In this document: positions 1 to 64,000 of the stretch, piece by piece
Numbering within the stretch: the first letter of the stretch is position 1
How the letters are laid out: each line of letters starts with the position of its first letter
Notes under the pieces: model-generated
Seen by the model: only the letters and a program-made list of their open reading frames with translations
What the model was told of the DNA's origin: nothing
Database searches by the model: none
Program-made: the position numbers and the translations under genes
Assembly (NCBI GenBank): GCA_036742645.1
Contig: DAINQQ010000001.1
Span: forward strand, 4,760 to 68,759
Length of the DNA stretch: 64,000 nt
Origin: Flavitalea sp.
GTDB taxonomy: Bacteria; Bacteroidota; Bacteroidia; Chitinophagales; Chitinophagaceae
Direction of reading: 5' to 3'

Positions 1-85
1 TCAGATTACGACTAAGATCAAAAACTCGTTCAACAGGGGCAGCAATAAACGTGGTTAGGTGGATTGTGGGCATAGGAATTGGCAT
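1..85 (-). CDS. 5' fragment of a CDS leaving the window; its N-terminus weakly resembles SRPBCC/cyclase-dehydrase-type proteins
   Basis: Manual minus-strand translation from ATG at 85 (alternative ATG at 73) gives MPIPMPTIHLTTFIAAPVERVFDLSRNL. The frame is open to position 1. It is absent from the ORF track because it is truncated. Confidence 0.35.
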   Translation of the reverse strand, partial: MPIPMPTIHLTTFIAAPVERVFDLSRNL

Positions 86-157
86 GTAAAATGTTATCAA
101 AAACTTTGCCCCAATTACTATTCACGAAGTGAATTTTCGAATTTTACGAATTAATAC

Positions 158-1243
158 TTAACTGAATGGGAACTTTACGACTTTGGCTTCTAACAATTTA
201 TCCCTGACGCGGACATAGATACTAGTATCGAGGTTCGCATGGTTGATATCAACGTATCCTATCCCGATTGCTTTTTTCAGGCTTGGAGACTGCGTTCCTG
301 ACGTCACCTTTCCAATGACAGTGCCTGTAAAGTCCTTGATCTCGTAATCATGGCGGGGTATTCCCTTTTCTATCATTTCAAAACCCACCAGCTTGCGCGA
401 CATTCCTTGCTTTTTCTGCTCTTCCAGCATCGATTTGGCCGTAAAGTCTTTCGTGAACTTAGTGATCCAACCCAATCCCGCTTCAAGCGGCGTCGTGGTA
501 TCATCGATATCATTGCCGTACAGGCAATAGCCCATTTCTAAACGGAGCGTATCGCGTGCCGCAAGGCCAATCGGTTTTAAGCCTTCCGCTTCGCCAAGTT
601 GGAAGATCGCATTCCATATTTTTTCAGCAGCCCCGTCTTTGTCTTCAAAATAAATTTCAACACCACCCGCACCTGTGTACCCTGTAGCACTAATCAGGAC
701 ATTTTCAATCCCGGCAAAAAGTCCTTTTTCGAAAGTGTAATACTTGAGGTTAAGAATATCGATCGCTGTTAATGGCTGTAAAATTTTGGTGGCGTTTGGA
801 CCCTGGATCGCGAGCAGGCAAGTCTTGTCGGACACATTATGCATTTCCGCTTTGTGCTTATTGTGTGAAACCAACCAGTTCCAATCTTTGTCAATGTTTG
901 AAGCATTCACAACAACCATGTAAACTTTGTTTTCTTCAATGCAGTAAACCAACAGGTCATCAACGATGCCACCTGTGTCGTTTGTAATGCAGCTATACTG
1001 CGCCTGTCCCTTTTTCAATTTCGTAGCGTCATTCGTGGTAACCCGCTGTATCAGTTCCAGGGCATGTTCGCCTTTTAATATGAATTCACCCATATGGCTA
1101 ACATCAAATATCCCAGCATTCGTGCGAACACTATGATGTTCCTCATTAATGCCTGAATAAGAAATCGGCATATTATACCCAGCAAATTCAGCCATCTTTG
1201 CCCCGAGGGCAATATGCATATTAGTGAAAGGCGTGCTCTTCAT
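158..1243 (-). CDS. gcvT: Glycine cleavage system aminomethyltransferase (T protein)
   Basis: 361-aa ORF. The N-terminus (TPF..MH..LGAKM.EFAGY.MP..Y), the FDVSHMGE motif and the overall length are typical of GcvT. Confidence 0.95.
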
Positions 1244-1269
1244 GTTGCATTTTGAGGGGCAAAAGTAGC

Positions 1270-1471
1270 AATTTGAAAATTTGAAATTTAAAAATGGGTT
1301 AGGACAATTTGAAGATTTGAAAATTTGCAGATTTTAGTGCCAGCAATTAACGAGTAGGTGTGTAAAGTCCTTGCCGACTGTTTATTTTCAAATTTTTCAA
1401 AATTGAACCAAGGCTCTCACATTGGATCCAGAAGGCGCCTTCCCGGCAGTTCACTTTCAAATTTTCAAATT
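1270..1471. repeat. Nested inverted copies of an ATTTGAAA-based intergenic repeat
   Basis: 1270-1286 AATTTGAAAATTTGAAA is the perfect reverse complement of 1455-1471. An inner imperfect pair is 1305-1328 / 1385-1405. The 18-mer AATTTGAAGATTTGAAAA at 1306-1323 recurs at 51906-51923 and, reverse-complemented, at 21903-21920. Confidence 0.7.
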
Positions 1472-1562
1472 AAAAAGAGGCCCATCTCTTTCGATCTGGA
1501 CCCCTTTGTTCCAACTTCAACCCAGTATCAGCCTGGATTCACCAATGACTTTGGGTTAGAGC

Positions 1563-3815
1563 TTATCGAAACAAGCCATAAAAAATGCTTAGGTGTGAAC
1601 TTAATTCTGAGGAAACCTTTTGTATGTCCGTGATAGAAGATTCGCTGGTGTTGCCATCTCCCTCATAAATTGTTTGCGATCTTGTTATAACAGTGTCTAT
1701 TGTGACTTTTGGTTTTGAAGTGTCTTTTCTTTCACGGAACCGATATTGAGAATCGTTGTTATTGAACTGACCTTCTGCCTCAACATCCACTTCGCCATCC
1801 CTGATCCTGAGTTTGAATCGACCTTGTTTTAATTCCCCCTGGTCCAGTTTATCAACTCTTTCGAGTCCGTCAGGTGTCATAATATACTCCCTGTTGCTTT
1901 CCCAATGGTACGCATGATCCCAGTTTTCATCCCAATCAAAATTCCACCCTCTTCTGCGATTGTAGTTTACATCGAACCATTCGAAATTACTTATGCTTCT
2001 ATCAACCTGGATGCGTTTGCCAACTGGAATTTCAACAACTACCAAGACCTGCTGGTTACGGAATTTATCATCGCGGCTCACCGCAAATCCCTTTGGCAAC
2101 ATAAGAACGCTGTCTTGCTGGGTTATATTAAACTGAACTTTTTCGGCCAATCTTCTTGCTACATCCGGATTATTCCCACGACTGAACCGGACTTTGTAAA
2201 TGTGATAAGAAGAATCTTTGCTCTTCACGAGATTAATCCTCACGTTATTCAACATCAATGTATCCTGGTTGATGCCATATACCGGCCAGTCGTCATCTCC
2301 TTCAAACCCAAACCAATCGCCGCCGTAATACCTGATCGGACTGCTCGCTACATCGAGATATAATTTTCCTGCAGGAGGTTGTGTGAAGCTGACCATTTCC
2401 TCTTCAATGCCGGATTTTGTTTTATAATTGCGTGCGAATAAGCCACCGAGTATGATAGCACTCACCAAACCGATCACCCACAAACTTCCGAATACATATC
2501 CCAGGTAGTGGTTCTTCGAGCGAACACCCATGATCCGTCTGATCAACCATGTAATTAATGCGACTATCGGCACTCCAAAGAATAAAAACAAGGTAGACCA
2601 CGCCAGTGCATTTTGCCAGAAGCCTGACAATACGAAATTCTTCAAGGGAAACACGGCAAAACCTCCAAACAATAATCCTAAGAAAACACCGAATAAGCTT
2701 AATGCAATCACTCCCGCAATAAATAGAAAGAATGCTTTAAACAATACCCCGATAACATGACCGCATCCACTTTGCGTTTGTCGAAGGGCCGGACCAGTTT
2801 CGGCCACATATGTTTTCGCTGTTGTGCTGGCTGATTGTCCGAACTCCTTTGCTTTTTCACCCCATTGCTGCGCAGTTTCTTTTACTTCGCTACCCCAGGT
2901 TTGAGCCTTCGATTTAAAACTTTGAATGTCTTCCTTTACGGTATTCCGGATTGAGTTCAAATCCACTCTTTCTCCCCGCATTTCCAACTTTTCCGCAGCT
3001 GTAGTGGCAATAGGAACTGCTATCCATAAAATGATATAAGTAATAAATAACGTGCTCCCCAGCGAACTTGTAATGACCTTAGGTCCCCACCAAAAATCCA
3101 TATCATTCCACCAAAAATTGAAGGGACCGGAAATCAGGCCTATAATGAGAGGGAGTGCAAATATCAACCTGGGAATCCAAGGGCTGATATTAAAATATAC
3201 TGCCAGTCCTCCACACACACCACCAATCACTTTATCATCTGTGCTGCGATATAATCTTTTGGTGATATTTGATTGCACAGATTTCGAAGGAACGATAATC
3301 CACAATAATATATACACCCAAAACAGCGCTCCGATCAATACGACGAACACAATACGCATGATAACCGGGTCAATGCCGAGGTAATTCGCCAATCCACTAC
3401 ACACGCCACCGAGTATTTTATCATCAGCATTGCGATATAGTTTGCCGCGGCCGGGGCTTGATGTAGTGTAGGTATAGCCCCCTTGCGACTCTTGCTGTGT
3501 ATAAGTCTTTCCTCCCTGGGCGGATGTAGTTGATGCGATCGTTTCTGCTTCCTGTGCATCAAAGTCTTCAGGTCGACCCATTCCGGTAATTACAATGTTC
3601 ACATCTTCGTCGGTGATACACGTAACACCTTTTTTCAGCCGTTCAGAAAATAATTCAGCAATTCGGCTCTCAATATCATTGATGATCTCGTCTCTGCCTT
3701 CTTCATTAATAAAGTACCTGCGTAAACTTTCTATATATTGTTTCAACAATTCATAGGCAGTCTCTTCAATGGGAATCACCCTGCCTTGAAAGTTTATATT
3801 GATAACCTTTTTCAT
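1563..3815 (-). CDS. PspC domain-containing membrane protein (two PspC domains)
   Basis: 750-aa ORF with two PspC-type motifs (ILGGVCSGLANYLGIDPVIMRIVFV and VIGGVCGGLAVYFNISPWIPRLIFA) and multiple TM segments. It lies directly downstream of a PadR gene, the usual Bacteroidota arrangement. Confidence 0.85.
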   Translation of the reverse strand: MKKVININFQGRVIPIEETAYELLKQYIESLRRYFINEEGRDEIINDIESRIAELFSERLKKGVTCITDEDVNIVITGMGRPEDFDAQEAETIASTTSAQGGKTYTQQESQGGYTYTTSSPGRGKLYRNADDKILGGVCSGLANYLGIDPVIMRIVFVVLIGALFWVYILLWIIVPSKSVQSNITKRLYRSTDDKVIGGVCGGLAVYFNISPWIPRLIFALPLIIGLISGPFNFWWNDMDFWWGPKVITSSLGSTLFITYIILWIAVPIATTAAEKLEMRGERVDLNSIRNTVKEDIQSFKSKAQTWGSEVKETAQQWGEKAKEFGQSASTTAKTYVAETGPALRQTQSGCGHVIGVLFKAFFLFIAGVIALSLFGVFLGLLFGGFAVFPLKNFVLSGFWQNALAWSTLFLFFGVPIVALITWLIRRIMGVRSKNHYLGYVFGSLWVIGLVSAIILGGLFARNYKTKSGIEEEMVSFTQPPAGKLYLDVASSPIRYYGGDWFGFEGDDDWPVYGINQDTLMLNNVRINLVKSKDSSYHIYKVRFSRGNNPDVARRLAEKVQFNITQQDSVLMLPKGFAVSRDDKFRNQQVLVVVEIPVGKRIQVDRSISNFEWFDVNYNRRRGWNFDWDENWDHAYHWESNREYIMTPDGLERVDKLDQGELKQGRFKLRIRDGEVDVEAEGQFNNNDSQYRFRERKDTSKPKVTIDTVITRSQTIYEGDGNTSESSITDIQKVSSELSSHLSIFYGLFR

Positions 3816-3838
3816 TATATATAATTTGACGGTTGAAG

Positions 3839-4234
3839 TTAGTTGATGTTCGTTTCAGGTTTAGGTTCGATGGAGTTGTTCTCGTTTGCAGTGGATACCA
3901 GCGAATCCTTCTTGTTAGCGAGCGCATTCACTGCGTTGGCCAGCTCATTCCATGTTGCTTCCAATTCCCTGTAAAAATCTTCGCCCTTAACCGTTAAGGA
4001 AAAATATTTACGTGGGGGGCCTGAATTGCTTTCCACCCAGCGGTATGTAAGCATATCGGCGTTTTTTAATCGTGTAAGTAAGGGGTACAATGTTCCTTCA
4101 AGTATCTGCAAATTCGCACCCCGCATCTCATCTACTATATCGCTGGGATAAGCCTCGCCCCGGCGAATGATTGACAGGATGCAGAATTCCAGAATCCCTT
4201 TTCGCATCTGGCTCTGTGTGTTTTCAATGTTCAT
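3839..4234 (-). CDS. PadR family transcriptional regulator
   Basis: 131-aa ORF with the winged-helix signature KGILEFCILSII..GEAYPSDI..L..GTLYPLLTRL typical of PadR. Confidence 0.9.
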   Translation of the reverse strand: MNIENTQSQMRKGILEFCILSIIRRGEAYPSDIVDEMRGANLQILEGTLYPLLTRLKNADMLTYRWVESNSGPPRKYFSLTVKGEDFYRELEATWNELANAVNALANKKDSLVSTANENNSIEPKPETNIN

Positions 4235-4466
4235 AACTGGGATGCTTGTGATTTAATAATTTTTCAATCTCTGGCACAAATATAGAGATATATTCAGTAC
4301 TATGCAACACAAAGTACCAAACAAATAAAGGTAATTCCCATAAACGACTAATGAGCTTTGCCTGAAACAGGCGCCTACACTGGATTTGATTAAAAAATTA
4401 CCTTAGCAAATCCCGTCCGAATGCTTTGATGAACGGTCTAAATCAGGGATAAATAAATGGTCTCCA

Positions 4467-5411
4467 CTACTTCTTAAGCCCGATTTCGCGCAGACGCTCG
4501 TCAAGATATTCCCCAGCAGTTGCATCGGGATAGGCCTTTGGATGGCTGGTATCGACGCAACTTTCAAGACATGCGAGGTCCATCTGACTTTTAGGATGGA
4601 GAAAAAATGGAATTGAGAAGCGGGAAGTGTGCCACATCTCCCGCTGAGGATTCACCACCCGGTGGGTGGTTGACTTAAGCCGGTTATTTGTGAGCCGTTG
4701 TAGCATATCTCCGACATTAACAACAATTTGCTCGGGTAGAGAGGTTACTCCAACCCATTCGTTTTGTTTGGTCAGTATCTGCAAACCATCAGCGGAAGCT
4801 CCTACCAAAAGTGTGATAAGGTTGATGTCTTCATGCTGCTCGGCCCGAATAGCGGATTTCGGCTCTGAGATTATTGGCGGATAATGAATAGCCCGAAGAA
4901 TAGAGTTGCCGTTATGAATGTGCTCATCAAAATACTGCTCGTCAAGACCCAGGTAGAGGGCAATTGCCTGCAATAACGCTTTTCCGGATTTTTCGAAAGC
5001 CCGATATGCTTTTTGGAAAGTGGGATTAAATTCTGGAATATCACCAACCTGAACGTTATCGGGATATTCTTTTTTTATCGGGTCGTTGTCATCAACCTTT
5101 TGACCATATTGGAAAAATTCTTTGAGATCCGGTGCATCACTTCCTTTAGCATGCTCTTTACCGAAAGACGTGTAGCCGCGTTGTCCGGCCAGACCGGATA
5201 CTTCATACTTTTTTTTCGTGTCGGAAGGCAGCGAAAAAAATCGCTGAACATATTTATAGAGATCTCCTATCAGGTCGTCGGGAATGCCATGATTTTTTAC
5301 TGCAACAAATCCAACATCTTCGTAAGCCTTTCCTAACTGCTGCACAAATGATTGTTTACGCTTTGGATCTCCTGACAAAAAATCGGCTAGATCAACGACT
5401 GGAATACCCAT
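4467..5411 (-). CDS. 2OG-Fe(II) oxygenase (isopenicillin N synthase-like family)
   Basis: 314-aa ORF. The N-terminal non-haem dioxygenase region is IPVVDL..GFV.V.NHGI. The H.D...H facial triad region is AEQHEDINLITLL ... TTHRV. Confidence 0.85.
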   Translation of the reverse strand: MGIPVVDLADFLSGDPKRKQSFVQQLGKAYEDVGFVAVKNHGIPDDLIGDLYKYVQRFFSLPSDTKKKYEVSGLAGQRGYTSFGKEHAKGSDAPDLKEFFQYGQKVDDNDPIKKEYPDNVQVGDIPEFNPTFQKAYRAFEKSGKALLQAIALYLGLDEQYFDEHIHNGNSILRAIHYPPIISEPKSAIRAEQHEDINLITLLVGASADGLQILTKQNEWVGVTSLPEQIVVNVGDMLQRLTNNRLKSTTHRVVNPQREMWHTSRFSIPFFLHPKSQMDLACLESCVDTSHPKAYPDATAGEYLDERLREIGLKK

Positions 5412-5472
5412 GACGCATCGTTTTCGATTAATGAATAGTGATTAGATTTACCGGATAAAATTAGAATATTTA

Positions 5473-6513
5473 ATGCAAAGAAGTTTTTTATTGCTACTCT
5501 TTACTGCCCTCATCTTATTGCATTCATGCGCTCCAAAATACCAAAAGTATACTAGTAATTATCAGTTCCCTATATCTCAACAACCAGATTATTCCGATAT
5601 TAATTTCTGGGCTGCACATCCAAATAAACACGACCCGTCTGATAGTGTGCCCGCGCCATTGAAAAACAATTACAGGTACGATTCCACAGTGGATGTTTTC
5701 TTTCTGCACCCCACTACTCTTACCCAACAAGACACGAAGGCGTGGAATGCCGATCTTACAGACGCAGGCATCAATGCAAAAACAGATTATAGTACGATAT
5801 TATACCAGGCAAGTGCCTTTAATGAATACAGGGTTTTTGCGCCAAGATACAGGCAGGCTCATTTACGTTCATATTATTCTGGCAGCAAGAATGCTTCCAA
5901 TGCCTTTGATACTGCGTACGAGGATGTAAGGGCGGCCTTCTTGTATTACCTGGCTAACTACAACAATAATAGACCTTTCATCATCGCCAGTCATAGCCAG
6001 GGAACAACACACGCCATGCGTTTATTGAAAGAACTTGTTGAAGGCAAAACCGTTTCAAATCAACTTGTAGCTGCCTACCTGATCGGGATGTATATTCCAA
6101 ATAACTATTTCACTTCGATCCCAGTCTGCAGGGACTCTGTTCAGGTTGGGTGCGTATGCGCGTGGAGGAGCTTTCAAACAAACTATCTTCCAGCATTTGT
6201 CAAAAAGGAAAAAGAATTGAGTCTTGTCCTGAATCCATTGACATGGACTACCGAAAACATATATGCACCAAAAACGATGAATAAAGGTGCCGTGCTCCGC
6301 AACTTTAATAAAGTCTATTCCGGAGTCGCAGATGCAAAAATCAATAGTGGTGTTTTATGGATAACAAATCCAGACTTTCCCGGCAGCTTCTTTATTCGTA
6401 TAAAAAATTATCATATCGCCGACATCAATTTCTATTACTTAAATATCAGGGAAAATGTGAGACAGCGTGTTGAATCCTTCAAAGTAAAAGCCCATGCACC
6501 TGATCAAAAATAA
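5473..6513 (+). CDS. DUF3089-type alpha/beta hydrolase-like lipoprotein
   Basis: 346-aa ORF with a signal peptide and lipobox (LLHSC) and a nucleophile-elbow-like SHSQG. The overall pattern matches DUF3089 as I recall it. Confidence 0.7.
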   Translation: MQRSFLLLLFTALILLHSCAPKYQKYTSNYQFPISQQPDYSDINFWAAHPNKHDPSDSVPAPLKNNYRYDSTVDVFFLHPTTLTQQDTKAWNADLTDAGINAKTDYSTILYQASAFNEYRVFAPRYRQAHLRSYYSGSKNASNAFDTAYEDVRAAFLYYLANYNNNRPFIIASHSQGTTHAMRLLKELVEGKTVSNQLVAAYLIGMYIPNNYFTSIPVCRDSVQVGCVCAWRSFQTNYLPAFVKKEKELSLVLNPLTWTTENIYAPKTMNKGAVLRNFNKVYSGVADAKINSGVLWITNPDFPGSFFIRIKNYHIADINFYYLNIRENVRQRVESFKVKAHAPDQK

Positions 6514-6524
6514 AAAACCTGGAC

Positions 6525-7070
6525 TCAATTTTTTTTATTTACCATAACCAATTTTTCGGCCTCACTAATGTTAACTATTGCATAATGGGGAACTTCGTTG
6601 ATTAACATTTCATCCAGGATATTAATTACATTCTCGTACTTAGAATCTTCGGAAGGTTTTATTATAACCATCAGTTCTTTTCTGTCACCAGGCTTTTTAT
6701 TGTCAAGCGCAATTTGTTTTGCCCGAATGATGTTTCCGATACCATTCCTTAATGAGTAGTTTGTATATCCATACATTCCATTTTGCATTGCCAGATTGAA
6801 GGAGCCATGATAATAAAATATTTTATTGTTATTTCCTGCTAAAACCGTGAGAGCAGTACTCTCTCCAATCGTTGAGCTATCACCCTTCTCAGTGGGCATA
6901 TACAAATCCATTGCCTTTGGCATCGACATATGATAAGTAAAAATGAAAAAAGTAATCAGTAAAAACCCGAGATCAACCATTGGGGTTAGGTCAACCCGTG
7001 TAGATAATTTTTTAGAGCGTGCAAATCCCTTATGCCGGTTTGCCCCGGCACTGGTGTTAATTTCCGCCAT
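6525..7070 (-). CDS. exbD: ExbD/TolR family biopolymer transport protein
   Basis: 181-aa ORF with the ExbD N-terminal signature VDLTPMVDLGFLLITFFI. No exbB or tonB is adjacent. Confidence 0.8.
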   Translation of the reverse strand: MAEINTSAGANRHKGFARSKKLSTRVDLTPMVDLGFLLITFFIFTYHMSMPKAMDLYMPTEKGDSSTIGESTALTVLAGNNNKIFYYHGSFNLAMQNGMYGYTNYSLRNGIGNIIRAKQIALDNKKPGDRKELMVIIKPSEDSKYENVINILDEMLINEVPHYAIVNISEAEKLVMVNKKN

Positions 7071-7093
7071 TTTTTTATACGAATTTTTGACAC

Positions 7094-7123
7094 TAATTAG
7101 CGCTAATTAGAGCGAATTAACGC
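7094..7123. repeat. Three tandem 10-mers (TAATTAGCGC / TAATTAGAGC / GAATTAACGC)
   Basis: Read directly from the sequence. A related imperfect palindrome, GCGTTAATTT-gctc-AAATTAGCGC, lies at 7268-7291. Confidence 0.6.
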
Positions 7124-7186
7124 TGATGACATGATGATAAAAGAAGATACTCACTCCTATAGAGTCCTTTGCATTTAACATTCCAT

Positions 7187-7209
7187 AAAAAAAGACGATT
7201 ATGCGTCTT
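7187..7209 (-). terminator. Intrinsic terminator candidate downstream of asnS
   Basis: The stem is AAGACG / CGTCTT (7192-7197 / 7204-7209). It is followed on the minus strand by a U-run (plus-strand A-run 7187-7193). Confidence 0.5.
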
Positions 7210-7329
7210 GATTAATTTATGTACGAATCAAATCAAGCTGATCGCCGTGTTCTGTGCGTATTCATTCGCGTTAATTTGCTCAAATTAGCGCCGTCGTATT
7301 ACCGCCCTGCAATCGAACACCCTTCGCGT

Positions 7330-8769
7330 CTAGAAGTCCGCATTCTTTGGTGTTCTCGGAAACGCAATTACATCACGGATATTCGTCATGCCGGTAACAA
7401 ACTGAACCATCCTTTCAAACCCCAGTCCAAATCCCGCGTGAGGAACCGTTCCGAAACGGCGCGTATCAAGATACCACCACAATTCTTCCACCGGAATATT
7501 CATTTCCGTCATACGCTGTTCAAGCCTTGCTAATCTCTCTTCACGTTGCGAGCCGCCAACAATTTCGCCAATACCTGGAGCAAGGATATCCATCGCCGCT
7601 ACTGTTTTGCCGTCATCGTTCTGGCGCATATAAAATGCCTTGATCTCTTTTGGGTAGTCCGTCAGTATAACAGGTTTCTTAAAATGTTTTTCAACGAGGT
7701 ATCGTTCGTGTTCGCTTTGAAGATCCACACCCCATTCTTCGATTAAATACTGAAATTTCTTTTTCTTATTATGATTGCTGTCTTTCAGGATTTGGATTGC
7801 ATCCGTGTAGGTTAGTCGCTCGAAATTATTGTTCAGAACAAACTCAAGTTTTTCAATCAATCCCATCTCACTTCGATCCTGTTGTGGTTTTTGCTTCTCC
7901 TCATCTGCCAGTCGTTGCGCTAAAAATTCCAGATCTTCTTTATTATGTTCGATAAGATGCCTGATGATGTATTTGATAAACTCCTCGGCAAGATTCATAT
8001 TATCTTCCAGGTCACAGAAAGCCATCTCAGGTTCTATCATCCAGAATTCCGCGAGATGGCGAGCTGTATTAGAATTTTCAGCACGGAACGTCGGTCCAAA
8101 TGTATATATCTCACCGAACGCCGTTGCTGCAAGTTCTCCTTCTAGTTGACCGCTGACCGTGAGATTAGTAGCCCTTCCAAAGAAGTCCTCTTTAAAATTG
8201 ATGGTGCCATTCTCAGTACGAGGAAGATTATCGAAGGGAAGAGTCGTTACCTTAAACATTTCTCCGGCGCCTTCTGCATCACTGGCGGTTATTATCGGAG
8301 TGTGCATATACACAAACCCTTTATCATTAAAGAACTTATGTACAGCAAAGGCTAGCGAATGACGGACACGGAATACAGATCCAAAGGTGTTGGTACGAAA
8401 CCGCAGGTGTGCTTTCTCCCTCAGGAATTCCAGGCTATGTTTTTTGGGCTGAAGGGGATATTTTTCTGCATCTGAATCGCCCAGGATCTCAACGTCAGTC
8501 GCTTTTAATTCAAGCTTTTGCCCTTTGCCTAAGGAAGGAATAACGGTGCCCGTTACTTTTAGGGAGGAACTGGTGGTAATGCGTTTCAAAAACTCATCGT
8601 CATGTTGATCCAGGGCAATAACAACCTGCAAATTTGTATTGGTCGACCCGTCGTTCAAAGCAACGAATTGGTTGTTGCGGAAGGTGCGCACCCAACCCAT
8701 TACAGTAACTTCCTGGTTGTTGGGTTCCCAAGTCAGTAATTCTCTAATCTTCACTCGCTTATTGAGCAT
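7330..8769 (-). CDS. asnS: Asparagine--tRNA ligase
   Basis: 479-aa ORF with an OB-fold N-terminus, class II aaRS motifs ([13 protein letters not shown]) and the C-terminal [10 protein letters not shown] typical of AsnRS. Confidence 0.95.
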
Positions 8770-8811
8770 ACACCAGTTTTAAAGTGCGGCAAAGATAATC
8801 CCCTGACAGCA

Positions 8812-11016
8812 ATGTTCGATTTTCCTGAAAAGGGCATTTATTTTACCCATATCGTAAATTCCCGCCTATCGTATACTATATTTTTGCCAGTTGTGCCTGT
8901 AAGGAAGATTCATATAGCATTGGTTGGTAATCCAAATAGCGGAAAAAGTTCCTTGTTTAATGTACTTACCGGTCTCAATCAGAAGGTTGGCAATTTTCCT
9001 GGCGTAACCGTCGATAAGAAAGTGGGCGAATGCCGGCTTTCCGACACGACAAACGCGAAAATTATTGATCTTCCGGGTACTTACAGTTTGTATCCGCGCC
9101 GCGAAGACGAATGGGTCTCTTACAAGGTGTTATTGCAGCAGGATAGAGAGGTTCAACCCGATATTGTTGTTCTGGTTGCCGACGCCAGTAACCTGAAAAG
9201 AAACCTGTTATTCGTATCGCAGATTATCGACCTAAAGATCCCTATGGTCGTAGCTTTAACAATGCTGGATATCGCCCGGCACAAGGATATCACCATCGAT
9301 GTAACTGAGCTGGAACGTGAATTGGGAGTTCCGGTTATCGCGATCAATCCCAGAAAGAATAAAGGGATCGCTCCTCTAAAAAAAGCAATCGAACATACTG
9401 CGCAGAATTTATACAAAACCCCGGTGCGTGATTTTATCAATAACAGGGCTTTCGCCACGAACGCCATCGGAGAGGTTAAAGAATTTTTCCCTGATTTTAG
9501 TGATTACAAAGCTATTCATTACCTGATCAATCATGAGCATTTCACTTTGACTGATCAAATGCAGGACAGCATCGAAAACATTGAAATAAAGAACACTGTT
9601 AATCATACAAAAATACAGGCAGAGGAAATTCTTCAGCGATACCAGCGAATAGGTGCGATCTTAAAACAATCAGTATCGGAGCCCTCTCCGTTGAAGAGGT
9701 CGATGTTTACTGAAAAACTCGATGATATCCTGTTACATCGAAAATGGGGTTACCTGATATTACTTGTTGTATTATTCCTTCTTTTTCAAAGTGTGTTCTG
9801 GATGGCGGAATACCCGATGATGTTTATCGAATGGAGTTTTGCCAAGGCAGGATCATGGTTCCATAATGTTTTGCCTGACAGCTGGTGGGCCGACCTTTTC
9901 GTAAATGGAATCCTCGCTGGACTAAGCGGCATTCTTGTGTTCATACCGCAGATCATGATACTCTTCGGTCTGATTACAATACTCGAAGACAGCGGGTATA
10001 TGGCTCGGATCAGTTTTCTTACGGACAAGCTGATGCGGAAAGTTGGACTCAACGGAAAAAGCGTCATGCCAATGATAAGTGGGTTTGCCTGCGCGGTCCC
10101 TGCCATTATGAGCGCAAGGAACATTGAAAATAAAAAGGAGCGTCTTCTTACGATTCTCATTACACCGCTGATGAGTTGTTCTGCAAGGTTGCCTGTATAC
10201 ACTATACTCATTGGACTTGTAATCCCTAAGAAGAGTCTGTTGGGCTTTATAGGGCTCCAGGGCCTTGTAATGATGGGTTTGTACCTGCTTGGATTGGTCA
10301 TGGCTCTTGTTGTATCGTATGTTGCCAAATGGTTCATCAATATAAAGGAGAAAAGTTTTTTCATTCTCGAATTGCCTGTTTACAGATCACCAAGATGGAA
10401 GAATGTCCTTGTCACTATGATCAGCAAGGCAAAAATATTTGTGTTTGATGCGGGAAAGGTCATTATGGTGATCAGTCTTATACTTTGGGCACTGAGTTTT
10501 TATGGGCCGAAAGAAAAAATGAATGCTGTTGCGAATAAATATGATTTGTTGATCCAACAAAATCCAACACAGGAAGGAGAACTTAATAAAAGAAAAAGTA
10601 CCGAGTTATTGCAGAATTCATATGCTGGTTTGTTAGGTAGCAGTATCGAACCTGTGATCCGACCGTTGGGTTACGATTGGAAAATCGGTATTGCGTTGAT
10701 AACCTCGTTTGCTGCCCGCGAAGTTTTTGTAGGTACGATGGCCACTCTCTACAGCGTTGGCGGCGAAGAAGATGAAAACAGTTTGTTGCTGCGCGAAAAA
10801 ATGCAGCAGGCAAGGCGCAGCGACGGAAGCAAAGTGTATACCCTGGCTACAGGTATCTCGCTGATGATATTTTATGTTTTCGCAATGCAATGCATGAGCA
10901 CTCTTGCGGTAGTTAAAAGAGAAACCAGGTCATGGAAATGGCCGATCATTCAACTTGTTTATATGACTGGCCTCGCATATTTGATGAGTTTTATAGTGTA
11001 TCAGTTGTTTCAGTAA
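8812..11016 (+). CDS. feoB: Ferrous iron transport protein B
   Basis: 734-aa ORF with a G-domain P-loop (GNPNSGKSSLFN) followed by the large polytopic FeoB membrane domain. The true start may be the in-frame TTG at 8884 or GTG at 8893, just before the G domain. Confidence 0.93.
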   Translation: MFDFPEKGIYFTHIVNSRLSYTIFLPVVPVRKIHIALVGNPNSGKSSLFNVLTGLNQKVGNFPGVTVDKKVGECRLSDTTNAKIIDLPGTYSLYPRREDEWVSYKVLLQQDREVQPDIVVLVADASNLKRNLLFVSQIIDLKIPMVVALTMLDIARHKDITIDVTELERELGVPVIAINPRKNKGIAPLKKAIEHTAQNLYKTPVRDFINNRAFATNAIGEVKEFFPDFSDYKAIHYLINHEHFTLTDQMQDSIENIEIKNTVNHTKIQAEEILQRYQRIGAILKQSVSEPSPLKRSMFTEKLDDILLHRKWGYLILLVVLFLLFQSVFWMAEYPMMFIEWSFAKAGSWFHNVLPDSWWADLFVNGILAGLSGILVFIPQIMILFGLITILEDSGYMARISFLTDKLMRKVGLNGKSVMPMISGFACAVPAIMSARNIENKKERLLTILITPLMSCSARLPVYTILIGLVIPKKSLLGFIGLQGLVMMGLYLLGLVMALVVSYVAKWFINIKEKSFFILELPVYRSPRWKNVLVTMISKAKIFVFDAGKVIMVISLILWALSFYGPKEKMNAVANKYDLLIQQNPTQEGELNKRKSTELLQNSYAGLLGSSIEPVIRPLGYDWKIGIALITSFAAREVFVGTMATLYSVGGEEDENSLLLREKMQQARRSDGSKVYTLATGISLMIFYVFAMQCMSTLAVVKRETRSWKWPIIQLVYMTGLAYLMSFIVYQLFQ

Positions 11017-11388
11017 TTTTTTAGTTTGACTATATTCCCTTGCCGGGATTTCTGTTCCATTCAAATCCCGTTAGAAGATTTGTGAGTAAAATGCATTTGC
11101 AATTCATGTCCACGTCGGCCCTCTTATTGTCATCCCGAAACCCAAGCAGGGATGCACATTCATAAACGCGACAACAATAACACGTTATATGTCAGGGCCT
11201 CTCAAATGCCTCATACCCTGGCATGACAGGGATGAGCGAGACCAGGTTGTTTCCTGCTCCAAGACCCAATTAGGGATTAATGTCTCCATTTTTTTATTTA
11301 ATCCGCTGTATCTCAATACTCGAATATCGAAGCTTCAAAACACAACATTCACTCCCTCAAAACCGTTTTATGATACGAAATTTTCCTT

Positions 11389-12129
11389 ATGAAAAAGACC
11401 CTGCTTTTTCCAATATTCTTACTTTGTTTTATTACGTCTTTTGGTCAATCCCCGTTGTATAGTTTCGCTGAAGAATTTTATTTCGTGAAAGAAATTTCAG
11501 TAAGCAGTTACAGGAGCAAACAATTCCGGTATGAGATTGCAGTACGATCAAATCCAGCCGATACTTTATCAAAGATCAGGATCCACGGCATTGCGGCCGG
11601 TAATGGGAAAGAAGATTTCATTAAAAGCAATTTTGTGTTGGAAACACGTGCTGAAGAAGACTGGACTGTTTATACAATTGTGGGAACGGTTCAGGAGAAT
11701 GCCCATCGTTTGTTGTTCTATTCTTCGGTAAATGGCAACGGCGATTTCTATTTTGATGATGTGAATTTTTATATTGAAAACTCTCCCGGCAGATGGAAAC
11801 AATTGGAGCTTTTCAATCCTTCCTTTGAAATCAGCAAGCCCGATATTTTCGCCGGCTACTATGTTAGCAAACGCCGATCCGAAGGATTAAGAGTGCATCT
11901 TTCTGAGTATGTTTTTAAAACCGGTCGCTCTTCACTAAATGTAAAAACATCTGGCAACATTCCTGTTTCAGGAATTGTTCAGGAGGTTATGAACCAAACG
12001 CCCCAAACTGAAGATGAGCTGAATTTTCACCAGGAATTTGTCGATATCGCGCCTTACCTGATGATACGTCGAACAAAAAAAGAGAGCTCTGAAACGAGCC
12101 CCCTTTTATCCAAATCCAAAACCAAATAA
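11389..12129 (+). CDS. Hypothetical secreted protein
   Basis: 246-aa ORF with an N-terminal signal peptide (MKKTLLFPIFLLCFITSFGQ). I recognise no family. Confidence 0.55.
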   Translation: MKKTLLFPIFLLCFITSFGQSPLYSFAEEFYFVKEISVSSYRSKQFRYEIAVRSNPADTLSKIRIHGIAAGNGKEDFIKSNFVLETRAEEDWTVYTIVGTVQENAHRLLFYSSVNGNGDFYFDDVNFYIENSPGRWKQLELFNPSFEISKPDIFAGYYVSKRRSEGLRVHLSEYVFKTGRSSLNVKTSGNIPVSGIVQEVMNQTPQTEDELNFHQEFVDIAPYLMIRRTKKESSETSPLLSKSKTK

Positions 12130-12148
12130 AAATAAACCGTCCGAGCTA

Positions 12149-13303
12149 TTAATTAGTTGCCTGTTGTATTCTTCTGCGAAGATCAGGATACATTTTTCGC
12201 ATAAGTGTATTCAAGACATCCCCACGAGATGGACTATTAAAATCATTCCGGTTGTTGATCATATACCAGTCGTCCTGGCTTAAAGCCCTCGAGTCGCCGG
12301 AATAAGTAGCGCGACTTTCAGTCCAACTTACATCATCCCTGAGCACGCCATAGTCAACATTATCCTTAGTTTGTACATCAACGATCCTGTAATCGAGATC
12401 TCCCCGTACGGTGTATGATCGCTGACTAACGTAGACCGTTGCATAAACCGTTTTATAAACCGGCTTGCCCGATGTATCGGATCCCACCTGTACATTCTTC
12501 GATGCCTGGCGATTGTATTGGTAAGGAGTGGAATGGATAGGATCAATATCTCTCCAGTTAACATCCACTACTAAATCCGCCTCGACCCGATCGCGATAAG
12601 CTTCCCTGTCTGTAAAAAATCTCACTGCGTTACTGTTACCATTTCTTCCTCCAAGATCACGCGCTAAAGATTGTTGAAAATCCTCCGCACGATAATTAAA
12701 ATCATTCCCCCAACGGTTCGCTCCTGAGAAAAAGAGATCGTTGTCATTGATAGGATTAATCACTACGTTGATTACACTACTTTCATAAGAATCTTTCATT
12801 AGTGTTTCGACATCACGATATCCTTTCACATATTTATCAGCCTTTTTAAATGCCTGGTATGCCTTGAGGCTATTTTCTCTACCTTCTTTTTGAAGCAGAG
12901 CATTGCCTTCGCTATAAAATTCAGCAGCCGCTTCTTCTTTCACATTCTGTAAATCCTGAAAATAATTTCTTGGTTTAACCAATGATGCTGTTCCGGGCGT
13001 ACTTGTGATACTTGTGTAAACGTTCTGCAATGCATTCAATTCATTGATGATCTTGTCCCATCTTCTTTCATCGTTGCTGTTCCTGTAAGCAGCGATCACG
13101 TTCTCATGACGATCAATTGAGACTTTGTAAAAGTCCTGAAGATCTTTTTGAGCCTTCCCATTCGCCGGCCTTTTATTCAACTCATTGATTGCAGCGAACA
13201 ATGGTTTGTCCTCGCTTACTGATGCGTGGAACTTCTGGGACGTACCACAGGAAACCAGGATAATTCCTGCCAGCAAAACGATTATAACATTCATCTTTTT
13301 CAT
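12149..13303 (-). CDS. Hypothetical lipoprotein
   Basis: 384-aa ORF with a signal peptide and lipobox (LLAGIILVSCG). I recognise no family. Confidence 0.6.
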   Translation of the reverse strand: MKKMNVIIVLLAGIILVSCGTSQKFHASVSEDKPLFAAINELNKRPANGKAQKDLQDFYKVSIDRHENVIAAYRNSNDERRWDKIINELNALQNVYTSITSTPGTASLVKPRNYFQDLQNVKEEAAAEFYSEGNALLQKEGRENSLKAYQAFKKADKYVKGYRDVETLMKDSYESSVINVVINPINDNDLFFSGANRWGNDFNYRAEDFQQSLARDLGGRNGNSNAVRFFTDREAYRDRVEADLVVDVNWRDIDPIHSTPYQYNRQASKNVQVGSDTSGKPVYKTVYATVYVSQRSYTVRGDLDYRIVDVQTKDNVDYGVLRDDVSWTESRATYSGDSRALSQDDWYMINNRNDFNSPSRGDVLNTLMRKMYPDLRRRIQQATN

Positions 13304-13430
13304 AAAAATTTGTTCTTAATAACCAATGTACGAACAACTGTTAGCGAATGATGTTATAGTATTCCTAAGATGGTTGCATAAACAACCTTTTAACAAATTG
13401 ACAACCTTTTGTATCGCCGATAGTGGGCAT

Positions 13431-13475
13431 AAAAAAACTGCCAAAAAAAGTTTATGAACATCTAATTTTTGGCAG
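13431..13475 (-). terminator. Intrinsic terminator candidate downstream of the 13515-14003 gene
   Basis: A 10-bp stem, CTGCCAAAAA (13438-13447) / TTTTTGGCAG (13466-13475), is followed on the minus strand by a U-run (plus-strand A-run 13431-13437). Confidence 0.55.
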
Positions 13476-13514
13476 TTAAGTAACAGTATTCCTGTGCCGA
13501 CCGTTTAAGTTTTA

Positions 13515-14003
13515 CTATCCTAATTGACGTTGTAAATCCTCGTGATCCCAGGTGATTTGAATATTATCAATCTTGTTCTCTTCGGTGAGGTGGAAAATGA
13601 AAATATGATCGCTGTCGAAATGTTTCCCTTTGCTAACGATGCCAGCAAAATCTTTCGCTTGTGTACCACGAATCACCACCTGGCAACGAATAGACTCACC
13701 ATCTTCTGCAATCGCAGCCTCGACAGTATTGTCAATATCAGGAAAGCTGTCAATTAATCCTGTCCATATTTGCTGTCCAAGTTCATGAATTTTTCCCTTG
13801 CCGCCCTCGCCGAGTGGAGTAAAAAAAACTTGGCCGTGCGGGTCGCAAAAACTCAACATTTTTTCGACATTTTTCTGCTGGTATGCAAACATGAACTCAA
13901 CACAGGCGTTCTTTAGACTTAACTCCTGTTGCTCTTTTACTAGTGTACTCATAAAATAATTTTTATTTAAAGCGAAGGTATCTCTGTAAGTCACCTGCAA
14001 CAT
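13515..14003 (-). CDS. SnoaL/NTF2-like (ester cyclase-like) protein
   Basis: 162-aa ORF. Its size and pattern fit the NTF2-like fold family. The more likely start is ATG at 13952 (MSTLVKEQQ...). Confidence 0.55.
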   Translation of the reverse strand: MLQVTYRDTFALNKNYFMSTLVKEQQELSLKNACVEFMFAYQQKNVEKMLSFCDPHGQVFFTPLGEGGKGKIHELGQQIWTGLIDSFPDIDNTVEAAIAEDGESIRCQVVIRGTQAKDFAGIVSKGKHFDSDHIFIFHLTEENKIDNIQITWDHEDLQRQLG

Positions 14004-14040
14004 TGTAAGAATGCGCCAACCTGTTGTAAAAATGCGGCAA

Positions 14041-14877
14041 CTATTTCAGAGCTTGTACTACAGGCTTTTCAACATAATTAGCCAGCTCGCTGTTTTCCTT
14101 TAGATATTGCTGGGGTGTTCGACCGGTAAATTCTTCAAAATCCTTGATGAAATGCGCCTGGTCGTAAAACTCGCACTCGTAAAAAACAGACGGCCAATCA
14201 ACCTTCTTTCGGCCTGCGATAAGATTGCATAAATATCCGATACGGCGAATCCGCGCATAATATTTCGGGCTAAGTCCTACCTTCTGAAAGAATTTTCTCT
14301 CAAAACTGCGCCTGCTCATGAAGCTATTTTTCAAAAGATCAGTTACCGGCAACATGCCGTTCTTCTCTACGATAAGGTTTGCCGCCTCGTCTATGTAGTC
14401 AGGATTTGGTTTTTGCAGCTGGTATTGCTTCATGATAAACTCCTCAAGCAACTTTACGCGTTGTTCTTCTCCTGTTGCCGAGGAAATCTCGTTCACATAG
14501 TGATCGACGATGTTCTTTTTAAAAACTTTATAAAGGTCAATTCTTTCCTCCGTGTACTCATAGATAGGGAGTTGGAAAATAGTTGCCAACGCAGCAGGCT
14601 TGAAAACAATTCCCGTAATACCAATCGTGCCATGCAGAAATAGTTTGTAACTATAGATACTTTGGCCCGATACGAACTGTTTAGGCACCTGCATTTTTTC
14701 GTACTTCTTATTTTGCAGGTAGTAGCTATCACCGTAGTTGAAGACGATAGAACAAAATCCGTTCGGGGGCGATTCGATAGTGATCCCTTCTTCCATGGGT
14801 CCTTCCGAATCCCAAATGAAGTAGCATTCGATAAAAGGGTTCAGCAATTCAGATGGCCGATACTTCCGGTAAATCAT
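14041..14877 (-). CDS. AraC family transcriptional regulator
   Basis: 278-aa ORF with a C-terminal double HTH (SRRSFERKFF..GLSPK.Y..I.R ... GFYDQAHFIKDFEEFTG.TP). Confidence 0.85.
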   Translation of the reverse strand: MIYRKYRPSELLNPFIECYFIWDSEGPMEEGITIESPPNGFCSIVFNYGDSYYLQNKKYEKMQVPKQFVSGQSIYSYKLFLHGTIGITGIVFKPAALATIFQLPIYEYTEERIDLYKVFKKNIVDHYVNEISSATGEEQRVKLLEEFIMKQYQLQKPNPDYIDEAANLIVEKNGMLPVTDLLKNSFMSRRSFERKFFQKVGLSPKYYARIRRIGYLCNLIAGRKKVDWPSVFYECEFYDQAHFIKDFEEFTGRTPQQYLKENSELANYVEKPVVQALK

Positions 14878-14969
14878 TGCGCAGGGCTTATCTACTAAAT
14901 TTCCTCAATTAAGCGGAGAACAGCAAAAGGATTTGTTGACGACTCCACAACGCCTCGAATCGTCCTCCC

Positions 14970-15074
14970 TGCGCCTCTGTGCCCACTGTGTTAAGATACC
15001 TTTGCAATTTTTGGAGCCTGATTGTTGGAAAGTTTTTTTACCACAGGGGACGCAGAGATAGTCATAGAGGCGCA
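14970..15074. repeat. REP-like inverted repeat inside a 417-bp ORF-free spacer
   Basis: TGCGCCTCT (14970-14978) is the reverse complement of AGAGGCGCA (15066-15074). A related CCACAGGGGACGCAGAG lies at 15041-15057. Confidence 0.5.
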
Positions 15075-15294
15075 TAGAGGATGGAATTGACTGGAATTAT
15101 GAATACAACCAGCGTCGAAATTATAGTTAACAGCATTGATTATCATCCCGAACACTGGGTTTCAGGTTTTTTTCGTTTATGTCATGCCGCGTACTAAGAA
15201 ATCCCCCAAGCTTTCCCGTATAAGCAATTGCAGGCACCAAGGCATCGGGCGATCTCTTCTTCGGTCGAGATGAAAATCAATGGGGGGTCGTAAC

Positions 15295-15909
15295 CTATGG
15301 GATCACCCGTAACCGTTGGAGCTCTTGTCTGAATTGTTGCGGAGATTGAAAGTGTATGGTTGTAAATCCTAATTCAGCAGCCGGCAAGAGGTTGCGAGCA
15401 TTATCGTCAGTATAAATAGCCGTTGTCGGATTAATTTGAAAGCGCTCTATCAGGAATTGATAGATTTCCTTAAATGGTTTTCTTGTCTTTTCTTCTCCCG
15501 ACACTATTCTTCCATCGAACCAATGTAAAAAATCATAACGTTTCAAGGCTATTGGGAATGTTTCGTGACTCCAGTTGGTGAGGGCATAGAGACGATAATT
15601 CGTATTGTATCGCAGATATCTGAGAATTTCGACGGTTTCAGGTATAGGTCCGCGTAACATTTCCTCCCATCGATCATAGTATGCACGGATATTTTTTTCA
15701 TGCTCCGGAAATTTCCTAACCAAATCTTCAGTGGCTTCCCGTATGCTTCTTCCCGCATCCTGACTTTCGTTCCAATCGGGTGTACAAATGTTTTCATAGA
15801 ACCATTTCATTTCTTCCTCCTTATTGAAGATAGTCTTATACACATAATCGGGATTCCAATCAATCAATACACCACCCAGGTCGAAAACAATCGTATTAAA
15901 CTTAGACAT
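15295..15909 (-). CDS. HAD family hydrolase
   Basis: 204-aa ORF with HAD motif I (IVFDLGGVLIDW) and a C-terminal DD motif (IYTDDNARNL). Confidence 0.85.
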   Translation of the reverse strand: MSKFNTIVFDLGGVLIDWNPDYVYKTIFNKEEEMKWFYENICTPDWNESQDAGRSIREATEDLVRKFPEHEKNIRAYYDRWEEMLRGPIPETVEILRYLRYNTNYRLYALTNWSHETFPIALKRYDFLHWFDGRIVSGEEKTRKPFKEIYQFLIERFQINPTTAIYTDDNARNLLPAAELGFTTIHFQSPQQFRQELQRLRVIP

Positions 15910-15932
15910 GAAAAATATTTGGCTCCAAATGT

Positions 15933-16328
15933 CTATATAGTTTTCAACAATTCTTTTACTTTTTCTTCTATAAAATCACGCACTTTGTTAAACTCTTGCG
16001 GCTCCATATGTTTGGGATCAGGTACTTCCCAGTCGATAACTTTTTTTGCCGGCATCCAGGGACAGGCATCGCCGCATCCCATCGTAATCACCGCGTCGAA
16101 AGGAGCATATTGTTCAATCTCCGTTAAAGATTTTGAATTGTGGGTGCTGAGATCATACCCCAACTCTTTCATAGCCGCAATTGCTTTTGAATTTACTATA
16201 CCACTGGGTTTACTACCGGCGCTATAGGCTTCTATCTCATCCGTGCCATGTATTTTGGCGAATGCCTGGCTCATCTGGCTCCTATTGCTATTCTCAACGC
16301 AAACAAAAAGAAGTCTCTTTTTTTTCAT
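15933..16328 (-). CDS. arsC: Arsenate reductase, LMW-PTP type
   Basis: 131-aa ORF with the CX5R(S) P-loop LFVCVENSNRSQMS and downstream Cys residues (GCGDAC), typical of thioredoxin-coupled ArsC. Confidence 0.85.
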   Translation of the reverse strand: MKKKRLLFVCVENSNRSQMSQAFAKIHGTDEIEAYSAGSKPSGIVNSKAIAAMKELGYDLSTHNSKSLTEIEQYAPFDAVITMGCGDACPWMPAKKVIDWEVPDPKHMEPQEFNKVRDFIEEKVKELLKTI

Positions 16329-16543
16329 ATTTTATGAAGCTCTTTCCTCATTACATTGCTGTGGATGGCACACAGTGCTAAATTCCAATGAAGATTTTAT
16401 TGTTGCAGGCACACCCTCTCGATTGACCACAAAAAACCTTTCTTCGAAAAATGATGTTTGGCGCTCGTTGTGATCACAAGAGAGAAGTACGCTTCGTTCA
16501 GCGGCATTGAACTCCTCGGTTTTGACTTAGCACGATCGACAGG

Positions 16544-16579
16544 TTATAAATAAAGCAGGAGAACTTAACGTTCTCCTGC
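16544..16579 (-). terminator. Intrinsic terminator immediately after the Cys-rich micro-ORF
   Basis: A perfect 10-bp stem, GCAGGAGAAC (16555-16564) / GTTCTCCTGC (16570-16579), has a 5-nt loop. It starts 7 nt after the micro-ORF stop and is followed on the minus strand by UUUAUUUAUAA. Confidence 0.7.
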
Positions 16580-16586
16580 CGGTTTG

Positions 16587-16679
16587 TTAGCAGCATCCCA
16601 TTTCGGTCATACCGCTGCAACAGTCGCTTCCGGGCATGCAACAGCCTGGATCGTTCTGCATTTGATTGTTGTCTTTCAT
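16587..16679 (-). CDS. Candidate 30-aa Cys/Met-rich micro-protein (three CC doublets)
   Basis: Manual translation gives MKDNNQMQNDPGCCMPGSDCCSGMTEMGCC*. It runs from ATG 16679 to TAA 16587-16589. It lies between arsR and arsC, has a dedicated terminator, and is too short for the ORF track. Confidence 0.5.
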   Translation of the reverse strand: MKDNNQMQNDPGCCMPGSDCCSGMTEMGCC

Positions 16680-16769
16680 GATTACACTATTTATAGTTAG
16701 GAAATCTTTTTTAAATAATTCGCGCAAAGAGCTACGCCGTACAGAATGACGCCATCTGTTGCGCGGGTT

Positions 16770-17105
16770 TTAACAACAGGCTTTTTCGTTTTGAACTTTT
16801 AACCTGTTGAAAAGATCATTAAATTCTTTATTGAACTTTTCGAACGCCTTCCAATTAATACAATAGCACGAACGCGGACCGTCGATGGCTCCCTCAATTA
16901 AACCGGCGTTCCTCAACTCCTTCAAATGCTGTGACACGGTTGATTGAGCCAGGGGTAACATTTCAACCAATTCGCCGCAAATGCATTCATTGCGCTGGGC
17001 CAGGAGTTTTAAAATGGCTATCCGCGCCGGATGGGAAAGCGCCTTTGCGAAGTCTGCCAACTCCTGGTCCTTAATCCCAAACTCCTCTTTTTTATGTATT
17101 GCCAT
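16770..17105 (-). CDS. arsR: ArsR/SmtB family metalloregulator
   Basis: 111-aa ORF with an HTH ([14 protein letters not shown]), an ECICGELV metal-site motif, and the recognition helix [15 protein letters not shown]. It ends in ACC. Confidence 0.9.
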
Positions 17106-17221
17106 TCGATGAATTTAGTGATAAAAAAAGACGAACACGTCGCCCCCAAGCCATTCTATATCGCAAATATACGATTAACAAGTCCGGACAACCAAAAGTT
17201 TTTTTTCATAGTTTGTTCTTT

Positions 17222-18373
17222 TTATGTCAGCTTCTGAAGTTTTTCGACCGCCTGCTTCAGTGTCTCATCTTTCTTTGCGAAACAAAAGCGAATTACTTTA
17301 TTATCCGTACCCGCCTGGTAAAAAGCAGAGATGGGAATTGCTGCTACGCCAATTTCTTCTGTCATCCTGATGCAAAGATCTTTATCAGCTTCGTCACTAA
17401 TTCGATCATATTTATAGCATTGGAAATAGCTTCCATAACTCGGCAGCGGGGTAAATTTTGTTTGTTTCATCAACTCCTGGAAATAGTCGCGCTTGTTTTG
17501 CATAAAGTTGCTAAGACCGAGATACGAATCTTTGTTACCAAGAAATGTGGCAAGGCCAACTTGCGCTGGCGTGTTGCAGCTAAAGCAATTAAATTGATGC
17601 ACTTTCCTGAACTCCTTCATTAGTGGCGCCGATGAAATGCAATAACCGAGTTTCCAACCTGTACAATGGTATACTTTGCCAAAAGAGAAACAAACAAAGC
17701 TCCTGTTGAGCAGATCAGGATAACGTAAAATGGATTGGTGGGAAATGTTATCGAAGATCAGGTGTTCGTATACTTCGTCGGAAATGATGACGATGTTTGT
17801 TTCCTCAACAATTGATCTCAACTGCCCGATATCCTCCTCGCGAAGTACTGATCCTGTAGGATTATGGGGCGAATTGATCATTATGGCCCTGGTGCGCGGA
17901 TTAATCTTGGCGCGAACTATCTCCCAATCAATTTTATATTCAGGGAATTTCAGATCAATCAACACGGGCACAGCTCCATTGACCTCAACATTTGGAATAT
18001 AACTATCATAAGCAGGTTCAAAAATAATTACCTCGTCACCCGGTTGCAGAAACGTTGTTAGCGCTGTATAGATTGCATATGTCCCTCCCGGTGTGATCGT
18101 AATATCTGTCTCTGGATTGATCTTTGATTGATACAAAAATTCAATTTTACCGGAGATTGATTCCCGCAAGGGCTTCCAACCCGCCATGGGGGCATATTGA
18201 TTGTAGCCGCTTTCCATTGCCTGGTTGACCAATGTTGTTAATTCCTTGCTCATCGGATAATCCGGGAAGCCCTGTCCTAAATTGATCGCTTTGTTCTCTG
18301 TTGCCAAAGCGCTCATTACGGTGAAGATACTTATGTCCGTATCCGGCAACTTCGACTTGATTGTTGGATTCAT
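17222..18373 (-). CDS. PLP-dependent aminotransferase (methionine aminotransferase/YbdL-like, class I/II)
   Basis: 383-aa ORF with NLGQGFPD, INSPHNPTG and a SFGK PLP-lysine motif. Confidence 0.88.
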   Translation of the reverse strand: MNPTIKSKLPDTDISIFTVMSALATENKAINLGQGFPDYPMSKELTTLVNQAMESGYNQYAPMAGWKPLRESISGKIEFLYQSKINPETDITITPGGTYAIYTALTTFLQPGDEVIIFEPAYDSYIPNVEVNGAVPVLIDLKFPEYKIDWEIVRAKINPRTRAIMINSPHNPTGSVLREEDIGQLRSIVEETNIVIISDEVYEHLIFDNISHQSILRYPDLLNRSFVCFSFGKVYHCTGWKLGYCISSAPLMKEFRKVHQFNCFSCNTPAQVGLATFLGNKDSYLGLSNFMQNKRDYFQELMKQTKFTPLPSYGSYFQCYKYDRISDEADKDLCIRMTEEIGVAAIPISAFYQAGTDNKVIRFCFAKKDETLKQAVEKLQKLT

Positions 18374-18458
18374 AATGCGAGTATGCCATAAAAATAACTG
18401 GAATTATACAATTCCGGATGAGCGGGATTCTTGTATTCAATTCATCAAATCCTGATTC

Positions 18459-19262
18459 TTATCCTTTGCATAGTATTTCATCAATTTCGCGAGGCAACAC
18501 GTGTGGCCAATATGAAGCATACTCCTCGATGGTTTCAGCAACGCGGCATTTTGTGATGCCCGGGTAAATTTTGTTCAGGGCCTCGGTTAAAACAACATAA
18601 GGACGATGCCCTGTTATGATCATTGATGATTGCTGGGGTCTTCTGATTATAAGGGTCGGAAAGCGATTGATTTCATGATAACGTACCTGCTGCATGTCCT
18701 GTTTAAAAGCATCAAGGCCTCTGTCGTGATGCAAATCCTCTTCGAATATTTTTAGATCAAACAAAGGAAGTTCTTTTTTAAGTTCCCGTGCCACTTCGAT
18801 CAGCACTTCCTGCCTCGCAACGTTATTTCCTTTTATCATTACTTCCTCCCGTAGTAACCGCAAACATCTATCTCCGGCGTGGAAAGATTGTAAGCCGGCG
18901 CACTTTACGGCTATACATGCCGGATATGATGAGGCAGGCGGATCTTTCATCCAGATATTATGTTGTATCGGCATTCCAGATAGCTGCGCTGCATGCATCC
19001 ACACCGGCCCCATTTGTATAGGTCTGCTCACCGAATTAACAGGGTCATGAAAGTTCTTCCATCCCGGGAGCAATCCACCCATGCAGTACCTGTAGCTGAT
19101 CTTATCCCCGTATTCAAACAACAGTTTGCGCCACTGCGGTTCAAAGGCCCAGCTCCAGCAGCAAAGCGGATCAGTGTAGTACGTAATGTCCACACCGTCC
19201 GCTTTTGTATCTCTGTATGGTTGATTATTTTCTGTTCCGGGCTGGCTTTGACCTGGTGCCAT
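18459..19262 (-). CDS. DsbA-family thioredoxin-fold protein
   Basis: 267-aa ORF with TYYTDPLCCWSWAFEP at the position of the DsbA/FrnE active site. Its ATG at 19262 overlaps the catalase 3' end by 38 nt. Confidence 0.7.
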   Translation of the reverse strand: MAPGQSQPGTENNQPYRDTKADGVDITYYTDPLCCWSWAFEPQWRKLLFEYGDKISYRYCMGGLLPGWKNFHDPVNSVSRPIQMGPVWMHAAQLSGMPIQHNIWMKDPPASSYPACIAVKCAGLQSFHAGDRCLRLLREEVMIKGNNVARQEVLIEVARELKKELPLFDLKIFEEDLHHDRGLDAFKQDMQQVRYHEINRFPTLIIRRPQQSSMIITGHRPYVVLTEALNKIYPGITKCRVAETIEEYASYWPHVLPREIDEILCKG

Positions 19263-20262
19263 CTGATGTTTTTTGCTTCAAATTAGTAGCACTGTCCGTG
19301 CCATCCGCGTCATAGTCCGTCGGTTTATTCCATTGCTGCGGGCCCATTGGAGATGCGCTGTTTATTTCGGAGCTTCTAAGTTTGCTTAGCTCTTCGTTCA
19401 TTTCCTGAACCATTTCCTCTGTTCTGCCCGTACCCTGTGGTTGCTGGTCGAGTAACTGGTTCGTTTCCATTACATGCCTGATCGGATCCTCAATAAACTG
19501 GAAAGTCTCCCCAAGTCTTGTACTCTGTCCTTCGTTCCAGGGTCCACGATAGTCATTTCCACTAGACATATTAAAATACAAATTGCTATACCTCGGATCG
19601 CTTTGTAGAATACCTGGAGGGAAATTGGGTTGGATGGATTCTAGGGCAGCTTCAAACATCTGAAAGTGCGCAACCTCCCTCGTCATTAAAAATCTCAGGG
19701 TTTCTTTTACATGGGGATCATCTGTAAACTGCAGCAGGTATTCGTACACGAGCTTAGCTCTCGTCTCAGCCCCAACATTTGACCTGAGATCTGAAGTAAG
19801 GTCGCCTTGGACATCTCCGTTTATATAAGCGGCTGTCCAGGGCACACCCTGACTGTTTGTATAAGCCGGACCTCCTGCTGTACCGACAAACAACTGGGGA
19901 GCCGTCATCCCCTGATGGATCACTTCTTCTTTAGCCGCTTTTCCATTTAGCAATTTCATGATCTCTGACTTCTCTGCAGCATTTTTCAGATCGCCATTTA
20001 TCCCCGTTAGTAACATTTGAATGGTGGCTCCTACTATTTCGAGGTGACTGAATTCTTCAGTAGCAATGTCCATTAGCAGATCGTATTTATCCGGATAAGG
20101 ATTTTTTGCACCGAAGGCTTGCCCGAAATATCGTAAAGCAGCAGCAAGCTCGCCATTAGCACCGCCGAATTGCTCAAGCAATAAGGTAGCAAACGCAGGG
20201 TCAGGTTTTGACACCCTTGCGTTGAATTGCAATTCTTTCACATGGTAAAACATAGAAAACAT
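19225..20262 (-). CDS. Manganese catalase
   Basis: 345-aa ORF with the Mn-catalase N-terminus (FYHVKELQF.....PDP.FA..LLEQFGG..GEL.AALRYF) and the EE.HLE metal ligand region. Confidence 0.92.
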   Translation of the reverse strand: MFSMFYHVKELQFNARVSKPDPAFATLLLEQFGGANGELAAALRYFGQAFGAKNPYPDKYDLLMDIATEEFSHLEIVGATIQMLLTGINGDLKNAAEKSEIMKLLNGKAAKEEVIHQGMTAPQLFVGTAGGPAYTNSQGVPWTAAYINGDVQGDLTSDLRSNVGAETRAKLVYEYLLQFTDDPHVKETLRFLMTREVAHFQMFEAALESIQPNFPPGILQSDPRYSNLYFNMSSGNDYRGPWNEGQSTRLGETFQFIEDPIRHVMETNQLLDQQPQGTGRTEEMVQEMNEELSKLRSSEINSASPMGPQQWNKPTDYDADGTDSATNLKQKTSDGTRSKPARNRK

Positions 20263-20275
20263 TTATGGGTGATGA

Positions 20276-20300
20276 ATGATTTACCATCCGGTAAAATCAT
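20276..20300. promoter_or_regulatory. Near-perfect palindrome 14 nt upstream of the Mn-catalase start codon
   Basis: The sequence is ATGATTTACC (20276-20285) - atcc - GGTAAAATCAT (20290-20300). It shares the core ATGATTTACC / GGTAAA(A)TCAT with the 25-bp inverted repeat at 28465-28550. Confidence 0.45.
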
Positions 20301-20535
20301 GCCACTCGCGAATCGCCAAATTCTGGGAATTATATTGTGCAGGAGGGAACCCGATGTAAGAAAAAATACACAGTTAAATTGCGTTTAGACATCAGGCTGG
20401 GCAATAGGTAGTGAAATACTTTTCCTTGTTAGCCGCATGACTGTGCACGCACAAAATTCGCAAAACAATACAACAGAAAAAACAAGGACACTAAGGAGTG
20501 ATAAACGGAATCCGCCGATAAATGTGAAAAGAAGT

Positions 20536-20922
20536 TTATTCAACAACGGCTGTGGCCTCTATTTCCACCAGGAATGCCGGATCAATCAATGCGCTTACTT
20601 CTATCATTGATGTGCAGGGCTTGATTTCTTTAAAAAATTCTCCGTGAGCTTTTCCATACTCTTCCCACTTTGAGATATCTGTCACGAACATACGAGTTCG
20701 GATAACATCCTTCAAAGAGGCGCCTGCTCTTTGTAAGACCTTCTCTATTTTTCTTATAACGAACCTGGTTTGTTCATAGGGATCGTCATTCCCTGCAACT
20801 TCTCCATCATCATTGACCGCCACAGTTCCGGTAACCTCAATCACGTTTCCTACACGCACGGCGCGACTATAACCCACGATGTCTTCCCACTTTGCTCCGG
20901 ATGAGTAATTAGTTCTGGCCAT
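20536..20922 (-). CDS. RidA/YjgF family protein
   Basis: 128-aa ORF with an YjgF-like pattern (GYSRAVRVGN.I.V.GT ... R.FV.D...) and a C-terminal IEATAV. Confidence 0.8.
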   Translation of the reverse strand: MARTNYSSGAKWEDIVGYSRAVRVGNVIEVTGTVAVNDDGEVAGNDDPYEQTRFVIRKIEKVLQRAGASLKDVIRTRMFVTDISKWEEYGKAHGEFFKEIKPCTSMIEVSALIDPAFLVEIEATAVVE

Positions 20923-20972
20923 AATTTATTTTTATTATCAGGCATTAAAAGAATCCGTCAGACCACGAGGCA

Positions 20973-21686
20973 TCATTTTATTTCAACATTTTCAGGCTCT
21001 ATGAGCGGTTCGCGGTTTAATCGTAGGTAAACCTGAGCTACAGTCATCACATCTTTCTGGCAGTAATGGACAATTCTCGCAGTATCATGTTCATTCCAAT
21101 AAATCTTTCCAACCATGCTTCCATCGATATCATCTTTAGGAGTTGGAATGCCAAGTGAGTGCGCCAAAAGGTTGAGCGAAGTATAACTTTTAAAATCCCC
21201 GAATTTCCAAAGCTCCATGGTGTCAAGGTGATTTACTTCCCACGGTTTTTTTCCACTGATCACCAACAAGCCAGGCACACAAACGTCATTGATAACCATC
21301 CGCCGGCACAGATATGGAAAGTCAAATTCTTTACCGTTGTGTGCACATAAGTATTTATTTCCATCGGCAGACCACCTCGTTAGCATATCGCAGAACGAGC
21401 TCAGTATCTCCTTCTCATCATCACCCGCAAAAGATTTCAGTAATAATTTTTTGTGGCCCCCATTTATTTGCAAAACCCCACAGCTTATACAGACAATCTT
21501 CCCGAATTCCGCATAAATGCCTGCCCTTTCATAGACGCTTTCAACTGTTTGGTTCTCTTTATTTCTTAATAATCCTTCGGCCTTTTTCGACCAGAGCTCC
21601 TTCCAGTCTTCCGGCAACCCCTCAAACCCCGCATACTGCGATACGGTCTCGATATCAAGAAATAATATATTCTGAAGAGGAACCAT
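20973..21686 (-). CDS. RNase H-like / PolB-type 3'-5' exonuclease domain protein
   Basis: Exo I motif FLDIETV, later NGKEFDFPYL, and a C-terminal YCQKDV. I place the start at ATG 21686 (MVPLQNILFLDIET). The track's longer start at 21731 reads through a tandem repeat. Confidence 0.72.
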   Translation of the reverse strand: MVPLQNILFLDIETVSQYAGFEGLPEDWKELWSKKAEGLLRNKENQTVESVYERAGIYAEFGKIVCISCGVLQINGGHKKLLLKSFAGDDEKEILSSFCDMLTRWSADGNKYLCAHNGKEFDFPYLCRRMVINDVCVPGLLVISGKKPWEVNHLDTMELWKFGDFKSYTSLNLLAHSLGIPTPKDDIDGSMVGKIYWNEHDTARIVHYCQKDVMTVAQVYLRLNREPLIEPENVEIK

Positions 21687-21690
21687 TTTA

Positions 21691-21722
21691 ATTTGAAAAT
21701 TTGAAAATTTGAAAATTTGAAA
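21691..21722. repeat. Four perfect tandem copies of ATTTGAAA
   Basis: Read directly from the sequence. The array sits 5 nt upstream of the exonuclease start codon. Confidence 0.9.
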
Positions 21723-21836
21723 ATGAATCAACCTGAGTCAGGCGTTGATTATGTATCAAATTATTTAATGTGTATTCCTTCTGCATCCCTGATTTCAATT
21801 TAGTTTAAAGATCGTATTCTCTCTCCTTTTTTAAAA

Positions 21837-21927
21837 TCTTCAAATTTTCAAACTTTTCAAATTCGCTTAGAGGTACCGGCCTGCCTTATTGTCTTCCCAC
21901 GCTTTTCAAATCTTCAAATTTTCAAAT
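21837..21927. repeat. Two reverse-orientation copies of the same repeat family (TCTTCAAATTTTCAAA...TTCAAATTCGCT)
   Basis: Copies lie at 21837-21867 and 21903-21930, each followed by TTCGCT-N16-CCTTATTG. The second copy runs into the stop codon of the guanylyltransferase gene. Confidence 0.75.
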
Positions 21928-21931
21928 TCGC

Positions 21932-23062
21932 TCACAAGTATCGATCTCCCTTATTGCGTTTTATCTCCGTTACAAAATCCTTTATCTCCTGCTCTTTATC
22001 TTTTTTACAGATCATCAACACATCGTTTGTATCTACTACAATAAATTCTTCCAGGCCCTGTAGCACTACCAGTTTTTCATCCGGTGTATGCACCATGCAA
22101 TTTTTTGCATCTAGCACCATCACGTTTTTTCCCGCAAGCGCATTTCCAAATTGGTCCCTATCCAGATTTTCGTAAGCGCTATTCCAGGTACCCAAATCGC
22201 TCCAGCCGAAAGAGGAAGGGATCACATATACATTATGCGCTTTTTCCATGATCCCAAAATCAATAGAGATGCTCGTACATAAGGGGTATATCGCCTGCAA
22301 TGCAGATTGCTCTTCAGGTGTATTGAACTTTTCTTTTTCAGATGCAAATACATCATACATCTCGGGCAGAAACTTCTCAAAAGCCGTGATGATATTTTTT
22401 ACCTGCCACACAAATATGCCCGCATTCCACAGAAAATCACCACTCGCCAAAAACGTCTTAGCCAACTCGAGGTTTGGCTTTTCTGTAAAGGTTTTCACCT
22501 TGTACACATTATCCGTGACTGGGTGCTGTTCATATTGAATATAACCGTAACCAGTATTCGGGAATGCAGGCTTGATGCCGAGTGTAATAAAAGCGCTGTG
22601 TTTGTTCACAAAACTTAAGGCTTCCCAACATACTTTCTTGAAAGCAACGGTATCCATTACCATATGGTCTGCAGGCGCAACAATAAGCGATGCATGCGGA
22701 TCGAGTTGTTGCAATTTAAAAGAAATGTATGCGATACAAGGTGCAGTATTCTTGCGCGAAGGTTCCCCGAGAATATTCTGCAATGGAAGTTGTGGAAGTT
22801 GCTTCTTAACAATATTCACATACTCATTGGAAGTGACTACATATATATTTTCAGCCGGGATGAACCCGCAAAATCGTTCATAGGTAGCCTGAATCAGCGT
22901 TTTGCCGATATTCAATATATCGAGGAACTGCTTTGGAAAATTGCTTCTGCTCATGGGCCAGAAACGGCTCCCAATGCCGCCCGCCATAATAACTACGTAA
23001 TGATGTTGAGAAAGACTGCTGCCGCTTGCCGGATTCAAAGTTGACTTAATCTTGGTGCTCAT
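21932..23062 (-). CDS. Mannose-1-phosphate guanylyltransferase
   Basis: 376-aa ORF with the nucleotidyltransferase motif VIMAGGIGSRFWP.SR...PKQFL and a length typical of the ManC N-terminal type. Confidence 0.85.
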   Translation of the reverse strand: MSTKIKSTLNPASGSSLSQHHYVVIMAGGIGSRFWPMSRSNFPKQFLDILNIGKTLIQATYERFCGFIPAENIYVVTSNEYVNIVKKQLPQLPLQNILGEPSRKNTAPCIAYISFKLQQLDPHASLIVAPADHMVMDTVAFKKVCWEALSFVNKHSAFITLGIKPAFPNTGYGYIQYEQHPVTDNVYKVKTFTEKPNLELAKTFLASGDFLWNAGIFVWQVKNIITAFEKFLPEMYDVFASEKEKFNTPEEQSALQAIYPLCTSISIDFGIMEKAHNVYVIPSSFGWSDLGTWNSAYENLDRDQFGNALAGKNVMVLDAKNCMVHTPDEKLVVLQGLEEFIVVDTNDVLMICKKDKEQEIKDFVTEIKRNKGDRYL

Positions 23063-23083
23063 GTTACTGTAACGTTTGATGGA

Positions 23084-24058
23084 TCAGATCAGGCCCTCCC
23101 TGACCAAATCGTGTAAATGTAAAATTCCAAGGTATTCTTCACCCTTTTTGACAAGCAATTGCGTTATGTCTTTTTTTCGCATTAGATCTAATGCATCAAC
23201 GGCCAGCTGATCTGAATTTATGAATTTTGGACTTCTCGTCATAATATCGGCTGCAGTCGCCGAATCGAGAGGCAGGTTTTTTTCAAGCATTCGCCGAAGG
23301 TCGCCATCGGTTATTATTCCTACGCAACGTCCTTCAGAATCAAGGACAGCGGTAACACCCAACCTTTTTGCAGAGATCTCCACAATCACTTCTCTGAGCG
23401 AGGCCGCTTCCCTCACGCTGGGTTTTTCATTATGAACATAGAGATCCGACACGCGGAGATACAACTTCTTTCCAAGAATTCCGCCCGGGTGAAACTTCGC
23501 GAAATCTTCACTGCCAAAACCTTTCAATTCCATCAATGTCACCGCGAGCGCATCACCCATAACCAGTTGCGCGGTCGTACTGCTTGTTGGAGCCAGGTTA
23601 TTCGGACAGGCCTCCTGTGAAACGGTCGTGTTTAACACAATATCCGATTGGATAGCGAGGTAAGAAGAAGTATTCCCGACCATTCCGATTAACGTGTTGC
23701 CGAAGTGTTTCAGAAGAGGTAACAATACTTTTATCTCAGGTGATTCCCCGCTTTTACTGATGATCATGATAACGTCATCCTGCTGAACCATTCCAAGGTC
23801 GCCATGTATAGCATCTGCAGCATGTAGGAAGATGGCCGGTGTCCCTGTTGAATTCAGGGTAGCCACAATCTTTTGAGCGATGATTGCGCTTTTCCCTATT
23901 CCACTGATAACCAGTCGGCCCTTTGCGTTGGAGATGGACAGAATCGCTTTTTCAAACTCCTCGCCAATCATTTTCTCCAAACCTGCTATCGCCTCAGCCT
24001 CAAGCCGGATCGTACGAAGGGCGATTGATTTAATGTCGGTAACAGGTATCGCAGTCAT
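23084..24058 (-). CDS. kpsF: KpsF/GutQ family arabinose-5-phosphate isomerase (SIS + 2 CBS)
   Basis: SIS motif GRLVISGIGKSAIIAQKI and a C-terminal CBS pair. I place the start at ATG 24058 (MTAIPVTDIK...). The track ORF extends to 24187. Confidence 0.87.
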   Translation of the reverse strand: MTAIPVTDIKSIALRTIRLEAEAIAGLEKMIGEEFEKAILSISNAKGRLVISGIGKSAIIAQKIVATLNSTGTPAIFLHAADAIHGDLGMVQQDDVIMIISKSGESPEIKVLLPLLKHFGNTLIGMVGNTSSYLAIQSDIVLNTTVSQEACPNNLAPTSSTTAQLVMGDALAVTLMELKGFGSEDFAKFHPGGILGKKLYLRVSDLYVHNEKPSVREAASLREVIVEISAKRLGVTAVLDSEGRCVGIITDGDLRRMLEKNLPLDSATAADIMTRSPKFINSDQLAVDALDLMRKKDITQLLVKKGEEYLGILHLHDLVREGLI

Positions 24059-24425
24059 ATTAAAGCGCAAACCTACAGAAAATGTTTGCATAAAAATGCG
24101 TGTTTGTCTCAACATGACCGACGCAAAAAAGGTTTCGAAAATGAGGACATAACGGATAAACGGTGGCTGAATCAGCGGATTATGCACATTTAACCCAACG
24201 TTGGCAATGAAAATCCTCGCGGCGCTTCAGATAAGACTTAAATGAAGTAAATTCGCGATTGTTCATTTTTTCTTCTGCTATTATGGCTCCAACCAAGAAA
24301 GTTATGAACCATCTAACGCTTGTACACGCTGTTTAACCTGCCAGATTTGGTCGAAGCAATGAGGAACGGCGGCCATATAATATTGATTTTTGACTAACTT
24401 TCTGCGAAGAAGGAAATTATTAAGA

Positions 24426-26717
24426 ATGCCAACACCAAAAACAAGTACTACAAAATCCCGGGCTACAAAAAATATAGCCTCTGGTATTAAAAGCAGGATT
24501 ACAGCAGTCAGCAATTCCGCAAAAGATTCAGGTTTACACAAAGCACTTCTCGAGAATTTCGGGTTCGATACTTTCAAAGGAAACCAGGAAGCGATTATTA
24601 AAAGCCTGCTGAGCGGCAGAGACACTTTTGTAATTAAACCAACCGGCGGTGGAAAAAGCCTTTGTTATCAATTGCCCGCGATCATCAGCAAGGGAGTCGC
24701 AATTATAGTGAGCCCGCTCATTGCTTTGATGAAGAACCAGGTTGACCTTGTCCGCAGTTACAGCAGTAGTGACGATATCGCTCATTTTTTAAATTCAACG
24801 CTCACAAAAAAGCAGATTACTGTTGTAAAGAATGACCTGCAATCTGGTAAGACTAAAATGCTCTATGTAGCACCGGAAACCCTCACTAAACAGGAAAATC
24901 TTGAATTTTTTAGCGACCTGGAAATTTCCTTTTTCGCGGTTGACGAAGCCCATTGTATCTCCGAATGGGGACACGACTTCAGGCCCGAATACAGAAGATT
25001 GCGGGAGATGATGATCCAGATAAATCCGGACATTCCGGTTATTGCGTTAACCGCTACGGCCACACCGAAGGTTCAAAGTGATATTATTAAAAATCTTGGG
25101 TTGCGGAATGCGAATATTTTCATTTCATCTTTTAATCGCCCGAACCTTTACTACGAGATCCAACCGAAGGTCAATATAGACCAGACCATCAAGAATATCG
25201 TCCGCTTTATTACCCAGATGAAAAATAAAACCGGCATCATTTATACCCTGAACAGGAAAACAACGGAGGAGTTGGCCGATATCCTGGTTGCTAATGGAAT
25301 CAAGGCGATCGCATACCATGCAGGCCTCGATGGAAAATTGCGTGCTGAACGTCAGGACCTGTTCATGAACGAGGACGTGCACGTGATTGTAGCCACGATC
25401 GCTTTCGGTATGGGGATCGACAAACCAGATATCAGGTTTGTTATTCACTATAACATTCCCAAGAGCATCGAAAATTATTACCAGGAAACTGGTCGCGCCG
25501 GACGTGATGGCCTGGAAGGAAAATGTATTTTGTATTATTCGCACAAAGATGTTTCGAAGCTCGAGCATTTGATGCGCGACAAACCCTTAAGTGAACGGGA
25601 GGTCGGTGCACAGCTGATTAGCGAAACAGTTGCCTTCTCTGAGAGTGGAGTTTGCCGCAGGAAGATCCTGATGAGTTACTTCGGTGAAGAATACACTGAT
25701 GAGAATTGCGGACAGTGTGATAATTGTCTTCATCCAAAAGAACAGCATGAGGCTAAAGAAAATGTTGTGAAAGTATTGAAAGTAATCAAGGCGCTCGATG
25801 AACGTTTTGCTTCTGATTATGTTGTCAACATTTTAATTGGACGTCTTACTCCCAACATTACGATGTTCCGGCATGAAGGCATCTCGGAATTTGGCATCGG
25901 TAATGACAGTCCTGACCATTACTGGAATACACTCATTCGTCAGATGTTGTTGGATGGATTGTTGAGTAAGGATATAGAAGATTACGGTGTATTGAAGATT
26001 ACAAGGAAGGGAGTCGATTTTGCCAAGAAGCCCAGGACTTTCAAAATTGTTTTGAATAACCTGTACGAAGAAGCGAATGCAGATGATGAGGAAGAGAGCG
26101 ATGCAGCCGCAGGCTCTTCTGCAACCGATGAAAAGCTGTTCGAAATGCTGAAGGAACTGCGTCAGAAGGAAGCAAAGAAAAAAGGCCTTCCGCCTTTCGT
26201 CATTTTCCTCGAAACATCGTTACAGGATATGGCTACTCTGTATCCTACCACATTGCAGGAACTTGAAAAATGCCAGGGAGTAAGTAAAGGAAAATCGATC
26301 CGGTATGGCAAGCCTTTTACTGAATTGATCGCAAGGTATGTCGAGGAGAATGATATCGTGAGGCCCGATGATTTTGTGATGAAGAGTGTCGTGAATAAAA
26401 GTGTCAACAAAGTATATATTATCCAACAGGTAGATAAGAAAATCCCGCTTGAAACCATCGCAAAGAATAAGGATATGCGGCTCGATGCGCTGCTTGAGGA
26501 CATGGAAACAATTGCCGCAAGCGGAACCAAGTTGAATTTGGATTATGCGATTGATGAAATGCTCGATGAATACGAGCAGGAGGATATTCTCGAGTACTTC
26601 AAGGGTTGTGAAACATCTTCGTTACAAATCGCGCAGGAGGAAATGTCCGATGCCAACTTCACGTGGGAGCAGTTAAAGATCATGCGGATTAAGTTCCTGA
26701 GCGTTTATGGGAATTAA
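24426..26717 (+). CDS. recQ: ATP-dependent DNA helicase RecQ
   Basis: Helicase motifs (PTGGGKSLCYQLPA, DEAHCISEWGHDFRPEY), a zinc-binding CGQCDNC, and a C-terminal HRDC region. The first ATG is at 24426; the track starts at TTG 24390. Confidence 0.93.
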   Translation: MPTPKTSTTKSRATKNIASGIKSRITAVSNSAKDSGLHKALLENFGFDTFKGNQEAIIKSLLSGRDTFVIKPTGGGKSLCYQLPAIISKGVAIIVSPLIALMKNQVDLVRSYSSSDDIAHFLNSTLTKKQITVVKNDLQSGKTKMLYVAPETLTKQENLEFFSDLEISFFAVDEAHCISEWGHDFRPEYRRLREMMIQINPDIPVIALTATATPKVQSDIIKNLGLRNANIFISSFNRPNLYYEIQPKVNIDQTIKNIVRFITQMKNKTGIIYTLNRKTTEELADILVANGIKAIAYHAGLDGKLRAERQDLFMNEDVHVIVATIAFGMGIDKPDIRFVIHYNIPKSIENYYQETGRAGRDGLEGKCILYYSHKDVSKLEHLMRDKPLSEREVGAQLISETVAFSESGVCRRKILMSYFGEEYTDENCGQCDNCLHPKEQHEAKENVVKVLKVIKALDERFASDYVVNILIGRLTPNITMFRHEGISEFGIGNDSPDHYWNTLIRQMLLDGLLSKDIEDYGVLKITRKGVDFAKKPRTFKIVLNNLYEEANADDEEESDAAAGSSATDEKLFEMLKELRQKEAKKKGLPPFVIFLETSLQDMATLYPTTLQELEKCQGVSKGKSIRYGKPFTELIARYVEENDIVRPDDFVMKSVVNKSVNKVYIIQQVDKKIPLETIAKNKDMRLDALLEDMETIAASGTKLNLDYAIDEMLDEYEQEDILEYFKGCETSSLQIAQEEMSDANFTWEQLKIMRIKFLSVYGN

Positions 26718-26801
26718 AACTGAAGCCCTTTTTCAGGATTTCATGCCATTCCTTTCGGATTTTTAACTGGATTCTCCTATTTTTGCTGCCCGATAAAGGA
26801 T

Positions 26802-26874
26802 GGTGCGGTAGCTCAGTCGGTAGAGCAAAGGACTGAAAATCCTTGTGTCGGCGGTTCGATCCCGCCCCACACCA
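26802..26874 (+). tRNA. tRNA-Phe (anticodon GAA)
   Basis: A manual cloverleaf fits: acceptor GGTGCGG / CCACACC with one C5:A68 mismatch, D-arm GCTC-AGTCGGTA-GAGC, anticodon arm AAGGA-CTGAAAA-TCCTT, and T-arm GGCGG-TTCGATC-CCGCC. No CCA is encoded. Confidence 0.88.
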
Positions 26875-26879
26875 CGGAA

Positions 26880-26908
26880 AAGACTCAACATTTTGTTGGG
26901 TCTTTTTT
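26880..26908 (+). terminator. Intrinsic terminator after tRNA-Phe
   Basis: Stem GACTCAAC / GTTGGGTC (one G-U pair) followed by TTTTTT. Confidence 0.65.
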
Positions 26909-27044
26909 GTTTTATTTGTAACCCGAAGCCGCAGGAAAAGAATGTATTCCTAAAATCGAAACTCGGCTGGTGTCAGACTTTTTGTTATATTTTCGAGATG
27001 TGTGAGAAGGAAAATTTTCTTTTTAATACCAAAACTTAAATTGA

Positions 27045-28280
27045 ATGAACGAAAACGTAAACAAAACCGCCCTCTTTAACGGTAGCTGTTTTGCCCTTAT
27101 TACCACTGCTTTCACATTTTCGATAAGAGCAGGAATTCTGCCTCAACTCGGCGAAAAATTCGGCCTATCTGCAGAACAATTGGGATTTATTAATCTTATG
27201 TTCTTTTTAGGATTTCCTATTTCCATGATTCTTGGAGGACTCTTTTATCATACCATTGGCCCAAAAAGAATTATGCAGGTGGCATTTATCGCGCACTCTA
27301 TTGGAATATTGACGACAATTTTTGCGGGTGGATATACGACCTTGCTGATCTCAACTTTATTTATCGGCTTCGGTAATGGTTGTACAGAAGCTGCCTGCAA
27401 CCCGATGATCGCTGACACTTATTCAGGCGAAAAAATGAATAAAATGCTAAACAGGTTCCATATGTGGTTCCCAGGGGGTATTGTAATGGGAAGTCTTATT
27501 TCAAAATTCATGACAGACAACGGACTTGGCTGGCAGGCACAAATGTGGGTTACTATGGTTCCGACAATCATTTACGCGATATTATTTTTCGGAAAAACGT
27601 TTCCAACGCCCAAGTTCCGGGACGCAATGTCTGTTCCCCAAAACCTGAAGGCGATGATAACACCGACATATCTTTTTCTCTTTGTTTGTATGGCATTTAC
27701 TGCTATCACAGAATTTGGCCCACAGCAATGGGTAGGGTTGATCATGAGTAAGAGCGGGGCAAGTCCAATGCTAATTTTAGCATTAGTAACAGGGCTGATG
27801 GCAGTAGGTAGATTCTTTGCCGGACCGGTTATTCATGCGCTTGGCCAAACTGGGGTATTGTTGTTGGGAGCTATTTTTGCGGCGATTGGCATTTATCTCT
27901 TCAGCATAGTTACCGGATCCGCTGCATACCTGGCCGCCATCTTATTCGCTATCGGAGTTTGCTACTTTTGGCCAACCATGGTGGGAGCCGTGGCCCAGAG
28001 AGTACCTTTAAGCGGGGCGTTAGGTATGTCTATCATTGGTGGAGTAGGTATGTTCTCTACTTCTATCTGGCAACCAATCATCGGTCGGTGGATAGATAAA
28101 GACAAAGCCCGGATTGCAGAATCCGGACTATCAGGTGATCAACTGGAACTGGTAGCAGGACAGGCAACTCTGCAAAAAATGGTAGCCTTCCCTGTTATAC
28201 TGATCGTATTATTCCTGATATTTTTCTTTTGGCAAAAAAAAGCAGCTCCCCGCACTGAAAAAACTGCTTTGGCGCATTAA
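27045..28280 (+). CDS. MFS transporter (sugar/FucP-like)
   Basis: 411-aa ORF with about 12 predicted TM segments and typical MFS size and organisation. Confidence 0.8.
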   Translation: MNENVNKTALFNGSCFALITTAFTFSIRAGILPQLGEKFGLSAEQLGFINLMFFLGFPISMILGGLFYHTIGPKRIMQVAFIAHSIGILTTIFAGGYTTLLISTLFIGFGNGCTEAACNPMIADTYSGEKMNKMLNRFHMWFPGGIVMGSLISKFMTDNGLGWQAQMWVTMVPTIIYAILFFGKTFPTPKFRDAMSVPQNLKAMITPTYLFLFVCMAFTAITEFGPQQWVGLIMSKSGASPMLILALVTGLMAVGRFFAGPVIHALGQTGVLLLGAIFAAIGIYLFSIVTGSAAYLAAILFAIGVCYFWPTMVGAVAQRVPLSGALGMSIIGGVGMFSTSIWQPIIGRWIDKDKARIAESGLSGDQLELVAGQATLQKMVAFPVILIVLFLIFFFWQKKAAPRTEKTALAH

Positions 28281-28311
28281 TTCTTAGAATTTTTAATAAA
28301 ATATTTTCGGC

Positions 28312-28349
28312 TAATGGCTGCTGTTATATAACAGTGGCCATTAACTTTT
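28312..28349 (+). terminator. Intrinsic terminator after the MFS gene
   Basis: A long hairpin, TAATGGCTGCTGTTAT / ATAACAGTGGCCATTA, is followed by CTTTT. Confidence 0.6.
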
Positions 28350-28464
28350 CCGGTCGATTAGCGATTCAATAATAGATTGCTTTACCTCTCGCAAACACTA
28401 ATTAAGGTAATCCCCCAAAAGCAAGTAGGTCCTAGCTGTTTACAATTTTCGGTCAGCCATTCAA

Positions 28465-28550
28465 TTGTCTGAACCATGATTTACCTGATCAGAGGATTTA
28501 CCTGATCCAATCATGCAAACCTTCAATCAGGTAAATCATGGTTCAGACAA
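28465..28550. repeat. Perfect 25-bp inverted repeat with a 36-nt spacer (REP/MITE-like palindromic element)
   Basis: TTGTCTGAACCATGATTTACCTGAT (28465-28489) is the exact reverse complement of 28526-28550. The spacer repeats GATTTACCTGAT once more. Confidence 0.85.
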
Positions 28551-28948
28551 ATAAATCAGGCACAAGCTGAAGGACCAGGCTGCCCATAGGGGAAATTGCC
28601 TCAGCGAGTGCTAAGCTCCAAGGGTGCCAGGGTGCCTGGCAGGGGTCTCTGCTATGTTGCTGCGAGGCATATGATTATAATGTCGTGGGATAGAATATCA
28701 ATATGCTTCTTTACACAATAAGGCATGCTCGGGGGAAAATATTTATGCTATCGGGTTATTGGTTGCCATCGGCTCGCGTGTCTTTATATGGTTGGGTAAA
28801 GCAGAGTTTGAGGGGAAAAGTTGTAAATGGTTGGAAGTGAAGAAAACCAAGATATTAATACAGCGAGCTCAACATAATAGATTCCTTATTTCTCAAACCG
28901 TTAACTGCCGGTAAAGAAGACCTCGAAGAAAATTTATAAATAATCAAT

Positions 28949-29512
28949 ATGAAAAATTTATTGCAGAAGGTATCCACGTCATTGATCTTCTCGGGATTAA
29001 TGAGCCTTTTATTCGGAATACTATGTTTTGCCTGGCCCGACATTACGCTTGTAGCATTAGTCTGGCTTTTTGGTATCTCTATTATTGGCCAGGGCATCGC
29101 CTTTGTATCCTCCGCCGTCACGCACCGTAAAGAAGAGGATCAATGGTGGGTTTTGTTGTTAATTGGCCTCATAAATATCGTCGCCGGTTTACTTGCTATT
29201 TTTTATCCGGGTATTTCAGCTTTATTCCTGGTGGCATTGATGGGAATTACCTGGCTGATAACAGGCATTATCGAAGTAATAGCAGCCATACGGCTACGTA
29301 AGGAAATTGAAAATGAAGGGTGGCTGATCCTCGGTGGATTGCTTTCAGTAATTGCCGGAGCTTATATATTGGTAAGTCCGGGAAGCGGGGCGCTCGCAAT
29401 ATTATGGTTGATTGCCTTGTATGCAATAATTTTTGGAATTCTCCTGATACTACTGGGATATAAAGCAAAAGGATGGCAGCGTCGTATAGCGACTCGCCAG
29501 ACAATAAGGTGA
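28949..29512 (+). CDS. HdeD/DUF308 family membrane protein
   Basis: 187-aa ORF with six TM segments in repeated DUF308-like units (WW.LL..G...I..G). Confidence 0.75.
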   Translation: MKNLLQKVSTSLIFSGLMSLLFGILCFAWPDITLVALVWLFGISIIGQGIAFVSSAVTHRKEEDQWWVLLLIGLINIVAGLLAIFYPGISALFLVALMGITWLITGIIEVIAAIRLRKEIENEGWLILGGLLSVIAGAYILVSPGSGALAILWLIALYAIIFGILLILLGYKAKGWQRRIATRQTIR

Positions 29513-29602
29513 TCGGGCGCGCCGTATCCTCATCCGAAATGGTATTTCAAGAGTGAAAAAAATGGATACCCGCAATATTTTTTTAAACTAAAAAATGTCA
29601 TT

Positions 29603-30247
29603 ATGAAACGAATACTATCAACGTTAATAGCGATCGGCTTTTTTTATCCTGCTTCCATCGCCCAGGAATTTCGTCTGAATGGCTTCGCAGGTTATCTTTT
29701 TGATGACCATGTCGATTCTTATTACAGTGCTACTGAATACTTCGAGGGAACGATCAAAGGAGGTTTTCGGTGGGGTTTGGGAGTTGAGTACATGCTGCAT
29801 CCTCAATATGGCATCGGTATTAACTACTTCAGGCAGGATACAGAAGTGCCTCTGACTTATTACGATCGGGGAGTCAAGAATAGAGATTTTGATTTGTCGT
29901 GTAGCTGGATAATGGCAGCATTTACAAGGTATATGAAGAAAGATAATATTGAGCTTTACGGTGGTGGCGAATTGGGCGCTGTCTTTTTTGGCCTGGACAA
30001 TTCAGTAAGTGGTGATAGTGAGTCGGCAACCAAATTTGCGTGGGGCCTGAACCTTGGCACCAATATTTTTTTTAGTGAGAAAGTGGGACTCAAAGTGCAG
30101 ATTGACCTGCATTCCGCCTCCCAGGCTGTTGGAGGAGGGTTTTATTTTGGTACAGGCGGCGCTGGCACGGGCGTTTCAAGTTATTCAACCATCTATCAGC
30201 TTGGAATAGGTGGGGGACTTGTTTTCCGGTTTCCCAAAACCAAATAG
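29603..30247 (+). CDS. Outer-membrane beta-barrel (porin-family/OmpW-like) protein
   Basis: 214-aa ORF with a signal peptide, alternating amphipathic strands and a C-terminal aromatic region (GGGLVFRF). Confidence 0.7.
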   Translation: MKRILSTLIAIGFFYPASIAQEFRLNGFAGYLFDDHVDSYYSATEYFEGTIKGGFRWGLGVEYMLHPQYGIGINYFRQDTEVPLTYYDRGVKNRDFDLSCSWIMAAFTRYMKKDNIELYGGGELGAVFFGLDNSVSGDSESATKFAWGLNLGTNIFFSEKVGLKVQIDLHSASQAVGGGFYFGTGGAGTGVSSYSTIYQLGIGGGLVFRFPKTK

Positions 30248-30464
30248 GCTTCGGACCAATAGTCATGATACTTCGCTCTTAGGCTAAAGCTGGTTACACC
30301 CTTGCAGACAAAGTTTGGTTCCGGCCTATCCTGGCCTGCGCCCCTGACGTGTGCCTTAACGTTATAAATTGTTAGCGCTCCCGGATGAGTATATGATTCG
30401 TGTCCTATTTCGATTTTTCGTCGGTAAGGACCGATCAAATACCGTTAGACCCGACTGTGTTTCC

Positions 30465-32192
30465 CTAAAGCTTTCCATTTTCTCTTACCAACTTATACAC
30501 CTTTCCATCCGGTTTGGTGAACACATATATTTCTCCCCTGCTATCCTTTCCAAATCTCATCTCCACCCTTTTATTTTTGCAAAGTTTAGCAAGAGTAGTA
30601 GGCGCGCTATTCATGCTGATATGCCATTCCTTGATGGTGGCCTGTTTGCCTAATTGAAGTTCTTTTGAGTTTACGTAAAACAACCTGCCAGAATTCAGAT
30701 CGCCAAAAACATATTTTCCTGCAAGCTCAGGCACTTCGCGCCCGGTGTATTCAAATCCACCGGCAATGGCTATTCCTTCATCATGGTCGTATTCGGCAAC
30801 CGGGTATGAAACATGATAAACTGAATCATCGGAAGGAAGGGCATACACTTTGCCAACATTATTAAAAAAGCGTTCCTCGAAATTTCCCTCCCTGATCGGC
30901 CAACCATAAAAATGACCGGGAAGGATTATGTTGACTGATTCAATATTAGTCTGCCCAATGTTGACGGCAAGCAATTGACCCGCCTTGGTCCAGTTGAAGC
31001 GATGCGGGTTTCTAAACCCATAAGCAAAAACTTCCCTGGCAAATTTGGTACTGTCGTTCTTACTAAAAGGATTATGCGAAGGAATTCCGTACTGCCTGTT
31101 GCGGCTATTGGTTCCCGAAGGATCGATCCGCATAAGACTTCCCCATACCCTGTTCGGAACTGGAGACACCAGTGATTGTCCAATCTCAGCGCTACCTCCG
31201 TCTCCAATACCTACATACAACAAACCATAATCTTTGTCGCCGGCCTTTGAGCGCGGATTAAAAGCGATTTCCTGCATTCCATGAATAGGAGTCGGCATGT
31301 CTATTCGCAAAAGCTCCCTGCTCTTCCCTGAAAAAGGAAAAGCGGCCGGGTCGCATTTCCATTCGTTCAACACCCATTGCAGCGCAACTGGTATCGAATC
31401 GGGATAATCAAAATCGGCTTTACCCGCGAATGCGGGTTCTGCATGGGTAGTGTACAGCAGCCCATTTTTTGCAAACCTGGGGTGGAATGCAAAGCTGCCA
31501 AAGCCGCTATTGATTCCGGGCTGGGTTAACAATTTGGGTTTTAATGTGGCCATATCCAGGTACACCACCGGCTGCCCATCTACCAGTTTGTACATCTTGC
31601 CGCGAAGATCTGAGATGTATAAATCACCCGAAGAAGGATGATAGTCCAGTTTAATAATTCTTGTGAATGGTAGTTGGTTAGCAGAAGGAGGAACCTGGGT
31701 TAACAACTCGACACCAACGAGGAGATCAGAGCTTTCAATAGAATCGGGAATCGGATTTTTGATATCGTTGGGATCTGCCTTCACCTCTTTCCTCACCGGC
31801 TTTTTTTGTGTATGCATATAAGCGATGATCGCATCAATCTCGCCACTAGGTAAATGTCCAAATGAAGGCATTACAGCTTTGTATCTCTTAAACAATCTTT
31901 GCGCTCTTGCATCCCGGGATTCAATCACTTTGTTTGGATCACTCACAAAATTTTTGATCCATTCAACCGATGTGTCAGAAGTAATGCCCCCCAACTGGGG
32001 ACCGATCCCATTGCGTTTAAAATTGTGGCAGCTGGCGCAGTTAGACAAAAAAGAATTCTCGCCCTGGGCAATTGTTACCGAATCTGTTGGAATGGACTTC
32101 TCATCCGAAGACGATTCTGAACCACAGGAAATGACGAAACAAGAAAACCCGGTTAAGATTAAACTGGAGATGATTAACAGTATCTTTTTCAT
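30465..32192 (-). CDS. PQQ-dependent sugar dehydrogenase-like beta-propeller with an N-terminal c-type cytochrome domain
   Basis: Haem-binding motif CASCH near the N-terminus, followed by an sGDH-like propeller (GLLYVGIGDGG, FAYGFRNPHRF). The likely start is ATG 32192 (MKKILLIISS); the track starts at 32234. Confidence 0.82.
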   Translation of the reverse strand: MKKILLIISSLILTGFSCFVISCGSESSSDEKSIPTDSVTIAQGENSFLSNCASCHNFKRNGIGPQLGGITSDTSVEWIKNFVSDPNKVIESRDARAQRLFKRYKAVMPSFGHLPSGEIDAIIAYMHTQKKPVRKEVKADPNDIKNPIPDSIESSDLLVGVELLTQVPPSANQLPFTRIIKLDYHPSSGDLYISDLRGKMYKLVDGQPVVYLDMATLKPKLLTQPGINSGFGSFAFHPRFAKNGLLYTTHAEPAFAGKADFDYPDSIPVALQWVLNEWKCDPAAFPFSGKSRELLRIDMPTPIHGMQEIAFNPRSKAGDKDYGLLYVGIGDGGSAEIGQSLVSPVPNRVWGSLMRIDPSGTNSRNRQYGIPSHNPFSKNDSTKFAREVFAYGFRNPHRFNWTKAGQLLAVNIGQTNIESVNIILPGHFYGWPIREGNFEERFFNNVGKVYALPSDDSVYHVSYPVAEYDHDEGIAIAGGFEYTGREVPELAGKYVFGDLNSGRLFYVNSKELQLGKQATIKEWHISMNSAPTTLAKLCKNKRVEMRFGKDSRGEIYVFTKPDGKVYKLVRENGKL

Positions 32193-32385
32193 TGGCCATC
32201 CAAGATAACATTTTGCCTTTGAACCAAGCCGCAACTATCGCTCTCAATAGAATAATCGCCCAAGATTATTATGCCCAATTTTGGCAGCGCTCCTATCGTG
32301 CGTGGCATCCTTTTATTTTAATATTTCCGTATGCTTAATAAGCCCCCAGATAATGTGTCTCCAAGCAGTATCACCATAATTATGA

Positions 32386-33243
32386 ATGAACAATTATTTT
32401 CGTGAAATGAAAAAAATAGTTTTTGATTTGGGTGCACATAAAGGCGAGGATAGTGATTTTTACCTTCGGAAGGGATTTCGTGTGATAGCTGTTGAGGCTT
32501 CCGAAAAACTATACACCTCGATCCTCGATAAATTCAGAGATCATCCGAATAGGGCTGACTTTACAGTTGTTAACTATGCGATCACAGAACAGGACGATCA
32601 ACTAATTACATTCTATGAGAATATTGAAAAAAGTGTATGGGGAACGGTATTCGATACCTGGAATGAAAGAAACATAAAACTACATTCCGGTTCTACGAAG
32701 ACTACGGTTAGAACAATCCGGCTTGACACTTTAATTAAACAGCAGTTAGAAATAAAGGACAGTATTGAATACATAAAAATTGACATAGAAGGTGCCGACA
32801 TGATGGCTATAAAATCTTTAGCCGGTGTCAAACAACGACCAAAATTCATATCGCTCGAATCGGATAAAATCTCGTGGCCGGGCTTAATGGAGGAATTCAA
32901 GGTATTAACTGAACTGGGATACTTGAAATTTAAGATCATCGATCAATCAAAAATCTGCAGCCAACAATGTCCTTATCCCAGCAGGGAAGGAGATTATATC
33001 GACTACAAATTTGCTACGGGAAGCAGTGGGTTATTTGGGGATGAGTTGCCGGGAGAATGGTTGAGTCTCAACGACTCCATCAAGGTCTATAAAAAAATAT
33101 TTGCCGGCTATAAGTATTTTGGGGACTACGGCATTTTCAATAATAAATATTTAATGAAAAACCGCTATTTAAAAAAGGCTATGCGAGTGCTCAACTTGCA
33201 CTTTCCGCAAGTCGGGTGGTATGATACACATGCAACCTTTTAG
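32386..33243 (+). CDS. FkbM family methyltransferase
   Basis: 285-aa ORF with the SAM-binding start VFDLGAHKGEDS and the IDIEGAD motif typical of FkbM. An alternative start is ATG 32407. Confidence 0.78.
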   Translation: MNNYFREMKKIVFDLGAHKGEDSDFYLRKGFRVIAVEASEKLYTSILDKFRDHPNRADFTVVNYAITEQDDQLITFYENIEKSVWGTVFDTWNERNIKLHSGSTKTTVRTIRLDTLIKQQLEIKDSIEYIKIDIEGADMMAIKSLAGVKQRPKFISLESDKISWPGLMEEFKVLTELGYLKFKIIDQSKICSQQCPYPSREGDYIDYKFATGSSGLFGDELPGEWLSLNDSIKVYKKIFAGYKYFGDYGIFNNKYLMKNRYLKKAMRVLNLHFPQVGWYDTHATF

Positions 33244-33409
33244 GATTAGTTACCCAACCACGTCCCGCCAAGGCGCAACAACCATTTCGAAACAGTACAT
33301 CGGTTGTAGATTCTTGTTATACGGTTAGCATAAAGCGCAAAACCTATAAGGTGTAATAAGGGGTCCTTGAAACCAGGCCCCAGGACCTTGTCGATTTTAG
33401 TAAAAACTG

Positions 33410-34480
33410 TCAAAGCATATCTTTCAACTTGTAAGCAGCCTCCTCGTGCTTTGCTTCAAAACTGAAAATCTTCTTCACCCACGAACTCAATGAATATTCT
33501 TCGAATGAGAGCAACTGATCATGACTGTAATCCTGTTGAAGTAATGCGGGTATTGATTCCTTTAGTGAATCGGGTTCAACGATAAAAATATGTTTGTCAC
33601 TAAAAAATGGTTCCTGTGCGATCGTTTTACTCGTTGTTATCAGTCCGCAACCGCTGGCTAGCGCTTCGTATGTGCGCAGGCTGACACCTGTTTGTTTGGG
33701 AGAGGGCAGATCTAACACATATCTCGATCTCGCCAAAATTTTTTTGTATTTTTTCCTGGACAGAGGGCCCATCGTAAACTCTTCGCGCTTTATCTTCCTT
33801 GTTATGAGTACACTTTTGATACCCACCATAACAGGTAGATAAATGTAAAACCTGTAACTCAGATTCAACTTTTTTAATTTGTCTCTTAATCCTCTCAACA
33901 GTTTTATCCGATCGCTATGGTTGGAACCAACGAATGAAATATTGATATCCTGTTTTATCTTTTGTCGTTTATTATGCAGCTCAAAAAAGTCATCGAGCGC
34001 AAATGTCGGCATATACGTTAGTGAGGGCACGTTGTCTGCATCGGCTCTATCAAATGTATAACTGATATCGAAACACGGGATTAAATGTGCATTATTGAAG
34101 TTCGATAGACTATCCCACTGGTACTGGATCAGTAACGCATTGGGATGATCGAAGCGTAATCTCTTGAGGAAGGGTTCGCTCATGATAGATCCTTTCAAAA
34201 AGAAAATGTAATGGAATGTAAGATTGGCAGTTTTGCGCAATATATACGAACGATAAAATTTATTCACCTCCGTTCTGGTGCGGCGACTGATTGCATTCTT
34301 AAGGAATTTTATCCGGGTGTAACTGACTGGGTCATCATAGTAAACTTTAAGATCTGCTCCATGATCTCTCAGGCACTTGATGACCGCCTGCTCATATCCG
34401 TAAAATTGTGTGGTGATGAGTAATATCTTCTTCCCGGTTAAAAACTCGCTCATGCTCGATTGATATACCTTTGCTATCAA
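33410..34480 (-). CDS. Putative glycosyltransferase-like protein (GT1-type C-terminal half); function uncertain
   Basis: 356-aa ORF. The C-terminal region LDLPSPKQTGVSLRTYEALASGCGLITT resembles the GT-B donor-binding region. The N-terminal half is not recognised. Confidence 0.45.
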   Translation of the reverse strand: MIAKVYQSSMSEFLTGKKILLITTQFYGYEQAVIKCLRDHGADLKVYYDDPVSYTRIKFLKNAISRRTRTEVNKFYRSYILRKTANLTFHYIFFLKGSIMSEPFLKRLRFDHPNALLIQYQWDSLSNFNNAHLIPCFDISYTFDRADADNVPSLTYMPTFALDDFFELHNKRQKIKQDINISFVGSNHSDRIKLLRGLRDKLKKLNLSYRFYIYLPVMVGIKSVLITRKIKREEFTMGPLSRKKYKKILARSRYVLDLPSPKQTGVSLRTYEALASGCGLITTSKTIAQEPFFSDKHIFIVEPDSLKESIPALLQQDYSHDQLLSFEEYSLSSWVKKIFSFEAKHEEAAYKLKDML

Positions 34481-34611
34481 GATATAATTTCAATCGTTAC
34501 CGTCCAAACCCGTTGCAAAAGTATTTCGTATTTTCACCCCCCTTGGTTTGACAGCCGGTAAAATATTCGCAGATACAAGGTTGAGCAGAAAGATCATTCC
34601 CATGCACGGCG

Positions 34612-34860
34612 TTACTTGCTACTTCCAGAATTTTCAAAATCCTGCTTCTCCTGATCGTCGAAATCGCCCTGGTCCATATGCCACTGCTTGTTGTCGCCCC
34701 CTTCCATATGACCCCCGGCATTTGCTATTTTGACCTCTGAAGAAACATCATTTCCCATCCGGTTTCTATCTTCGTCTTTCCAATGCTTCAAAGGATGTGA
34801 AGAGTCATCCTTCTTCTTTTTTTCCTGGCTCTTTCCTTTTTTATCCGATTTATTTTTCAT
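34612..34860 (-). CDS. Hypothetical small hydrophilic Lys/Asp/Glu-rich protein
   Basis: 82-aa ORF from the track, highly charged, with no recognisable family. Confidence 0.4.
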   Translation of the reverse strand: MKNKSDKKGKSQEKKKKDDSSHPLKHWKDEDRNRMGNDVSSEVKIANAGGHMEGGDNKQWHMDQGDFDDQEKQDFENSGSSK

Positions 34861-35169
34861 AATGATATGTATTGATGTTGAAAAGCTTTCCCCTTAATAG
34901 GATTATAAAAGTTATGCCCGGGTTAGATATACAATATGCACTGTCCAAAGCGAGACACGTCTTATCATCCGTTGGCAGGTACGATGCAGCTTTTGGTGTT
35001 CAATGTCCAAGTTACTATTACGAGAGGCCGGTAGTTAAGGCCCAAAGAGATCCTTCGTTTCTCGGCATGGCAGCAAAAAAAAATTCCGCAGAAGAGAAGG
35101 CCTCCTATCCTGTTGAATGCGCCCCGGTGGCTTGGAATTTGAGACACTTTTTCCTGTAAAGTTTTTCCT

Positions 35170-36495
35170 ATGCCACAACAGTCTTCAATTGCTGTCTTAA
35201 TATCTTTACTGCTCGTCGTGTTGATTGCATGCAAAGCCTCCGGTCCGGGATTATTCGGCAAAAAAACTCCCCATGAACAATATGCCGACGGCCTGATCAA
35301 TGCGGGCCTTCGATCTACTGCGTTGGGAAAATCATGGTTCACAATAGCGGAGCAAAGTCTTGCTTTTCCCTTAACCATCACCGTTCCGTACAAGGAAACA
35401 GGATATTTTTCCGCCGATCGCCCCGCGGCAGCCGGTCTGCATTTCAAAGCACTCAGGGGTCAGAAACTATCCATCACTCTTGAGAAGAAGCCAACCACAA
35501 ATTTCGCGGTGTACATTGATCTGTGGAAAGCTCCGGAGGGGACCAACCAGCCTAAACACATTGCTGCCGCAGATACCACAACCAATTCCATCCAGTATGA
35601 GGTAAATGAAAGCTCCCACTACATCCTACGTCTACAGCCAGAACTCCTGAGCAGCGGAGAATATACGATCACCATCACTGCGGGACCGGCCCTCGCATAT
35701 CCTATAAAAGCACCGGGAAAAGACCATATAAAAAGTTTGTGGGGTGCAGACAGGGATGGAGGAGCAAGGAAGCATGAAGGCATCGACATTTTCGCAGCAC
35801 GCCGAACGCCTGTGCTGGCAGCAGCGGATGGAAGAGTCACAAGGGTCAATGAGACTTCGATCGGGGGAAAGGTAATATGGATAAGGGTGAAAGACCGCGA
35901 CTATACTTTATATTATGCTCATCTTGACTCCCAATTGGTCAGTGATGGCCAAACTGTAAAAATCGGCGATACGCTCGGGCTACTTGGCAACACGGGTAAT
36001 GCGCGCAACACTTCGCCTCATCTGCACTTCGGAATATATACTTTGAGTGGCCCGATCGATCCAATAGCATTTGTTAAGCCGGTGGAGAATAAGCCGGATA
36101 ATATATCAGCTTCCACGAAATTGATTGGGAAACTTGCCCGGGTTACCAATGTCTCTTCGGGAATCTATAATGAGCCTCGAAGTACAACCGCGGAAGCCAT
36201 CTCTGTCTCGGCAAATACTCCAGTCGTCGTTGAGGCTGCTACGTCCAGCTGGTACAAAATTTCATTACCCAATGGCAAGCGCGGATTCATTAGGCACACC
36301 GGGCTTAGTGAGATCGACAGGCCTGTGCGTACTTTCTTGCTCAAAACGACAGTTCCTTTGTTCGATAAACCCGACACCCTTGCACCCAAAAAAACAAGTA
36401 TACCTACGGGCGAAACCGTGAGTATACTTGGAAATTTTGCTAATCACTATCTCGTCAGGACCCGGGAAAATATTACAGGGTGGATAACAAAATAA
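35170..36495 (+). CDS. M23 family metallopeptidase with a C-terminal SH3-like domain
   Basis: HEGIDI ... DG.V ... GNTGN...PHLHFGIY catalytic motifs. The C-terminal WYKISLPNGKRGFI and GWI are SH3b-like. Confidence 0.87.
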   Translation: MPQQSSIAVLISLLLVVLIACKASGPGLFGKKTPHEQYADGLINAGLRSTALGKSWFTIAEQSLAFPLTITVPYKETGYFSADRPAAAGLHFKALRGQKLSITLEKKPTTNFAVYIDLWKAPEGTNQPKHIAAADTTTNSIQYEVNESSHYILRLQPELLSSGEYTITITAGPALAYPIKAPGKDHIKSLWGADRDGGARKHEGIDIFAARRTPVLAAADGRVTRVNETSIGGKVIWIRVKDRDYTLYYAHLDSQLVSDGQTVKIGDTLGLLGNTGNARNTSPHLHFGIYTLSGPIDPIAFVKPVENKPDNISASTKLIGKLARVTNVSSGIYNEPRSTTAEAISVSANTPVVVEAATSSWYKISLPNGKRGFIRHTGLSEIDRPVRTFLLKTTVPLFDKPDTLAPKKTSIPTGETVSILGNFANHYLVRTRENITGWITK

Positions 36496-36506
36496 TACTT
36501 CTCAGC

Positions 36507-36671
36507 TTATCTCTCTGAACCTCTTCCAGAGCCTGATTCCGACTTGCGACCGGACGATTTTGAATCACCTTTTCCCGAAGACGAATTCTTAGCCTTCTGG
36601 TATCGCTGTTCGTGTTCTTGCTGACTTACCTGTTTGCTATCTTTTTTCTTTTTGTTAGGATTATCTGCCAT
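36507..36671 (-). CDS. Candidate 54-aa hydrophilic Lys/Ser/Gly-rich protein (untracked)
   Basis: Manual translation gives MADNPNKKKKDSKQVSQQEHEQRYQKAKNSSSGKGDSKSSGRKSESGSGRGSER*. It is convergent with the M23 gene, with only an 11-nt gap. Confidence 0.3.
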   Translation of the reverse strand: MADNPNKKKKDSKQVSQQEHEQRYQKAKNSSSGKGDSKSSGRKSESGSGRGSER

Positions 36672-37116
36672 AAAATAAAGTTTAGGTGTTTGCTAAAAAT
36701 TGCATGCCATCACTATACGTTAGTCAAACTTTAACGTTGCGCTATTGAACCTCGGGTCTTCGTTTTCATCTTATATAAGAACAAGAAAAGAGGCTAAAAA
36801 TGAAACGAACGATACACGAAATACGAAAAGAAACATGTAAGCTGCTCAGCAGTTATTTTGGATTTGATGTTGCAAATATTCCGCGGAAAGCAGAGAGCAG
36901 ACCAGGTACGACAAATTCCCAAACACCGGACTCCTATAATGGCAGGGTAAATAATATGACCAGAAAAAACCTTGGTTCGAACAGGCGTCCGTAGTAGTTT
37001 CAAATCAGCTTTTGAATTAATCCCTTTGTTGGTCGGGCATTTCTCGAGTTTGTTGTGAACTCCTTATCACCATGGAAGTTCTGTATCCTTCATTCTTCGC
37101 GTAGTTTTTGTAGTAA

Positions 37117-38376
37117 TTAAAAAACCCATCCCAGTACCAGGCAGATTAAAACCACGATTGGAGAAGGTATCCTCGTGTAAGAAAGCGTAAGCCAGGTACC
37201 TACTATTACTCCAATATTTAAGGCGCTGATCGTTTTAAGTTCCGTGAGCGAAATGTCCTTCATCATATACAACGTTGAGGCCGCCATAATACCAACCACC
37301 ACGGCATTGATACCTTCAAGCGCCCTGTACACGACGGCAAACCTTTTTAGATTATGCCATATCGGGAAAAAAAATAAGACAAGAAGAGCACTTGGTAGAA
37401 AAATCGCAATTGAACCAATCACAGAACCCAACAACTGCCAGGATAAATTCCGATCTTTCATGGCCAATCCACCGGTAAAAGAAGAAATTGAAAACACCGG
37501 ACCCGGGATAGCTCGTACAATGCCCGCTCCTGTATAAAAGTCATCCTTGTCGATGCTGATTACATTCTGCGATTTATTTTCATTTTTCCGTATCACGATG
37601 TCCGACGTCGGCCTTTCCACAAATTGTTCATACATCATTGGTATCAGTACCTGTCCGCCGCCAAATACAAGACTTCCAAAACGATATGTGTTTTCAAACA
37701 GGTTAAGCGGACGGCGATTTGGCCAATCGTTTTTCCTTGCCAATTCACTGGTAACCCCGGCGATGAGAAAAATAATTCCAAATAGCCAGATGTTACCCCA
37801 TTTGATCTTTTTGGGTGGATCGCCTTTCTGAGGTATCCGCCTGTCACTGAGATTCGTTATTACGCCACCGAAAGCAATCAGCAGGGGAAAAATCCAGGGA
37901 GCCTTAAAAAGCAAAAAGGTTATAATGGCACTCCCAAGCAGAATGGCCTTTGTAATTGTGTTGTGAATCGATATGCGATAAGAATTTGTTGCGGCATAGG
38001 CCAGAAAACCGACTGCCATGGGCTGTATGAATTCAAATAGACTATCATTTAATTCTCTCTGATCAATATACTTTAGTAAAAAAGCCAGGGCGCCCATTAA
38101 GAAACAAGCCGGAAAGATCCAAATCACAAGGGTTAATACCGCAAGTGGCGCACGCCCTCGTTTGTATCCAATTAACGTGAGCACTTGTGTGGAGGAAGCG
38201 CCAGGTAAAAGCTGGCAAAACGAATTATACTCCATCAATTCAAGTTCCGTTACGTCATGCCGGCAATGGACAAACGTTTTAACCATCATTGCAAAATGTG
38301 CCTGCGGGCCACCAAAGGCGGTAATACTATGAATAAAGACAGCGCGTAAAAAAGAAATATGTCGGAGAAGAATCAT
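37117..38376 (-). CDS. chrA: Chromate transporter (two CHR domains)
   Basis: 419-aa polytopic ORF with the CHR signature FGGPQAH in the first half and FGGGQVLIP in the second. Confidence 0.88.
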
Positions 38377-38477
38377 TTAGAACTTTCCATTTTTCTAAAC
38401 GTTAGCATGTACAATTTAGGAAAACCGTTCAGTAAAGACATTTTTTTTACCAGCGACTACTTGTTTACCCTAAATCG

Positions 38478-39365
38478 TCAATTGAAATTATCCCATAATA
38501 TTTTAGAAATCCTTCTTGCAAGTTGCCACGCTTCGTTATCTGGTGTCCATCGTTCATCCTTGTTGTTTTTTGTCGAGATGCAAAACACATAAGGTCTCTT
38601 GGGCGCGTTGACCAATATAACTTCGCTTCGCGATGTGTTCACGGCACCGTTTTTTGAAAACACCTGGATCGTCGGCGGGATTACAGATAACGCATTTTCA
38701 TCCCAATGATTTCTACCTAGTAGACGCATCATCCGGTTACTCGCATTCGCAGTAAAGATTTTATGGCGATAAATTTTTAACACGAGTTCCGACATCTCAC
38801 GCGGAGTCGTCTGTCCCCATCCGTAAATCGACCGATTCACTTCACGCCCTGGAGTTCTGGAATTAACCTTGGTATGTTCAAAGCCGATGCTATCTAATAT
38901 CTGGTTGATCCGTGTTCCGGTACCTGCTAAACTTTGAAGCCATAAACTAGCGGTGTTATCACTCATGGTGAGCATCAGCATCATTACTTTACTGAGCTCG
39001 ATCTTCTCATCGTTTTTGAATGATCCCAATATATCAACACCTTCGTAGAGCAAGGAATCTTTATAAATAACGTCATCGTGATAGCGCAATTCTCCCCTTT
39101 CAATCTTGTCCATCACACCAACGAGAATAGGAATCTTCACCATGCTGGCCGTGGGAAAAACAGTATCGGCATTGATCGCAACAACCCGATTTCTTTTAAT
39201 GTCTTTTACATACACGCCAATGTCTCCCTGAAAACCGGTTATCAGCGTTTCGATTCTTTTTTGAAGCCTTTTATCTTTTTTCGTTTGAGCAACTGAAGAA
39301 CTAAACAGGAAAGCTGAAATGACAATAAAAAATATCTTATTTACCAGCATTGATAAATGTATCAA
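38478..39365 (-). CDS. Class A beta-lactamase-related serine hydrolase
   Basis: SxxK (ASMVK) and SDN (MSDNTAS) motifs are present. KNG replaces the canonical KTG. A signal peptide is present. Confidence 0.78.
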   Translation of the reverse strand: MIHLSMLVNKIFFIVISAFLFSSSVAQTKKDKRLQKRIETLITGFQGDIGVYVKDIKRNRVVAINADTVFPTASMVKIPILVGVMDKIERGELRYHDDVIYKDSLLYEGVDILGSFKNDEKIELSKVMMLMLTMSDNTASLWLQSLAGTGTRINQILDSIGFEHTKVNSRTPGREVNRSIYGWGQTTPREMSELVLKIYRHKIFTANASNRMMRLLGRNHWDENALSVIPPTIQVFSKNGAVNTSRSEVILVNAPKRPYVFCISTKNNKDERWTPDNEAWQLARRISKILWDNFN

Positions 39366-39937
39366 TTGCGATAATAACCATTTCTTGTGATTTCTTCCAA
39401 CACTTTATCTGGCACAAGATACCTTATCGATTTGCCTTCTTTTACATTCTTACGTATAAGTGTAGACGAAATCCCGAGGAGAGGAGCTTTTAACGTGGTG
39501 ATATCTGCGTTTGGGTAAAATGATATTTCTTCGTGCCCGGTCCGAACATAGACATAGATCGGATAGTGTTGAATGATGTGAAAGTAGTTTTTCCACTTGG
39601 GCAGATTCTTGAAACTGTCGCTTCCCATAATCACTGAAAAAGAATGATGAGGATACTTTTCCTGAAGATAGGAAAGTGTGTCAACTGTGTAAGACGGTTT
39701 AGGTAACCGGAATTCAATATCATTCACTCGTAAACCATTTTCTGCTTCCACTGCTAATTGAACGAGGTGTAGGCGGTGATATTCGTTCAGCAACCCGGCG
39801 GAAGACTTGAGCGGATTTTGCGGGGAAACGATAAACCAAACTTGCTCAAGCTGAGTATTTGCCAAAACATGGTTCGCAATGATACAATGACCCGTGTGAA
39901 TGGGATTAAACGATCCGAAATAAAGTCCGATCTTCAT
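39362..39937 (-). CDS. nadD: Nicotinate-nucleotide adenylyltransferase
   Basis: 191-aa ORF with GSFNPIHTGH (the HxGH motif) and ISST.IR near the C-terminus. Confidence 0.9.
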   Translation of the reverse strand: MKIGLYFGSFNPIHTGHCIIANHVLANTQLEQVWFIVSPQNPLKSSAGLLNEYHRLHLVQLAVEAENGLRVNDIEFRLPKPSYTVDTLSYLQEKYPHHSFSVIMGSDSFKNLPKWKNYFHIIQHYPIYVYVRTGHEEISFYPNADITTLKAPLLGISSTLIRKNVKEGKSIRYLVPDKVLEEITRNGYYRN

Positions 39938-39960
39938 ATAAATATCTAATATACAGCAGT

Positions 39961-40215
39961 TTATAGTTCCTCTACAAAAATTGTCCGGGCTTCATTAAGC
40001 CGCAGGCTTAAACTGTACCCGGCAACGCTAATAGATATGGGATCGCCGAGAGGGGCGACTTGTTCAACTTTGATATGTTCGCCTGGCAGGCAGCCCATTT
40101 CCATGAGCTTTAAAAAAAGGTCATTGCTTTCGAACGAGTATACTTTAACTGTCTTGCCGGGCTTTATCTCCGATAACCGTTTCATGCTCACAAATGTAGC
40201 TTTGTGCTTCCCCAT
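39961..40215 (-). CDS. feoA: FeoA family protein
   Basis: SH3-like FeoA pattern (L.E...G..V.V........L..L.EMG..PG..I.V....PLGDPI.I...G..LSLR..EA). Start is at ATG 40215 or 40185. The track's 40260 start would overlap ybeY. Confidence 0.8.
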   Translation of the reverse strand: MGKHKATFVSMKRLSEIKPGKTVKVYSFESNDLFLKLMEMGCLPGEHIKVEQVAPLGDPISISVAGYSLSLRLNEARTIFVEEL

Positions 40216-40234
40216 AACATTACGAATTTTGGAA

Positions 40235-40705
40235 ATGAGCAACCGAACACTCCGAAACAAGGTGAGCTTTCACGAATTTGAAAAAGCCCCCTGGCTCAAA
40301 AACCGGAGACTGTTGAAGCAATTTATTCCCTCAATATTTCGGTCCGAAAAAACAGAGCTCGTAGAGTTACTCATTATTTTCTGTTCAGACGAATACCTGC
40401 TCAGGATAAACCAGGAATATTTGCATCACGATGATTACACAGATATTATAACATTTGACTTATCTGATAACACAGCGCAGATAAGGGGCCAGATCTACAT
40501 AAGTCTTGAACGAATTACAGACAACTCATCGCTTTACGGAATAAAACCATCCCAAGAACTGCAAAGAGTTCTGTTTCATGGCGCACTCCACCTCTGTGGT
40601 TTTAAGGACAAGACCGCCCCAGAGAAAGAGCTCATGCGGGCCAAGGAAGACTACTACCTCAAAAAATACCATCAGTATGTTTCACGTGAAACACGTTCCA
40701 CGTGA
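40235..40705 (+). CDS. ybeY: rRNA maturation RNase YbeY
   Basis: Metal-binding motif HGALHLCGFKD. I place the start at ATG 40235 (MSNRTLRN...). The track ORF from 40037 is an antisense read-through of feoA. Confidence 0.87.
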   Translation: MSNRTLRNKVSFHEFEKAPWLKNRRLLKQFIPSIFRSEKTELVELLIIFCSDEYLLRINQEYLHHDDYTDIITFDLSDNTAQIRGQIYISLERITDNSSLYGIKPSQELQRVLFHGALHLCGFKDKTAPEKELMRAKEDYYLKKYHQYVSRETRST

Positions 40706-40710
40706 AACAT
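40677..40710. promoter_or_regulatory. Double CACGTG-centred palindrome spanning the ybeY stop, 22 nt upstream of mnmG
   Basis: TGTTTCACGTGAAACA (40678-40693) is a perfect 16-nt palindrome. ATGTTTCACGTG (40677-40688) is also the reverse complement of CACGTGAAACAT (40699-40710). Confidence 0.5.
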
Positions 40711-40732
40711 TATCCTTTCGTAATTTTGGCGA

Positions 40733-42595
40733 ATGTTTCCGAAATATGACGTTATCGTGGCCGGAGCCGGACACGCCGGATGCGAAGCGGCCGCGGCCGC
40801 AGCTAACTTAGGGTCGAAGGTCCTTCTGATCACCATGAACCTGCAGACTATTGCCCAAATGAGCTGCAACCCAGCAATGGGAGGGATCGCAAAAGGACAA
40901 ATAGTGCGTGAGATTGATGCCTTAGGCGGTTATTCAGGTATCGTGACGAATGCCAGCATGATCCAGTTCCGTATGTTGAATAAATCCAAGGGCCCAGCCA
41001 TGTGGAGCCCAAGATCGCAAAATGACAGGATGCAGTTTTCACTGAAGTGGCGAGAAATGCTAGAACGCACCCCGAACATTGACTTTTACCAGGATATGGT
41101 GAAAACGTTATTAGTCGAAGAAAATAAGGTGACGGGGGTTATAACTGGTTTAGGCCACCGAATCATGGCAAAAACGGTAGTATTAACAAACGGGACATTT
41201 CTAAACGGAATAATTCATATCGGTGAAAAGAGATTTGGCGGGGGCCGCGTGGCAGAATCGGCCGCTACCGGTTTGACTGAGCAGTTAGTCGGGCTGGGTT
41301 TTGAAAGCGACCGTTTAAAAACAGGAACTCCCCCCAGAGTAGATGGTAGAAGTTTGGACTACTCAAAAATGGACGAACAGGTGGGAGACGAAGAGGTGGT
41401 TGGCTTTTCATTTTTAGAGCAACCAGATCTTAAACAACAAAAGAGCTGCTGGATAACTTATACGAATTCTGACGTTCACGACATTTTGAAAACAGGGTTT
41501 GATAGAAGCCCCATGTTCAGCGGAAGAATTGAAGGAGTAGGGCCCAGGTATTGTCCAAGCATTGAAGATAAAATCAATCGATTTGCAGAACGTGACAGGC
41601 ACCAGTTATTCGTGGAACCGGAGGGATGGAATACTGTGGAAATCTATGTAAATGGATTTTCAACCTCCTTGCCAGAGGAGGTTCAATACGAAGCTCTTCG
41701 TAGCGTTCCAGGGTTTGAATCTGTCCGAATGTTCAGACCTGGCTATGCCATAGAATATGATTACTTTCCCCCGACCCAATTAAATTATTCCCTTGAGACA
41801 AAGCTTATTAACAATCTTTTTTTCGCCGGTCAGATCAATGGGACCACGGGATATGAGGAAGCCGCATGCCAGGGTTTGATGGCTGGCATCAATGCTCACC
41901 AGAAGGCCAGAAACCTCGCGCCTTTCATTTTAAAAAGAAGCGAGGCATACATTGGCGTTTTAATCGACGACCTGATTAGCAAGGGTACAGATGAACCATA
42001 CAGGATGTTTACCTCAAGGGCAGAATTCCGGACCTTACTCCGACAAGACAATGCCGATCTCCGTCTTACTGAATTAAGTTACCGGCTCGGCCTGGCCTCA
42101 CAGGCAAGAATGGATAATGTCATAACAAAACAAGAAGGAGTACAAAAAATCAAGCGGATCCTGGAAGGCATCACCCTGGATAATTCCGAAACGGAAGCTT
42201 ATTTGCTGTCCAGGGAGAGCAGTATATTGTCTCAAAAGCAAAAAGCAATTCAGCTACTTTTAAGACCTAACGTGGACTTAATTTCACTCAAAGCGCATGT
42301 TGCGCGTTTATCCAAAGCTTTGGCGGAATTTTCGGCCGATGTTCTAGAACAGGCTGAAATACAGATAAAATATAATGTGTACATTGAAAAGGAAAAGGAT
42401 TTGGCTCTCAGGATTGGTCAATTAGAGGAGCTGGCTATCCCAGTGGATTTTGACTACGACCGGATAGCCGCCATTTCATCTGAGGCCCTTCAAAAATTTA
42501 AAAAGGTCAAACCAAGAACCCTAGGGCAGGCTAGCCGCATTAGTGGCGTTAATCCCAGTGATGTTCAGATCCTTATGGTTTATATGGGCAGATAA
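40733..42595 (+). CDS. mnmG: tRNA uridine 5-carboxymethylaminomethyl modification enzyme MnmG
   Basis: 620-aa ORF with the FAD-binding motif YDVIVAGAGHAGCEAA and full-length GidA/MnmG architecture. Confidence 0.96.
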   Translation: MFPKYDVIVAGAGHAGCEAAAAAANLGSKVLLITMNLQTIAQMSCNPAMGGIAKGQIVREIDALGGYSGIVTNASMIQFRMLNKSKGPAMWSPRSQNDRMQFSLKWREMLERTPNIDFYQDMVKTLLVEENKVTGVITGLGHRIMAKTVVLTNGTFLNGIIHIGEKRFGGGRVAESAATGLTEQLVGLGFESDRLKTGTPPRVDGRSLDYSKMDEQVGDEEVVGFSFLEQPDLKQQKSCWITYTNSDVHDILKTGFDRSPMFSGRIEGVGPRYCPSIEDKINRFAERDRHQLFVEPEGWNTVEIYVNGFSTSLPEEVQYEALRSVPGFESVRMFRPGYAIEYDYFPPTQLNYSLETKLINNLFFAGQINGTTGYEEAACQGLMAGINAHQKARNLAPFILKRSEAYIGVLIDDLISKGTDEPYRMFTSRAEFRTLLRQDNADLRLTELSYRLGLASQARMDNVITKQEGVQKIKRILEGITLDNSETEAYLLSRESSILSQKQKAIQLLLRPNVDLISLKAHVARLSKALAEFSADVLEQAEIQIKYNVYIEKEKDLALRIGQLEELAIPVDFDYDRIAAISSEALQKFKKVKPRTLGQASRISGVNPSDVQILMVYMGR

Positions 42596-42636
42596 ATGCG
42601 TTGAATCTAGTCCACGAATTTTCAGCCTTGGCAAGG

Positions 42637-43647
42637 CTAAAGACCAAAGTTGCGGCTGATTTCCAACATCCTCTCAATAGGACGCCTTGCAGCGATTCTA
42701 ATCTGTTCGTCCATTAGAATCTCCGGCATTTCATACTTCATGCTGATGTACAACTTTTCAAGAGTGTTAAGTTTCATGTGAGGGCAATCGTTGCAGGCAC
42801 AGCTATTATTGGGTGGGGCCGGTATAAAAGTTTTATGGGGTGAAGATTTTTGCATCTGGTGTAAAATGCCAGTTTCAGTGGCGACGATAAATTCATCATG
42901 TTCCTCTTTCTCAGTGTACTTCAATAGCCCGGTAGTGGATCCTATAAAATCTGCCAGGCGAAGAACATTTTCTTCGCATTCCGGGTGCGCTATGAGTTTC
43001 GCCTTAGGGTGGCGGATCCGCAACTTCATGATTTTCTCCAGGCTAAATATTTCGTGAACCATGCAGGCGCCGTTCCATAGTACCATGTCACGTCCGGTTT
43101 TCTTAATCAACCACGATCCAAGGTTTTTATCCGGCGCAAAAATAATCGGTTGATCTTTTGGCACACTTTCCACAATGTAAGCAGCATTGCTGCTTGTGCA
43201 AATAATATCACTCAATGCTTTAATACCAGCCGAACAATTTATGTACGATATAACGATATGATTCGGATATTTTTCCTTGAACCTTTTGAATAAGGCAGGT
43301 GGTGCTGAATCAGCCAGGGAACATCCGGCGTTCAGGTCGGGCAATAAAACTTTCTTTTGTGGGTTTAATATCTTGGCTGTCTCAGCCATAAAGTGAACGC
43401 CAGCAAAAAGGATTATATCGGCCTCTGTTTTTTCTGCCTGCTGGGCAAGTCCTAAACTGTCACCAATATAATCTGCAATATCCTGGATATCGGATTCCTG
43501 GTAATAGTGGGCAAGGACTATTGCATTTTTTTCCTTCTTCAATTTTTCAATCTCTGCAAAGAGATCTAAAGAAGGATCCGGCTCGATGTCGAGAAACCCG
43601 CGTTCATTTATTTTTGTTTTGGCAGTTTCAATGTTTAAAACTTCCAT
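42637..43647 (-). CDS. nadA: Quinolinate synthase
   Basis: 336-aa ORF with the NadA pattern ([21 protein letters not shown], the Cys ligands, HPECE). Confidence 0.94.
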
Positions 43648-44219
43648 AGTATTTAATAATATTTAATTATTTATATATAGTCTATTACTATTAGGGATGT
43701 TAATTAGGGGATAAAATTCTACAGATAATTTTGGTAAAATTACAGAGAACAGTTTATTAACCTTAATTCACTTTCTGTGCACAGATTCAAATTGATTGGT
43801 AAGGCTCAGACTCAATATTTCTTCACACCTGTTAAAAACAGTTGTTTGGGAAAAATAGTTGCAGCTAATAAAAAACGACGGCGTTAATTCAACTGGTATA
43901 ACATGCAATTTATGTACGGAGTTGCAGGGGATAGTCATTTTCAAAAAAGTTTTGATCTATATTTCCCCATTTAATAATACCAGATTCTGGTATTATCCAC
44001 CGGATTCAACTCTTATTAAGATATGCTGTGTGAATCATGTTTTCACGACTTGGTTCCACACTAAATAGCGCACCGTCCAACTTTCAGAAATTTTTCGAGG
44101 CCCAATTCACGGGAAGCCACGATTGAAGCAGTTTGCATCGCTTTTCCACACTTTGTTCATAACCGATTTTCCCCTATTTTTGCCGTCCATTTTCCTAAAC
44201 CGTACGTAATAAAAAGAAT

Positions 44220-46355
44220 ATGTCGATCATTCAAAACATTCGTGATAAAGCTGCCTGGATTATTATTGCAGCAATTGCCATAGCACTTATAGCATTTATT
44301 GTACAGGATGCTTTTCAGAATCAGAGTATGTTCCAAAGTAATCCGTCTGTTTTGGGAAGAGTTGCCGGGAAAAAAATCGATGCTGCAGATTTTGAAGAAA
44401 GATATAAACAAACGGAAGCCCAGTATACTAACCAGGGTTATCCAATGAATGAGGGTATGCGCCAGAACATTCGTGAAGCTCTTTGGAACGAATATGTAGA
44501 CGATGCTATCATGAGTGACAGGTATGAAAACCTCGGTATACAGATAACCGATAAGGAACTAAGTGATCTCTTGTTTGGAACCAACCCGCCGCAGGAACTA
44601 CGTCAGCAGTTTACCGACCCCAACACGGGTATATATGACGCCAACATGGCGAACCAACAAATCCAGGCACTGAGAAAACAAAAGAATACTCCTATGTACA
44701 GGAGTTTCTTCGAACAATATGTTCCAAACTTAAAGAAAGGAAGACAAAAAGAGAAGTACATGGCATTGTTGGCGAACAGCACTTATGTAGCAAAGTGGAT
44801 GGTAGAAAAAAACAATGCTGATAATAGCCAGAAAGCAGCTATTTCGTTTGTAAATGTCCCTTATTCAACAATCTCTGATTCTGCAGTAAAAGTAACCGAT
44901 GACGAAATCGTCACTTATGCAAAGAACCACAAAGAAGAGTATAAACAAGACGAGTCGAGAGGAATCCAGTACGTAACCTTCAACGCGGCTCCGAGCAAAG
45001 CGGATAGCCAGGAAGTTTATAACCAGGTAGTTTCTTTAAAAGAAGAATTCGCAGCTGCAACAGATCCTACGGCTTTCTTAGTTCGCACAAGCAGTGAAAC
45101 TCCATTCTATGATGCATTTGTATTGAAGTCAAAGATGCAGGTCTCTGCTACGGATACAATTCAGAAATTAACTGAAAACGAAATTTACGGACCATACCTC
45201 GACGGCGGTAATTATGTATTGGCAAAAATGATCGCAAAAAGAAGTGTTCCCGATAGCATAAAGAGCCGGCACATACTTATTAAATTTTCTGAGAGGGGAA
45301 AACCTATCCGGGAAGACAGTGCTGCGAAAAAACTAATCGATAGCATCGTTACCGCTATTCGCGGCGGAGCAAATTTTGATAGCATGGTTGTTAAATTTAG
45401 CGAGGATGAAGGCAGCAAGGAGAAGAAAGGAGAATATGATTTTTCTTCTTTACAAATCGGAAATCTGAGTAAGGAATTCGCAGATGTTGTTTTTTACGGT
45501 AATGCCGGGGATAAAAAAACAGTCAGGGTTGAAAACGCTCAGTATGGAGGATACCATTATATAGAGGTTCTTTCGCAGAAAAATTTCGAACCAGCTTTCA
45601 AGGTGGCGTACCTGACCAAAGCGATTGTAACAAGCGACGCAACAGATAACGCTGCGATGGGACTTGCTTCGCAATTCGCGGCAGAGAGTCGCAACAGGCA
45701 GAAGTTTGAAGAGAATGCAAAAAAGAAAAACCTGAACAGGTTTACCGCGGCGGAGATTAAGCCCCTTGAAAGCAATATCCAGGGTCTTGGAGAAAGTCGG
45801 GAGTTGGTTAAATGGATGTATGAGGCTGAGGTCGGCGACGTTGCCGATCGTCCTTACCTCGTTGGTGATAAATATGTAGTGCCCGTCTTGATACAGGTAG
45901 CTGAAGAGGGAATCATGAGCGCTCAAAAGGCCAGGCCGCTTGTAGAATTCATTATAAGGAACGAAAAGAAAGCAAATCAGATAATCGCCAAAATTGGATC
46001 AGCAAATACGCTTGAGGCGATAAGTAAAGCAGTTAATCAACCTGTTTCACAAAGCGATAGTGTTTTATTTAGCAGTCCTTATATTCCAAATGTTGGACAG
46101 GAATTGAAGGTGGTAGGCGCAGCGTTCAATAAGCAAAATCAAGCCAAGGTGTCCCCGCCTATACCGGGAAATGGCGGTGTGTTTGTGTTGAAGGTTAATA
46201 ATACAAGTGCTGTTGCAAATCCAGATTTCGATGCGGCGCAACAGCAGGCGACGATGCAACAATTGCAACAAAGATCAATCTCCAATCCGCAGGCCCTCCT
46301 TGAAATATTAAAAAAAACAGTTACCGTCAAGGATAACAGGGCTAAATTCTTTTAA
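44220..46355 (+). CDS. PpiD-like periplasmic chaperone / peptidylprolyl isomerase (SurA N-terminal domain + parvulin)
   Basis: 711-aa ORF with an N-terminal TM anchor (MSIIQNIRDKAAWIIIAAIAIALIAFI), which is typical of PpiD, and a central parvulin region (SRHILIKF...GGANFD). Confidence 0.83.
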   Translation: MSIIQNIRDKAAWIIIAAIAIALIAFIVQDAFQNQSMFQSNPSVLGRVAGKKIDAADFEERYKQTEAQYTNQGYPMNEGMRQNIREALWNEYVDDAIMSDRYENLGIQITDKELSDLLFGTNPPQELRQQFTDPNTGIYDANMANQQIQALRKQKNTPMYRSFFEQYVPNLKKGRQKEKYMALLANSTYVAKWMVEKNNADNSQKAAISFVNVPYSTISDSAVKVTDDEIVTYAKNHKEEYKQDESRGIQYVTFNAAPSKADSQEVYNQVVSLKEEFAAATDPTAFLVRTSSETPFYDAFVLKSKMQVSATDTIQKLTENEIYGPYLDGGNYVLAKMIAKRSVPDSIKSRHILIKFSERGKPIREDSAAKKLIDSIVTAIRGGANFDSMVVKFSEDEGSKEKKGEYDFSSLQIGNLSKEFADVVFYGNAGDKKTVRVENAQYGGYHYIEVLSQKNFEPAFKVAYLTKAIVTSDATDNAAMGLASQFAAESRNRQKFEENAKKKNLNRFTAAEIKPLESNIQGLGESRELVKWMYEAEVGDVADRPYLVGDKYVVPVLIQVAEEGIMSAQKARPLVEFIIRNEKKANQIIAKIGSANTLEAISKAVNQPVSQSDSVLFSSPYIPNVGQELKVVGAAFNKQNQAKVSPPIPGNGGVFVLKVNNTSAVANPDFDAAQQQATMQQLQQRSISNPQALLEILKKTVTVKDNRAKFF

Positions 46356-46374
46356 CCGATCGAATATCAAAAGA

Positions 46375-46402
46375 AAAAGCAGGCATCGGTCTGCTTTTTT
46401 GC
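46375..46402 (+). terminator. Intrinsic terminator after the ppiD-like gene
   Basis: Stem AAAAGCAG / CTGCTTTT with a T-run, 20 nt after the stop codon. Confidence 0.7.
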
Positions 46403-46498
46403 TTTTAAGCTAAGTGTTAATTGTGAATCGCAGATACCAGCTACACTTTAATAAGCCGCAATTAGGCCGTAACTTTGATGTTAAACATTCCCCGATGT

Positions 46499-47005
46499 AT
46501 GACCGATGCTATCGTAAATAAAGTTGCTTTAAGCCCGTTATTAAGTCTTGACCTGGAGGAATACTATCCGAAAGAAAAGATTGTTGTGTTCGATCTGAAG
46601 CCTCATTTATTCAGGGAACTTATCTTAAAGGAAAAGGAATTCCGCGTTGCCTTGCAAAATCACGATTGGGAGCAATACAGGGATAAAATAGTGGCCGTTA
46701 CCTGCACTACAGATGCCATCATTCCTGTTTGGGCCTATATGTTGGTTGCGTCTTATCTTCAACCAGTAGCAAAGGACGTGATCTTTGGAGATGATAAGAC
46801 AGCACTTCAAAAGCAGTTTCTGAAAAACATCGATGCTATCGACACCAATGAATTTGTCGACAAGCGAGTGGTGATAAAAGGCTGCGGCGACCTTCAAATC
46901 GGGGAGTTTGCTTACATGGAGATCACAAAAAAATTACGGCCCGTAGTTAAAAGCATCATGTACGGTGAACCTTGTAGCACCGTTCCGATCTTCAAAAATA
47001 AGTAA
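46499..47005 (+). CDS. DUF2480 family protein
   Basis: The pattern IVNKVA.S.L...DLEEYYP matches what I recall for DUF2480. Start is at ATG 46499; the track starts at TTG 46475. Confidence 0.7.
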   Translation: MTDAIVNKVALSPLLSLDLEEYYPKEKIVVFDLKPHLFRELILKEKEFRVALQNHDWEQYRDKIVAVTCTTDAIIPVWAYMLVASYLQPVAKDVIFGDDKTALQKQFLKNIDAIDTNEFVDKRVVIKGCGDLQIGEFAYMEITKKLRPVVKSIMYGEPCSTVPIFKNK

Positions 47006-47822
47006 CCGGATTCTTCAAAGTACATCCGCAGGAATTGACAAAATTCATGGATCGTTACGATTCAAATTTGCTTTGTTAATAGTACTTTTTGATTTTTTGT
47101 AAAATCGCCTGTGCTGTGCACGGACGTCTACCTTGCGTGTCATCCGTAGCGATGTTATGTCTCACAATGAAAGAAAGTTTTCTAAATCAAAGCCACCTCC
47201 CCGGCTGCCTAGCCGGATTGGCACTAATCATCGCAAATTCAGAATCAACAAGGCCGTCTGAGGTGGAGAATATGCTAAGAATCGAGGCATGCAACTAAGC
47301 GGAGCACACTTCCGGGGATGAGAAAAAAACACAATCGGTCTTTGTTACAAGTTTTCCGTCTCAGCAGGCCTGCACCTAAATCCCCCTAACGCTTGCGCTA
47401 AAGCTTCAGCGTCGACGCAAAGGGGACTTTGAGTGCAGCGTTGGGGCCTGGAAGCAATTATCGCTGTGAATAATATCAAAAGGCCAATTAATTATTCCCA
47501 CCAACAGACTTCAAGCTTTGTTTAAACATTATGCATAGGTTCCCATATGGTATCCATATTGATGACCTATTGTTACTATACTGTTGCCTTATTGATGGGT
47601 TAGTGTTTGGATCCTTTTTATTGATCCTTTTTATCACCCCCAAAACCCTGAATCACGCATAAAGCGCATGTTTCGTTTCGAAACCAGTATCTGCGAATAG
47701 TAACCTGTTATGTCGATGGACCATCATGATGAGGCTTTACCGGGATAAGCCACCGAAAACATTTCGAATTAATAACAACTAAGCAGTCGAACGATTTCTG
47801 TTCTGAGGTGGACACGAGAATG

Positions 47823-48872
47823 TCAAAACCAGCCTCTCTTTCTAAAGATAAAAAGCATCAGCAAGGGTATAAAGAGCATTAAGCCGACCGCGGTATAAAA
47901 CCCCCACTGGTTATGCATCGTCGGAATAACATCGAAGTTCATTCCAAAAATGCCACCAATGACAGTCGCGGGCGCCAGCAGGCAGGTCACAATTGCCATC
48001 ACCTTCATCACCTCATTCGTTTTTCTATTGAGGGTACTCAGGTACAGATCCTGGAGGTTCATCATCATATCACGGTAGTTTTCGCTGAGGTCATTAGCCT
48101 GTACTATATGATCATAAATGTCTTTGAAGTATTTTGTAGTTCTATCATCCAGGAAATCACTTTCACTGCGAATGAAGCCATTGATCAAATCACGCACGAG
48201 AGCCATGTTTCTCTTCAAAACAATGAGTTCTTTTCTCAGCTGGTTAATGCGCGCAAGGCTCCTGTTGTTACTGTAACGAATCACTTCGTCTTCTAAACTT
48301 TCAATCCGGTCTCCCAACTTTTCCATGACAACAAAATAATGGTCAACGATCATATCCAGCATTGAATAGCAGAGGTAGTCAGGTCCTCTTTGACGAATCT
48401 TGCTGTTGTTTAGTTTCAATTTATCACGGAGAGGATTGAACACGTCACGCTGAGCATCTTCCTGGAAGGAAATCACGAAATTTTTGCCCAGCACAATACT
48501 GATCTGTTCCTGCTCAACAGTATTATTGGAAGCATTAAAGTAGAGCATATTTAGCAGGCCGTAGAGGATCTGCTCAATTTCATCCATCTTTGGTCGTTGG
48601 CCTACACTAAGTATATCTTCAATAATGAGATGGTGAATATCGAATTTGTTACAGATCGTTTCAATATCCGCCTTTCGAAGGCCGTCGATATTTATCCAAT
48701 GGATGAAACCATCCTTTTGTGCAAAATGGAGGCAGTCTGCAATATCTTTAAAACGGTGTTCTGTTACTTCGGTTACAGAATATTCAAAAACTGTGATGTC
48801 TACTTCAGCAGCTTCTTTCCGTTCACAGGCAATACAGGGTTTACGCTCAGAATTTCCCTGGTGCGCCTGGTG
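47823..48872 (-). CDS. corA: Magnesium/cobalt transporter CorA; the N-terminal part is open but lacks any canonical start (possible frameshift or pseudogene)
   Basis: The C-terminal GMN motif (FGMNF) and two TM segments are present. The CorA-like frame continues 95 codons upstream of the first ATG (48587) to a TAA at 48873-48875, with no ATG, GTG or TTG. Confidence 0.8.
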   Translation of the reverse strand, partial: HQAHQGNSERKPCIACERKEAAEVDITVFEYSVTEVTEHRFKDIADCLHFAQKDGFIHWINIDGLRKADIETICNKFDIHHLIIEDILSVGQRPKMDEIEQILYGLLNMLYFNASNNTVEQEQISIVLGKNFVISFQEDAQRDVFNPLRDKLKLNNSKIRQRGPDYLCYSMLDMIVDHYFVVMEKLGDRIESLEDEVIRYSNNRSLARINQLRKELIVLKRNMALVRDLINGFIRSESDFLDDRTTKYFKDIYDHIVQANDLSENYRDMMMNLQDLYLSTLNRKTNEVMKVMAIVTCLLAPATVIGGIFGMNFDVIPTMHNQWGFYTAVGLMLFIPLLMLFIFRKRGWF

Positions 48873-49053
48873 TTAAACACCGGTAGTAAAATATTAAGAT
48901 ATTTCTGTGGCCGCATATTAAATCGTGCACGTGTTCAGGAAAGTTAGTAAAAGAATATTAAAGGTTGCAATGATGTGATGTATCGCGGTTACAAGAGATA
49001 AAATTTGAATGAATCCTTAAGTTTGACCAACGGTTTATTTAGTAATTTGATCG

Positions 49054-50175
49054 ATGTTATCTTTCCTTTTTAAAAAGTCCCGAATGCTTAAATTTCTTTT
49101 AGCCTGCTTTTGCAGCTTGTTGCTTTCGCTCGCCTGTGCGCAAAATGGTTCAAAAATGGATTTCGAAGCGTATGAACCTGTTTCCACTCTCGTAGTGCCG
49201 GAACATAAAACGGTTAAAGCCAGGTTTCCTTTCATTGATGTGCATAACCACCAGTGGAATATGCCTACACAGGATCTCGGCCCCCTAATAAAAGACATGG
49301 AACAACTGAATATGGCTGTTATGGTTAATCTCAGTGGCCAGGGAGGTGATAAGATCAAGCAGTCCGTTAAGAATATCAAAGACCATTATCCCAAACGGTT
49401 TATTGTTTTTACGAATATAGACTTCAAAGGAGTTGGCGAAGCCGGCTGGGTTGAAAAAGCAGTAAGGCAATTAGAGGACGATGTCCAAAGCGGAGCAAAC
49501 GGATTGAAAATTTTTAAAAATCTCGGGTTTTCTGTGAAAGACAATTCTGGCAAGAGGGTAACAGTAGACGATGCGCGATTAGATCCTATTTGGCAAAAAT
49601 GCGGGGAATTAAAAATACCTGTCTTAATCCACACGGCTGATCCAAAGTCATTTTGGGATCCGATGGACGATAAAAATGAACGTTGGCTTGAACTGGCAAC
49701 ACATCCAAACCGGAAGCGGGGAGCTGAGAACCCAGTTCCTTTCGAACAGTTGTTAGAGGAACAGCACCGAATGTTTAAGAAGCATCCAAAAACCACCTTT
49801 ATTGCCGCCCATTTTGGTTGGTATCCGAATGATCTTAACAGGCTCAGTGAATTACTGATCGAAATGCCAAATGTATGCGTTGAGTTCGGAGCAGTAATTG
49901 CGGAACTTGGGCGGCAGCCAAAAGCTGCAAAGGCATTTTTTGAAAAATTTCAGGATAGGATTTTATTTGGAAAAGATAGCTGGGTACCCGCAGAATATGC
50001 TACTTACTTTAGAGTCCTTGAAACAGAAGACGAGTATTTTCCATATCACAAAAAATATCACGCCTTCTGGCGTATGTACGGACTGGGATTGAGTGACACG
50101 ATCCTGAAAAAAGTGTACTATAAGAATGCTATACGAATAATACCGAATATTGATAAGTCGCAGTTTCCGGATTAA
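49054..50175 (+). CDS. Amidohydrolase family protein (secreted)
   Basis: 373-aa ORF with a signal peptide and a metal-binding start (FIDVHNH), then IPVLIHTAD and AAHFG, consistent with an amidohydrolase_2-type TIM barrel. Confidence 0.8.
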   Translation: MLSFLFKKSRMLKFLLACFCSLLLSLACAQNGSKMDFEAYEPVSTLVVPEHKTVKARFPFIDVHNHQWNMPTQDLGPLIKDMEQLNMAVMVNLSGQGGDKIKQSVKNIKDHYPKRFIVFTNIDFKGVGEAGWVEKAVRQLEDDVQSGANGLKIFKNLGFSVKDNSGKRVTVDDARLDPIWQKCGELKIPVLIHTADPKSFWDPMDDKNERWLELATHPNRKRGAENPVPFEQLLEEQHRMFKKHPKTTFIAAHFGWYPNDLNRLSELLIEMPNVCVEFGAVIAELGRQPKAAKAFFEKFQDRILFGKDSWVPAEYATYFRVLETEDEYFPYHKKYHAFWRMYGLGLSDTILKKVYYKNAIRIIPNIDKSQFPD

Positions 50176-50289
50176 AGGTTGGAATTGAAAAGTTCACAAT
50201 CCAGAACTTAGAGTGGGTAGCCCTTATCTATTACGCGACTCTTGCGTTCCCGGTTTAGGTTCTATTGGCTCGGATCCAAAGTGCGGGCA

Positions 50290-50694
50290 CTATCGCCATG
50301 CGCCAATGATAGCGCCCATCAGGCCAAGCGCAACAAGCATATATCCGCCATTGATGAAGATATAACGTGCGGATTTGTGTTCAAACAAACCCACGATAGC
50401 TATTCCGCAAAAGATCCAAACGCCGGTGAGCAAACCGTATACAATAGCCATTGCCAGGTCAATTTTCGGATCGGCCAGGAACATCGCCAGGTTGGCAGCC
50501 ATTAACAGAGATAGAATAAAAGACCAACCGAATATTTTCGCCTTGTTTCCTTTTTGAACATCTTCTACTGTCATATCATTTTCTCTCATCCAGCTTTTGC
50601 CGAACAACGCGGGTGAATACCAAACGCCACCTAAAATAAATGCGGAGAGACCTGCCACCAGAACGGCAAACCAATTGATTGAATTCATGTCCAT
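50290..50694 (-). CDS. DUF1761 family membrane protein
   Basis: 134-aa ORF with four TM segments and an N-terminal pattern (NW.AVLVA....F..G..WY.P.LFGK.W) typical of DUF1761. Confidence 0.7.
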   Translation of the reverse strand: MDMNSINWFAVLVAGLSAFILGGVWYSPALFGKSWMRENDMTVEDVQKGNKAKIFGWSFILSLLMAANLAMFLADPKIDLAMAIVYGLLTGVWIFCGIAIVGLFEHKSARYIFINGGYMLVALGLMGAIIGAWR

Positions 50695-50781
50695 AAATAA
50701 AAATGTTTAGGGATGAAAAAAGGATCGTTCAATACGAATCTATTTTTATAATTTTTACCGCACAAAAAGGAGACACCAGGG

Positions 50782-51861
50782 TTGGAAGATTTACCGACCA
50801 ATATTGGAATAGGGACGACGAAGCCGTCGGTGAACGACGAAAAGCTGAATGATATCGGCTTTCGTGTTATCTTAATTCCCTTTTTCGGAATCGCAATCCC
50901 CCTGATAACGGGAATGATCGATTACAGTTCATTCACACTTTGGAAAACGAAATTCGGATTTCTGTATACGATAGGAATAGCGTTTGTTATCTGGCACGGA
51001 AACCGTTATTTGTTATTTACGCTAAGAAGCTACTTCGATTGGTTCAATAAGCCGATCCGTAAAATCATTGCTTTACTGCTTGCAGTTTCTTTTTATACGA
51101 TCCCGGTAAGTGCATTGCTCTTGACGGGATGGTATCACGTTTTTGCAAAGGGGAACGTACAATGGGATACTGTCTTTACGGCTACGCTGATCATTATGAT
51201 TTGTGTTGTTTTCATTACACATGTTTATGAAACCGTATTTCTTGTGAGAGATTCAGAAAGCGAGATGTTAAGGAATGCCCAACTCGAAAGAGCAAAGGTG
51301 CAGGCAGAACTCGAGGCGCTAAAGAATCAGATAGACCCGCATTTTATTTTCAACTCGCTAAACACCCTTTCTCATCTTATTGAAGAACGGCCCTCGAAAG
51401 CGAAGCAGTTCAATGATAACCTCGCGGATGTTTATCGTTATATTCTGCAAAACAAATCCAGGGACCTTGTTTTTTTACAGGAAGAAATTACATTTATAAA
51501 AGATTATTTTTCTCTTCTGAAAATACGTTTTGAAAACGCGGTACAACTAAATATTAATATCGCTGAAGATCTTTATGAAAAATTTCTTATTCCGCCAATA
51601 TCGTTGCAGGTTCTGATAGAAAATGCTATCAAGCATAATGAGTTTTCCGATGCATCGCCCCTGATGGTTACAATTACACTGGCCGGGGACGAACTAATCG
51701 TTCGCAACAAAATAAATAAAAAAATTCTCAGGAAGGCATCATCGAGGATAGGACTTGAAAATTTGAACGAGCGGTATAAGCTTACCGCAGAGAAGTCGAT
51801 TATCGTACATGAACAGCCGGAACAATTTCTGGTGCGGTTGCCGGTGCTGCGAATTGAATAG
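50782..51861 (+). CDS. Sensor histidine kinase, LytS/YehU-type (His_kinase + HATPase)
   Basis: Membrane N-terminal half followed by the motif QIDPHFIFNSLNTLS. TTG start. Confidence 0.87.
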   Translation: MEDLPTNIGIGTTKPSVNDEKLNDIGFRVILIPFFGIAIPLITGMIDYSSFTLWKTKFGFLYTIGIAFVIWHGNRYLLFTLRSYFDWFNKPIRKIIALLLAVSFYTIPVSALLLTGWYHVFAKGNVQWDTVFTATLIIMICVVFITHVYETVFLVRDSESEMLRNAQLERAKVQAELEALKNQIDPHFIFNSLNTLSHLIEERPSKAKQFNDNLADVYRYILQNKSRDLVFLQEEITFIKDYFSLLKIRFENAVQLNINIAEDLYEKFLIPPISLQVLIENAIKHNEFSDASPLMVTITLAGDELIVRNKINKKILRKASSRIGLENLNERYKLTAEKSIIVHEQPEQFLVRLPVLRIE

Positions 51862-51905
51862 AGCGTGGAGTGATGGGAGGATTAGTTGATTAGCCATTCT
51901 TAAAT

Positions 51906-51923
51906 AATTTGAAGATTTGAAAA
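51906..51923. repeat. Third copy of the 18-mer AATTTGAAGATTTGAAAA
   Basis: Identical to 1306-1323 and to the reverse complement of 21903-21920. It lies in the 164-bp spacer between the kinase and response-regulator genes. Confidence 0.8.
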
Positions 51924-52025
51924 TGAAGAACGTGCCGATGTGCTAATCTGTTGGCTAAGTGACTAACGAGCCAGCGGCCTCTGAAATTATTCCCATTTGG
52001 TGTACCGAGACATTTTCAAATTAAA

Positions 52026-52784
52026 ATGAACAGCATGAAAGTTGTTATTATAGAAGATGAGAAGCCAGCAGTAGATAAGCTTCGAAATGCGCTTGGGAAA
52101 TGTAATAGCTCCATCCAGGTAATAGTTGTTCTAAAAAGCATCAGCGAGACACTAGCTTGGATTCGAGAAAATGAAATGCCCGATCTGTTTTTTATGGATA
52201 TAGAACTTGCTGATGGGTTGTCATTTAAAATATTTGATGAAGTTAATATTACATGTCCCATCATTTTTACCACCGCATATGATGACTATTGGCAGGAAGC
52301 ATTCGAACACAACAGCATTGATTATTTATTAAAGCCAATCAGGCAGGAAAAGCTTGAGACAGCGATTGCTAAGTATGAATCACTTAAAAGGCATTTTGCA
52401 CAGAACCTGCAGCAGTTGTTATCACAAAAATCTTCGGCCAACGGAATAAAGAAGCGATTCCTGGTTAAGAGAGGCGTCGATTACGTCAGTATCAAGACTG
52501 AGGAGATAGCATATTTCTATGCCACGCATAAGGTGGTATGCCTGGTTGACGTCAAAGGAAATAAATTTATACTCGATCAGTCTTTGTCGGATCTGGAGAG
52601 ACAAATTGATTCTGCCGTCTTTTATCGCGTGAATAGAAAGTACCTCATTCATATCAACTCGATCAAGAAAATGAAAGCCTACCCGAAAAGCAAAATTCAA
52701 ATTGTAATAGAACCGCCTGTGGCAGAAGAGATCATTATAAGCCAGGAAAGCGCTGCATCATTTAAAGAGTGGATGGCCCAATAA
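52026..52784 (+). CDS. LytR/AlgR (LytTR) family response regulator
   Basis: A receiver domain (VVIIEDE...DLFFMDIEL) plus a C-terminal LytTR DNA-binding domain (FYRVNRKYLIHI). Confidence 0.92.
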   Translation: MNSMKVVIIEDEKPAVDKLRNALGKCNSSIQVIVVLKSISETLAWIRENEMPDLFFMDIELADGLSFKIFDEVNITCPIIFTTAYDDYWQEAFEHNSIDYLLKPIRQEKLETAIAKYESLKRHFAQNLQQLLSQKSSANGIKKRFLVKRGVDYVSIKTEEIAYFYATHKVVCLVDVKGNKFILDQSLSDLERQIDSAVFYRVNRKYLIHINSIKKMKAYPKSKIQIVIEPPVAEEIIISQESAASFKEWMAQ

Positions 52785-52836
52785 AAAACCCCGGTTAGAA
52801 AACCAGGGTCTATATAGCCATGAAAAACAAAAATCA

Positions 52837-53202
52837 TTATCCCTGCCGACGCCTTGGTCTTAATGCAGGTTCAATTTCATCCTTGAATTTTTTAAATTGA
52901 TCTTCTGTCAATACTTTTTTTAATTTTTCATCCCTTTCAGCGGATAATTTCTCCACCTGGGTTCTGTCAGGACGTTCGCCTTCCGGTAAATCCTCCCGCA
53001 ACTTGTCTATCGCCGTATAATAGTCTGTGAATACCACGGTTGTCTGGTCCTGACCAGTTTTGTCGAACTTGAATACAGTGGTGAGAGTATCCACAACGCG
53101 CTTTGTACGTTCTTCAACTGTGCGACGTTGAAAGCCCTGCGCATGGACCATCACGGATGCAACAAATACGAACAGGCAAACAAAAGCGATTTTTAACTTC
53201 AT
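52837..53202 (-). CDS. Small secreted protein with an LTxxQ motif (Spy/CpxP-like?)
   Basis: 121-aa ORF with a signal peptide, a helical charged sequence and LTEDQFKKF. Confidence 0.5.
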   Translation of the reverse strand: MKLKIAFVCLFVFVASVMVHAQGFQRRTVEERTKRVVDTLTTVFKFDKTGQDQTTVVFTDYYTAIDKLREDLPEGERPDRTQVEKLSAERDEKLKKVLTEDQFKKFKDEIEPALRPRRRQG

Positions 53203-53265
53203 AATTTTTTTCTGAGTGTCTAATTAGTATATGATGCGTTTGGTGTACAACACTTTCACCACGCC

Positions 53266-53787
53266 CTATCGATTAGTCTTTTTAAGACCCTCCTCTTTAG
53301 GACTTCCTTTACGGATATGGCCGGCCATCTTATAGGCGATTTTCGGAAGAAGGGAGTCAAACCCGACCTGTTGCTGTGGTGTACAGATATTTCTTACCTC
53401 GCGGATTGTTTCAAACACAGTTCTATCGAGTGTTCTTTGCTTCTCGCCAATCACATTGGCCATAGAATCAATATAAGAATCAGGCTGGGAATCTTTTACC
53501 ATTACGAAAAACTGATCCTTTGTTTTACGAAGATCTTCGAAAAGAGGAAAAAGCTTTGCATGATGGACCTCTTTAAGCTTATTGAATTGTTCTATTTGCT
53601 GATCTGTAAACCCAACTTTTGTTTGCAAAAAAGATTCTGTTGCATGTGGAGGAAGCCTCTGCTCTCCGTGATTTTCCCTGTCAGGCTTTTTCATGCCTAT
53701 AATAAAAAAAACCAGCATAGCAATGTTGGCCAGCAACAAAATGCCGATGATGCTTACGAGAACCTTATTCTTTAATACATTTCTCAT
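53266..53787 (-). CDS. Membrane-anchored Spy/CpxP-like (periplasmic stress/heavy-metal sensor-like) protein
   Basis: 173-aa ORF with an N-terminal TM segment and two LTxxQ-like motifs (FTDQQIEQF, CTPQQQVGF). It overlaps the upstream gene by 4 nt. Confidence 0.55.
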   Translation of the reverse strand: MRNVLKNKVLVSIIGILLLANIAMLVFFIIGMKKPDRENHGEQRLPPHATESFLQTKVGFTDQQIEQFNKLKEVHHAKLFPLFEDLRKTKDQFFVMVKDSQPDSYIDSMANVIGEKQRTLDRTVFETIREVRNICTPQQQVGFDSLLPKIAYKMAGHIRKGSPKEEGLKKTNR

Positions 53788-54125
53788 TGAGCGTCTGTAT
53801 TATTGGTTTCTTCATCATAAAAGGCAAAAACATCTGCATCAGATTCATCGGAAAGAAAACTGTTCTTTTGTTCCGTATATGAAGGCGAAGAACTTGATTC
53901 GGTTTGAAAGATAACAAATGTGTTCAGGGAGATAACCAAACAGATCACCGAAAAGGCAACGGCAGGTTGTGCAATGAATGCGCTGACCTTTTCCCACGCC
54001 GTCCTGTCCTTTCTTAACCTGGCCTGAACCCGCGTATAAAAGAAAGGGCCTGGACCCACACGAGCCACATGCTCGAGACTATTCAGAGTGGCTTCAATCT
54101 TTTTCTCTAATTCATGCTTCTTCAT
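53784..54125 (-). CDS. Putative anti-sigma factor (single-pass membrane protein)
   Basis: 113-aa ORF with one central TM segment. It lies directly downstream of the ECF sigma gene. Confidence 0.5.
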   Translation of the reverse strand: MKKHELEKKIEATLNSLEHVARVGPGPFFYTRVQARLRKDRTAWEKVSAFIAQPAVAFSVICLVISLNTFVIFQTESSSSPSYTEQKNSFLSDESDADVFAFYDEETNNTDAQ

Positions 54126-54151
54126 AACATGGTATTTGACGTTAACAGGGC

Positions 54152-54739
54152 TTAAAACTTGTTCTGATCATATTTTTCCCTATAATAAATTTCCAAAAGT
54201 TTTTTTAAATTGTTCTTTGCCCTATGCAACAGCGACTCTATCGAAGGCACGGTCGTATTCATAATTTCACTGACCTCCTGATAATTTAGTCCTTCCAGCT
54301 TGTTCAACGTGAATGCTATTTTCTGATTGTCAGGCAATTGCTCTATGGCCTTGAAAAGTTCCGTTGCTGTTTCCTTTTTATCCAGTACTACACCCGGGTG
54401 ATGAAAATCAGGAGGATCATGTGCGATTTCATCGTTGGCTCCAAAAAGGCTCTGAACAAATGCAAACCTTTTTTTTCTCTTCTTCCGCCGTAAATGATCC
54501 ATCGTTTTGGTAACGGTGATCTTATACAACCAGGTAGAAAACTTTGCCTCCCCTTTAAATGAATGTATTGATTCGTATACCTGTACAAACACTTCCTGCG
54601 CTATATCTTCTGCATCTTCCGGATTTTGAACAATACCTAACGCAGTGTTGTAAACCATATCCTGCCAGGTTTCTACAATGGTTTTGAAGGCTGCTTCATC
54701 TCCCTGCTTAAGCTGTTCAATTAATATCCATTCACTCAA
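54152..54739 (-). CDS. ECF-type RNA polymerase sigma-70 factor
   Basis: Region 2 (AEDIAQEVFV.VY......F.GEAKFSTWLY.I) and region 4 (LPDNQK.AF.L...EGL.Y.E..EI...TV..IES.L.RA). Confidence 0.92.
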   Translation of the reverse strand: MSEWILIEQLKQGDEAAFKTIVETWQDMVYNTALGIVQNPEDAEDIAQEVFVQVYESIHSFKGEAKFSTWLYKITVTKTMDHLRRKKRKKRFAFVQSLFGANDEIAHDPPDFHHPGVVLDKKETATELFKAIEQLPDNQKIAFTLNKLEGLNYQEVSEIMNTTVPSIESLLHRAKNNLKKLLEIYYREKYDQNKF

Positions 54740-54779
54740 AACGGTTTAGTTTATAACTCCGGTACTATATTACTGAAAA

Positions 54780-57659
54780 TTACTGATTATTTCTTTGCCT
54801 CGCCGTAACCCCGAAATTTCTAAGCCGATATGAGAATGTAAGCATAAAATATTGCTGCAGCACTTGATTTTGTACATCTTCTGTGTAAGACTCTGTTACC
54901 GTTCTATTGATGCTGCGGTTTTGTTTTAGCAAATCGAATACTGATAATTTCACCTCCCCTTTCTGATCCTTTAGGAATTTCTTGCCTGCGCTCATGTTCC
55001 AAAGCCAGAAATTCTGGTTGAAGCCATCTGAAAGACCCTGGTAATATTGATTACTCAAATCGTTTTGAAAGAGCCAGCCGTTCTTCGAAAGCAGGTTTAA
55101 TTGAAAACCGGCAGAATGATTGAAGTAATTGTTATCCAAATCTGGTTCAAGAGTGCTTTTGACAACGTTGAAATTAGCCGAGTAGCTTAAGTTAAAATCC
55201 ACATACTCATTGATATTACTTGCAAGAACGGCACCGATATTATAATTATACGTGTTAGAAAAAGTCTCCTCGATGGACTTCATTCCCTGTAATTTGACGA
55301 TACCTGGCAGCTTTGACCAAGTGAAGCCCGCGTTCCAGTTCAGGCTTGACTTGATAAACTTTAACGGCATTCCATAAGTAAGGAATGATCGCACGCTCCA
55401 GTAACCATCAAGGTTCACTGGCTTTGAAAACTGGGATCCTTCGCGCAAGATAACTGTTGGTGTGAGTACGGAATCGCGGTCGGCGAAATAAACGAGGTTC
55501 CCGATGTAGTCATTCGTCTTCTCAATGAAAAAATTTGCGAATAAACTGGACAGCTTCGCTGAATTTGTAAAAGAATACCTGGTAACCAGTCGATGGGTAT
55601 ATTGCTGCTGCAAATCCGGATTTCCGGTTGTAATGTACAGAGGGTTATTGTTGTTGATCACGTTCTGCAGCTGCGTTATGGAAGGTTCGTTGGTTGAGCT
55701 TCGGTAAAATAACCGGAGGTTGCTTTTAGCAGAAAGCTTTTTGCGCCACATCATCTCCGGTAAAATATTGCTGAAGGTCTTGCTGATGGTTGCCGTGGTA
55801 GGAAATACCTGATCGCCTTCTAATGTAGCGTGTTGATATGAAGCCCCTATGGAGAACATATTATCTCTGTCTCCTATCCTGTAACTAATACCACCTCTCT
55901 GAGCAGTGTAGTCGTTATCGTATTTGTTCGACAGGCTGGTATCAAACGATGAATATTTTCCCTGGCCTTCATTGAACTGAAACGTTTGCTGGTCGGCTTT
56001 GTTTTTGGAGTAGGAGGGATTATAGTTTATCTGCAACTGTCCCTTCTTCCCGATTGGTTCGGTGTAAGCAAGATTTGCTGAAAGCTGGTATCCATTTGTT
56101 GCCTGGTCAGAGTATTGGCGTAGTGAATCTGTTTCTGTCGGCAAACTTCCTTTGTAAAAATTGTTGATCGCAGTAACATAGCTTTCCCGGTCGTTCTTAC
56201 TAAATCGTGTATTCAGATTCAAGGAAATTGTCCGGCCTCTTTTCGCAAAAGCATGCCGGTATAAAATGCCGTTATTGATATTGTACCCGTCGGAAAGAGA
56301 ATTAGTATTATTGAAAGCTGTGCTTATTGGATTGTCGGGCTTAAAGACATTTCGAGCTTCGAAGGTGGTTATAGATTTATTGCTCTGTAAGCTGACGCTC
56401 GGGGTGATGATCAGGGAATTGTTCGAATCGATCTTATATTCCATTCGCAGGTTTAGTCGATGGTTTGTATTCCTGCTGTCAGAAAGGCTTCTTTCATTAT
56501 CCACGCGTATCGAATCAATACTGCCAAAGTATTCCCGGGTGGATACTTCGCGGTTTGAATTGGCATTATTGTTAAAGAAATAACTTCCACTGATCTCAAA
56601 TTTCTTACTCCACAGGTCCGAAAAATTGATTCCAAATGAATTCGTTTTGCTAATCCCATTCTGCTGACCCACTAAAAAATTATCTGAATTACCACCTCCA
56701 AAGCCGCCACCACCACCACGGGGGCCACCACCTCCTCTACCGCCGCCACCACCGCGTGGTCCACCACCTCCTCGACCCTGGCCGCCTCTATTCTGACTAC
56801 TGGTAACTCCCAACAAGTCCTGAGTAGAGAAGTTTTGTTGATTAATGTTGTTGCTAAGGCCAACGAGTGAAATCCTTCGATTGCCTTTGAAGAAGCTTAC
56901 ATTGCCTCCCGCGGAATACCTGTCATCCGTTCCATAACCCGCGTATAGTCGTCCGAACTGGCCATTGCGCATATCAGCCTTTGTAACAATATTGAGCGAT
57001 TTCGTTGCACTACCGTCATCAAATCCGGTAAACTGTGCCTGATCGCTCATGCGGTCAAACACCTGGATTTTATCTATCACCTGCGCCGGCAGGTTGCGTA
57101 GCGCGGCGGTGGCATCATCACCAAAAAACTCGCGGCCATCGATTGTCACTTTCCGAACCTGTTCTCCCTGGGCGGTCACGGTGCCTTTATCTACCGTTAC
57201 TCCAGGCATTTTCTTCACCATATCCTCGGCATTTGCATCGGGATTTACCTTAAAAGCATTGGCTGAATATTCAAGGGTGTCGGCTTTTTGTTTTACAGGC
57301 GGTGTGGCCGCTTTGATAGTAACCTCTTCTAACAATTTCGCCTGCTTTGAAATAGCAATTATCCCAAGGTCCTTGCTGCTATCTGTCAGAACCACAACCT
57401 GAGAGTCGATTTCGTGCCCGATGGAGGTAATCTTCAAAACATAGGTTTGAGGAATGAGCTCCGTCAATTCAAAAATACCGTCTCGGCCCGAGATCGTATT
57501 GCGCTGGTTGGTTGAATCGTTTTGTACAGTAAGTTTAATGGTGGCGCCCGACAACGGAAGCTTGTCGGTTTTATCCTGCAATAAGCCTTTTATGGAATAG
57601 GTTTGAGCCTGAGTGGCTGAACCAAAAATTATTAATAGGCCGAAAATCAATCTTGACAT
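54780..57659 (-). CDS. Large outer-membrane beta-barrel protein (CarboxypepD_reg N-domain + TonB-dependent-receptor-like plug/barrel)
   Basis: 959-aa ORF with a signal peptide, a CarboxypepD_reg-like start (YSIKGLLQDK...PLSGATIKL), a plug-like region and a long barrel with a C-terminal aromatic residue. It contains a Gly/Arg-rich insert. Confidence 0.82.
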   Translation of the reverse strand: MSRLIFGLLIIFGSATQAQTYSIKGLLQDKTDKLPLSGATIKLTVQNDSTNQRNTISGRDGIFELTELIPQTYVLKITSIGHEIDSQVVVLTDSSKDLGIIAISKQAKLLEEVTIKAATPPVKQKADTLEYSANAFKVNPDANAEDMVKKMPGVTVDKGTVTAQGEQVRKVTIDGREFFGDDATAALRNLPAQVIDKIQVFDRMSDQAQFTGFDDGSATKSLNIVTKADMRNGQFGRLYAGYGTDDRYSAGGNVSFFKGNRRISLVGLSNNINQQNFSTQDLLGVTSSQNRGGQGRGGGGPRGGGGGRGGGGPRGGGGGFGGGNSDNFLVGQQNGISKTNSFGINFSDLWSKKFEISGSYFFNNNANSNREVSTREYFGSIDSIRVDNERSLSDSRNTNHRLNLRMEYKIDSNNSLIITPSVSLQSNKSITTFEARNVFKPDNPISTAFNNTNSLSDGYNINNGILYRHAFAKRGRTISLNLNTRFSKNDRESYVTAINNFYKGSLPTETDSLRQYSDQATNGYQLSANLAYTEPIGKKGQLQINYNPSYSKNKADQQTFQFNEGQGKYSSFDTSLSNKYDNDYTAQRGGISYRIGDRDNMFSIGASYQHATLEGDQVFPTTATISKTFSNILPEMMWRKKLSAKSNLRLFYRSSTNEPSITQLQNVINNNNPLYITTGNPDLQQQYTHRLVTRYSFTNSAKLSSLFANFFIEKTNDYIGNLVYFADRDSVLTPTVILREGSQFSKPVNLDGYWSVRSFLTYGMPLKFIKSSLNWNAGFTWSKLPGIVKLQGMKSIEETFSNTYNYNIGAVLASNINEYVDFNLSYSANFNVVKSTLEPDLDNNYFNHSAGFQLNLLSKNGWLFQNDLSNQYYQGLSDGFNQNFWLWNMSAGKKFLKDQKGEVKLSVFDLLKQNRSINRTVTESYTEDVQNQVLQQYFMLTFSYRLRNFGVTARQRNNQ

Positions 57660-58084
57660 ATTACCAGTTGTGCTGGTTGGACGGTAAACTGGCCAAAAAC
57701 CTTCGTGTTGTAATCCCCGATGGGATTAAAGGGCAGGGAATCATCTCAAATGAAGTAATGAACCGCAGTTACTACACCGGCAGGTTGCAAACGAGGCGGA
57801 TTCCATGCATCGGATATTGATAAAGCTTCACCGTCTAAGATCCATTTTTATCCATCCACAAACAGCCATCTTCTGCAAATGCTCTTACAAGCCCTTTTTA
57901 ATTCATTAAATATTAATACCTGACCCTGAAAAGTTATCCGAATGGCAGGAAATACTTTGTCGAGCTCGCTTGTTCCAAAGATGTTGCAGGATCTGCAATT
58001 TACAAGGATTGACAAGTAAAAGGCAATTAGAGTTCCCTTTAATACCTGTCTACTTTACACGGACATCTACAAATAAATAAAATT

Positions 58085-58777
58085 ATGATTCCGACATTGA
58101 TAATTCTTCTCCTAAAGAAATATAAGGCCTGCGGGAGCTGGCGGCTAGTGGCAATTGAGTTGCAAACAGCCGTTTTACCTGCCGTTAGAAAATTTTTCGG
58201 ATTGCTTGTACTTGGCTTGTTATTGGCCTTTACTCTTTGCGGGCAGAAAACAATGTTGCAATACGCCATCTTCCATGATGGAGAAAAAGTGGGACACCTG
58301 AATATAAATTCTTCTTGCACAAGTGACAGGATCCAATTAAAAATGGAATCCGAAGTAAAGACAAGAATAATTTTTCGAATAAATGTTTTCAGTAGGGAGG
58401 AAACGATCATCAGTGACGGTAAAATAATTTATTCATCGATATTCCGTAGGATAAATGGAGATGAGAAAGCTAATCAACAATTAAAGAGTATACATAACGG
58501 ATACCAGGTCATCCGTCCCGGTCAAACAAAAATACTGGATCATGAAGCATTTGAGTATAACATGCTCCTCTTCTATACGAAGGAACCAGTCGATATCCAC
58601 CAGGCATATTCTGACAATTACCAAAAGTATATAAATATCAAGAAGGTAGACAGCAACCGGTACATGGTTTCGCTTCCGAATGGAAGCAAAAACGTCTACA
58701 CATACAATGCTGGCATTTGCACAATGGTAGAAGTAAACCATTCCCTGTACAACCTAAAATTTATTCTTCAGCGATAA
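58085..58777 (+). CDS. Hypothetical secreted protein (possibly DUF6134-like; not confidently recognised)
   Basis: 230-aa track ORF. A signal-like segment, FFGLLVLGLLLAFTLCGQ, suggests a later start. It is the first gene of a tightly packed plus-strand cluster. Confidence 0.5.
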   Translation: MIPTLIILLLKKYKACGSWRLVAIELQTAVLPAVRKFFGLLVLGLLLAFTLCGQKTMLQYAIFHDGEKVGHLNINSSCTSDRIQLKMESEVKTRIIFRINVFSREETIISDGKIIYSSIFRRINGDEKANQQLKSIHNGYQVIRPGQTKILDHEAFEYNMLLFYTKEPVDIHQAYSDNYQKYINIKKVDSNRYMVSLPNGSKNVYTYNAGICTMVEVNHSLYNLKFILQR

Positions 58778-58788
58778 ATATTATTAAA

Positions 58789-59451
58789 ATGACAACGATC
58801 AATCAATTGATGTTGATTTCATCCTTTTCGGCCTTGTTTTTTTTGGTATCTACGCTGTTGTCGGAAAGAAACACGAAAGACTCTTCCGGTACCCAAATGC
58901 TCGGCATTCAGAATCTGAGACATGTTGCCGGCATGGTACTTTTCGGAACTCCCTTTATCCGATTACTCGAGGCATCATTTCCGGCTTACCCGGTTTCATC
59001 AGGTTCTTATCTAAGTCATTGTGTTTTTTCCGGAGTTGCTGTTTTGAGTGTGTGGATCGCGTATAAAAGCGCAGATTTGAAAAAACGTGAATGGCGTGCT
59101 GCTTATAATGATATTACGGGATCGCAAGTGGCTATCTACATTTCATTACGAATTCCTTTCCTGATACTTTATGAATGTTTTTTTCGTGGCACCCTGCTTG
59201 CAATCAGTATTCCCTTGCTTGGAATCCACTGGGCAATTGCGATAAATATCATTCTTTATGTTCTTTTTCATTATTCCAGTTCCATTCAGGAAATGGTTGC
59301 ATGCATTCCCTTCGGATTAGTACTTTGTTTATTGACCATTTGGTGGCAGTCGGTTTTCCCCGCGATTTTACTACATCTTATTCTCTCGCTGGTACATGAA
59401 TCGATTCTGTTTAAACCCTGGATTGTCTCCACTAAAACACCTACATCATGA
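58789..59451 (+). CDS. CPBP family intramembrane glutamic endopeptidase (CAAX protease-like)
   Basis: Polytopic ORF with an E-x3-R motif (YECFFRGTLL) and downstream FHY / HLILSLVHE motifs. I place the start at ATG 58789, 12 nt after the previous stop. Confidence 0.78.
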   Translation: MTTINQLMLISSFSALFFLVSTLLSERNTKDSSGTQMLGIQNLRHVAGMVLFGTPFIRLLEASFPAYPVSSGSYLSHCVFSGVAVLSVWIAYKSADLKKREWRAAYNDITGSQVAIYISLRIPFLILYECFFRGTLLAISIPLLGIHWAIAINIILYVLFHYSSSIQEMVACIPFGLVLCLLTIWWQSVFPAILLHLILSLVHESILFKPWIVSTKTPTS

Positions 59452-60440
59452 AAGTTTTTATAACGGGTGCAACCGGTTACTTAGGTAACCGCCTGGCACA
59501 CTCACTGGCAGAACAAGGTAACCAGGTTCACGCGCTTGTTAGAAATAAAAGTGCAGCGAAAAATGTCCATCATCAAAACATCACGTTATTTGAAGGCGAT
59601 GTCCTGTTGCGTGATACGATTACACCAGCCATCATGGGGTGTACCCATGCCTACCATACTGCCGCGATGGTGAAGCTGTGTTCAAGGAAACCTGGTGCTT
59701 TATATTCAGTGAATGTTGACGGAACCAATAATGTACTTGGAGAAGCGTACGAACAGGGAGTACGGAAAGTCGTATGTACCAGTTCCTGTGGTGTTCTTGG
59801 AAATTCTGTGAAGGAGCCCATGCGGGAAACTGATCCGCGAATATCTTCGTTTGATAACGACTATGAACTTTCAAAGTCTATGGCGGAAAAGGTTGCTTCT
59901 GATTACGCTAGCAAGGGCTTGTTTGTAACAATTGTAAGACCATCAAAAATATTCGGTCCGGGACCCGAAACTCACCCAATCAGTGTCAACCAAATCATAA
60001 AACTTTTTCTGGAAAGGAAAGTCGCGTTCATGCCAAGCCCTGCAAGCGTGCTGGCGAACTATTGCTTTATAGATGATGTCGTAAAGGGCTGCCAGCGCGC
60101 CATTAGCCATGGAGTCAGTGGAGAAAAATATATACTCGGAGGAGAGAATGTTTCTTATTACGATTTCTTTCAACGGCTTCGTAGCATTACCGGAATAAAA
60201 GGGATCCTTGTTCCCGCACCCCGATATCTTGTTCAGGGCGTCGCGGTAGCAGTGAAAATTGCATCACAGTTCTCTTCCAATGATCCTTTCATTACAGCCA
60301 AAGGCGTTAAACATTTGTATGCAAACAAGGCCTACAGCAGCAATAGAGCAATATGCCAGCTCGGGTACCAAATCACATCTCTTAATGAAGGACTGGAAAA
60401 AACCGTCCAATTCTTAAAAAGTAACAACTATGCCAGTTAG
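59448..60440 (+). CDS. NAD-dependent epimerase/dehydratase family protein
   Basis: Rossmann motif VFITGATGYLG and a YxxxK motif (YELSK). A 4-nt ATGA overlap joins it to the CPBP gene. Confidence 0.87.
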   Translation: MKVFITGATGYLGNRLAHSLAEQGNQVHALVRNKSAAKNVHHQNITLFEGDVLLRDTITPAIMGCTHAYHTAAMVKLCSRKPGALYSVNVDGTNNVLGEAYEQGVRKVVCTSSCGVLGNSVKEPMRETDPRISSFDNDYELSKSMAEKVASDYASKGLFVTIVRPSKIFGPGPETHPISVNQIIKLFLERKVAFMPSPASVLANYCFIDDVVKGCQRAISHGVSGEKYILGGENVSYYDFFQRLRSITGIKGILVPAPRYLVQGVAVAVKIASQFSSNDPFITAKGVKHLYANKAYSSNRAICQLGYQITSLNEGLEKTVQFLKSNNYAS

Positions 60441-61359
60441 AAATTATACTGTAATTACCGGCGCAAGCCAGGGTTTTGGAAAATCCCTGGCAATAGAATG
60501 CGCCTCGAGACAGATGAACCTTGTCTTGGTTGCACTTCCAGGTGCAGACCTTTACTTCCTTTCAGACTTCATCCGGCGCAACTATGCTGTTGATGTCATT
60601 TCAGTAGAAAAGGATCTTTCGAGTGAGGAAGAATGTGTTGCCCTTTTTGAATTCATTTCATCCTCCTCATTGTCTGTCAATATGTTGATAAACAATGCAG
60701 GAATTGGAAGCACGATGCCCTTCGAAGAGGGAAGTATTTACTTTTATCAACAACAAATAAAGGTAAACGTACTGGCTACCACACTGATCACCCGGTTATT
60801 TCTCGGATTGATGCGAAAGCATAAGTGCTCCTATATTTTGAACGTCGGCAGCCTAAGTTCATTTTTCTTCCTGCCTGGTAAAGAAGTGTATTCAGGAACG
60901 AAGGCGTTCATTTATTCTTTTACCAAAAGCCTTCGAAGGGAGGTAAGATCTTCGGGTATAAAGGTAAGTCTCGTTTGCCCTGGGGGGATGAATACGAATC
61001 TGTCTCTGACCCTGTTTAATAAACGAGGTTCATACTTGTCGCGGCTCTCTATCATGAATCCTGAGGATGTGGCCCCGCTTGCTATTGAAGGGCTGCTTCA
61101 GGGAAAAGAAATTATTATTCCGGGTAAGGTCAATCGTATGTTCCTCTTTTTAAATAATATACTGCCCGCACGCATAAAAAACCGCCTGGCACGATTCGGG
61201 ATGAAGAAAATGAAAACGTTCACTCCGGCTGCCGCAATATCACAATCAATCGTTTGTTCCGCCTTTCAGCCAGGGATTACCCCTACAGGAGGCAATCAGC
61301 CAGCTATACTCGCATTTGCGCTTAGTGGGGCGGGCAAACGTAGTGACAGCTTTCGTTGA
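60430..61359 (+). CDS. SDR family oxidoreductase
   Basis: TGASQGFG, NNAG and YSGTK motifs. It overlaps the upstream gene by 11 nt. Confidence 0.87.
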   Translation: MPVRNYTVITGASQGFGKSLAIECASRQMNLVLVALPGADLYFLSDFIRRNYAVDVISVEKDLSSEEECVALFEFISSSSLSVNMLINNAGIGSTMPFEEGSIYFYQQQIKVNVLATTLITRLFLGLMRKHKCSYILNVGSLSSFFFLPGKEVYSGTKAFIYSFTKSLRREVRSSGIKVSLVCPGGMNTNLSLTLFNKRGSYLSRLSIMNPEDVAPLAIEGLLQGKEIIIPGKVNRMFLFLNNILPARIKNRLARFGMKKMKTFTPAAAISQSIVCSAFQPGITPTGGNQPAILAFALSGAGKRSDSFR

Positions 61360-61633
61360 ATCACCCGATCAACCGGCTGATGACGGTCAAGCGATGAGAA
61401 AACGGGCCTGCCTTCTTTTCAGATACAATGCTTTTAATGCCAATTTTTCAAGTCGGGAGCAACAAATGTTTCATAATGGGGTTAATAGCCTTCTCTGAAG
61501 ATTGAGGCAGGTCATGCAGCGTTAGTTCGCTCAGGTTATTCCTCAATCGAATGGGCGGAGAAAATTTACCCTTATTTTTGCAAAATCTTACCTCAGCTTA
61601 TCTGCATCAAATATTGGAAGGACTGCCGCTATA

Positions 61634-62830
61634 ATGACCAATAATCCCTCATACCAGGAAAAATTTGATGATTTACATGCGTGTGTATTGATACCCACTT
61701 ATAATAATGAAAACACCCTGTCAAAGGTTATCCAGGATGTATCGGAATACACGCTGAACATCATTGTTGTAAATGATGGAAGCACAGACGGCAGCCTCGA
61801 GGTTCTTCAAAAGCTTCCCCAGGTAAAAAGCATAAGCTATAAACAAAACAAGGGCAAGGGCTGGGCACTGCGGCAGGGAATTGAGATAGCCCGTCAGGCG
61901 GGATACGATTATGCTATCTCTATTGATTCGGATGGACAGCATTTACCGAGCGAACTGCCCCGGTTCTTGGAAAAGGCAGAACAATTTCCCGATGCCATTA
62001 TTATTGGCGCCCGGAATATGGACCAGGAAAGCGTGCCCGGCAAAAGCAGCTTTGGACACAAATTTTCCAACTTCTGGTTCAAGGTGGAAACCGGGATTTC
62101 CGCCCCGGACACACAGTCGGGTTATCGGATGTACCCTTTATTCCTTTTAGAAGATATGCGTTTTATCACCCGCAAATATGAGTTTGAGATAGAGGTGTTG
62201 GTTCGTGCGGCATGGAAAGGAGTTAAAATTGAGTCTGTACCGGTGTCGGTGTATTATGCGCCCAGAGAATCCCGAGTTTCACACTTTCGTCCTTTCAAAG
62301 ACTTTTCCAGAATTAGCGTCCTGAATACTTTTCTTGTGATCATCACATTCCTTTACATCAAGCCAAGAAATTTCTTTCGCGCATTATGGAACAAGAAAAA
62401 ACGAAGACAATTATTAGATGATCATTTGTTGAGTCCGCATCATTCGGATGAACTTAAGGCGATATCCATCGCCTTTGGCACTTTCATGGGGATTGTTCCA
62501 ATCTGGGGATTCCAGCTGGCAACCGCCATCTTCCTATCCATTCTTCTCAAACTCAACAAAACGTTGGTGATACTAACTGCCAATATCAGCATCCCCCCGA
62601 TGATCCCGGTGATTATATTTCTGAGTTACAAGATGGGCGCGTACTGGATGGGAGTTGATGCGCTCGATCTCTCTTTCGATCGGAATATTACTTTACAGAC
62701 GATTTACAACAACCTGCAGCAATATATTTTCGGTAGCATAACGTTGGCGGTTGTTGCCGGACTTACCTTCGGGATACTATCATATCTGTTACTCAAAATT
62801 TTCAAACGAAATACTTCTGTAGTAGCGTAA
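61634..62830 (+). CDS. Family 2 glycosyltransferase fused to a DUF2062 membrane domain
   Basis: GT2 N-terminus (CVLIPTYNNE...VVNDGSTDGS...DSDGQH). The C-terminal polytopic part has the DUF2062 pattern (GTFMGIVPIWGFQ). Confidence 0.85.
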   Translation: MTNNPSYQEKFDDLHACVLIPTYNNENTLSKVIQDVSEYTLNIIVVNDGSTDGSLEVLQKLPQVKSISYKQNKGKGWALRQGIEIARQAGYDYAISIDSDGQHLPSELPRFLEKAEQFPDAIIIGARNMDQESVPGKSSFGHKFSNFWFKVETGISAPDTQSGYRMYPLFLLEDMRFITRKYEFEIEVLVRAAWKGVKIESVPVSVYYAPRESRVSHFRPFKDFSRISVLNTFLVIITFLYIKPRNFFRALWNKKKRRQLLDDHLLSPHHSDELKAISIAFGTFMGIVPIWGFQLATAIFLSILLKLNKTLVILTANISIPPMIPVIIFLSYKMGAYWMGVDALDLSFDRNITLQTIYNNLQQYIFGSITLAVVAGLTFGILSYLLLKIFKRNTSVVA

Positions 62831-62841
62831 GTTGTGTTGTA

Positions 62842-64000
62842 ATGGAAAAGATATTTCTACCCATCTTTAATTTCTTTGAAAAGCGACGTGTTGCTTTATT
62901 TATCATTTTCTTTTCCTGTTTGATCATTTCGGGTTTCTTTGCTTCACGCATACAGCTCGAAGAAGATATTTCTAAAATTTTACCCGATGATCAGAAAATT
63001 CAAAAGCTAAATGAGGTTTTCCAGGATTCAAAATTCCTCGACAAACTGGTTATTACGATTTCGACCATAGATTCAACACAGGAGGCACAGCCGGACAGCC
63101 TTGTAGCATTTGCGGAGATACTTGTAACAAAAGTCAACGATGAGCTGAATCCGTATATAAAGAGTGTTCAGGATAAGGTTGATGATGGACTCGCTCTGGA
63201 AATGTTTGGCAGTATCCATGACAATCTTCCTGTTTACCTGGAGGAAAAGGACTATCATTCCATCGATTCACTGACAGAAAGGGAAACGATTCGGCAAACC
63301 TTACAGAACAATATTCGTACTCTAAGTTCTCCCGCAGGCGTCGCCTTTAAGAACATAATCGTTAAAGACCCTACTGGCATTTCTTTACTAGGCATAAAGA
63401 AATTACAGCAGCTTCAGTACGATGAAAATTTCGAGTTATACGATGGATACATTGTAACGAAGGACCAGCGGAACCTAATGTTATTTGTTACACCCGCGTT
63501 CCCTGCAAACAATACAGGAAAAAACTCTGTAATGCTGAAGGGACTGGACGGACTAATCGACAGTATTCAGCAAACGCACAAAAATGTGCAGGCTTTTTAT
63601 TTTGGAGCAGCCGCGGTATCAACAGGAAATGCGGAACAGTTGCGAAGAGATACCTTCCTTACGCAGGGCATCACCATATTGTTCCTGATTGTTTTTATTG
63701 CCATCTACTTTAAAAAAGTAAGTGCTCCGTTCCTGGTATTGGTACCGGTTATATTCGGATGTTTATTTTCGTTAGCAATCATATATCTTATCCAGGGAAA
63801 GATTTCTGTGATAGCTCTTGCCACCGGTTCGGTTGTCCTGGGCATTGCGATTAATTATTCGCTGCACATATTCAATCACTTTCGCCACACGCGTGATATT
63901 AAAGCGGTTGTCAATGATCTGTCTGCTCCCATGACGATTGGCAGCTTCACCACCATCGGCGGCTTTATCTGCCTGCAGTTTGTACAATCAGAGATCTTGA
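62842..64000 (+). CDS. MMPL/RND-type exporter, 5' part (runs off the window)
   Basis: Manual translation from ATG 62842 (MEKIFLPIFNFFEKRRVALFIIFF...) is open for 386 codons to the window end. It shows a TM segment, a large loop, then a TM bundle, as in MMPL exporters. It is absent from the track because no stop is reached. Confidence 0.78.
   Translation, partial: MEKIFLPIFNFFEKRRVALFIIFFSCLIISGFFASRIQLEEDISKILPDDQKIQKLNEVFQDSKFLDKLVITISTIDSTQEAQPDSLVAFAEILVTKVNDELNPYIKSVQDKVDDGLALEMFGSIHDNLPVYLEEKDYHSIDSLTERETIRQTLQNNIRTLSSPAGVAFKNIIVKDPTGISLLGIKKLQQLQYDENFELYDGYIVTKDQRNLMLFVTPAFPANNTGKNSVMLKGLDGLIDSIQQTHKNVQAFYFGAAAVSTGNAEQLRRDTFLTQGITILFLIVFIAIYFKKVSAPFLVLVPVIFGCLFSLAIIYLIQGKISVIALATGSVVLGIAINYSLHIFNHFRHTRDIKAVVNDLSAPMTIGSFTTIGGFICLQFVQSEIL

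Follow-up and report, generated by a model that had tools for sequence, protein, structure and literature searches.

Few bacterial detoxification systems are as well catalogued as the arsenic resistance (ars) operons, and vicinal Cys residues are known As(III) ligands in two of the proteins that these operons encode. In ArsD, As(III) is bound by three thiolates from vicinal Cys pairs (Cys12/13/18, Cys112/113, and Cys119/120), and the C-terminal As(III) sites of ArsR regulators are also formed by vicinal Cys residues, for example Cys95/96/102 of the A. ferrooxidans ArsR. SmtA/BmtA-type metallothioneins have a roughly 55-aa Cys/His zinc-finger-like fold, and the smtA and smtB genes are arranged divergently. 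At the RNA level, the mycobacterial polycysteine sORFs are leaderless, precede cysteine-metabolism genes and respond to cysteine, with RNA pairing that masks the downstream RBS (10.1101/834739), and in the Bacillus sp. CDB3 ars1 operon an internal hairpin was shown to lower the expression of the long transcript (PMC4562236). Here, a Cys-rich micro-ORF found in an ars cluster is compared with these systems and with the ArsM methyltransferase.

In the window, that is, the whole 64-kb stretch of DNA analysed, the micro-ORF of 30 codons plus TAA is located on the minus strand at 16587..16679, with the start ATG at 16679 and the stop TAA at 16589-16587. Its product, MKDNNQMQNDPGCCMPGSDCCSGMTEMGCC, contains 5 Met and 6 Cys, the latter grouped into three CC doublets. 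The ATG lies 90 nt downstream of the arsR stop codon (16772-16770); arsR (16770..17105, minus strand) encodes a 111-aa ArsR/SmtB metalloregulator (NF033788, 72.5 bits; PF01022) with a CxC motif in its DNA-binding part and the ending ...KACC-COOH. Re-reading of the sequence gave the same ORF coordinates, CC doublets, Met count, and 90-nt gap as the preliminary description of this DNA. On the same strand, the micro-ORF stop is followed at a distance of 258 nt by arsC, which encodes an LMW-PTP-type arsenate reductase (15933..16328, minus strand; PF01451), and profile scans and locus comparison placed a HAD-family hydrolase gene directly after it (15295..15909, minus strand). Among all six frames of the 64-kb window, this micro-ORF was the only ORF with a CC..CC-stop ending, and tblastn searches of the window for arsM and acr3 found neither gene.

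Scans of the peptide against Pfam and NCBIfam produced no match at E ≤ 10. An Rfam scan of 15800-17400 returned only a sub-threshold archaeal sRNA match, at 17 bits vs. a gathering score of 78, and an RNA-family explanation of the locus was rejected. Among 5.8 billion clustered proteins, a profile whose alignment had as its first row a 46-aa TTG-extended ORF, with an extension that is not claimed to be real, recovered at least 75 clusters, all of them unnamed or annotated as 'hypothetical protein' and none with a Pfam domain. Many of these database relatives had been over-extended N-terminally by gene callers into an alternative frame of the arsM 3′ end. With a query alignment built from database sequences, HMMER, run exhaustively on 1.84 billion representatives, yielded 34 with E ≤ 0.001, all of them short peptides, and no large-protein relatives; the peptide family is therefore narrow. 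In a PDB profile search, the only matches were 24-residue granulin fragments with CC doublets (E 0.011-8). Granulins are eukaryotic extracellular modules, and the matches were judged compositional, since the peptide is bacterial and cytosolic and has no signal peptide. Full-text literature searches found no description of the peptide. The micro-ORF product represents a conserved micro-protein family that is unannotated and confined to the ars clusters of Chitinophagaceae, without a name, a family model, or a literature record.

The conservation of the micro-ORF was evaluated on a locus set for which a single genome of each species was scanned with ArsR as the query. The scan gave 80 orthologous loci from Chitinophagaceae, Ferruginibacter or unclassified Bacteroidota, with ArsR proteins that were 79-85% identical. 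The Chitinophagaceae genomes of the set come mostly from soil, sludge, and freshwater metagenomes; its sole isolate genome, that of Ferruginibacter sp. SUN106 (L033), has no micro-ORF. With the window counted, 36 of the 81 ars loci (~45%) carried intact micro-ORF homologues of 19-38 aa, all 36 of which differed in nucleotide sequence, and all length differences among them were in frame. The family follows the pattern M[NK]TN..Q(K/N)DP(G)CC-x5-CC-x5-8-GCC-stop, of which the window copy is a three-pair member (CC-x5-CC-x7-CC-COOH), and a two-pair subtype reads DPGNGGCCGG..DWGCC-stop. Four Cys columns were invariant, as was the terminal GCC-stop, and the conserved non-Cys residues comprised D-P, the G before the last CC, and the N-terminal MNTN. 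Beyond the 36, three variant loci carried single Cys substitutions, and decayed copies were also found: one was frameshifted (L021), another had lost its ATG (L003), and three had altered C-termini (P0033, P0042, and P0056). As only ~45% of the orthologous loci carry the micro-ORF and decayed copies exist, the micro-ORF is dispensable.

The substitution pattern among the 36 homologues was that of a coding sequence. The four invariant Cys columns used a mixture of TGC and TGT codons, and all four codons were used in the conserved Pro and Gly columns. The summed entropies at codon positions 1, 2, and 3 were 15.8, 18.8, and 31.7, respectively, so that the wobble position was about twice as variable. 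The pooled pN/pS was 0.40 in frame vs. 1.57 and 0.91 in the shifted frames, with pS (0.70) saturated, and the sense frame was the only one open in all 36 homologues. The occurrence of the micro-ORF is thus beyond chance, given its in-frame conservation in 36 distinct nucleotide sequences from different species together with the coding substitution pattern. The preliminary description had proposed that stops or frameshifts in close relatives would speak against the ORF; this check came out in favor of coding, with 36 intact copies, a pN/pS of 0.40, and mixed Cys codons. Its view of the micro-ORF as a coding micro-gene that fits no named family was likewise borne out by the in-frame homologues, the missing Pfam and NCBIfam matches, and the relatives, all annotated as 'hypothetical protein'. 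These results indicate that the micro-ORF is a real, conserved, and unnamed small gene of Chitinophagaceae ars clusters. When the window was compared with its closest relative, L088, the ORF plus its 30-nt 5′ flank differed at only 2 of 123 nt, vs. 29 of 336 nt for arsR; the 5′ flank alone differed at 1 of 30 nt and the distal spacer at 12 of 60 nt. This low divergence of the ORF and flank hints at a constraint beyond the amino-acid sequence.

All copies of the micro-ORF belonged to ars clusters, where arsR or arsM came immediately before them and arsC, acr3, ArsN, MIP or DUF6428 after them, and the copies that were found by peptide search, and not via ArsR, showed the same ars setting. The usual order, on one strand, was arsR, sometimes ArsN2, arsM, a gap of ~30 nt, the micro-ORF, a hairpin, and then arsC, acr3, an ArsN1-like GNAT or an MIP channel. 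In most relatives the micro-ORF followed arsM, and in the window and six other loci it came directly after arsR. In detail, the order was arsR, micro-ORF, and arsC in L081-L084; arsR, micro-ORF, GNAT, and arsC in L086 and L087; arsR, micro-ORF, DUF6428, metallophosphoesterase, GNAT, MIP, and arsC in L085; and arsR, micro-ORF, hairpin, and then an ORF starting MNTDIKELVKAK, like ArsM, in L088. A 74%-identical homologue of the window HAD hydrolase was encoded directly after the micro-ORF in L071. In every relative with enough sequence, same-strand ars genes were present downstream, and the micro-ORF was never the last gene. No maturase, exporter or protease gene was found beside the micro-ORF in any of the ~90 mapped loci, and arsA was absent from the mapped loci as well.

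The micro-ORF and arsM share their core motif and their 5′ sequences. The co-encoded ArsM ends in ...KDDRNCCEPGSGCC-COOH (NCCEPGSGCC-COOH), a tail that lies outside the arsenite-methyltransferase profile (NF008823), which spans residues 3-272 of the 285-residue ArsM. The core of the peptide, GCCEPGSxCC in ...QKDPGCCEPGSxCC...GCC-COOH, is the same motif, and at the DNA level the similarity between the micro-ORF and the ArsM tail was significant in 3 of 11 loci (L014, L039, and L017) and not in the other eight. The conserved 5′ flank of the micro-ORF (16680..16709, minus strand) reads TTTCCTAACTATAAATAGTGTAATC in the window; across the family it is T-rich and then has ATAAAWAGTAWAGCC directly before the ATG. 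The 13-16 nt before the micro-ORF ATG (AAAAGTAWAGCC) were near-invariant among the members despite the saturated synonymous sites. The block AAAAGTAWAGCC-ATG-AAC was also present before arsM in 13 loci and essentially nowhere else, with 47 matches in 1.19 Mb vs. 0.3 expected by chance. Within single loci, the arsM and micro-ORF starts were 55% identical over -20..+24, compared with 39 ± 7% for other gene starts, and the first residues of the two products are similar (MNTN and MNNE for the peptide and ArsM, respectively). The 5′ flank is probably a translation-initiation region common to the micro-ORF and arsM. Further, the GCC-stop of arsM in L022 and L047 was followed by the same hairpin as the micro-ORF of L008 and L066.

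The simplest reading of these likenesses is that the micro-ORF is a miniaturised arsM, in which the start region, a partly reduplicated Cys tail, and the terminator were retained and which has persisted as a gene in its own right. As only 3 of 11 loci showed significant similarity to the ArsM tail at the DNA level, the proposed origin rests mainly on the 5′ block and the motif identity, and for the same reason it could in part reflect convergence on a shared motif. The peptide itself is not an ArsM: it has no domain match and is missing the entire SAM-dependent methyltransferase domain, the part of that enzyme with the catalytic cysteines, one of its Cys pairs is additional or rearranged, and it is encoded by an independent gene, often beside an intact arsM. 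What it has in common with the Chitinophagaceae ArsM is the core Cys motif, the initiation block, the first residues and, in some loci, the terminator. Similar endings were found on other ars proteins, as the DUF6428 protein of L072 ends in SCCTPGGGCC-COOH and ArsR in ACC-COOH; from the CC-x5-CC-COOH end of the former and the ACC-COOH end of the latter, a C-terminal Cys-pair module is a lineage habit of ars proteins. The relationship to arsM had been missed in the preliminary description; in most relatives the micro-ORF follows arsM and has the initiation block and the tail in common with it.

The reading favored here, to which a probability of about 0.5 is given, is that the micro-ORF is controlled by ArsR and translated into a cytosolic peptide, which binds trivalent arsenic through its vicinal thiol pairs and acts as an inducible buffer or hand-off chaperone. 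With 19-38 residues, the peptide is predicted to be polar, probably unstructured, and cytosolic. Its two or three vicinal Cys pairs, always ending with a free ...GCC-COOH, would bind As(III) and perhaps also Sb(III) or methyl-As(III), and the loaded peptide would serve as an inducible store or pass its ligand toward other ars proteins. As(III) is proposed as the ligand because the ars context is invariable and the core is identical to the ArsM tail, and the binding step itself is drawn from the known chemistry of the vicinal Cys sites in ArsD and in the C-terminal sites of ArsR. A peptide this small may be unstable unless it is metal-bound. A thiol-based buffer or chaperone for soft metals or metalloids had been among the roles first suggested for the micro-ORF, and it is the best reading. 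Similar to ArsD, the peptide is encoded in an ars operon, has vicinal Cys pairs as presumed As(III) ligands, and is proposed to capture the metalloid and hand it over. In contrast, ArsD is a ~120-aa protein with a thioredoxin fold that partners the ArsA ATPase, while the peptide of the window, at 30 aa, matches no ArsD profile or any other Pfam or NCBIfam model, no fold is expected for the 19-38-aa family members, and their loci are without arsA. The peptide would work like a thiol-based metalloid buffer or chaperone, yet it stands outside the metallothionein, ArsD, and RiPP families.

In the window, the micro-ORF is followed by a GC-rich hairpin (16554..16580, minus strand) of 11 pairs, made up of 10 perfect pairs and one G-U and including 6 G-C pairs, with the 5-nt loop GTTAA and a dG of about -19 kcal/mol. 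It starts 6-7 nt after the micro-ORF stop, the perfect 10-bp stem beginning at 7 nt, and it is followed by the T-rich tail TTATTTATAA (16544..16553, minus strand), as read from the sequence. The preliminary description had assigned the micro-ORF a terminator of its own, and the stem, its spacing, and the T-rich tail were all present and the structure conserved. With a GC-rich stem-loop, a T tract, and structural conservation, the element has the features of an intrinsic (Rho-independent) terminator and is regarded as a putative one. Under a uniform rule, which counted a terminator-like hairpin starting ≤15 nt from the stop, a hairpin followed 30 of 36 micro-ORFs, vs. 7 of 39 arsM genes in micro-ORF-less loci (Fisher test, p about 1e-8). 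By the same rule, none of 29 arsM genes that are followed by a micro-ORF and only 1 of 80 arsR genes had such a hairpin, and four of the six micro-ORFs that missed the count had obvious hairpins that failed the strict tail or loop rule. The spacing from the micro-ORF stop to the hairpin was 0-11 nt in 31 of 36 cases. The stem sequences varied between loci, and 7 of 12 pairs showed compensatory double changes among nine alignable loci; between L088 and the window the stem was kept and the loop changed. These compensatory changes, together with the kept stem and changed loop in L088, indicate that the hairpin structure is under selection.

As to transcription, the promoter consensus TTTG/TAnnTTTG is known from Bacteroides promoters. 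A search for this Bacteroidota-type pattern (TTTG, 19-21 nt, TAnnTTTG) in the 258-nt spacer between the window hairpin and arsC gave no match. The only such match on the minus strand between 16250 and 17260 was a candidate arsR promoter at 17164..17196 (minus strand), a pattern match consisting of TTTG (17196-17193), a 20-21-nt spacer, and TATATTTG (17171-17164). Matches to the sigma-70 consensus near the locus were disregarded, as this consensus is not appropriate for Bacteroidota. In most loci, the next ars gene started 45-70 nt after the micro-ORF stop, which left ~20 nt past the hairpin. The earlier proposal that arsR and the micro-ORF form a closed transcription unit is therefore doubtful, since in the relatives the hairpin never ends the cluster and same-strand ars genes follow it, usually within those 45-70 nt, and since the spacer of the window has no promoter match. 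From the close succession of the same-strand gene, and by analogy with the Bacillus sp. CDB3 ars1 operon, the hairpin may be a leaky internal terminator. In the favored reading, it would end most arsR-(arsM)-peptide transcripts, so that the regulator and the peptide would be more abundant than arsC, acr3, and the other distal products, which would need read-through. The resemblance to CDB3 ars1 lies in a Rho-independent-type hairpin that sits inside an ars operon and parts promoter-proximal from distal genes; in contrast, the CDB3 hairpin is located between arsC and arsD and has no preceding micro-ORF (PMC4562236).

A cis-regulatory role would likewise agree with two regularities of the loci: the micro-ORF always has another gene after it in the cluster, and its stop is always directly next to the hairpin. 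According to this alternative, the micro-ORF is a leader or attenuator sORF, whose translation controls how far transcription passes the terminator and reaches the ars genes behind it; this role is considered possible, but rather unlikely. In its detailed form, held just as tentatively, a ribosome paused on the terminal Cys-Cys or on the stop would shield the base of the stem, which begins 4-11 nt further downstream, and thereby counteract termination. Pausing might be caused by a shortage of Cys-tRNA during arsenite or thiol stress or by As(III) on the nascent Cys pairs, and the peptide could be a by-product or have a dual role. Several of the observations above suit such a leader, namely the same-strand ars genes that always come after the micro-ORF, the usual 45-70 nt to the next start that are mostly filled by the hairpin, the missing promoter match between the hairpin and arsC in the window, the tight spacing from stop to hairpin (0-11 nt in 31 of 36), the strong tie between hairpin and micro-ORF (30/36 vs. 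7/39), the invariant GCC-stop, and the unusually high nucleotide conservation relative to L088 (2/123). As in trp/his-type attenuators, an sORF with a codon run (here CC doublets) and a terminator hairpin lie upstream of same-strand genes, the ars genes. However, no antiterminator was detected: the pairing of the ORF with the 5′ arm of the terminator was at the level of shuffled sequences (mean z -0.2, 0 of 36 below -2), so that the duplex energies were no better than those of shuffled ORFs. Moreover, the conserved non-Cys residues and the match to the ArsM tail would not be needed by a simple codon-sensing leader. An equally short distance between stop and hairpin was also found where the hairpin belongs to a full-length arsM (L022, L047, and others), which indicates that this geometry is not special to the sORF, and the downstream genes are arsenic genes and not cysteine-metabolism genes. 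Precedents for such control are the mycobacterial polycysteine sORFs (10.1101/834739) and the hairpin attenuator of the Bacillus ars operon (PMC4562236). The micro-ORF shares with the former a short ORF, consecutive Cys codons, and an RNA structure before the next gene of the operon, but differs from these cysteine-responsive elements in its conserved 5′ block before the ATG, in the arsenic genes downstream (arsC, acr3, ArsN, and MIP), in its conserved non-Cys residues, and in the lack of a detectable alternative pairing.

The effector-peptide and attenuator models are not mutually exclusive. A combination of both, judged unlikely, would make the micro-ORF a dual sensor-effector: the nascent or just-finished peptide, or the depletion of Cys-tRNA by arsenite, would stall the ribosome at the Cys-Cys-stop and melt the base of the stem, allowing read-through into arsC, acr3, and the remaining genes downstream, and the released peptide would also buffer As(III). 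The stall site would be 4-11 nt from the stem, and a metalloid-responsive, ribosome-mediated antitermination would be layered on the repression by ArsR.

The peptide could instead be metallothionein-like and serve as a general ligand of soft metals, namely Cu(I), Cd(II) or Zn(II), as in the smtB-smtA pair, although this is considered improbable. In its favor, the product is small and Cys-rich and lies beside a regulator of the ArsR/SmtB family, and the window copy has 5 Met. But the Met-richness is peculiar to the window copy and not kept even in the nearest subtype (P0078, with M15L and M24L), and this loss leaves the Met/Cys (Cu-type) site, an aspect of the first interpretation, without support. 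The peptide has no His and no match to a bacterial metallothionein (SmtA/BmtA) profile at E ≤ 10, all copies of 19-38 aa lie among arsenic-specific genes (arsM, arsC, acr3, ArsN, and DUF6428), and the core equals the ArsM tail. The analogy with smtB-smtA, drawn in the preliminary description, thus holds for the function, a small Cys-rich product with predicted metal binding beside an ArsR/SmtB sensor, and fails for the family. The peptide has no sequence relationship to SmtA, none of its His ligands or zinc-finger-like fold, and an arsenic instead of a Zn/Cd context, and its gene is co-directional with and downstream of the regulator gene, whereas smtA and smtB are divergent.

That the micro-ORF is a non-functional scar of an arsM deletion or duplication, still open by chance, is very unlikely. 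Such a scar would account for the 5′ block, first codons, tail, and terminator common to arsM, for the decayed copies, and for the window and six other loci in which the micro-ORF occupies the usual place of arsM, the 64-kb window having no arsM at all. However, an intact arsM coexists with the micro-ORF in about 29 loci, and the copies have one common architecture, not independent deletion junctions. The scar also fails the selection test, given the four invariant Cys columns and a pN/pS of 0.40 at a saturated pS of 0.70, and the ORF is intact in 36 species. Last, a RiPP precursor (e.g., of the SCIFF type), which had also been suggested, or a secreted disulfide-rich peptide would agree with a short Cys-rich product and its weak compositional PDB match to granulin CC-doublet peptides (E = 0.011), but is hardly credible, as no locus encodes a radical-SAM, YcaO, lanthipeptide or other maturase, a protease or an exporter, the ~90 mapped loci lending the precursor idea no support, and the peptide has no signal peptide, leader/core organisation or NCBIfam RiPP model match.

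Despite the well-catalogued state of ars operons, an unnamed gene recurs in ~45% of the Chitinophagaceae ars clusters surveyed. The apparent miniaturisation of arsM offers a clear example of a micro-protein gene arising from an enzyme gene, and the constant pairing of the micro-ORF with an operon-internal terminator makes it possible to test for post-initiation control in the ars operons of Bacteroidota. Provided that As(III) is indeed bound, the peptide would represent an inducible, gene-encoded counterpart of the phytochelatin-type thiol buffers and the smallest known ars component, with possible use as a tag in biosensing or bioremediation.

When the micro-ORF, the 30-codon Cys-pair reading frame 3′ of arsR on the minus strand, was aligned together with its 30-nt 5′ flank to its closest relative, at locus L088 (window 16587-16709 vs. 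L088 3813-4013), 2 of 123 nt were found changed, while the same comparison gave 29 of 336 nt in arsR and 12 of 60 in the distal spacer. The difference rates of the micro-ORF and arsR were distinguished at a Fisher p of about 0.01. Between the window and L088, the synonymous sites of the micro-ORF look constrained beyond what protein-level selection alone explains.

A conserved initiation block precedes the start codons of both the micro-ORF and arsM. Immediately 5′ of the block at the micro-ORF, a G-rich palindromic element is inserted, e.g., GGGAGAGGGGTTGGGGTGAGGCCC or CCCCTTTATGGGGTTGGGGGC, and at L015 it stands 5′ of arsM as well as of the micro-ORF (about 4480-4505 and 5525-5550); it was also present at L063, L079, L002, L024, L051, L026, and L073, and resembles a short REP-like repeat or an additional hairpin. 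The spacer that separates arsC from the preceding terminator-like hairpin holds a conserved CTTTAYCTTTACC motif, some 20 nt 5′ of the arsC ATG, at L002, L006, L008, L016, L022, L047, L066, L007, and L003. The CTTTAC within this motif is complementary to the GTAAAG of the micro-ORF/arsM initiation block, which may be a coincidence, or may reflect long-range pairing or a common regulatory site.

On the 5′ side of arsR, a second terminator-like hairpin of 8 pairs (window 17127-17147, minus strand) is followed by TTTTTAT, with the T-run extending to about 17120. As it is placed between the −7 box of the candidate arsR promoter (17171-17164) and the arsR ATG (17105), it would be part of the arsR 5′ leader, or else would terminate the transcript of the aminotransferase gene lying upstream, the stop of which is at 17222.

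The Cys-pair module was also found on other proteins. The C-terminus of a 157-aa protein encoded 3′ of arsR at L072 (4349-4828) is SCCTPGGGCC-COOH, a CC-x5-CC terminal module that is the same as that of ArsM and the micro-ORF, and ArsR ends in ACC-COOH at all of the ars loci compared here. This protein is taken to be a DUF6428 protein by its position and length, the precomputed Pfam match to DUF6428 being on the 157-aa protein of L085 (5178-5651) only and not on the L072 counterpart. In the 100-aa database protein P0085, an N-terminal P-loop fragment of CobW/COG0523-like type (GFLGSGKTTL ... GCLCG) passes without a break into a micro-ORF-like tail, NQKDPGCCEPGSECCGNITEWGCC. Either the two parts were wrongly joined during assembly, or a metallochaperone fragment and the Cys-pair module are naturally fused in this protein.

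Some copies of the micro-ORF are decayed or otherwise altered. The copy 3′ of arsM at L021 (about 4443+) is frameshifted, and that at L003 (5222-5308) has lost its start codon and lies in frame straight after the arsM stop. Among the related database proteins, P0033 has a stop-loss extension, P0042 has a frameshifted C-terminus, and in P0056 a frameshift joins the relative to arsC. Either some lineages can dispense with the gene, or such copies reflect errors in MAG assembly.

The gene next after arsC encodes a HAD-IA family hydrolase (window 15295-15909, minus strand). At L071 (c73), the gene immediately 3′ of the micro-ORF and its hairpin encodes a homologue with 74% identity, which suggests that, in this lineage, the HAD gene is an accessory member of the ars cluster. 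Upstream of the aminotransferase gene and arsR, the minus-strand genes for a Mn-catalase (window 19225-20262) and a Thioredoxin_5/DsbA-like protein (18459-19262) overlap by 38 nt. The same arrangement recurs at L088 (330-2127), and therefore the two are a conserved oxidative-stress pair adjoining the ars cluster.
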